Below, piece after piece: positions 1 through 29,837 of a stretch of 29,837 nucleotides of DNA. The stretch lies in NCBI GenBank assembly GCA_013416795.1, contig RQSC01000030.1, positions 355,884 to 385,720 of the forward strand, in the 5' to 3' direction. Origin of the DNA: Prasinococcaceae sp. CCMP 1430 (taxonomy: Eukaryota; Plantae; Prasinodermophyta). The notes under the pieces are model-generated. The model ran no database searches. It was not told the DNA's origin and saw only the letters and a program-made list of their open reading frames with translations. The first letter of the stretch is position 1. Each line of letters begins with the position of its first letter. The position numbers were made by a program, and so were the translations under genes.

Positions 1-98
1 CCTCGCGCGCGCGACCGCCCTGCGCGCCGCCTTCGCGCGGCCGCGCAGGGCGGGAGACGGGCAGGCGGGGCGCGCGAGCTCGCCCGTCGCGCGCACAG

Positions 99-380
99 AC
101 CGAGCGCTTCTGGGGCGGATGGGACGAGTGCTATCCGCGGCCACCGGAGGAACAGCGCTGCGAGACCTGCCTGGGGTTCGCGCGCGTCAAGTGCAAGCAC
201 TGCCACGGCGCCGGCCGCCTGAACTACACCGACGAGCCGCTCCTGCCCAAGGGCGTACGGCCCATGTTCTGCCCGAGCTGCCGAGGGAGCGGCCTCGCTG
301 CGTGCGACGCGTGCTGGGGCTCGGGCGTCAAGCGGCGGCCGGTGGGCTTCAGCGTGCCGGGCACGGACGGCGAGGCGTAG
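99..380 (+). CDS. DnaJ-type zinc-finger (CxxCxGxG) protein, 3' part (not in the ORF track)
   Basis: Frame from 99 reads TERFWGGWDECYPRPPEEQR-CETCLGFARVK-CKHCHGAG...-CPSCRGSG-LAA-CDACWGSG...GEA*, stop TAG 378-380. It has four CxxCxGxG-type repeats. Possible acceptor cacag at 94-98, but the frame is also open to the window start. Confidence 0.8.
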   Translation, partial: TERFWGGWDECYPRPPEEQRCETCLGFARVKCKHCHGAGRLNYTDEPLLPKGVRPMFCPSCRGSGLAACDACWGSGVKRRPVGFSVPGTDGEA

Positions 381-497
381 CACGAGGCGCCTCGGGCCGG
401 GATTGCGAGGCAGGCGGCGGGCGCGGTCCACGCGCGGCGCGCGACTGCTCGCCGCCGCTGTAAAGTGTGTACAGTGTACTGGTACAGAGCCGCGCGC

Positions 498-1602
498 TCA
501 CAGGAGCGCGAGCCACGGAGCAGCGGCGGCGAGCGGCACGAGCAGGTTGTCGTTGCTGGTGGCGACGAGCTCGACTACGGAGGCTGCGACGGCAGCGACC
601 ACCGAGCGCGGCCGCAGCAGCGCACCCTGCGCGAGCGGCGCGGCGAGTGAGCGCGTCAGCAGCGCGCCGTGGGCACGCGCCGCGCCGCGTGATGCGGAAG
701 AAGGCGCGCGCGCGGCACGTCAGCCAGCCATGGGCAGCGCTCACCTGTGCGAGGTACGTCGCCACGAAGCATGCGGTCGCACCCTCCAGCGACTTGCCGT
801 TGGGCAGCCGTGGCGACGCCCTTCCGCCCAGCCGGCTCCCGAGGGCCGCCGCCGCTGTGTCGCCCACGCCGAGCGCCGCGAGCGCGGCGATCGAAGCCTC
901 CTGAGGCCAGTCCGGCCCGACGAGCCACAGCGTGCAGCCGATGCCGAGCGCGAGGGTGAGGTGCGACGTGACCAGCGCGCCGGCGTCGCGCTCGTCCCGC
1001 AGCGGGGCAGTCAGCGCCTCGAACAGCCTCGCCAGCGGCGCAGGCCAACCGCGCAGACGCACGCCCTCGCACACGCACAGCAGCGCCACGACGCCTGCAG
1101 ACGCCAGGGACACGAGCCGCCGCCCAGCCAATGACCGCAGCAACGGCGCGAGCGCGAAGAACGCGAGCACGTGGTAGCCCTTGCGCACGGCGATGCGCGG
1201 CGCCCAGCCTCGTGCGGCGGCCGCCGTCAGGGCCGTCGCCGCTGCTACCCCCGCGACGGCGATCGCTGCGAGATGCGTCGCGAACGGCTCGACGACGGCG
1301 CGCAGGTGCGCGTATGGCGCCGTGTACAGCGCGACGGCCGCGAGCGCGAGGGCGTACGGGGGGCGCCCGCGCGCAGCGAGCGTGAGCGCGGCCGCTGAGC
1401 CCGTCGCAGCAGCGCGCAGCGCGCGCGCATCCGGGTCTCGCCAGCTGTCGCGGTCGATGGCGTCGGTTGCTATCGCGGCCATGGTGGCGCCCAGCAGCGC
1501 CACCTCGCCAGCTGCGAGGCTCGACGGGAACGCCAGCGCGACGCGCGACGCGGCGACGGCGCCCGCGTAGCCGCTTGCAATCGCGACGATGGCTGACCGC
1601 AT
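498..1602 (-). CDS. Dolichol kinase-like polytopic membrane protein (CTP_transf_1 type); exons 745-1602(+) and 498-626; start uncertain
   Basis: Motifs FPSSLAAGE, RKGYH, DERDAGALVTSHLTLALG, GVGDTAAAALGSRLG, GKSLEG and, after the intron, ELVATSNDNLLVPL*. Intron 627-744 has CAG|GTGAGC, a gctgac branch point and a gcgcag acceptor, phase 0, and restores the conserved C-terminus. Confidence 0.85.
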
Positions 1603-2065
1603 CGATCCGCTGTCCCACGCCACCGCCAGAAGTGCAAGCGTGGCCACGGCCCTGCCCACCCCCCCGCTAATCGCGCGGCCGTTGATCACGATGCTGCCCG
1701 CGCCGCCTCTGCGTGGCGCCCACGCCGCCGCCGCCAGCGCCGGAGCGAGCGCGGGGCTGTCGGCGAGCAGCGCGGCCGTGGGCAGCGCGAGCGCTCCCAG
1801 CGTGGCGGAGCCCGGCGGCGACCCCGGCGCCGCCGATGCCGCAGGGCCCCCGCGCGTCGATCGGCTGCTGGCGGACGGGCGCGCTGAGTCAGCGCGGGCG
1901 CCACTGGGCGCGCGGCGGACGTGGGAGAGGCGGGAGAGGCGGGGGAGGCGGGGGGGTCGGGGAGTGAGTGGGGTGAGGGGCGTTGTGAGGGCAGAAGGGG
2001 TGGAGGCCGTGGGCGGCCGGGGTGGACAGAAGGGGCCGGCGGCAACTGCCGCCGCCGCTCCCGCG

Positions 2066-3889
2066 ATGGCGGCCGCCGCGGCTCCTCGGCGAGCGCTCGC
2101 GCTCTTCCTGCTCGGGCAGGAGCTGTACGACTGCGGCGACGGCTGCGGCGCGGAGGCAGCGCTCTGCGCGTGCGCGCGCGCGTGCGGCGGCGCGATCGAT
2201 GGCATCGTAGGCGAGGACGAGATCGAAGGCGAGGGCGAGGGGGAGGGGGAGGGAGAGGAGGGCGGCGCGCCTGTCATCCCGCGCGAGTATGTCCTGTCGG
2301 CGGCGCTCGACGCGCTCGGCAATGTCCACATGGACCGCGCGTCATCCGCCGGCTTTCCGCTGTCGGCCTCGGCCGACGCAGCGGCGCATGCGCTGGCGGC
2401 GGAGAGTGCGTATGAGGCGGCGGTGCGCGCGTGGCCTCGTCAGGCGCAGGCGGCGCTGTCCCTCGCGCTGCTACGCAGGGACGCGGGGCGCCGCGAGGAA
2501 GCCATACGAACGTGGGCAGGCGTGCTCGCGCTTCAGGGGGAGGACGCGATCGCAGACGCCGAGCTCGCAGAGGAGTGGGGCAGCGCGGCCGCGGCCGTGC
2601 CTTTCGCGCGTGCGGAGAGGTGCGTGGCCGCGGCGGCCGCGGGCAAGATTGACATCGCCGACGCGGACGCCGCGGCGCTCGGGTACACGCGCCGGCTCTC
2701 CAAGGCCCTGTGGTGTGAGGCGGACGGGTGTGGGCCGGACAGGAGGCGCGTGTGCGCCGCTGCCGACGCCGACGCCAGCGCGCCGGCGGTCTTCCACGAT
2801 GCGGTGCCGCGCGCGGCGGCCGCGCAGCTGCGCGCGGCGTTCGCGCCGGATGCGCCGTACTGGCATGAGACGGGCTACGCGCGCGCGTCTTCGGAGCGCG
2901 CCTACTTTACGTTCGGCGTGGGCGACCTGCCCGCTCTCGTCGCCGGCGAGCGCGCCCCCGCGGATGCCGTAGAGGCGCTCATCAGGCGGCTGGCGCCGCT
3001 CGCGCAGGCCTACCTCGATGCGCGGCGCGCGCCGGCGCGATGCGCGGGTGCGTCCGGTGCGGGCGGCCAGCAGCTCTGCGAATGCGAGTGGTGGATACAC
3101 GCGCGTCCCAGCGGCGGCCGCTCCCCCGGACACCAGCTGCACTTCGACACTGAGGAGCGGACCATGGAGCTCAGCGGTGGGCGCAGCGTGGTCCACCCTG
3201 CGGTGAGCTCTGTCGTCTACCTCTCGGGCGGCGACGGGTCGGTCGACGCACCCGGGGATCCCACGGTCGTGCTGGACCAGACGCTCGGCGGCGCACCAGC
3301 GCGACGCGCGTGGGTGGTGCATCCGCGGGCGCGCTCCTTCATGGTCTTCGATGGCGATCGACTGCATGGCGTTTTGCCCGGCGGCAGGCGGGGCGGCGGC
3401 GGCGAGCCGTACGAAAGCGGCCCCGATGTCCTGAACAGCGGCCTACCCGCTGCGCAGCGCCTCACGCTGCTCATCGCGTGGTACGCCGAAGGCCAGCCGC
3501 TGCTACGAGAGGCGAGCGGTAGCAAGCGGGCGCGCGCGCTCACGGCACGCGGATCCATTCCCCGCCCCACGCGCGGCCGCACGTGGCCGCGCGCGCTCCA
3601 GCTCGAGGCAGACGATGCGCCGAGCGCGCAGGCGGAGGAGGCCGAGCCGGCGGAGTGGCGTCCACCGGCGATATCGCCCGCCTGGGAGGACGTGCGCCCC
3701 GCCGGCGGGCCCTCGCGCGTGGCGGGCGCGGCGGCAGACAGCGCCCGCGTGCCCGCGGATGACCTTGAGGAGGCCTACAAGACCCACTTCTTCCTGGTGC
3801 GCGAAGACGACGTGGAGCGCCGCTTGTGGGAGGAGCACGGCGAGGACGGCACGTACACGCGAGCGAGCGAGAAGCGACGGCGCGCGTGA
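2066..3889 (+). CDS. TPR-like N-terminus plus 2OG-Fe(II) oxygenase-like domain protein
   Basis: Likely ATG 2066 within ORF 1589-3889. TPR-like AESAYEAAVRAWPRQAQAALSLALLRRDAGRREEAIRTW. CEWWIH...HQLHFD (HxD at 3140-3148), SSVVYL, FDGDRLHGV (distal His), RLTLLIAW (candidate 2OG-binding Arg). Confidence 0.7.
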   Translation: MAAAAAPRRALALFLLGQELYDCGDGCGAEAALCACARACGGAIDGIVGEDEIEGEGEGEGEGEEGGAPVIPREYVLSAALDALGNVHMDRASSAGFPLSASADAAAHALAAESAYEAAVRAWPRQAQAALSLALLRRDAGRREEAIRTWAGVLALQGEDAIADAELAEEWGSAAAAVPFARAERCVAAAAAGKIDIADADAAALGYTRRLSKALWCEADGCGPDRRRVCAAADADASAPAVFHDAVPRAAAAQLRAAFAPDAPYWHETGYARASSERAYFTFGVGDLPALVAGERAPADAVEALIRRLAPLAQAYLDARRAPARCAGASGAGGQQLCECEWWIHARPSGGRSPGHQLHFDTEERTMELSGGRSVVHPAVSSVVYLSGGDGSVDAPGDPTVVLDQTLGGAPARRAWVVHPRARSFMVFDGDRLHGVLPGGRRGGGGEPYESGPDVLNSGLPAAQRLTLLIAWYAEGQPLLREASGSKRARALTARGSIPRPTRGRTWPRALQLEADDAPSAQAEEAEPAEWRPPAISPAWEDVRPAGGPSRVAGAAADSARVPADDLEEAYKTHFFLVREDDVERRLWEEHGEDGTYTRASEKRRRA

Positions 3890-4073
3890 TCTCTCGCGGC
3901 GCGCGCGTCTCAGCTGGCGCGCGGTCGGTGTAGAAGTCACTAATTATTCTTCCTCTTCGTGCGATGCGCGGTGCGCTGTGCGCGTGTGCAGTAGCCTGGG
4001 GATGCAGGGAGGGGGGGGGGGTAGGGGGGGCGCTGCGCTACGCCACGGACGGGTGCGGCCTTCATCAAGTGCC

Positions 4074-5900
4074 TCAGTCGCCACCCTTCGCCGCGCCGGC
4101 GGGCGGCTGCACCGCGACCGCAAACGAGGCTTCGCCGCCGTCGCCGCCGCTCTCAGTCGCGTTGCTGTCGGCCGCACCTCCCTCGCCCCCAGCGGCGGTG
4201 CCGCTCGCGTTGCCAGCAACGCTGGGCGTGCTCGCGCTGAGTATCATGTCGTTCAGCATGAGGACGTCATCCGCCGTGACCTCGCCGTCCGCGTTGATGT
4301 CGTGTCTCAACAGGTCGCAGCGCGAGAACGCGGTCGGATCGTCCACCCAGTCGATGCTCGTCATGAACCCGAGCAGCTCCGCGAGGTCGCTCTGGTCGAG
4401 CGCCCCGCTCCCGTCCAGGTCGCCCGGTGCGCCGGCCGATGCGCCGCAGCACTGCGCCGCGGTGAGCTCGGTAAGCCTCTCAGGGTCGTAGAACTCGGCG
4501 TAGGTGCAGTGGCCCTCGACGCTCGCGCAGCCGCGCATCGGATTGTAGCAACGCGCGCGGGGGAACATCGGGCAATCTGCGTACGCGCTCACCAGCTCTC
4601 CGCCCCTCTCGAGCTCGATGGTGTTGGCGCATGGGTTGGCCTCGTCTTCCGCCGCTCCGCAGGTGGCGGCCACCGACTCGAGCATGAGCGTGAAAATGCC
4701 CGCGGGTGACGCCGACGACGCGGCGCCCTCCGCCGCCGTGGCCGAGGCGTTGGCGTCCGCGCCCGCGACCACCGGGCAGCGGCAGGGACACGCGGCGTTG
4801 CAACGAATGGGCTCGCCCATGCATACGGCCTGACACGGCGACGTGGTGTGGTTGCTGATGCTGCAGTACGAGTTGCCGAGCGCGGCCGCGCCTGCGTCCT
4901 CCTCGGCGCACTCCGCAGCGCACGCGGCCCTGCGCGTGCTGTCGTCGACCTCGTCGTCGTCGAGGCCAATCTCCCCCCCGCTTGCGTCGCCGTCCTGGTC
5001 GCCCTCGTCTTTCCCGGGTGTGGGCTGCGGGGCGCTGGCGGCGTCGAGCGGCTCACACGTGCCCTTGCAGCCGCCGGGGCACACCTCCGCGCCTCCGTGC
5101 GGGTTGCTGTGGTTGCAAAAGGCCACCGTGGGCTGGCAGGCGAGCTCGCGGCTCAGGAACTCGTCCCAGCCGCATGCGCCACCGATGGGCACGTATGACG
5201 AGCCCGAGCCGGAGGGGGTGGTGCTGCTGTTGGCGGCAGAGTCGTTTTGGGGGAATGCCGCGCCAGCCACGGCCGTCATCCCGGGCTCTGCCGCGACGTC
5301 GCTCTCGCCACTTCCCTCGCCGCTGCTGCCACGCTCTGGCGGTGCGACGCAGGTGCCAGGGCACCCGCCAGCGCACATGAACCCCGCCGGCTGCGACAGC
5401 GTGAAGTCGCACGCGAGCCCCGGCGCGCACACCATCGCGCCCTCCTCGCACGCCTCGCGGTGGCCACAGGCGCCGCCCTCTCGCACGTACTCGGCGCAAC
5501 GGCGCACCAGGCCTCCGTCGCAGCTCTGCACTTCCTGGCAGAAGAACGCTTCGCGGCCGGTCACGTCGCCCCTCTTGGCGGCGGGAGCGAGGATTGCCGC
5601 GCAGTCCGCGTCCGTGTCGCACGGGTGGCTTCCCGCCGACGCGAAATGCTCTCGCACGCGCGAGACGAGTGCGGCGTGCACGTGCGCGTGGTGTGGCGTT
5701 TCGGCCTCGTCGTTGTCCACCTCGTGCTTGCCCACGGCGCGCGGTGCGCCCGCGGCCACCGCGGCGGGGCCATGAGCGGCGCAGAGCACGCCCGCCAGGG
5801 CACACGCGAGCAGTGCCGCTGCACTCCCCGTATCACGAGCACGGGCGGCCACGCGGGGGCGGCCTGGCGCGGCCGCGCCTCGCCGCCGGCAGACCCCCAT
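4074..5900 (-). CDS. Secreted Cys-rich protein: two Cys-rich repeats, Kazal-like module, further Cys module, C-terminal dockerin-like domain
   Basis: ATG 5900 followed by hydrophobic AAALLACALAGVLCAAHG. Repeats YVxxGGACG...CxGGCxGTC (5349-5489, 5055-5195). Kazal-like CSISNHTTSPCQAVCMGEPIRCNAACPC. GDLDGSGALDQSD...DINADGEVTADD at 4239-4424. Stop TGA 4074-4076. Confidence 0.8.
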   Translation of the reverse strand: MGVCRRRGAAAPGRPRVAARARDTGSAAALLACALAGVLCAAHGPAAVAAGAPRAVGKHEVDNDEAETPHHAHVHAALVSRVREHFASAGSHPCDTDADCAAILAPAAKRGDVTGREAFFCQEVQSCDGGLVRRCAEYVREGGACGHREACEEGAMVCAPGLACDFTLSQPAGFMCAGGCPGTCVAPPERGSSGEGSGESDVAAEPGMTAVAGAAFPQNDSAANSSTTPSGSGSSYVPIGGACGWDEFLSRELACQPTVAFCNHSNPHGGAEVCPGGCKGTCEPLDAASAPQPTPGKDEGDQDGDASGGEIGLDDDEVDDSTRRAACAAECAEEDAGAAALGNSYCSISNHTTSPCQAVCMGEPIRCNAACPCRCPVVAGADANASATAAEGAASSASPAGIFTLMLESVAATCGAAEDEANPCANTIELERGGELVSAYADCPMFPRARCYNPMRGCASVEGHCTYAEFYDPERLTELTAAQCCGASAGAPGDLDGSGALDQSDLAELLGFMTSIDWVDDPTAFSRCDLLRHDINADGEVTADDVLMLNDMILSASTPSVAGNASGTAAGGEGGAADSNATESGGDGGEASFAVAVQPPAGAAKGGD

Positions 5901-7211
5901 CGTGCTGGCCTTGCTTCCTCGCCTGCGCGGCAGTGTGTGCTCCGCGGCAACCAAGCGCCTGCGAGCGCACGCCGACCGCGAGAACGAGCGGCCCGTGCCG
6001 CGACTGCACCCGCTCGCCCGCCACCGGGCGGCCAGCGACCGTCGGCGCACGCCCCCTCGCCCTTGTTGCCCTTATGCTGTCCCAGTCCCCCCCGCGGCGC
6101 ACGCGCGCAGCGCCGGCGCTGTGGTGCGGCCGCGCCCGTGACGCCGCCGCGCGCCGGGGGCCGCCGCCGCGCACACGCCCGCGCTCGTCAACGCGCCCTT
6201 TCGACCCCCGCCCAACTCAGCGCAGAAGCGCTGCGGTTCGCGTTGACATCGCCGGAATGCGCATTAAAATCATATTGGCATGCGTATTGCAGTAAACCTC
6301 GATACTGAGATTTCGAGCTCGCATTCGCATGCACGCTGCTCCGGACGAATTCGGATGTGCGGTCGCAACGGCGCGCATCCGCGCAAGTCGCATCAGACGA
6401 CGACTCCCACGTCGGGCTGACCTCGCGGGGCCTCAGGCCCGCGGGGGGTGGGAGCTGGAGGCAGCGAGGGGGGCAGGCGGCAGGGCTTCCTACCACGGGG
6501 CGGCTTCCGCTGCACTCGAGGCCGTTGTAAGGAACCCGTGGCAGGGCTTTGGCAGAGGGTTTGCGTGCCCGCGCCAAGGGAGGGGGGCCTGGGCCTCGCG
6601 TGGCGTGCCCGCGCGGGGCGCCGTGAGGGGAAGGGGGCAAGGGCGAGGGAAGGGTGCGCAAAGGGAGGGTTTGCGGCGCTGCCTGCTCGAGTTGACTCCG
6701 AATGCCGCGGTTGACTTCCCCGCCAGGGTGGCTCACTCCCCCAGCTGGCAGCTGGCCCCAATGTGCCGTGCTATGCGCACGTTCAATCAACTGTAAAAAA
6801 CGCTTCATACGGTTGCTTGCATCCGTGCCCTCAGTGAGCGCACATTCGGTGCATCGCAACTTTCCAACTTCGCAAGGAAAGTAATGACTTCGCGAAAATG
6901 AAGGCGGGTTCGGTCGGGGGAGGCCCGCGAGCGATCGCGCGGGAGTGCTTTCAATGCCATCTCCCATCCACGTGTCGGGTCCCCCCGTGGCGGCCCCGTC
7001 CGTTACGTCTCGGCGGGAGTGCGGTTTGTCAACGCCCTCCGCCGCTGCCACGCGTGCTTAGCGCCGTGTCCTCACGCACTGGCGTTGGGCTTATCCATAC
7101 CCAACCCAACCCAACAGGTCTCGCACGCGCATCGTCGCGGCGCGCCGGATTTGGCAGCGCGCGCGCCGCGCACGCCCACCGCCGCCGCGCGCGACGTTGA
7201 CTGCGGGGGCG

Positions 7212-7248
7212 NNNNNNNNNNNNNNNNNNNNNNNNNNNNNNNNNNNNN
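7212..7248. other. Assembly gap (37 N)
   Basis: Run of n in the sequence. Confidence 0.99.
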
Positions 7249-7378
7249 GGAGGGGGCGCAGCGCGCGCGCGCGGCGGCGGAGGCGGGAGAGGCAGCGGAG
7301 GGGGGTCGCGACGGCAGGTGGTCGACACACGCGAGACGCGGGCTCATCCGGCGGCGAGCTGCTGCTCGCGGTGGTGGG

Positions 7379-9742
7379 ATGATGCCCTGCGCCGATCGGC
7401 GCCTCGGTCGCGCGGTGACCGCGTGCGCGTGCTCGCTGGCGGCGCTCCTGGCGGTGTCGGCGCTGGCCTCGCGTGGGGTGAGCGCGCAACCGCTCCCCGC
7501 GGGCAACGGCATACAGGCGGTCATCGACACGCAGTGCGGGTCCCTCGCTTTGGGCGACCACAGCTTGGTCTTCTGCAACGGCAAGGAATACGCCGAGGAG
7601 CACGGCCTGGACGCGCAGACGCTCTCGGTGGCCACGCTCAGCACCGCAGGGGACGAGTCCGAGATCGGCGGCGAGATGATCGTCACCGCCCCCGACGGCC
7701 CCACGGCCGAGGAGATGTGCCTGTGGTGCAACCAGGGGCGCGACGATGGCTCCAACCCGACGTCGCACTACCGCCCGACCTGTCGCGACGTCGTGTCGGG
7801 CGATGCGTTCAACGGCGTCGTGATGTGGGTGGACAACAAGCGCCAGCTGTCGTACTTCGCGTCGGTCTTCGGATCGGATATGTCCTACCTGGAGATGAGC
7901 GTGGCGGTGGCCACCGCGCAGGTCTCCGAGGAGGCTGTGCCGCCCGGCTACGTCGTCTCGCCCGTCGGCGCCGACGCGGTGGGGGTCGATCGCGCAGACC
8001 AGCGCGCGGCCGAGCTCGACGGCCAAGTCACCAGCCCAGCCCACGGGGGCGCCGGCGTGGTCATCTTCAACATCGACACGGGCATTGACTGCAGCCATCC
8101 CGAGTTCCTCAACGCCGACGGGACCGCGACGCGCTGCACGCCCGCGTTCGATCGCTTCGCGAACGCCGAGTGCATCAACAACGGCGGTAGCCAGCCGTGC
8201 ACCAGCGCGCTCGAGTACGCGTGCGCGCAGGACGGCGGCGGCGCACAGCAGTGCGCGTTCGACGAGCACAGCCAGGGCCACGGCACGCACACGGCGGCCA
8301 TCGCGGTCGGCCGCACCTTCGGGATGGCCCGCGACGCCGACGTGCGCGCGGTCAAGGTCTTCGACGGCCCCGAGGGCTTCGGCACGCCCCAGGACGTGCT
8401 CACCGGCATGAACTACGTGGCCCAGATGAAGCTGCTCGACCCGACGAAGCCGATGATCGCCGCGATGAGCCTGAGTGGCACCAAGTCGCTCGCGATGGAG
8501 ATGGCCATCGAGCGGCTCGCTCTGTACGGGGTGACGGTGGTTGTGGCTGCCGGCAACAACTTTCAGGCGGACGCCTGCAATTTCTCGCCGTCGTCCTCGC
8601 CGGCGGGCATCACGGTGTCGTCCATCGACGCGTTCACAGATGGCGTGAGCGGCTTCGCGAACGTGGGCCCCTGCGTGGACCTCTTCGCCGTCGGCTCCGT
8701 CGTTGCGTCCGCGCAGCCCGGCGGCGGCACCACGACCCAGTCCGGCACGTCGATGGCCGCGCCCGTCGTCGCGGGCATCGCGGCGCTGTACTACGGCGAG
8801 TTCGTGGCCGCAGGCGCGCCCATCCCCGACCCGGCGCAGGTGAAGGCCGACCTCGTATTGGCGGCCACCGACGGCGCCATCCCCGACCCGCTGGGCTCTC
8901 CCAACAAGATCGCGTACGCCGTCTTCCCGAACACGGGCGTCTCCCTGCCACCGAGCTCCGCCGGTGGGGGCGAGCCACCCGCGCCCACGCCACAGCCCAC
9001 CGCACAGCCACAGCCCGAGCCCACCGCGCCTCCGACGGCGGACGAGTCCTACCCCTGCACGTCACTCGACTGCAACGACAGCACGCCGCACCCGTGGACG
9101 AAAAGCTCGGATGGCAGCATGCAATTCTGCTACTGCGACAACGCCTGCTTCGCGAACCAGGACTGCTGCGGAAACAGGTTGTCCATCTGCGGCCCCGAGG
9201 TCCAAGAGACGACCGGCAGCGAAGTGCCTGCGCTCGGGACGTGCGCGACGCTGCAGGATTGCGGCAAAATATTGACAAAGGAAGGCGGCGAGCAGTGCGG
9301 ATGCGACGCGGCCTGTGTCCACTACAACGACTGCTGCGAGGGCTTCGAGGCGACGTGCGTGGCGGACGCGCCGCCGCCGTCGTGCCAGGCCGTCGGATGC
9401 GACGCGGGCAAGCAGACCTACGGGGCGGGCGGCGGTCTGGAGTGCTACTGCAGCCCGGACTGTGTGCAATACCACGATTGTTGCTCAGGGGAGACCGGGA
9501 CGAACGGGTACAACCAAGTGTGCAGTGGGTGGGGTCAGGAGAGCGTCGGCTCCGCCGGGGTCGACGGCGACCGCGTGGCCGCCGCCGTGTCTCGCGGCGA
9601 CGACTCGGCCTTCGATGCTCAGCCGGAAACAGCGGAGGACGATGACGGCGGCGGCTTCACCTTCGGCTCGCAATACGTGCAGCATCACGAAGTCGACGAC
9701 GACGCCGTCCTGTCCGGCCTCTCAGGCAAGGCCTATCCATGA
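7379..9742 (+). CDS. Secreted subtilisin-like serine protease (S8A, proteinase K-like) with Pro-rich linker and three somatomedin-B-like repeats
   Basis: Signal-like CSLAALLAVSALASRGVSA; I9-like propeptide AFNGVVMW...SYLE; GVDRADQR; triad IDTG (D 8075), HGTHTA (H 8279), GTSMAAP (S 8750); oxyanion AAGN. C-terminal CxC(D/S)xxCxxxxDCC three times at 9056-9523. Confidence 0.93.
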   Translation: MMPCADRRLGRAVTACACSLAALLAVSALASRGVSAQPLPAGNGIQAVIDTQCGSLALGDHSLVFCNGKEYAEEHGLDAQTLSVATLSTAGDESEIGGEMIVTAPDGPTAEEMCLWCNQGRDDGSNPTSHYRPTCRDVVSGDAFNGVVMWVDNKRQLSYFASVFGSDMSYLEMSVAVATAQVSEEAVPPGYVVSPVGADAVGVDRADQRAAELDGQVTSPAHGGAGVVIFNIDTGIDCSHPEFLNADGTATRCTPAFDRFANAECINNGGSQPCTSALEYACAQDGGGAQQCAFDEHSQGHGTHTAAIAVGRTFGMARDADVRAVKVFDGPEGFGTPQDVLTGMNYVAQMKLLDPTKPMIAAMSLSGTKSLAMEMAIERLALYGVTVVVAAGNNFQADACNFSPSSSPAGITVSSIDAFTDGVSGFANVGPCVDLFAVGSVVASAQPGGGTTTQSGTSMAAPVVAGIAALYYGEFVAAGAPIPDPAQVKADLVLAATDGAIPDPLGSPNKIAYAVFPNTGVSLPPSSAGGGEPPAPTPQPTAQPQPEPTAPPTADESYPCTSLDCNDSTPHPWTKSSDGSMQFCYCDNACFANQDCCGNRLSICGPEVQETTGSEVPALGTCATLQDCGKILTKEGGEQCGCDAACVHYNDCCEGFEATCVADAPPPSCQAVGCDAGKQTYGAGGGLECYCSPDCVQYHDCCSGETGTNGYNQVCSGWGQESVGSAGVDGDRVAAAVSRGDDSAFDAQPETAEDDDGGGFTFGSQYVQHHEVDDDAVLSGLSGKAYP

Positions 9743-10022
9743 TGATCACGAGGGGGGGCGGCGACGCCACAAACACGCACAGCGCATTGGTTGCATGCAT
9801 GCGGTGCCGACGGGAGAGTAGGCGGGGCGGGTTCTCACACTTTTTAACAAGCCACATATGCACACGTCGTCTCTTGCTCGCGTGGACGTCCACGAAGCGC
9901 GCTGGCTTCGCCGCGCCCCCCACGCGCGTCCAGTGCGTCGTGCAGATTGCAGTCTTACTTTTTCAACAGATGGTACAGAATTGCTTGTGTACAGTCGCCA
10001 TCGCGCGCACGTCGGGGTTGGC

Positions 10023-11102
10023 TCAGCTCGATTCGTCCTCGGCATGCAGCCACTCGCGCAGGTCGAGCAGCTTGTTGGCGCTTGGGCGCACTCTTCGCCC
10101 GATCGCCGCCGCCGCCTCCCGCTCCTGCGCCTCGAGCTCCGCCGCATGCGCGAGTGCGTCGCCAAGGCCCACGCTCTCCACGCTTGGGGTGCCAAGCGCG
10201 CGCCCGACGGCGTCCACGAGCGCGTCGCACACGTCGGCGCGCGACACGCCAGGCGGCAGCTCCTGGCGGAGCTTGCACACGAAGTCGGAATGCGCGCGGC
10301 CGCGGCGCCACTCGGGCTGTTTCGGGGGCTGTCTAAGCATACCCATGGTGTGATCGTCGTAGTCCCAAAGCAGCGAGGTGTGGTGCACCCACCTCCCGCG
10401 CGAGATGTACTGCGCGTTGCCGCCGAACTTGCGCCCGCCGAGCGCGAAGTCGTTCTCGCGGAGCGCGAACCCCTCGAATGGCGCGTGCAGGCGCTCCTTG
10501 GCGCCGCCGAGCTCGGACGCGGTGGGCGTGCCGAGTGTCGACAGCGCGTCCCCTGAGGAGCGATGCGGCCCGCGCGAACGCGCGGTCAGCACGCGCGTGC
10601 AGGGCAAGGGCAAGGGCGGGTCGTAGCGACGGCGCCTCGCAGACGCGCGCTACTCACCGTACACACCGCCCATGAAGCGCATGATGGGATCCGGATAGGG
10701 CTGGACGAGCGCATCCTTGACGCCACCGGCCACCACTGCCGAGACCATGATCGTGTTCTCATCCGCGACGATGGTACCGCCGCCCGTGAAGCGCCGCACG
10801 GCGCCGACGCCCGCATCGACGCACCGCTGGACGTCGAGCAGCTCCTGCACCCTACCCGAGACGCCCAGCACCGCCACGGGGCGCGGCTCCGTCCAGTCAC
10901 GCTCGCCCGCGCCGCCTCCAGCTCCGCCCGCGCCACCCACGCCGTCGTTGACGACCAGCCAGCTGCCGGCCCCGTGCCTGAGCAGCGTCTCCTCAAGCCG
11001 CAGCTGCGCGAGCACGGTCGCGCCGGCCGCGCGCACGACGCGCAGCGGAAGCGCGGCAGCCGCCCGGCACAGCGCGCACGCCGCTGCCGCCGCGGCGGCC
11101 AT
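10023..11102 (-). CDS. Lipoate-protein ligase A-like (BPL/LplA/LipB family); exons 10658-11102 and 10023-10552
   Basis: QLRLEETLLR, VRRFTGGGTIVADEN, ENDFALGGRKFGGNAQ, VHHTSLLWDY, PEWRRGRAHSDFV. Intron 10553-10657 has G|GTGAGT, gctgac and ctcag|, phase 1, and joins the two ORF-track ORFs. Confidence 0.9.
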
Positions 11103-11388
11103 CGCGATCGGGCACGGCGCACGCGCGCGGGATGGGGGTGGGGGGTGGGTAGATGAGAAGGAGACGTCCCCGGCCGCCGGGGCGCCGGGGGGCGCCCCGG
11201 GCACAGGGTGTTTCTCGGAGAGAGTGGTGCGTCGAGTGGCACGCACCATCGGCGTCTCCCTCTACCACCCCTCTCGCAACACGCGAGTGTTCGATTTTTC
11301 CATCATCCACCCGTGTGCACGCCACAGCCCACCCGCGCGTCACACGGCGCACGGAAACCAGCACGCGGCCGGGCCGCCACCGCGCGAT

Positions 11389-12131
11389 ATGGGCGCGCAT
11401 CGGGCGCTGCTGCTGCTGCTGGCGTGCGCGGCGCTGGCGTCGGTCGCGCCGTGCGGCGAGGTCGGCGGGTGCGCAGTGTTCGCGGGCGACGAGGCGGCGG
11501 AGGCGTGCGCGGGCATGATGTTGAAGTGGCCTTCGGGCACGTCGGCCTCGCGCGCTCGGCGGTGGCGCAGCGGCGCGGCGCCGCAGCGGCAGACAGAATT
11601 GCAAGCGCGTGCACGCTCGCGATGGACCCGCTGGCAGTCGTGGCGCCCCGCCGGGTGGCACACGCGCGGCGACGTGCGGCGGAGGCGCTGCTGGGGCGCG
11701 CTCACAGCGGCGGCGCCGAGGGCATGCTGCGCCGTGCGTGGGCGCGCGTGACGGCTCCGCGCTCGGCGTCGGCGGACCACGTTCGCCGATTCTTCCTGCC
11801 GCTCGCGGCGGCACTCGCCTCCATCGGTGCATGGGCCGTGCTCGTCGGTACAGTGTGCCAGCGGCCCAAGCTCGCTGCTGATGGCGCCCTCAACCTCCTC
11901 TTTCCCGGCGTTTTGAATGTCACGCTGGCGTGCTACACGACGTGCGATGCCGCGGCGCCCACGGTGCCATGGCTCGGCGCGGCGCTGCTGACGCTGTACT
12001 TGAGTTCGGCCCACGGCGCGCTCGGCAGTCAGCTGCTCATTCTGCTGGCGTCGACGGTGGCGCTAGGCGCGGCTCTCAATCAGCACGGCGCGGGGGAGGA
12101 GCACGGCGTATACAATGGTCTTCGGTGGTGA
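11389..12131 (+). CDS. Hypothetical membrane protein (possible signal exon 11389-11460, intron 11461-11570, exon 11571-12131; alternative start ATG 11622)
   Basis: MGAHRALLLLLACAALASVAPCGE is signal-like. The downstream frame has about four hydrophobic segments. A phase-0 GT...CAG join is possible but there is no clear branch point. Confidence 0.5.
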
Positions 12132-12285
12132 GTCCCCACCACCACCAGTCGGCCCTTACACAACATCCGGAGTCGTGCGCGGCGATGGCGAGCGCACGCG
12201 CAGTAAATGCGCCCAGCTGGGCGCCCGCCCGACCGGCGGCTTCGGCCCGTGCGGAGCGCGCTCACACACAAGCGCACGCCGGCCA

Positions 12286-14697
12286 TCACTGCGCCATGTC
12301 CTCCACGTCGCCCTCCTCGTTCTCGTCGTCCTCGTCCTCGTCCTCCTCCAGATCGAGCACGAGGACGCGCTGCTGGTCCATGGTGGCGAGCGCCATGCCT
12401 CGCGCGCCGACCGCCAGCGGCCCACACGACGCAAAGCCCGAGCCGCAAACCCGCCGGCGCACGAGCATGCCCGCTTCCTCAGCGTCCTGAGGGGCGAGGG
12501 TGGTCCACATGTCGATGACGGGGTCGTCGTCCGCCGCCGACACCGGAGAGAAGTCGAGGAGCTCGACGCCGCGCGCGGCAGCGAACTCGGTGGTGGTGGC
12601 TTCGCCCACGGTGCCAGCACCGCCCGTCGGCGCGCACTGGGCGAGCGCCACGACCTCTCCCTCAGCAGCCATTGCCAGCGCGGCGACGCGCGGCTCAGAG
12701 CCTGGCGCCGTCACTATGGCGACGTTAAGGCCGCTCGGCGCATAGGCGATGTCGGGCGGGGTCGCGCGCAACACACCAATCTGCGCCCCGCTGGCACCCG
12801 CGAATGCGCAGTGCACCGGCGCGCCAGCCGAGGGCGCGCGCTCGCACGATACCACTGGTCGCAGCTCGACGGTGTCGTCGCTGCCGACCGCGCGCGCGGA
12901 TGCGCCCTCCCCCACGAGGCGCACAACCGCCTCCACCTGTAGTGTGGGCGACACCGCGCGCTGCGCGCCCGCGAACGTCGCCGATACCGCGTCGAGCGCC
13001 TCCTCGATGGCCGCGCTCAGCGTCTGTGCTTGCGCCGCGCCTCCGACGGGCGCGGTGCTCGTCGTGGCGGGCGAGCCGGCGGGCGAAGCGTCGCCGAGGA
13101 AGTCGAACGTGTGGTCCTCGTCTGCGGCGGCAGCGGCGGCTGCCTCGCCGCCCGAATCGCAACCCAGCGCCGCCGCCACGCGATCGGTGCCCACGCGCTG
13201 GCGCAGAAAGTCCGTGGCCGCCACTGCGTCGTATCGCACAGGGGGCGCGCCACCGCCGCCACCTGCGCCCGCGCGAGCGCCGCGCCCATCGCCGCCACCG
13301 TCCGCATCGAGCGCCCTGGCGGCGCGCCCGATACCTGCGAGGAGGTTCTGGTAGCCCGCGCCATCCGACGCTGCCTGTGAGCGCACGCGCTCCGCGCGCA
13401 AAAGCAAGGCCTTTGCGGCGCCGAGCGCGCGCTCAACGGCGGGCGCCTCGATACCCAGCGGGCCAAGCTGCGCAGTGCACCGAGCGAGGCCGAGCAGCTC
13501 GCCCAGGCGGAACACCAGCTCCTCGGCGGCGGGCACCACGTGGTCGGCCAGCAGCGACTGCGAGCTGTCGCCGGCGGTGACGGCGTCCCGGCCCATGCGG
13601 CGCGCGCCCGCCTCGGTGGCGGTGTTTGCCAGCCACTGCTGCAGCGCCGAGCCCGCCGTACCCGACGTAAGGAGAGGTACGAGCACCTCGGCCGACGACC
13701 GCGGCGGCTCGCCATAGTCGCGGCAGAGCTTGGCCAGCGCGGCGAGCGCGCCGGCGAAAGGCGCGCGTGCCTCATCCCACGCGCGGCGCGCAGCAGCCGT
13801 GCCCTCGCGGGCGGCCTTCAGCAGCGAGCGCATGGCGGCAGCCTGGTGCGCAAGCGCGCGCAGTTCGTTGCGCCGCACGAAGAGCAGCGGCGCTCGTACG
13901 ACCACGGCGCTCAACTGGCGCTCCCGCTCGCCGTGGCGTGCGGCCAGTAGCAGCCAGTCGAGCTGCGGCCCCAGCGTAGCGGCGACTGCGCGAGCGCCCG
14001 CACCCACACATGCGTTGCCGCCCAATTCGAGAACCCCGATCACCAGCGCGCCCGCCGCGGAGAGTACCACCCTGCCGCTCGCGTCGCCACTCACGAGCAT
14101 GCTCAGCCTAGCCGGCGCCTCCAGGCGCGTCCCCAGCAACGGCTGCGGCTGCGAGCCCCCACCACCTGCGCCGCCTGCGGCTGCGTCGAACGCCGCAGCC
14201 GCCTCGGCGCTGCCCGGCGGCGGAGGCGGCGCGAGCAGCGGCGGAAAGAAGCGCGGCGCGCGATCCTCGTAGTTCCACCCTCTTCCGCCCCCACGACCCT
14301 CGCAATCATCGTCCGACGAGTCCGCTGGCTCGTGCGCGCCCCCGGCCGCCCCGTCGGGCTGCTCGCCCCAGTGCAGCGCGATGACCGCCGCGGCGTGCGG
14401 CGCCCCGCCTTCGAGCAGCCTGGCACGCTCCGCCCCGGTCTCCGCGTCGATGACCCCCACAGCGCCGTCATCGAATCCGACCGCCGCGCTCCGCCCGTCG
14501 GGCGCCCACGCGACCGCCGTCGGCCGCCGCTCGGGCGTGAGCGCCCAGAGCTTCGCCCAGTGCTCGGGCGCGGCTCGGTATGCTGCGAGGCTCCCGTCTG
14601 CGGCCGCCGCGAGCAGCAGGTCCATCGTCGGGCACCACTCGGCGAACAGCACGTCCGAGGGGAGCGACTTGTCGTGGTGCACCACGAACGCCCCCAT
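12286..14697 (-). CDS. APC4: Anaphase-promoting complex subunit 4
   Basis: N-terminus MGAFVVHHDKSLPSDVLFAEWCPTMDLLL...W...AVAWAPDGRSAAVGFDDGAV (APC4 WD40-like), LLFVRRNELRALA, ELVFRLGELLGLAR, acidic tail. About 803 aa, single exon. Confidence 0.88.
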   Translation of the reverse strand: MGAFVVHHDKSLPSDVLFAEWCPTMDLLLAAAADGSLAAYRAAPEHWAKLWALTPERRPTAVAWAPDGRSAAVGFDDGAVGVIDAETGAERARLLEGGAPHAAAVIALHWGEQPDGAAGGAHEPADSSDDDCEGRGGGRGWNYEDRAPRFFPPLLAPPPPPGSAEAAAAFDAAAGGAGGGGSQPQPLLGTRLEAPARLSMLVSGDASGRVVLSAAGALVIGVLELGGNACVGAGARAVAATLGPQLDWLLLAARHGERERQLSAVVVRAPLLFVRRNELRALAHQAAAMRSLLKAAREGTAAARRAWDEARAPFAGALAALAKLCRDYGEPPRSSAEVLVPLLTSGTAGSALQQWLANTATEAGARRMGRDAVTAGDSSQSLLADHVVPAAEELVFRLGELLGLARCTAQLGPLGIEAPAVERALGAAKALLLRAERVRSQAASDGAGYQNLLAGIGRAARALDADGGGDGRGARAGAGGGGGAPPVRYDAVAATDFLRQRVGTDRVAAALGCDSGGEAAAAAAADEDHTFDFLGDASPAGSPATTSTAPVGGAAQAQTLSAAIEEALDAVSATFAGAQRAVSPTLQVEAVVRLVGEGASARAVGSDDTVELRPVVSCERAPSAGAPVHCAFAGASGAQIGVLRATPPDIAYAPSGLNVAIVTAPGSEPRVAALAMAAEGEVVALAQCAPTGGAGTVGEATTTEFAAARGVELLDFSPVSAADDDPVIDMWTTLAPQDAEEAGMLVRRRVCGSGFASCGPLAVGARGMALATMDQQRVLVLDLEEDEDEDDENEEGDVEDMAQ

Positions 14698-15081
14698 CGC
14701 CGCCGCCCCGGGGCAGGCGGCGCCCGTCCCTCCCTCGCCCTCTCCCTGCCGCCTCCGCCCGCCGCCGTGGGGCCGCGCCGCCGCGCGGCGCTCTGCCGCG
14801 CGGTCGCAGGCGCACCCATCGCATTCGAACCCGGCCGCACATCGATTCGCACGCAGCCATCCAGCGCTTTCCAAATGGCTCGCACATACTTTCCAAATGT
14901 CCTAAAAACCGGTATGCGCGCAATGACTTGTCAGTGCATTGCATTCTTCGGCCGCGCCCGGCATTCTTCGTCTTCGGCCGTGCGCGCACCGGCCACACGC
15001 CGGTGACCGCCCGCACACGGCGCGCGGCCAGCGGCGCAGGGCGCGTGCGCAGCCCCCGCAGACGCACACACATGCGCAGCA

Positions 15082-15181
15082 NNNNNNNNNNNNNNNNNNN
15101 NNNNNNNNNNNNNNNNNNNNNNNNNNNNNNNNNNNNNNNNNNNNNNNNNNNNNNNNNNNNNNNNNNNNNNNNNNNNNNNNN
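15082..15181. other. Assembly gap (100 N, probably of unknown size)
   Basis: Run of 100 n. Confidence 0.99.
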
Positions 15182-15256
15182 GGACGGCCGGCGGCAGCGG
15201 CGACGGCAGCGGCGGCGGCGGCGCATGGCGAGGAGCGGCCGCGGCGGTCGCGCCGC

Positions 15257-16346
<1,090 letters not shown>

Positions 16347-16347
16347 N

Positions 16348-16870
16348 ATCCAGCATAGTCTGCATAGGCGTCTGAAAGTTCAAGAAGAAAGTCCAACCAG
16401 GTTCCAATCCCCACACCAAGACCAAAAAGAAAAAGACCAACACAGAGAATATACTGGGTTTTCCAAAAGTCTGGACTAAACTGGTAGGGAGTATTGAGGT
16501 ACCAGTCCTCCATAAGAGAGTCGACCAGTGGGTGAATACAATGGTAGACACAAAGGGTCCAGAGAAGGAAAACAAAGAAAGTCCCGCATACAAGACTCCC
16601 TTGGGTTGAAAGATCAAAGGAAGAAGAAAGGGTTTGAAGACTTGTACTCTCTCGAAGACTTTCCAACCCAAAAAGAAGAGGGTTCAAAGAGGATTGAAGA
16701 ACATTCGGAAGGGTCGCCCATCCAGTACTGAGAAAAAGAGGTGCCAATCCACCGTAAAGAAAGGGAAGAAGAAGAATCACTCCCGAAATACGCATGGAAA
16801 TTGAAAGAACAGACCCACGTTGGGGACTGTACACAGTAAGGTGAGGAGACAAAGGTCGTTGAAGCTTCAT
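16348..16870 (-). CDS. sdh3: Mitochondrial-type succinate dehydrogenase cytochrome b subunit (SdhC), 174 codons, no stop before the N
   Basis: MKLQRPLSPHLTVY...SISMRISG matches the SdhC RPLSPHLxxY / SIxHRISG signature. Three hydrophobic segments, with His in TM2 (VYHCIH). Confidence 0.85.
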
Positions 16871-16928
16871 ACAAAGAAAAAACGAAAAAAGGCTGACCGC
16901 CTATAGGGAAAGAAAGGGTCTTCTGGGT

Positions 16929-17001
16929 TCAGAGTGACAGGACTCGAACCTGCGACCACTCGGTCCCAAACCGAGCACGCTACCAACTGCGCCACACTCT
17001 G
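16929..17001 (-). tRNA. trnP: tRNA-Pro(UGG)
   Basis: Reverse complement CAGAGTG TG GCGC AGTTGGTA GCGT G CTCGG TTTGGGA CCGAG TGGTC GCAGG TTCGAGT CCTGT CACTCTG A forms a complete cloverleaf. Confidence 0.95.
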
Positions 17002-17039
17002 AAAACACATTGGTTTCCCAAGAAGGAGGTAAGACATTC

Positions 17040-17111
17040 GCGGGCATAGATCAAGGGCTAGATTATCAGCCTTCCAAGCTGAAGATATGGGTTCGAATCC
17101 CATTGCCCGTA
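17040..17111 (+). tRNA. trnG: tRNA-Gly(UCC)
   Basis: GCGGGCA TA GATC AAGGGCTA GATT A TCAGC CTTCCAA GCTGA AGAT ATGGG TTCGAAT CCCAT TGCCCGT A. Confidence 0.95.
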
Positions 17112-17198
17112 GACTCCTTTCATTTTCACACCCACTCTTCTTTCTTTTTGAGTTTCTTTAAACACTCAAAAAAGGTCAAAAACTGAAGAAAAAACCTT

Positions 17199-17284
17199 GC
17201 TTTCCTGGTGGAATTGGTAGACACGGTAGATTCAAACTCTGCTCCCAAGTCTTTGGGGTATCGGTTCGACTCCGATGGGAAGCA
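17199..17284 (+). tRNA. trnL: tRNA-Leu(CAA) with long variable arm
   Basis: GCTTTCC TG GTG GAATTGGTAGA CAC G GTAGA TTCAAAC TCTGC, variable arm CCCAAGTCTTTGGGG, ATCGG TTCGACT CCGAT GGGAAGC A. Confidence 0.93.
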
Positions 17285-17378
17285 CTTCTCTCTCAAAAAT
17301 CCTTCGATTCTTTTTTCTTGAAACCGAGTCAAAAGACTCTTTTTTTCTTTCTTTGGATCTTTACATTTTTTTTCTTCT

Positions 17379-17663
17379 ATGACTCTTCCTTACCCTCGTT
17401 TGCGAACCCTTCGATCTCGATCTGCTCCTGTCTTCCACACAAAAAAGCTTTCTGCAAAACTTGCACGGTTGGTTGAAAGTAAGCGTCTCGGTCGCCCACA
17501 ACCATCCTTTCGAAAGCTCTCTTGGTATAAAGAGCGACTTCAAGCACGTCAAAATGTTCGAGCCTTTTACGGGTGGATGCCAGCAACCTCTCTTGGTCGA
17601 TTGATGAAAAAGGCCCGAGCACATCGACCAACCGCAGGGCCTACCTTTCTTCAAAGTCTTGAA
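17379..17663 (+). pseudogene. rps4: Mitochondrial-type ribosomal protein S4, first ~95 codons only, continuing in frame into MAPKK
   Basis: RKLSWYKERLQARQNVRAFYGWMPATSLGRLMKKA...FLQSLE matches the S4 N-domain (KLSxYxxRLxEKQKxRxxYG...FLxxLExRLD). It breaks exactly before the RLD S4 RNA-binding motif. Codon usage is AT-rich. Confidence 0.85.
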
Positions 17664-18715
17664 GCGGACGGGCCTCCGCCTGCTGCGGAGGGCGCGAGCG
17701 CCGCGCCGGGGGCCGAGCGGTCGCGGGCGGCTGCGACGCGTGCCCCGCCGAAGAGGAGCAACTCCTTCACGGAGCGCAAGCGCAAAGGGGGCGCCTGCCC
17801 GCCCGTGCTCGCCGTGCCGGGCGATGCGGGATTGTTCGACGGGCTCGGGGGCGACGCAGCGGACGGCAGCGGCGCGGGGAGGAGCGCGGCGGGCATGCGA
17901 GCGGCCCAGCCGTTCTCGCTGTCCGAGTCGGGCACCTTCTGCGAGGGCGACCTGCTCATCGGGCGCTTCGGCGCGAGCTTCGGCACGACGTTCGCGCCGT
18001 CGCCGCCGCCGGGCGGCGGAGCGGGCGGCGGCGAGGCGCTGGCGGGCTCCCCGGCTTTTGCGGGCGGGCGGCCCGCGTCGCAGCAGCAGAGCCGGCCGAG
18101 CTCGATGGGCAGCACGCGCAGCGCGCGCGAGGGCTCCATGACGCCCAACGCCGTCGCGACGGGCGCCGGCGCCGGCTCGGTGGGCACGGCGGGCACGCCC
18201 GACGGCGGTGCCTTCGACGTCGCGCTCGACGACCTGGAGACGCTCTGCCTGCTGGGCAGCGGCGTGAGCGGCGTGGTCCAGAAGGTGCGACACAGGCCGA
18301 CGGGCACCGTGCTCGCGCTCAAGAGCGTGCAGATGAACGTCGAGGAGACCACGCGCAAGCAGATTATCCAGGAGCTGCGCACGCTCTACTCGACGTTTTG
18401 CCGCCAGATAGTCGGCTGCCGCGGCGCCTTCTACAGCGACGGCAAGGTGAGCATCGTCCTCGAGCACATGGACGCGGGCTCGCTGGCCGACCTCGCGTCC
18501 GTCGGCCCCGCCCCCGAGCGCGTGCTCGCGCGCATCGCGCGGCAGGTGCTGCTCGGCCTGCGCCACCTTCACAAGGAGCTCGGCGTCCTGCACCGTGACA
18601 TCAAGCCGTCCAACCTGCTCGTGTCGACCTGCGGGGAGGTCAAGATATCAGGTGCGTGCGTGGATGGTGCGCGGGTGCGCGAGCGGGGCGGGGGGGGGGG
18701 GGGGGGAGGGGGGGG

Positions 18716-18770
<55 letters not shown>

Positions 18771-19417
18771 AGAGGGGGCGGATGCCGCGCTGCGAGCGAT
18801 GGCGCGCGCGCCCTCCGGCGCCTGACCTGACGCGAGGGCGCGGCGTCGCTCGCAGATTTCGGCGTGGCCGGTCAGCTGGGGAGCTCGCAGGCGATGGCAA
18901 AGTCGTGGGTTGGGACGGTGACGTACATGTCGCCGGAGCGCATCGCGGGCAAGCCGTACGGCTTCGACTCGGACATATGGTCCCTCGTGCTGTGCCTGAT
19001 GGAGCTCGCGTTGGGCCGGTTCCCCTACCCGCCCGCGAAGGTCGCGCGTGGGCTCGTGCGCGAGCCGCACGCGGGTGCCGGGGGCGACGCGGGCGCGCAC
19101 GCTCGCGCCGCCGTCGGGGGCGCATCGGCGGCTCCGCTGGGCTTCTGGGACCTGATGGATTTCATCGTGGAGAAGCCCGCGCCGCGCCTCGACCCGGCGC
19201 TCTTCTCGCCCCACTTCTGCGACTTCGTGGCGCGCGGCCTTCACAAGGACTCGGGCGCGCGCATGGACGTTGAGGACGCGCTGGCGCACCCCTGGCTCGC
19301 GGCGGTGGCCGGCGAGGCGGACGAGGGCGCCGAGGCGGTCGCCGAGTGGGTCGGCGAGGTGCTCTCCTCGGCCGTGAGCGCCCGCGCGCTGGCGGACGCC
19401 GACGCCGTGTTTGGCGT
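17664..19417 (+). CDS. Plant-type MAP kinase kinase (MKK1/2/6-like); exons ~17664-18651 and 18856-19417+; own start codon not visible, 3' end in gap
   Basis: Docking-site-like RKRKGGACPPVLAV; SESGTFCEGDLLI; LGSGVSGVV; ALK; HRDIKPSNLL. The intron 18652-18855 (phase 1) reconstitutes DFG. Activation loop SQAMAKS (S-X5-S, plant type); VGTVTYMSPERI. Confidence 0.92.
18685..18769 (+). repeat. Poly-G tract in MAPKK intron
   Basis: About 85 nt nearly all G, including an uninterrupted run of about 51 G (18719-18769). Confidence 0.9.
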
Positions 19418-20028
19418 NNNNNNNNNNNNNNNNNNNNNNNNNNNNNNNNNNNNNNNNNNNNNNNNNNNNNNNNNNNNNNNNNNNNNNNNNNNNNNNNNNN
19501 NNNNNNNNNNNNNNNNNNNNNNNNNNNNNNNNNNNNNNNNNNNNNNNNNNNNNNNNNNNNNNNNNNNNNNNNNNNNNNNNNNNNNNNNNNNNNNNNNNNN
19601 NNNNNNNNNNNNNNNNNNNNNNNNNNNNNNNNNNNNNNNNNNNNNNNNNNNNNNNNNNNNNNNNNNNNNNNNNNNNNNNNNNNNNNNNNNNNNNNNNNNN
19701 NNNNNNNNNNNNNNNNNNNNNNNNNNNNNNNNNNNNNNNNNNNNNNNNNNNNNNNNNNNNNNNNNNNNNNNNNNNNNNNNNNNNNNNNNNNNNNNNNNNN
19801 NNNNNNNNNNNNNNNNNNNNNNNNNNNNNNNNNNNNNNNNNNNNNNNNNNNNNNNNNNNNNNNNNNNNNNNNNNNNNNNNNNNNNNNNNNNNNNNNNNNN
19901 NNNNNNNNNNNNNNNNNNNNNNNNNNNNNNNNNNNNNNNNNNNNNNNNNNNNNNNNNNNNNNNNNNNNNNNNNNNNNNNNNNNNNNNNNNNNNNNNNNNN
20001 NNNNNNNNNNNNNNNNNNNNNNNNNNNN
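19418..20028. other. Assembly gap (611 N)
   Basis: Run of n; it hides the MAPKK stop and the start of the next gene. Confidence 0.99.
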
Positions 20029-20928
20029 GGCGCCGGAGGGCGGGGGGTCGCCGTGTGTGCCGCGCCGGCGGCCGCGGCACCGGCCGCGGCCGTCGCCTCC
20101 AAGAGCCTGCGCACGTGCCCGCAGCTGGCGGCGTCCGCGCAGTGCTTCGGCTTCGGGGCGTGCGCGGCGTGGGCGTCCATGCACGTCGGGACGCCCGCGC
20201 ACGCCCTCGTGACGGCGCTGTACGGGGCGTGCGGGCGGGTGCTGCCGACGGCACTGCTGCGCTTCCTCTTCGACACCGCCTCGGAGGGCGTGACCACCGC
20301 GCCCATCGAGGCCGGGTGCTGCGGCTACGCCGACTTTCGCTTGTTCTCGCTGCTGCTCGTGATGGTGTCGAGCATGTGCTACCACTGCACGGGCATCGCG
20401 GCGCTGCGATGGGTGGACGTCACGTCGGTGTGCACGCTCGTGGGCGCCCACGGCGCCTTCCTGGTGGAGATGAGCGCCGCGGCGGAGAGGAGTGCCACGT
20501 TCGTCGGGGCGCACGAGTACGAGTCGCTGCGTGCCACCCTGGGTGACGATGTCTTCGGCCTCCCGCCCGCGACCGCGCTGCTGGTGGCCATCTACATCCT
20601 CTGCATAGCCATCTACGCACTGAACCTGGCCAGCATGCTGTCGGACAGAGCTCTGCACGGGCTGGGCTGGCCGGCGGTGGCGATCGTTGTCGCCATCAAA
20701 ACGCGCCTTGGCCAGCCGATCGCGGGGCTCGGGCTTCTCCTCACCGCCATGGGAGCGGGCTCCTTCCGGAGCTCGCTCAGCGCCATGCACCGCGACGCTG
20801 CCCGCGGCGCAACGTGCAAGTCGTGGGACGAGGTCCTCTACCACATGGGCCTGCACATCTTCGAAAGCGCGGCGATTGTGTGCCTGTACGCCAACGAGGC
20901 GCACCTCAACATGCACCTCGGATCGTGA
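20029..20928 (+). CDS. Polytopic membrane protein with CREST-superfamily motifs (ceramidase/PAQR/Per1/TMEM8-like), 5' end in gap
   Basis: SSMCYH (SxxxH, 20371-20385), LRWVDVTS (conserved Asp), HMGLH (HxxxH, 20842-20856), about seven hydrophobic segments, stop TGA 20926-20928. Confidence 0.7.
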   Translation, partial: GAGGRGVAVCAAPAAAAPAAAVASKSLRTCPQLAASAQCFGFGACAAWASMHVGTPAHALVTALYGACGRVLPTALLRFLFDTASEGVTTAPIEAGCCGYADFRLFSLLLVMVSSMCYHCTGIAALRWVDVTSVCTLVGAHGAFLVEMSAAAERSATFVGAHEYESLRATLGDDVFGLPPATALLVAIYILCIAIYALNLASMLSDRALHGLGWPAVAIVVAIKTRLGQPIAGLGLLLTAMGAGSFRSSLSAMHRDAARGATCKSWDEVLYHMGLHIFESAAIVCLYANEAHLNMHLGS

Positions 20929-21300
20929 GCCTCTGTGCCCGTGCCAGCGTTCACGCACAAGCGAACGCGCGCACACGCACGCACACACACACACACACCA
21001 ACATCAAACACGTGCGCGCGCGCGCGCCGTATATACCCTCGGCTCGCCCGCGCGCGCCCGCCTGAGCGTCCGCCGGCGCCCGCCGAGCGCGGCCCTGTGA
21101 CGCTCTGGAAAATCATGTAATTGCATGCATGACTCTCGGCTGTCCGTTTGTTCGCTCGGGTGCGCGGATGGCGCGCGAGAGAGCGCCATTGTGTGCGCTG
21201 CGCTGCGGGAGAGGGGGGAGGGGGCGGTGACGGTCGGGCAGCTTACATGGAAGGGCTTTACAACAGGTACACGTGTGAACACGCACAGCAAACAGACACC

Positions 21301-22440
21301 TCAGTACGCCGTGAAGTCTACGTGCGCTTCTGCGTGCGCCGCGCGCTCGGCCTTGCGGCGGTTGCGCGCGCGCTTGGGCTCGAGCCTCAGGTCGCGACTC
21401 TCGTACGCGCGTCGAAAGCGCTCTGCGATGTGCCTCACGGGGCGTGCGCCGAGCGACTCGGCAAGCGGCGACTCCAGCGCCGCCCAGCAGGCGGAGGATG
21501 CGCCCGGACACGTACGCGCGCGGCGCGCGAGCGAGCGAGGCAGCTCGACGGCACGAGCGACGCCATCATCGAGCGGGTGCTCTGCCGTCGCCTCGACGAC
21601 CACCCCTGCAAGCTCCGCCACCGACGCGTCCGCCAGACTCGCCGCACCGACCCACACCACCTTCTCCAGCGTCTCCCATTGCGAACCTGGGCTCGCGCAT
21701 CCCTCATCGCCGCCGCCATCGAGATGCTCTGCCTCTGACGCGCTCGCATCGTCCTCGCAGCCTCGGTCCTCCCACGAGTCGACCTCCTCGGCCAGCGCGC
21801 TCCTGCGCGCGGACGCCACTCGCCTCAACCAGCCAGCCACGGACGCGTCGTGCGCGACGTTCGGCGAGCCCCCACCACCACCACCCACGCGCACTTCGCG
21901 GAGCCCGCGCACGGTGGCGAGGAGACCCAGCGCGTTTCCCGACAGATTTGCGCAGCCGCGGATGTCGACACGCGCCACACCGGCGGCCCTCGCACCCCCG
22001 TCCGCAGCTCGGAGAACGCGCTCGAGGCCGCCATCGCTCAGCGGCAGGCCGCTCACGTCGAGCGACCGCACGCCCTCCCATCCGGGCGCGACGAGGGCGA
22101 GCACCGCCGCATCGGCGACGGACGCGGGCGCGCGCGACAGCGCGCCGAGTCGGCGCGCGGCGGCGAGCAACCCAGCTCGCAGCTCGGGCGGCAGGCACGC
22201 CACGGGCGAGTGCACGTCCGCCGCCGGTGAGTGCCGCGTCCCCGGAGCCGCTCGTGCGCCCACTCGCGCGCCGTCGCGATCTCCGTCCCCGCCGCCATCG
22301 TCCGACGCCCAGCCGCCCTCGCCCTCGCCCCATCCTTCTTCACCCCCTGCACCGGCTGCGCCGGCCGTGCCGTCCGCGAGGCAGGCGACGTGCGGCGCGA
22401 GCGCCGCCAGGCACAGCCCCCGCAGCGACGCCGCCGCCAT
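21301..22440 (-). CDS. Leucine-rich-repeat (RNI/FBXL-like) protein
   Basis: ATG 22440: SLRGLCLAAL...LPPELRAGLL..., VRSLDVSGLPLSDGGL, VARVDIRGCANLSGNALGLL, LREVRVGG. Basic C-terminus. Confidence 0.6.
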   Translation of the reverse strand: MAAASLRGLCLAALAPHVACLADGTAGAAGAGGEEGWGEGEGGWASDDGGGDGDRDGARVGARAAPGTRHSPAADVHSPVACLPPELRAGLLAAARRLGALSRAPASVADAAVLALVAPGWEGVRSLDVSGLPLSDGGLERVLRAADGGARAAGVARVDIRGCANLSGNALGLLATVRGLREVRVGGGGGGSPNVAHDASVAGWLRRVASARRSALAEEVDSWEDRGCEDDASASEAEHLDGGGDEGCASPGSQWETLEKVVWVGAASLADASVAELAGVVVEATAEHPLDDGVARAVELPRSLARRARTCPGASSACWAALESPLAESLGARPVRHIAERFRRAYESRDLRLEPKRARNRRKAERAAHAEAHVDFTAY

Positions 22441-22834
22441 GGACGCGCCCTCACACAGGTGATCGCCAAACTCCACACAGCGCTGCTACCCGGGCGGCAC
22501 CTTCGACCCGCTGAACCTCGCTGCCACCGCCGAGGTTACGGTACAGTATTTGAGGTGTATTTTGGGCATACACACTGTGTAGGGTTAGTGTATCTTTCAC
22601 ATTGAATTTGATGTGACTCAATGCGTTTTGATGGGGCGGTGGTTTTGGTGTTGTTTTGGGTGGGTTCGGGCGTCGGCGCGCGAGCGCACGCGGATAAGGT
22701 TCGCTCCCGGGGTCGCGCGGCAAGGAGGGCACAGCGCTCGCCGGCGTCGCGGCCTCGCGCGGCCGAGGGTCGGCTGCACTCGCTTGCGCCCTCCTCACCG
22801 CGCGCGCGAGGGTCCTCTGCCGGGGCAGGGCGCG

Positions 22835-24884
22835 ATGGCGGCGGCGGCGGCGACAGCGGGCGGCGCGCGCGGCGCGGGGGGGCAGCGTGCGGCGGAGGCG
22901 GCTGGCAGCGGCGGTGGCGGCGGGCGAGAGGTGAGCTTGTCAGCGCGCTCCACGCCATGCGAAGCTTCCTGCGTCAAGCGCTCTGCCTCTTTGCCGCTGT
23001 CCGCCTGCGTGCCTTGGCGAGGGCGCGCTCGTTCGTTCGGCCACGCCGGCGCGGCATCGCGCACTCTGACCGCCCCGGCGCCGCGCGCTGTCGCTCAACG
23101 CTGGTCGCTGACGCCCTAAACTCTCCAATGTCCGCAGTTCCAACTCGACGCCTGCGCCGTACCGCCACGCCAGCGGGCCGGACGAGGCGGGCGGACGCAA
23201 CCAGACGCTCGCCGGCGCCGACGTTGCGGGCGCGTTCGAGGTGTTCGACGCCCTCTCCATCGGCATGGCGACCGTGGTCTTCCGCTGGATCGGCGAGAGG
23301 CTCAAGCCCTCGAACGCGAAGCTGGTCGAGGGCCGCGTGCTCGACCTGCTCGGCGACGGCCCTCTGCTGCTGCAGCTCTACGCGTACTTCGTGCAGCACG
23401 GGCGAGTGTACAACCTGGTGTTCGGCCCGAAGAGCCTGATGGTGGTGTCCGACCCCGTGGTGGCGCGCCACATTCTGCGCGACAACGCCACCGGGTACTC
23501 GAAGGGCCTCCTCGCGGAGATCCTCAAGGAGGTGATGGGCAACGGGCTCATCCCCGCCGACTACGAGACGTGGAAGGTGCGCAAGAGGGCGCTCGTCCCC
23601 GGCTTTCACAAGGCGTGGCTGAACTACATGGCGCACCAGTTCGCGGCGTGCGCCGAGCGGCTGGCGGACAAGCTCGACGCCGAGGCGGCGGCGTCGGCCT
23701 CGGGTGCGGTCCAGGCGGACATGGAGGAGCGGTACCTGAGCGTCGCCCTGGACATCATCGGCGTGGCGGTCTTCAACACCGACTTCGATTCGGTCAACAA
23801 GGAGAGCCCGCTCATCAAGGCCGTCTACGGCTGCCTGCAGGAGACCGAGCACCGCGCGACCTTCTTCCTGCCGTACTGGGACGTGCCAGTGCTCGGCAAG
23901 CTCGTGCCGCGCCAGGCGCGCTTCCAGCGCGACATCGCGGTGGTGAACGACGGCCTCAACGCCGCCATCGCCTCCGCGCTGAGCTCCAGGGTCGAGATGG
24001 ACGAGGAGGCCCTGCAGGCGCGCGACTACGCCAACGTCGAGGACGCCTCGCTGCTGCGCTTCCTGGTGGACCTGCGAGGCGAGGACACGTCGGCCACGCA
24101 GCTTCGCGATGACCTCATGACGCTGCTGGTCGCGGGCCACGAGACCACCGCCAGCGTGCTCACGTGGGCGACCTTCGCGCTCTCGCAGGCGCCCGACGTC
24201 CTGGCGCGCCTGCAGGAGGAGCTCGACAGCGTGCTGGGCGGCCGCGCGCCCACCTACGACGACGCGATGGCCCTCCCTCTCACCCGGCGCGTGCTCGCCG
24301 AGACGCTCCGCCTCTACCCCGCGCCGCCGCTGCTCATCCGCCGCGCGCTCGCCGACGACGCCAACGTGCCGCGCGGCCTGACGCTGCGCGAGGGCCAGGA
24401 CATCTTCATCGGCGTGTGGAACATCCACCGCGACCCCGAGCTGTGGGAGAACCCCGAGGTCTTCGACCCCGACCGCTGGCTGCGCCCCACCTCCAACCCG
24501 GGCGTCGAGGACTGGGCGGGCTACAAGCCCAACCCCGACTCGCTCTACCCCAACGAGACGCAGGCGGACTTCGCCTTCATGCCCTTCGGCGGCGGCGCGC
24601 GCCGCTGCATCGGCGACCAGTTCGCCATGCTGGAGGCGATCGTCACCCTGGCCACCGTGGCGCAGCGCTTCGACTTCGAGCTGGCGTGCGAGGCCGGCGA
24701 GGTTGGCATGGCCACCGGCGCCACCATCCACACCAAAGCCGGGCTGCCCGTGCGCCTGACGCCGCGCGCAGGCGTGCGCGACGGCTGGCGGAGCGCCGCG
24801 GACGTCGCGCGCGAGGCGGGCTCCAAGGTGGCCGTCGCGGTCGGTGGCGGCGGCGGCGGCGGCGGGTGCCCGGTTGCGCACTGA
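22835..24884 (+). CDS. CYP97: Cytochrome P450 CYP97 family (CYP97B-like carotenoid hydroxylase); main exon 23138-24884, first exon uncertain
   Basis: LLLQLYAYFVQHGRVYNLVFGPKSLMVVSDPVVARHILRDN, KGLLAEIL..VMGNGLIPAD, QLRDDLMTLLVAGHETTA, ETLRLYP, FMPFGGGARRCIGDQFA (heme Cys). Confidence 0.92.
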
Positions 24885-24985
24885 GAGTAAAAAAACACTC
24901 AAGCCACCAAATGCTGCGCGGGCTGGCAGACGGGCGCTGCTACGTGCCTCTGTGGGCGCTCGCCTCGAGCAGCAGCCTCTTCTCT

Positions 24986-25792
24986 CTAGAGCGCGCCGAT
25001 CGCGCCGTGCTCGCGCAGCAGCGCCGCTGTCTTGTCGTTGCCGTTCGCCTCGGCGAGTTGGAGCGCCGTGAGGCCGTCTTCGTTGCGTGCAGACGTGTTG
25101 ACGCCCGCCTGGAGCAAGAGCTTGAGCGCGTCAGGGGTAGTGTGGGGGTTATGAGCTGCGGCGTGCAGGGGAGTCCACCCCCTGTTATCTGCCTTGTCCT
25201 GGTCGGCGCCAGCCTCGAGCAGCAGCTTGAGGCAGTCGTGGTGGCCACAGCGGCCGATCTCCTGCCCGAGGTAGGTGACGGCGCAGTACATGGGAGTCCG
25301 GCCGTCGTTATCTACCTTGTCCTTATCGGCCCCGGCTTCAAGCAACATCCGGAGACAGTCGCTTTGGCCGCACTCTGCTGCCCAATGCAGACCAGTCATA
25401 CCTCCGTTATCTGCCTTCTCTATGTCGGCGCCCGCCTCGAGCAGCCGCCGGAGGCAAGCGGGGCCGCTAGCCTGAGAGGTGAGATGAAGAGCAGAGAAGC
25501 CCCCCCAAAATGGCGCAGCATTCACGTTGGCGCCGGCCGACAAAGCGCATCGGAGCACATGCTCATTGTCGACCTCCGCAGCATGCGAAAGCAGCTTGTT
25601 AGCGCCGTCTTCTTCTGCGAGAAACAACTCAAGCAGCCAAGTGAGCTGCTGCTCTGCTGCGCAGCGGCGCTTGCGCTCCTCGCGCACGGCGGCGGCATTC
25701 ACGCCCAGCGCCCGCGTGGCGAGCAGCAGCGCCTGGCGAGCGCTCTCCGCCGACGCCGCATCCGCGCCGCCGCAATTGTCGAAAGCACTCAT
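24986..25792 (-). CDS. Ankyrin-repeat protein (about five repeats)
   Basis: SALHLTS..G...CLRRLLEAGAD; GMTGLHWAAECG; GRTPMYCA; GWTPLHAAA; GLTALQLA. DNA-level tandem similarity at about 25170-25450. Confidence 0.92.
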   Translation of the reverse strand: MSAFDNCGGADAASAESARQALLLATRALGVNAAAVREERKRRCAAEQQLTWLLELFLAEEDGANKLLSHAAEVDNEHVLRCALSAGANVNAAPFWGGFSALHLTSQASGPACLRRLLEAGADIEKADNGGMTGLHWAAECGQSDCLRMLLEAGADKDKVDNDGRTPMYCAVTYLGQEIGRCGHHDCLKLLLEAGADQDKADNRGWTPLHAAAHNPHTTPDALKLLLQAGVNTSARNEDGLTALQLAEANGNDKTAALLREHGAIGAL

Positions 25793-26281
25793 GCCGGTAG
25801 AAGAAGTTGGTGCGTGCGCTGACGCGTTGCTCGCTATTGTCTGCGAAAGAGAAGGGGGAGAGAGAGGGGGGGGGGGTAACGAGCGTCGGAAGGACTCAAA
25901 GTGCTGCAGAGGGGAAGGTGCGTGGGGGTGTGAGAGGGGGATGGGGGGGCGTCGGCAGCGTGCGCAGTGGCGCAGGGCCGCGTACGACTACGACACCGCC
26001 GCGACTTTTTTTCGCGCGCGCATCGAATCGGCGCTGTCACATCCCCACGTCAAATCGCATTCGAACGGGACAATTTTTGAAATGCGCACGTCAAATCGCA
26101 CGCGGACGACGGATCGGTTCAAATGCGCGTTGCGGCACCACATCACAAGCAGCGCTCGCGCGCGCGTGTGTCTGCTGGGTGCTGTACTGCAGCGCGCTCG
26201 CATGCGACTGCCAGCTTGGATGCGGGGGGAGGCGCGCAGTGCGTGCGTGCCTACGTGCCTGCGCGCGCGCGCGCGCGCGCG

Positions 26282-26378
26282 CGTGTGTGTGCGCCCGTGT
26301 GTGTGTGTGTAACAGTGTGCGTGTGTGTGTGTGCCAGTGTGTGTGCCAGTGTGCGTGTGTGTGTGTGTGTGTGCGTGC
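26282..26378 (+). repeat. (GT)n/(GC)n compound microsatellite upstream of HMG-CoA lyase
   Basis: gtgtgtgtgcgcccgtgtgtgtgtgtgtaacagtgtgcgtgtgtgtgtgt... preceded by a (GC)n run. Confidence 0.85.
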
Positions 26379-26418
26379 GCGCGCCCACGCGCGTGTGCCA
26401 CAGTGCTGCTCGCACGCC

Positions 26419-27909
26419 ATGCTGCGCCGGGCCGCAGCGCGCGCGCAGGCGGCAACGGCCATGATGGCCTCCGCAGCGCGCCCCTCGGTGCGCGTCGTCG
26501 AGGTGGGCCCGCGCGACGGCCTGCAGAACGAGCGCGGTGCCATGGTGCCCACCGACGTCAAGGTGGGCCTCATCGAGCGCCTCGCCGCGGCGGGGCTGCG
26601 CACAGTCGAGGCGGCGGCGTTCGTGTCGCCGAAGGTGCGAGCGCGGATGACGTGTGCACAATAAGGGCGAGCGATTGCTCGTGGAAGCGAAGGGGACACA
26701 CGCACACAGCACACAGCACACAGCACACAGCACACACACATGCACACGCTACTATCATCAGTCCACTGTACACCACGCACCAGACATGTGCACGCATATG
26801 CGCTCATTGACACACACGCGCGCGCACACACTGGCGCACGCACCAACGCACGCACGCAGTGGGTGCCGCAAATGGCGGACGGCGCGGAGGTTCTCTCACG
26901 CGTGTTCGCCCCCGGCGGCGTTGCCTCACGCTTTCCCCTCGCGTCCTTCCCCGCGCTGGTGCCCAACGCGAGGGGCCTCGAGCGCGCGCTCGCCGCGGGC
27001 GCGCGGGAGGTGGCGGTGCTCGCATCCGCCAGCGAGGCCTTCTCGTGCGCCAACGCCAACTGCGGCGCGGAGGAGGCGCTGCGGCGATGCGAGGGGGTGG
27101 TGAGGGACGCCACGGCGGCCGGCGCGAGAGCGCGAGGCTACGTGTCGTGCGCGCTGGGCTGCCCGTACGCGGGGGACGTGCCGCCAGAGCGCGCCGCAGA
27201 CGCCGCGAGGAGGCTGCTCGACATTGGCTGCTACGAGGTGCGCTCGCGCGCGCATGTACAACTTCGAATGTCACGCACGCACCAACACAAGTGTACACAC
27301 AGACACGCACACGAACAACGTGCACAAACTCACATGTGCACGTTTCCTGGCACACACTAACGCTGAAGCGCGCACGTGCTCGCGAAGGTGTCGCTGGGTG
27401 ACACCATCGGCGTGGGCACGCCCGGCAGCGTGGACGCCCTCCTCGACGCGTGCGCGGCCTCCGGCATCCCCCCCGCCGCGCTTGCAGCGCACTTCCACGA
27501 CACGTACGGGATGGCGCTCGCCAACGTGACCGCTGCGGTGAGACGCGGCGTCCGCGTGGTCGACGCGAGCGTGGGAGGCCTCGGGGGCTGCCCGTACGCC
27601 AGGTAATCACACGCGCGCGCACACGCATTGGGGCACACACACACATGGACACATGTGCGCACGCACACGCGCACGTGCTGACGAGCGCTGGCGCGCCTAT
27701 TGTTCCTAATAAGGGGCGCCACCGGCAACGCGGCCACCGAGGACGTGGTGTACATGCTCGAGGGGATGGGCTACGACACGGGGGTGGACATGGAGCTGCT
27801 GCTCGACGCCGGCGAGTACGCCGCCGCCGAGCTCGGCAGGGATACGGAGAGCCGGGCCGCGAGGGCGCTGCTGGCGAAGCGGCGAGCCGGCGCAGAGAGC
27901 AATCTCTAA
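26419..27909 (+). CDS. HMGCL: Hydroxymethylglutaryl-CoA lyase, mitochondrial; exons 26419-26634, 26860-27237, 27388-27602, 27714-27909 (~334 aa)
   Basis: [16 protein letters not shown]|[11 protein letters not shown]|[28 protein letters not shown]|[10 protein letters not shown]. All three introns restore conserved motifs. Arg/Ala-rich presequence. Confidence 0.95.
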
Positions 27910-28079
27910 TTCACGCGCGGTGTACCCACGATCGCCTACACACTACAAGTCACTTAAGCTCTAATGGGAGCTGCAGCTCGACGCCGGCAATCACTGCACG
28001 TACACGTGTCGTACAGCGCGTGCAGCACGTGCCCCCTCCCCCCCCTGCCGCCTCGCGCCGCCCTCCTCGCGCCGCGTCG

Positions 28080-28925
28080 CTAGCGGGCGCCGAAGGAGTC
28101 CACGCAGTGCTGCAGCGCGCCGCGCACGGCGTAGTAGCGCTTGGAGGTGGCCGTGGCGCGCACCCACACCAGCCGCCCCGCGCTGTCCACCAGGTACTTG
28201 CGCCACTCGTACGTCTTGCCGTAGGGGCCCGCCGTGATGGCGCTCGCGCTGAAGAGCACCTCGAAGGCGCGCGCGCCGCCCGGCGCGCGCACCTCGCGCG
28301 CGCGGACGAGCTCCTGCTGCGGCGCGGCCTCCGCGAGGGCGGCGCCCAGCGCCTCGGCCGACTCGTACACGTCGCCGACCGCGCGGGGGCGGTCCGCGCC
28401 GCCCCGCGCGGCGTCGGCGTACGCCGCGAAGACTGTCAGCGTCTCGCCGAGCTCACGCGGGTTCTGGAAGCTCTCCTGCACGCCCTCGCCGCCGTACCGT
28501 CCGGGGGGCAGCGCCTCGTAGCGCTGCCACCCCGACGGGAAGTCGACCGACAGGCCGCCCGCGGCGCGCGCGCCCACCACCTCGAACGACAGTGAATTGA
28601 AGCCGCCTGCCGCGTGCGGTGCGCGCGCGCGTGTGTGTGTGCGTGTGTGTGTGCGCGCGCGCGTGTGTGTCAGTGATTGTGTGTGTGTGCGAGTGAGCTT
28701 CTGCGTGCATGTGCGTGCGCATGCGCGCCAGGCACACGCCGTTCGCGTGTGCAGCCGCTCCCGCACCTGGCGCGTACTGCGGTGCCGACCATTTGCGGCT
28801 GACGCTCGCCCACGCGTCGCCGCCGACGCCCGCTCCCGCTCCCACGACGGCACCCACGCCGGCGAGCAACGCGGCGCGGCGGTCCCCGCGTGCCTCGACG
28901 TGCACGCTCCCGAGCGCGTCCGCGC
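28080..28925 (-). CDS. PsbP-domain-like thylakoid lumen protein; exons 28767-28925 and 28080-28606; first exon missing or uncertain
   Basis: [13 protein letters not shown]...DAWA (Tat signal with AxA), then [12 protein letters not shown]...[22 protein letters not shown]...[13 protein letters not shown]...VDSF*. Intron 28607-28766 (CCAG|GTGCGG...gcag|), phase 1. Confidence 0.7.
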
Positions 28926-29060
28926 CTGCGTGCGTTCGCGCGTCCGCACCACGCCCATCCATCCGCTGCCGAACCATCCCACCCGCTCCACGTACACACG
29001 CGCGCACACGCACACGCGCGCACACTCCCTCCCTTTGCTTTCCCTCACCGCGCCTCACAG

Positions 29061-29160
29061 TCCAGCACGAGTGCATCCCGCAGGCGATCCTCGGCATTGA
29101 TGTCATTTGCCAGGCCAAGTCCGGCATGGGCAAGACCGCGGTGTTCACGCTGTCGACGCT
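29061..29160 (+). CDS. UAP56: Isolated internal exon of DEAD-box helicase UAP56/DDX39 (Q motif and motif I)
   Basis: After acceptor cctcacag: (V)[33 protein letters not shown], essentially the UAP56 consensus. Ends at the single N 29161. Confidence 0.9.
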
Positions 29161-29269
29161 NCGCGCCTGCGCGCGCGCCCGCTCGCGCACACACGCGCTC
29201 GCACACACGCGCGCGCGCGCACACGCTCGCACACACGCGCGAGCGCGCACACACGCACACGCACACCCG

Positions 29270-29673
29270 CGCCGCGCGGCGCTCTTCTCCGCCCTCGCCG
29301 CCTCCCTCCCGACGCCCCCCGCGTTGGCCGCGCCAACACCCGCCAACACCCCCGAGCTCGAGCGGTTCGAGCCCGTCTCCGACCTGTTCTACCCCGACGC
29401 CTTCGAGGGCAGGTGGGAGGTCGAGTCGGTGCTCACCTCCGCCGAGGCGCTCTCCGCGGCGTCCGAGGCGGCGGTGAAGCAGGCGCTGCGGACCAAGGGC
29501 GCCGCGGTGCGCTACGGCGCGCGGTGGCTGCGGGTGGGGGGTGGGGGCGGCGTGGGAGGGGAAGGTGAGGGGCGCGTGGTGCTCGACCGCGGCTACACCA
29601 GCGCGGGGCTGCTCGAGGCGACGCTGGGCGAGGGGCTGGTGCTCGACGTGCAGTGGGAGCCCGACGTGCCAAG
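29270..29673 (+). CDS. Partial exon of DUF6816-like putative thylakoid lumen protein (not in ORF track)
   Basis: RRAALFSALAASLPTPPALA (Tat-like), LFYPDAFEGRWEVESVLTS, VRYGARW, GRVVLDRGY...LLEATLG...VQWEPDVP. Donor AG|GTGTGG at 29673/29674. Family assignment is from memory. Confidence 0.6.
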
Positions 29674-29713
29674 GTGTGGGCGCGAGCGCGCGCGAGCGCA
29701 GGCGCGCAGGCGC

Positions 29714-29723
29714 GCACACACAA

Positions 29724-29758
<35 letters not shown>

Positions 29759-29768
29759 CGCGCGCGTG

Positions 29769-29837
<69 letters not shown>
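29714..29837 (+). repeat. (CA)n microsatellite in intron, running off the window end
   Basis: Long acacacac tracts after the 29674 donor. Confidence 0.95.

Follow-up and report, generated by a model that had tools for sequence, protein, structure and literature searches.

A dockerin-fold module, borderline by sequence, in a probably secreted cysteine-rich orphan protein of a eukaryotic alga

The locus and its coding status

The window, by which the whole 29.8-kb stretch of DNA that was analysed is meant, has a GC content of ~72% and carries on its minus strand an intronless gene for a 608-aa protein with a calcium-loop module near the C-terminus. The drop in GC at 19-20 kb stems from a run of N at an assembly gap and is not a biological feature. 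The features discussed are listed below, with the basis of each call in brackets.

4074..5900, minus strand: intronless coding sequence, 608 aa plus stop, with the stop codon at 4074-4076 and the ATG at 5898-5900 (ORF and translation)
5757..5900, minus strand: Arg-rich N-terminus and hydrophobic stretch (aa 24-48), probable signal peptide (Kyte-Doolittle)
5349..5621, minus strand: Cys-rich block A, aa 94-184, 12 Cys, the second half being copy 1 of a 6-Cys module (Cys positions; no Pfam match)
5055..5174, minus strand: Cys-rich block B with 6 Cys (aa 243-282), the second copy of the 6-Cys module (internal duplication; no Pfam match)
4776..4922, minus strand: Cys-rich block C, aa 327-375, 9 Cys (Cys positions; no Pfam match)
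4446..4661, minus strand: Cys-rich block D, aa 414-485, with 8 Cys and a terminal Cys-Cys 9-10 residues ahead of loop 1 (Cys positions; no Pfam match)
4233..4427, minus strand: dockerin-fold module, aa 492-556 (Pfam PF00404, AlphaFold, Foldseek, VIA, Atlas)
4386-4421, minus strand: loop 1, aa 494-505 (translation)
4317-4319, minus strand: Cys528, inside the short helix (translation)
4266-4301, minus strand: loop 2, aa 534-545 (translation)
within the module, minus strand: predicted helix 1, aa 503-518; short helix, aa 527-533; helix 3, aa 543-557 (AlphaFold)
4077..4232, minus strand: C-terminal tail, aa 557-608, low-complexity Gly/Ala/Ser/acidic, containing two N-x-S/T sequons and lacking a membrane anchor (translation, hydropathy)
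7019..9742, plus strand: secreted subtilase (Peptidase_S8) with C-terminal somatomedin-B-like (SMB) Cys modules (PF00082, 96 bits; PF01033, 37.9 bits)

The 608-aa gene is expressed and intronless. A 2069-nt contig from a transcriptome-sized 2015 run spans 4082-6140 and is colinear with the locus without a difference or joint, marine metatranscriptome contigs from two datasets span 3966-5015, including the dockerin-fold module, and further metatranscriptome contigs cover 5356-5798 and 5577-6056, all without joints and with sharp ends of the transcript contigs over this gene. The copy in another strain, called in two Logan assemblies, is 98% identical and encodes a 606-aa product; the two copies are distinguished by 10 synonymous and 8 non-synonymous codon differences and one in-frame 2-codon indel, with synonymous change per site in excess over non-synonymous change. 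GC at codon positions 1/2/3 of the ORF amounts to 0.70/0.61/0.86, and this GC3 signature, the in-frame indel, the synonymous excess and the transcript contigs together identify the ORF as genuine coding sequence.

Given that long spurious ORFs are common in GC-rich DNA and that the Pfam Dockerin_1 score of the module is borderline, it could be argued that no real feature exists and that a stretch rich in Asp/Gly by chance within a spurious ORF, or bacterial contamination, accounts for the observations. Such an explanation is highly improbable when set against the coding signature, the differences to the other strain's copy, the sharp-ended transcript contigs and a strict loop motif that occurs twice in one frame and never in shuffled sequence. 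Contamination is contradicted by the neighbouring genes, as the window also encodes APC4, a Vps4-like AAA ATPase and a protein kinase, which mark the contig as eukaryotic and share the composition of the 608-aa gene. A spurious ORF and a contaminant were hence both rejected on the basis of transcripts, eukaryotic neighbours and coding signature, and the same three neighbouring genes agree with the eukaryotic host presumed in the earlier note.

Protein organization outside the module

The N-terminus probably constitutes a signal peptide, and from hydropathy its cleavage and the secretion of the protein would be expected. The Kyte-Doolittle maximum over 19 residues is 1.92 at aa 24-42, which is the sole strongly hydrophobic segment, and the last 80 aa reach 0.85 at most, so that hydropathy reveals no membrane anchor at the C-terminus. 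Beyond the leader, the protein contains 36 further Cys and seven N-glycosylation sequons. Two of the Cys-rich blocks are related by internal duplication, since aa 136-192 and aa 235-290 align with a score of 82 as compared to 30 +/- 6 for shuffled sequences, none of 500 of which scored as high.

A word-index search with the whole protein returned the 98%-identical copy of the other strain and nothing else, and an exhaustive HMMER search of 1.84 billion representatives added to this copy only one protein with EF-hand repeats, whose match is the sum of six weak repeats. Both protein searches returned no relative of the Cys-rich part beyond the other strain's copy, and this part is hence without a family. 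As judged by sequence comparison, the rest of the protein is thus an orphan, confined to this algal lineage among the 1.84 billion representatives. An AlphaFold model of aa 85-490 has a pLDDT of 33 and is unusable for the fold of the Cys-rich region, and the values for this region in the ESM Atlas (features <=0.80, shape TM <=0.37) are at chance level, so that the neighbours named there, Dickkopf, an IGFBP/Kazal-bearing HtrA and Myxococcota hypothetical proteins, serve as leads only. A Kazal-type inhibitor domain was considered and found no support, as neither Kazal_1 nor Kazal_2 nor any other Pfam model matched the whole protein or the four Cys blocks singly at E up to 10, and the Kazal Cys spacing pattern used is unmatched in the Cys-rich part.

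The two Asp-rich loops

The duplicated calcium-loop-plus-helix peptide, which the earlier note had placed at 4239-4424, is present on the minus strand and corresponds to aa 493-554. It consists of two 12-residue Asp-rich loops, each followed by a hydrophobic, helix-forming stretch, with the loop starts 40 residues apart. Loop 1, preceded by Pro-Gly, has D1, D3, S5, G6, D9 and D12, and loop 2 has D1, N3, D5, G6, T9 and D12. The F-hand arrangement of a 12-residue loop and a helix, repeated twice, is therefore found with conservative departures at two positions at which dockerins usually have Asp/Asn, namely position 5 of loop 1 (S5) and position 9 of loop 2 (T9). A strict pattern covering the loop and the first helix residue detects just these two sites across the six frames of the window, and no site in 200 block-wise shuffles.

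Position 11 of loop 1 is subject to an S/N polymorphism, observed in the other strain and in one marine metatranscriptome; the equivalent position in clostridial dockerins serves in cohesin recognition. A Cys 9-10 residues ahead of loop 1 and one ahead of loop 2, corresponding to Cys528, are common to the two nearest modules, and the upstream Cys and Cys528 may form a disulfide clamp.

Dockerin fold versus EF-hand pair

The earlier note had read the peptide as an F-hand dockerin rather than a paired EF-hand and had proposed profile scoring against both kinds of model. Pfam Dockerin_1 (PF00404; gathering threshold 22.9 bits) scores 26.0 bits (E 1e-5) on an isolated 87-aa piece, and falls below the cut-off on full chains, with 21.5 bits on the whole 608-aa ORF and 19.3 bits on the protein of the other strain. 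In all cases, the alignment extends over profile positions 1-57 of 57, corresponding to aa 492-554 of the ORF. The EF-hand models, with thresholds of 25-30 bits, all remain under threshold (EF-hand_6 17.0, EF-hand_1 15.1, EF-hand_5 13.8 and EF-hand_7 12.6 bits), and the Pfam model for the SPARC calcium-binding domain does not match the module. As a control, a genuine EF-hand pair (aa 55-135 of the IQ/EF-hand repeat protein) scored 52-54 bits on EF-hand models, with 52 on EF-hand_7, and gave no Dockerin_1 match at E up to 1. With Dockerin_1 at 26.0/21.5 bits against 12.6-17 bits, the module does not score better as an EF-hand pair, and it is a dockerin-fold module that is borderline by sequence.

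The predicted structure points in the same direction. An AlphaFold2 model of aa 476-561 (pLDDT 81, pTM 0.72), possibly biased by the inclusion of two bona fide bacterial dockerins in its input alignment, places one helix behind each of the two loops, another ahead of loop 2 and none elsewhere, and the Gly/Ala/Pro stretch before loop 1 has no predicted helix, suggesting that an entering helix is lacking there. The dockerin fold, with no entering helix, helices 1 and 3 packed and a short middle helix, is thus recovered in the predicted model, while the four helices of an EF-hand pair are found neither in this model nor among the best fold matches. In the Foldseek comparison with the PDB, dockerins fill ranks 1-25 without exception (TM by target 0.57-0.77, and 0.31-0.37 for two longer chains), followed by EF-hand proteins with a TM of about 0.25 and an rmsd of 9-13 A. 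Likewise, the exhaustive VIA search of 48,161 chains placed dockerins at ranks 1-12 with Z from 7.7 to 4.4, the best being 2vn5_B (Z 7.7, rmsd 1.9 A over 56 aa), with unrelated entries from Z 4.3 down and EF-hand proteins absent from the top 50. In the ESM Atlas, Dockerin_1 clusters account for 21 of the 30 nearest by language-model features; the Atlas's own alignment-free model of the module finds the same neighbours as the AlphaFold model, and the structural neighbours of both are nearly all dockerin-bearing bacterial proteins.

The competing description is that of an extracellular EF-hand pair, comparable to a SPARC-type EC domain following Cys-rich modules, that would sense or buffer calcium or change conformation without any docking. 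EF-hand pairs (EhCaBP1, 1jfj/2m7n; the IQ/EF-hand repeat protein; the SPARC EC domain) do share 12-residue DxDxDG-type loops with similar spacing, the generic EF-hand loop pattern fits both algal loops, the 40-residue distance is near that of EF-hand pairs and the predicted short helix at aa 527-533 could serve as the entering helix for loop 2. Moreover, when PDB sequences were searched pairwise, EhCaBP1 came out on top (E 5e-4 over its whole chain, with 17.5 bits in the best stretch and 23.6 bits in sum), slightly ahead of the best dockerin (19.3 bits, best stretch 14.7), and the IQ/EF-hand repeat protein retrieved by the exhaustive search has 28% identity per repeat to the module. However, EhCaBP1 is aligned over its EF-loops 2 to 3 and hence across two lobes, not along one true pair, and the repeat protein owes its score to summation. 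The profile scores, the fold searches, the predicted absence of an entering helix before loop 1 and the presence of Asp rather than Glu at position 12 of both loops also speak against it, and an EF-hand pair is accordingly an improbable description. The F-hand pair of a dockerin is supported as the better one by sequence profiles and the predicted model, in agreement with the first reading.

Comparison with clostridial and fungal dockerins

Like the algal module, the clostridial type I dockerins of C. cellulolyticum (2vn5/2vn6) and C. thermocellum Xyn10B (1ohz/2ccl) consist of two F-hands in tandem, whose loops have Asp/Asn at positions 1, 3 and 5/9 and Asp at position 12. Loop 1 is likewise without an entering helix, the three helices form a small arrangement, and the location is near the C-terminus of a secreted modular protein. 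In contrast, identity to them is only 25-27%, the algal host is eukaryotic and the cargo is an orphan Cys-rich protein instead of a glycoside hydrolase. Further differences are a distance between loop starts that exceeds the one in the Xyn10B dockerin by about 7 residues in the pairwise alignment, the Cys-Cys before loop 1 and the Cys before loop 2, and the 52-aa low-complexity tail that follows. The designation type I, as used in the earlier note, holds as the name of the Pfam family and of the structures that match best, whereas for a module so distant the class itself is unassignable.

The halves of the module have no detectable mutual similarity beyond the loop pattern, and hence there is no sign of a symmetric dual-binding design and a single binding orientation would be likelier than the dual mode known from clostridial type I dockerins. 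Anaerobic fungi provide a eukaryotic docking module on secreted proteins, namely their cellulosome dockerins, whose fold, small and rich in Cys, is unrelated and has no F-hand calcium loops.

Relatives and origin of the module

The closest bacterial module found belongs to a protein from a Myxococcales MAG, with 42% identity over 60 residues, which passes the Pfam thresholds for both Cohesin and Dockerin_1 in one chain, unlike the algal protein. A search restricted to the module region, looking for paralogous dockerin proteins, returned only the other strain's copy and one metagenomic protein, a weak match with 36-38% identity, in which the module is N-terminal, again different from the algal protein. 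Pattern scans yielded one confirmed locus in bacterial/archaeal genomes and one in metagenomes, a number too small for a domain tree, which a module of 60 residues would not support either. In the Atlas, the clusters nearest to the module belong to Fidelibacterota, Bacteroidota, Planctomycetota and Bacillota. Like the algal module, these environmental bacterial dockerin-like modules have one Cys ahead of loop 1 and a second immediately ahead of loop 2, they adjoin Cys-rich modules and their cargo is very diverse and not cellulolytic; they differ in being bacterial or without known origin, and none has the rest of the algal protein.

A derivation by horizontal transfer, as had been suggested, is not shown: the GC3 and codon composition of the gene are native, the remainder of the protein is an orphan, and 42% identity over 60 residues is too little to name a donor or a direction of transfer.

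Possible function

The reading that we favour, with a probability of roughly 0.55, is that of a secreted disulfide-rich protein with a dockerin-fold module, by which it would be held calcium-dependently on a partner at the surface or wall. According to this proposal, the protein would be secreted, probably N-glycosylated and disulfide-rich; the module would comprise two calcium-binding F-hands packed as a small helical bundle near the C-terminus; and this bundle would hold the protein calcium-dependently on a partner located in the wall or at the surface of the cell. We infer secretion, calcium binding and tethering, the last being the most likely role of the module because the protein itself lacks a membrane anchor.

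A more specific version is put forward tentatively, since it seems rather doubtful at present: the protein may belong to the cargo of a cohesin-dockerin plug-in system in a eukaryote, by which a deep-branching green picoalga, probably a Prasinoderma, would hang secreted proteins calcium-dependently on membrane-anchored cohesin-fold scaffolds to build or decorate its wall. If so, the S/N polymorphism in loop 1 would represent natural variation in the cohesin interface.

Conversely, the module could be a calcium module of dockerin fold that does not bind a cohesin, acting as a calcium-stabilised structural cap or binding something else in the wall or matrix, for instance a glycan or another class of protein. 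The fold evidence from Pfam, AlphaFold, Foldseek and VIA is equally compatible with such a role, the dockerin-like tails in the nearest Atlas phyla (Fidelibacterota, Bacteroidota and Planctomycetota) are borne on cargo of great diversity, the Pfam scan found no cohesin in the window, and the tail that follows the module means that it is not the end of the protein. For many of the dockerin-like modules that marine bacteria carry outside cellulosomes, roles of this kind are suspected, and a cohesin partner is not known for many of the non-cellulosomal dockerins of bacteria. Such a role is nonetheless less likely than docking, with the closest bacterial relative residing in a protein that also has a Pfam-level cohesin, and with the algal protein having no other visible means of retention.

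Calcium-dependent tethering would be of interest because cohesin-dockerin pairing is a bacterial and archaeal means of assembling extracellular protein machines. In eukaryotes, the literature points to scattered cohesin-like domains, in choanoflagellates, sponges and TMEM132. The literature searched on green algae, phytoplankton and prasinophytes yielded no description of a green-algal dockerin, and according to a study of the cellulases of green algae, these enzymes lack dockerins. The genome paper on Prasinoderma coloniale describes the components of the thick cell wall as unknown and the usual polysaccharide pathways as missing, and mentions neither cohesin nor dockerin; the GC content published there is 69.8%, as compared to ~72% in the window. 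If the present alga is a Prasinoderma and if its dockerin-tagged proteins dock on cohesin-fold scaffolds, the question of wall composition would become directly testable, and an example of the cohesin-dockerin assembly principle in a photosynthetic eukaryote would be at hand. By itself, the gene adds one expressed, well-delimited dockerin module together with its orphan cargo.

The adjacent subtilase gene

The gene transcribed divergently from the 608-aa gene is described as context only, with no functional link implied. A protease-inhibitor pairing between the two products was discarded, as adjacency alone joins the genes; the subtilase and its SMB modules are themselves real. A search with these modules for SMB-bearing paralogues matched only the orthologue of the subtilase, which is 99% identical and 787 aa long. 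Besides the listed SMB match, a further weak one was obtained, and the translation contains three similar Cys modules, with a run of N near the 5' end of the ORF.

Architecture and expression of the dockerin gene

The dockerin gene lies in a window whose GC content is 0.65-0.77 across most of its length, and comprises the following features (window positions where a strand is given, otherwise residues of the protein).

4074-6050, minus strand: open frame of 658 codons containing the dockerin gene
N-terminus: Arg-rich, then aa 24-48, the sole strongly hydrophobic stretch of the protein
aa 94-184, 243-282, 327-375 and 414-485: four Cys-rich blocks (A to D) with Gly/Ser/Ala/acidic linkers between them; 36 Cys beyond the leader
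aa 492-556 (4233-4427, minus strand): probable dockerin-fold module
aa 494-505 (4386-4421, minus strand): loop 1, with D, D, S, G, D, D at positions 1, 3, 5, 6, 9, 12
aa 534-545 (4266-4301, minus strand): loop 2, with D, N, D, G, T, D at positions 1, 3, 5, 6, 9, 12
C-terminal tail: 52 residues of low complexity, without a membrane anchor

The likely start codon is the ATG at 5900, giving a protein of 608 residues with seven N-x-S/T sequons. Self-alignment revealed that block B and the second half of block A represent an internally duplicated 6-Cys module (score 82 as compared to 30 +/- 6 for shuffles, 0 of 500 of which reach it). Pfam assigns no family to the Cys-rich part, scanned whole or block by block, and no relatives of this 80% of the protein are detectable in an exhaustive search among 1.84 billion representatives. 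AlphaFold yields no usable model for it (pLDDT 33), and its Atlas neighbours provide leads at chance level only. Designation of these blocks as Kazal-like inhibitor is supported by neither Pfam scans nor the Cys-spacing pattern.

The dockerin gene is real. Its GC content at codon positions 1/2/3 is 0.70/0.61/0.86, and in another strain a 98%-identical product of 606 residues is called on two Logan contigs, with 10 synonymous and 8 non-synonymous codon differences, one in-frame two-codon indel and retention of all Cys. A 2069-nt contig from a transcriptome-sized 2015 run covers 4082-6140 with zero differences and zero joints, and its depth of 481, as compared to about 5 for pieces of the same run on the neighbouring gene, argues for RNA and not DNA as its source, with the caveat that contig depth cannot rank genes. 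Colinear contigs are also present over 3966-5015, 5356-5798 and 5577-6056 in two runs recorded as marine metatranscriptomes. Such unbroken transcript contigs from culture and sea indicate a gene without introns that is transcribed in both settings. Genes for APC4, a protein kinase and a Vps4-like AAA ATPase on the same contig identify it as nuclear DNA of a eukaryote rather than bacterial contamination, and we consider it highly improbable that the module is an artefact.

The two calcium loops

A strict loop pattern, searched in the six frames of the window, matches at these two sites only and has 0 matches in 200 block-wise shuffles, which confirms both the duplicated Ca loop plus helix described by the earlier note and its location. 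Each loop is directly followed by a hydrophobic helix-forming stretch, and Gly/Ala/Pro residues are located ahead of loop 1. The loop starts are 40 residues apart, whereas in the Xyn10B dockerin of C. thermocellum the spacing is about seven residues shorter by pairwise alignment. The two halves show no detectable similarity beyond the loop pattern (z 0.8), which would argue against a symmetric design with dual binding as in clostridial type I dockerins. A Cys-Cys pair is situated 9-10 residues ahead of loop 1 and Cys528 six residues ahead of loop 2; the two nearest modules likewise place a Cys ahead of each loop, close to it in the case of loop 2, and a putative disulfide clamp formed by the Cys near the two loops is plausible. 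Residue 11 of loop 1 (codon 504), Ser in this sequence, is replaced by Asn in the other strain and in a contig of one marine metatranscriptome; in marine metatranscriptome run X16, a C>T change at 4390, read on the plus strand, converts Ser504 to Asn. Loop positions 10-11 of clostridial dockerins contact cohesin.

Dockerin versus EF-hand pair

Using the isolated 87-residue piece, all 57 positions of the Pfam Dockerin_1 profile are aligned with 26.0 bits (E 1e-5), while the whole ORF scores 21.5 bits against a cut-off of 22.9. Four Pfam EF-hand models give 12.6-17.0 bits on the module against cut-offs of 25-30, and a control, the true EF-hand pair at residues 55-135 of P0003 (an IQ/EF-hand repeat protein), gives 52-54 bits with EF-hand models and no Dockerin_1 match. 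Pairwise sequence comparison is ambiguous: the EF-hand protein EhCaBP1 ranks first in a PDB sequence search (23.6 bits summed, best stretch 17.5), with the Xyn10B dockerin behind it (19.3 bits, best stretch 14.7). However, the EhCaBP1 alignment spans EF-loop 2 to EF-loop 3, i.e. across two lobes, and hence reflects loop similarity and not pair architecture. Likewise, P0003, the sole non-self match of the exhaustive search of 1.84 billion representatives, surfaced only because weak loop similarity accumulates over its repeats, six of which, at 28% identity each, together give its 54.7 bits. P0003 (1228 residues) is a chain of six or more nearly identical units, in each of which two IQ-like motifs accompany a canonical EF-hand pair.

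Predicted structure gives a clear answer in favour of dockerin. The AlphaFold2 model of aa 476-561 (pLDDT 81, pTM 0.72), built from a five-sequence alignment that held two real bacterial dockerins and may have biased it, contains helices at aa 503-518, 527-533 and 543-557 and no entering helix ahead of loop 1. Using Foldseek against the PDB, the first 25 ranks are dockerins (E 0.08-1.3; TM by target 0.57-0.77, and 0.31-0.37 for two longer chains), followed by EF-hand proteins with TM of about 0.25 and rmsd of 9-13 A. VIA-align, which is independent of Foldseek, placed dockerins at the first 12 ranks among 48,161 representative chains, the best match being the C. cellulolyticum dockerin chain 2vn5_B (Z 7.7, rmsd 1.9 A, all 56 of its residues), with unrelated rows starting at Z 4.3. 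Structural neighbours of the alignment-free ESM Atlas model (aa 480-562) are nearly all dockerin-bearing bacterial proteins, Dockerin_1 accounts for 21 of the 30 clusters closest in language-model features, and the AlphaFold2 model searched against the Atlas had the same outcome. The module is, with good confidence, an F-hand module of dockerin fold that shares ancestry with bacterial dockerins and is borderline by sequence statistics; its earlier assignment to dockerins rather than paired EF-hands is upheld by profile scores and fold alike, and an EF-hand-pair-like module is unlikely.

Bacterial relatives and horizontal transfer

The closest sequences found are a protein from a Myxococcales MAG (42% identity over 60 residues), which scores above Pfam threshold with the Cohesin model (28.5 bits) as well as with Dockerin_1 (33.5 bits), and the metagenomic protein P0002 (36-38% identity; Dockerin_1 26-30 bits), and hence the module is likely to have bacterial affinities. 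For the HGT-derived module proposed earlier, a recent transfer is not supported, given the native codon composition of the gene and the orphan remainder of the protein. Ancient acquisition and module shuffling cannot be distinguished, 60 residues being too short for phylogeny. In the Myxococcales protein (1071 residues; contig CAZJHX010000132.1, 13-3225, plus strand), the Pfam cohesin occupies aa 561-668, and the chain further contains Cys-rich DUF7107 repeats and another dockerin-like stretch in addition to its C-terminal dockerin. Of the modules found, this C-terminal dockerin comes nearest to that of the alga, with similarly placed Cys.

Proposed role and partner

From its leader, many Cys and sequons, the protein would be secreted and disulfide-bonded, and the module may bind two Ca2+ and hold this anchor-less protein on a surface partner. 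We assign a probability of about 0.55 to tethering through a dockerin module, with cohesin-fold proteins as the most likely partners. A role other than cohesin binding for the dockerin fold is less probable. Pfam scans of the window revealed no cohesin, and protein-index searches reached no paralogues of the dockerin protein. Dockerin-like modules outside cellulosomes are established in all three domains of life (Peer et al. 2009, as cited). Among eukaryotes, cohesin-like domains are on record in choanoflagellates, sponges and TMEM132, and no dockerin partner is known in vertebrates.

No description of a dockerin in a green alga was found in literature searches pairing dockerin with algal or phytoplankton terms, and a study of green-algal cellulases reports dockerins as absent from these enzymes. 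The Prasinoderma coloniale genome paper gives a GC content of 69.8%, states that wall composition is unknown and mentions neither cohesin nor dockerin. The module itself belongs to a known kind, and the interesting part is the system-level reading, a candidate cohesin-dockerin system.

Neighbouring features

7019-9742, plus strand: secreted subtilase (Peptidase_S8 96 bits), divergent in orientation to the dockerin gene
19418-20029: assembly gap of 612 N directly after a kinase-coding stretch
15257-16870, minus strand: open frame with Sdh_cyt (35 bits), AAA (132 bits) and Vps4_C (39 bits)
1589-3889, plus strand: ORF of 766 codons, convergent with the dockerin gene, without Pfam match

Adjacency is the only link between the dockerin gene and the subtilase, whose C-terminus carries three somatomedin-B-like Cys modules behind a Pro-rich linker. 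A short N run at about 7208-7246 breaks the upstream part of its ORF; the likely start is a Met-Met ahead of a hydrophobic leader, and a 99%-identical orthologue of 787 residues (P0004) is present in Logan assemblies. The 612-base N run accounts for an apparent GC dip to 0.32 and for stop-free ORFs in several frames, and its position renders gene models spanning the gap unreliable. Being GC-rich and poor in stops, the 15257-16870 frame probably runs through two separate genes or exons; its Sdh_cyt match covers 44 residues from the N-terminus of the succinate dehydrogenase cytochrome b subunit. Where the 1589-3889 ORF would match, the Logan contig of the other strain has a gene call of 662 residues, and the transcriptome-like run contributes low-depth pieces only.

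Follow-up and report, generated by a model that had tools for sequence, protein, structure and literature searches.

The closest described counterpart of the sequence analysed here is the mitochondrial genome of Prasinoderma coloniale (KF387569; Pombert et al., 2013, PMC3873408). In that comparison of five prasinophyte mtDNAs, sdh3 and trnL(caa) are found in Prasinoderma alone; its tRNA set also includes trnG(ucc), and its GC content is about 46% (PMC3873408). The genome paper of 2020 (Li et al., 2020) presents an assembly made with PacBio and NextDenovo, in which the organelle genomes are complete and kept apart, and it contains no mention of NUMTs (PMC7455551). Two further kinds of known structure bear on mitochondrial DNA found in a nuclear scaffold. 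NUMTs appear in an assembly as mitochondrial sequence flanked by nuclear sequence and, when young, are undecayed. Organelle-DNA chimeras and gap-fill errors of draft assemblies are recognizable by an abrupt switch in composition at a gap boundary, by 100% identity to the organelle and by a truncated nuclear gene.

The window considered here, that is, the whole 29,837-nt stretch of DNA that was analysed, from contig RQSC01000030.1 of Prasinococcaceae sp. CCMP 1430, contains at positions 16348–17663 a block of 1,316 nt that can be compared with all three. Its gene set and GC content, judged from the published tables, are like those of the P. coloniale mitochondrial genome, of which it would represent 1,316 nt, with its two ends falling within sdh3 and rps4. 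It resembles NUMTs in being undecayed and flanked by nuclear sequence in the assembly; unlike NUMTs, however, it has one junction that is an N and another that is absent from the contigs of the strain, which show uninterrupted nuclear and mitochondrial configurations. With the organelle-DNA chimeras and gap-fill errors of drafts it shares all three hallmarks, and it differs from them in that the mitochondrial depth was not high in the runs examined here.

Materials and methods

Fourteen sequencing runs of the organism contain 96–97% of the words sampled from window positions 15200–19400. Runs were examined as Logan contigs and comprised two DNA runs (X1 and X12) and two RNA-like runs (X15 and X19). 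Such contigs drop rare variants, and a real junction present at low frequency would be invisible in them. The examined runs may be the data behind the assembly or may come from the same strain, and they do not represent an independent population. Genes and domains were assigned with ARAGORN, Rfam and Pfam, and contigs of wild relatives were taken from TARA Oceans metagenomes.

Results

The block differs sharply in composition from its surroundings, having a GC content of about 45% compared with about 72% in the surrounding nuclear DNA (about 72% also for the whole window). GC fractions of 0.76–0.88 were found up to 16350, 0.30–0.62 over 16351–17650 and at least 0.66, mostly above 0.7, from 17651; GC recovers within 50 nt on either side of 16348–17663. 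Between the katanin p60 gene (− strand) and the MAPKK gene (+ strand) the block holds, in this order, sdh3, trnP(ugg), trnG(ucc), trnL(caa) and a partial rps4. The sdh3 gene (16348–16870, coding part 16349–16870, − strand) comprises codons 1–174 of 190 and is cut at its 3′-end by the N at 16347, by which the last 16 codons are missing. The ORF starting at 16870 on the − strand matches Pfam Sdh_cyt above the cut-off (37.3 bits), and its product is 99% identical to P0001, a 190-aa sdh3 product from TARA Oceans marine metagenome contigs; it is collinear with two of these contigs, L001 and L002, where the gene extends about 50 nt further. All three tRNA genes were called by ARAGORN and matched in Rfam: trnP(ugg) at 16926–17002 (− strand, 66 bits; same gene in L001, L002 and L003), trnG(ucc) at 17040–17111 (+ strand, 68.8 bits; same gene in L001–L003) and trnL(caa) at 17199–17285 (+ strand, 46.5 bits; same gene in L001 and L002).

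The last gene of the block, at 17379–17663 on the + strand, corresponds to codons 1–95 of about 316 and is cut where the nuclear sequence starts, which leaves it short of about 220 codons. Its N-terminal Ribosomal_S4 match in Pfam is below the threshold (19.7 vs. a cut-off of 23), and the full-length homologue of 316 aa in the wild mitochondrial contig L001 gives an S4-domain match near the threshold (21.2 vs. 22.8); judged from these matches, the ORF from 17379 is probably rps4. The GC break and the ARAGORN, Rfam and Pfam assignments agree with the sequence-only reading of this DNA, which had recognized a mitochondrial block of sdh3(−), trnP(−), trnG(+), trnL(+) and partial rps4(+) between katanin(−) and MAPKK(+).

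The mitochondrial origin of the block was evident from two comparisons. It aligns end to end with the wild, Prasinoderma-like mitochondrial contigs L001–L003 (TARA Oceans) at 97.3–99.0% identity. These contigs carry tatC, an rps4-like gene encoding 316 aa, the three tRNA genes of the block in its order and orientation, sdh3, nad4L and atp8. The order and orientation rps4 – trnL – trnG – trnP – sdh3 are the same in the block, L001 and L002, with tatC, nad4L and atp8 (YMF19) as the mitochondrial neighbours. Homology to L001 and L002 ends exactly at 16348 and 17663, and the mitochondrial contigs carry on past both points. Identity to mtDNA, a check proposed together with the first description of the block, was examined against a mitochondrial contig of the same strain, 14,459 nt long and present in the DNA runs X1 and X12, and gave the outcome that had been named there as one of the signs of an artefact: this contig covers 16348–17663 with 0 differences and 0 gaps over 1,316 nt, and its parts outside the block measure 11,204 nt and 1,939 nt at the two ends. 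The alignment with L001–L003 and the identity to the 14,459-nt contig show that the block is derived from mitochondrial sequence, and the combination of sdh3, trnL(caa) and trnG(ucc) at a GC content of about 46% is that of P. coloniale mtDNA (PMC3873408, Tables 1 and 2). In P. coloniale, the mtDNA has a published inverted repeat of 14,364 bp, a length close to that of the 14,459-nt contig, and the block may lie within this repeat.

Runs of N are located in the window at 7212–7248, 15082–15181 (100 N), 16347 (a single N), 19418–20028 (611 N) and 29161 (a single N). Because these gaps are of varied length, the window probably derives from a scaffolded draft other than the published PacBio/NextDenovo reference (PMC7455551); the making of such a gapped assembly is described neither in that paper nor in a mutation-accumulation paper from 2025 (PMC11884799). 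The exact left edge of the block is the single N at 16347, a scaffold gap mark, consequently there is no sequenced junction on this side. The right join, 17663/17664, has no N and lies inside one assembly contig (16348–19417). Alignment of the edges revealed no microhomology at either side of the block beyond scattered matches. At the second single N (29161), DEAD-box-helicase-like coding DNA (..GMGKTAVF..) abuts unrelated DNA of low complexity that is rich in CG and CA. It seems that a single N stands, in this assembly, for a join between contigs that was not resolved.

In both X1 and X12, the corresponding stretch of the window is tiled by three separate contigs, which are 100% identical to it over the matched parts. 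Besides the mitochondrial contig, these are a katanin contig (2,149 nt in X1 and X12), which stops matching at 16346 and continues with 297 nt unlike the block, and a MAPKK contig (5,049 nt in X1, 2,500 nt in X12), which matches from 17664 and extends leftward from there by 1,444 nt that are likewise unlike the block. No contig bridging 16346/16348 or 17663/17664 was found among the X1 and X12 contigs listed, and 79 of the 79 X1 contigs aligned here carry parts that do not fit the window stretch. Thus, neither of the two continuous junctions that a NUMT should have was seen, the left one being an N and the listed X1/X12 contigs containing no bridge. The uninterrupted nuclear configuration, which should be absent if the block were inserted, is represented by same-strain nuclear contigs, one of which extends 297 nt beyond the left edge and the other 1,444 nt beyond the right edge.

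The contig word depth of the mitochondrial and nuclear contigs was 10.8 and about 17, respectively, in X1, and 56 and about 75 in X12; this is a crude single figure per contig, with several bins inflated by GC-rich short matches, and it was used only to establish that there is no spike. The sequence-only reading had assumed high-coverage mtDNA reads and had regarded a depth spike over 16348–17663 as a sign of an artefact. This part of its proposal was not borne out, since in X1 as well as in X12 the mitochondrial contig has a lower depth than the nuclear ones. Poor coverage of the organelle genomes was reported for the JGI libraries of P. coloniale in the mutation-accumulation paper from 2025 (PMC11884799), and the low mitochondrial depth would fit this report if the runs are the same.

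The other part of the proposal, that gap filling with mtDNA is the simplest explanation, gained support from the same contigs: the block is identical to mtDNA, the listed contigs bridge neither edge, and the nuclear contigs continue elsewhere. We conclude that the block between katanin and MAPKK is very probably an artefact of the assembly and not an insertion.

Alternatively, the assembler may have taken up a rare event, which would be either a NUMT allele carried by a subclone of the culture or one chimeric DNA molecule that arose in ligation or library preparation. The clean 17663/17664 join needs a cause at the level of reads or read pairs, which such an event would provide, and as contigs drop rare variants, a minor allele would stay hidden in the data used here. 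However, no positive sign of it was found, the junction shows no microhomology, and a library chimera would be an artefact as well. We therefore consider a rare event very improbable. The biological half of this explanation, a real mtDNA insertion in a minority of the culture cells or in the subculture that was assembled, by which about 1.7 kb would have been deleted and katanin p60 beheaded, has a slightly smaller probability again. If it were true, a NUMT would have been caught within laboratory time; to our knowledge, no NUMT has been described in this lineage.

The left flank of the block, at 15257–16346 on the − strand, encodes the 3′ part of katanin p60 (residues 196–557 of 557 and the stop codon) and forms a contig of its own between the 100-N gap at 15082–15181 and the single N at 16347. 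Pfam AAA, AAA_lid_3 and Vps4_C domains were detected in it, and the N-terminal microtubule-interacting part of a complete katanin p60 is absent from the window. The window katanin is 100% identical over 362 aa to residues 196–557 of P0004, a 557-aa protein encoded by TARA contig L007. This contig of a wild relative matches 15182–16346 at 98.8% and goes on past 16346 for 763 nt more, which contain katanin residues 1–195 and 179 nt of upstream DNA. The N-terminal features of katanin from Chloropicon occur in the same order in residues 1–195 of the L007 protein. On this sequence comparison, the truncation of katanin is to be regarded as a feature of the assembly, not of the organism or its lineage. 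When the complete P0004 was searched against JGI metagenome contigs for a close relative having the katanin–MAPKK empty site in one piece, only relatives of at most 70% identity were obtained.

These data also bear on the possibility that the block is a genuine NUMT of very recent origin that is fixed in the strain. In that case, a double-strand break between katanin and MAPKK would have been repaired with 1.3 kb of mtDNA, and some 1.7 kb of nuclear DNA would have been lost together with the 5′ part of katanin contained in it. The N-free right junction inside one assembly contig and the undecayed state of the block are what a young NUMT would show. A fixed NUMT identical to mtDNA should break the k-mer graph at both edges and, in a haploid clone, leave no alternative nuclear continuation, but the opposite was seen: the X1 and X12 contigs pass both edges into sequence other than the block and the mitochondrial contig is unbroken. 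In addition, the left junction is an N, and the insertion would have removed 195 conserved N-terminal residues of katanin p60, which are kept in the 98.8% relative. A fixed NUMT is accordingly highly unlikely in our judgement, to the same degree as an insertion confined to a minority of the cells.

The right flank contains the MAPKK gene (17664–19417, + strand), the exon of which extends to 18648 and is followed by a GT..AG intron (18649–18852) and by exon 2, running from 18853 to the 611-N gap. The gene has a Pfam Pkinase match, and Tetraselmis MAPKK aligns with it from the ‘SGTFxEGD’ motif on. Removal of the 204-nt intron by splicing is seen in the contigs of both RNA-like runs, X15 and X19. 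A (GGN)n repeat at 18675–18782, within this intron, breaks contigs. The match between the window and the TARA contig L008 begins at 17664, and L008 has just 6 nt preceding that point.

The MAPKK reading frame is open to the junction at 17664, with no ATG before 17895. The ATG at 17895 is not conserved in L009, a 75% relative, and a D-site-like RKRK..VLAV motif is found in frame upstream of it, which suggests that the MAPKK start may lie to the left of 17664; this ATG does, however, align with a Met of Tetraselmis MAPKK. Between 17664 and 17895 the window differs from L008 by one synonymous and three non-synonymous changes, which are too few to judge the coding status of this part. Both nuclear genes had been described as lacking their 5′-ends; this holds for katanin, reduced to residues 196–557 of 557, while for MAPKK the absence is shown for upstream DNA only.

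L008 and a 301-nt X15 RNA contig both start exactly 6 nt before window position 17664 (L008:1–7, window 17658–17664), at which the nuclear sequence of the window begins. This shared start is possibly a transcription start, or possibly reflects an upstream stretch at which older short-read assemblies break. Two peculiarities were observed in the relatives. L008:290–303, corresponding to window position ~17947, contains a 14-nt tandem duplication in the conserved MAPKK ‘SGTFCEGD’ region, which represents a frameshift or a scaffold error. In L009 (~90–330, window ~17950) the codons for SGTFCEG are directly followed by an apparent, AT-richer intron, at a point where the gene in the window reads through.

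Two ORFs read through the edges of the block, namely 15257–16870 on the − strand (sdh3–katanin), which runs through the N at 16347, and 17379–18830 on the + strand (rps4–MAPKK). The frame of the left one rests on an N whose true length would be about 1.7 kb minus the block. Agreement of frames is expected by chance in about one third of cases per side and in about 1 in 9 for both, and long ORFs exist in every frame of DNA with 72% GC. The in-frame fusions therefore carry no weight. Of the earlier statement that both mitochondrial ORFs are apparently in frame with the nuclear remnants, the openness of both ORFs was reproduced; the left one, however, crosses the N, of which that statement makes no mention, and the agreement has the chance expectation just given. 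The 483-aa rps4–MAPKK read-through product was not on record in an exact look-up, which thus lends the fusion no independent support.

An expressed chimeric gene should yield a transcript across the mitochondrial–nuclear junction, and none was found among the X15 and X19 contigs. The 301-nt X15 RNA contig covers 17664–17958, has 6 unlike letters in front and contains no rps4 sequence; no RNA contig of X15 or X19 (Logan contigs) lies on 16348–17663. The chimeric transcripts for which RT-PCR had been suggested are thus not seen in these runs, and the idea of a very recent NUMT creating two chimeric genes, raised as the alternative in the sequence-only reading, is not supported in view of the N at the left junction, the normal 5′ part of katanin in L007 and the X15 contig devoid of rps4. 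That a functional transfer is under way, with expressed sdh3–katanin and rps4–MAPKK chimeric genes, is hardly credible despite the two open read-through ORFs, as the left ORF crosses an N of uncertain true length, frames agree by chance in about one third of cases per side in 72% GC DNA with its long ORFs in all frames, sdh3 lacks 16 codons and rps4 about 220, rps4 sequence is missing from the X15 RNA contig at 17664, and the block has no RNA contig in X15 or X19.

Discussion

The results are best accommodated by a misjoin in the draft assembly. According to this explanation, the block stems from the mitochondrial genome of the strain itself, the strain being P. coloniale or one near-identical to it, and was placed by the assembly process where a nuclear scaffold had a gap. 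On the real chromosome, the first 195 codons of katanin would lie beyond 16346, followed by an intergenic and upstream region and then by MAPKK. The 297-nt katanin continuation ends about where L007 has a (GCC)n run, from which we infer that the true distance between 16346 and 17664 is roughly 1.7 kb. The same run, near the end of the continuation, would also be the reason why the X1 and X12 contigs fail to join. The missing stretch is presumably very GC-rich, with the (GCC)n run in it, and the draft assembly may have failed there.

The 1,316 nt of mtDNA would then have been attached to the MAPKK contig, with a single N standing between them and the katanin contig. Such a misjoin could have been introduced by a gap closer, by a scaffolder placing a mitochondrial fragment, or by a chimeric read. 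Both chimeric ORFs would be by-products without biological meaning.

The main value of these findings lies in the quality control of a draft assembly. Taken at face value, the block would lead to a false annotation, in which an early-diverging green alga appears to have undergone a fresh organelle-to-nucleus transfer, to possess two chimeric genes and to have a truncated katanin. With the misjoin, the genes of the organism would be normal and the draft wrong at the position of the block. NUMT counts, gene models and claims of organelle transfer based on this assembly should first pass a junction-continuation test, which asks whether the contigs or reads of the strain span a junction or lead away from it into different sequence.

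Elsewhere in the window, ARAGORN predicted a tRNA-Ala(cgc) gene of 97 nt at 8911–9007 (− strand) in nuclear DNA, which Rfam did not report at its gathering score and which may be either a nuclear tRNA gene with an intron or a false call.
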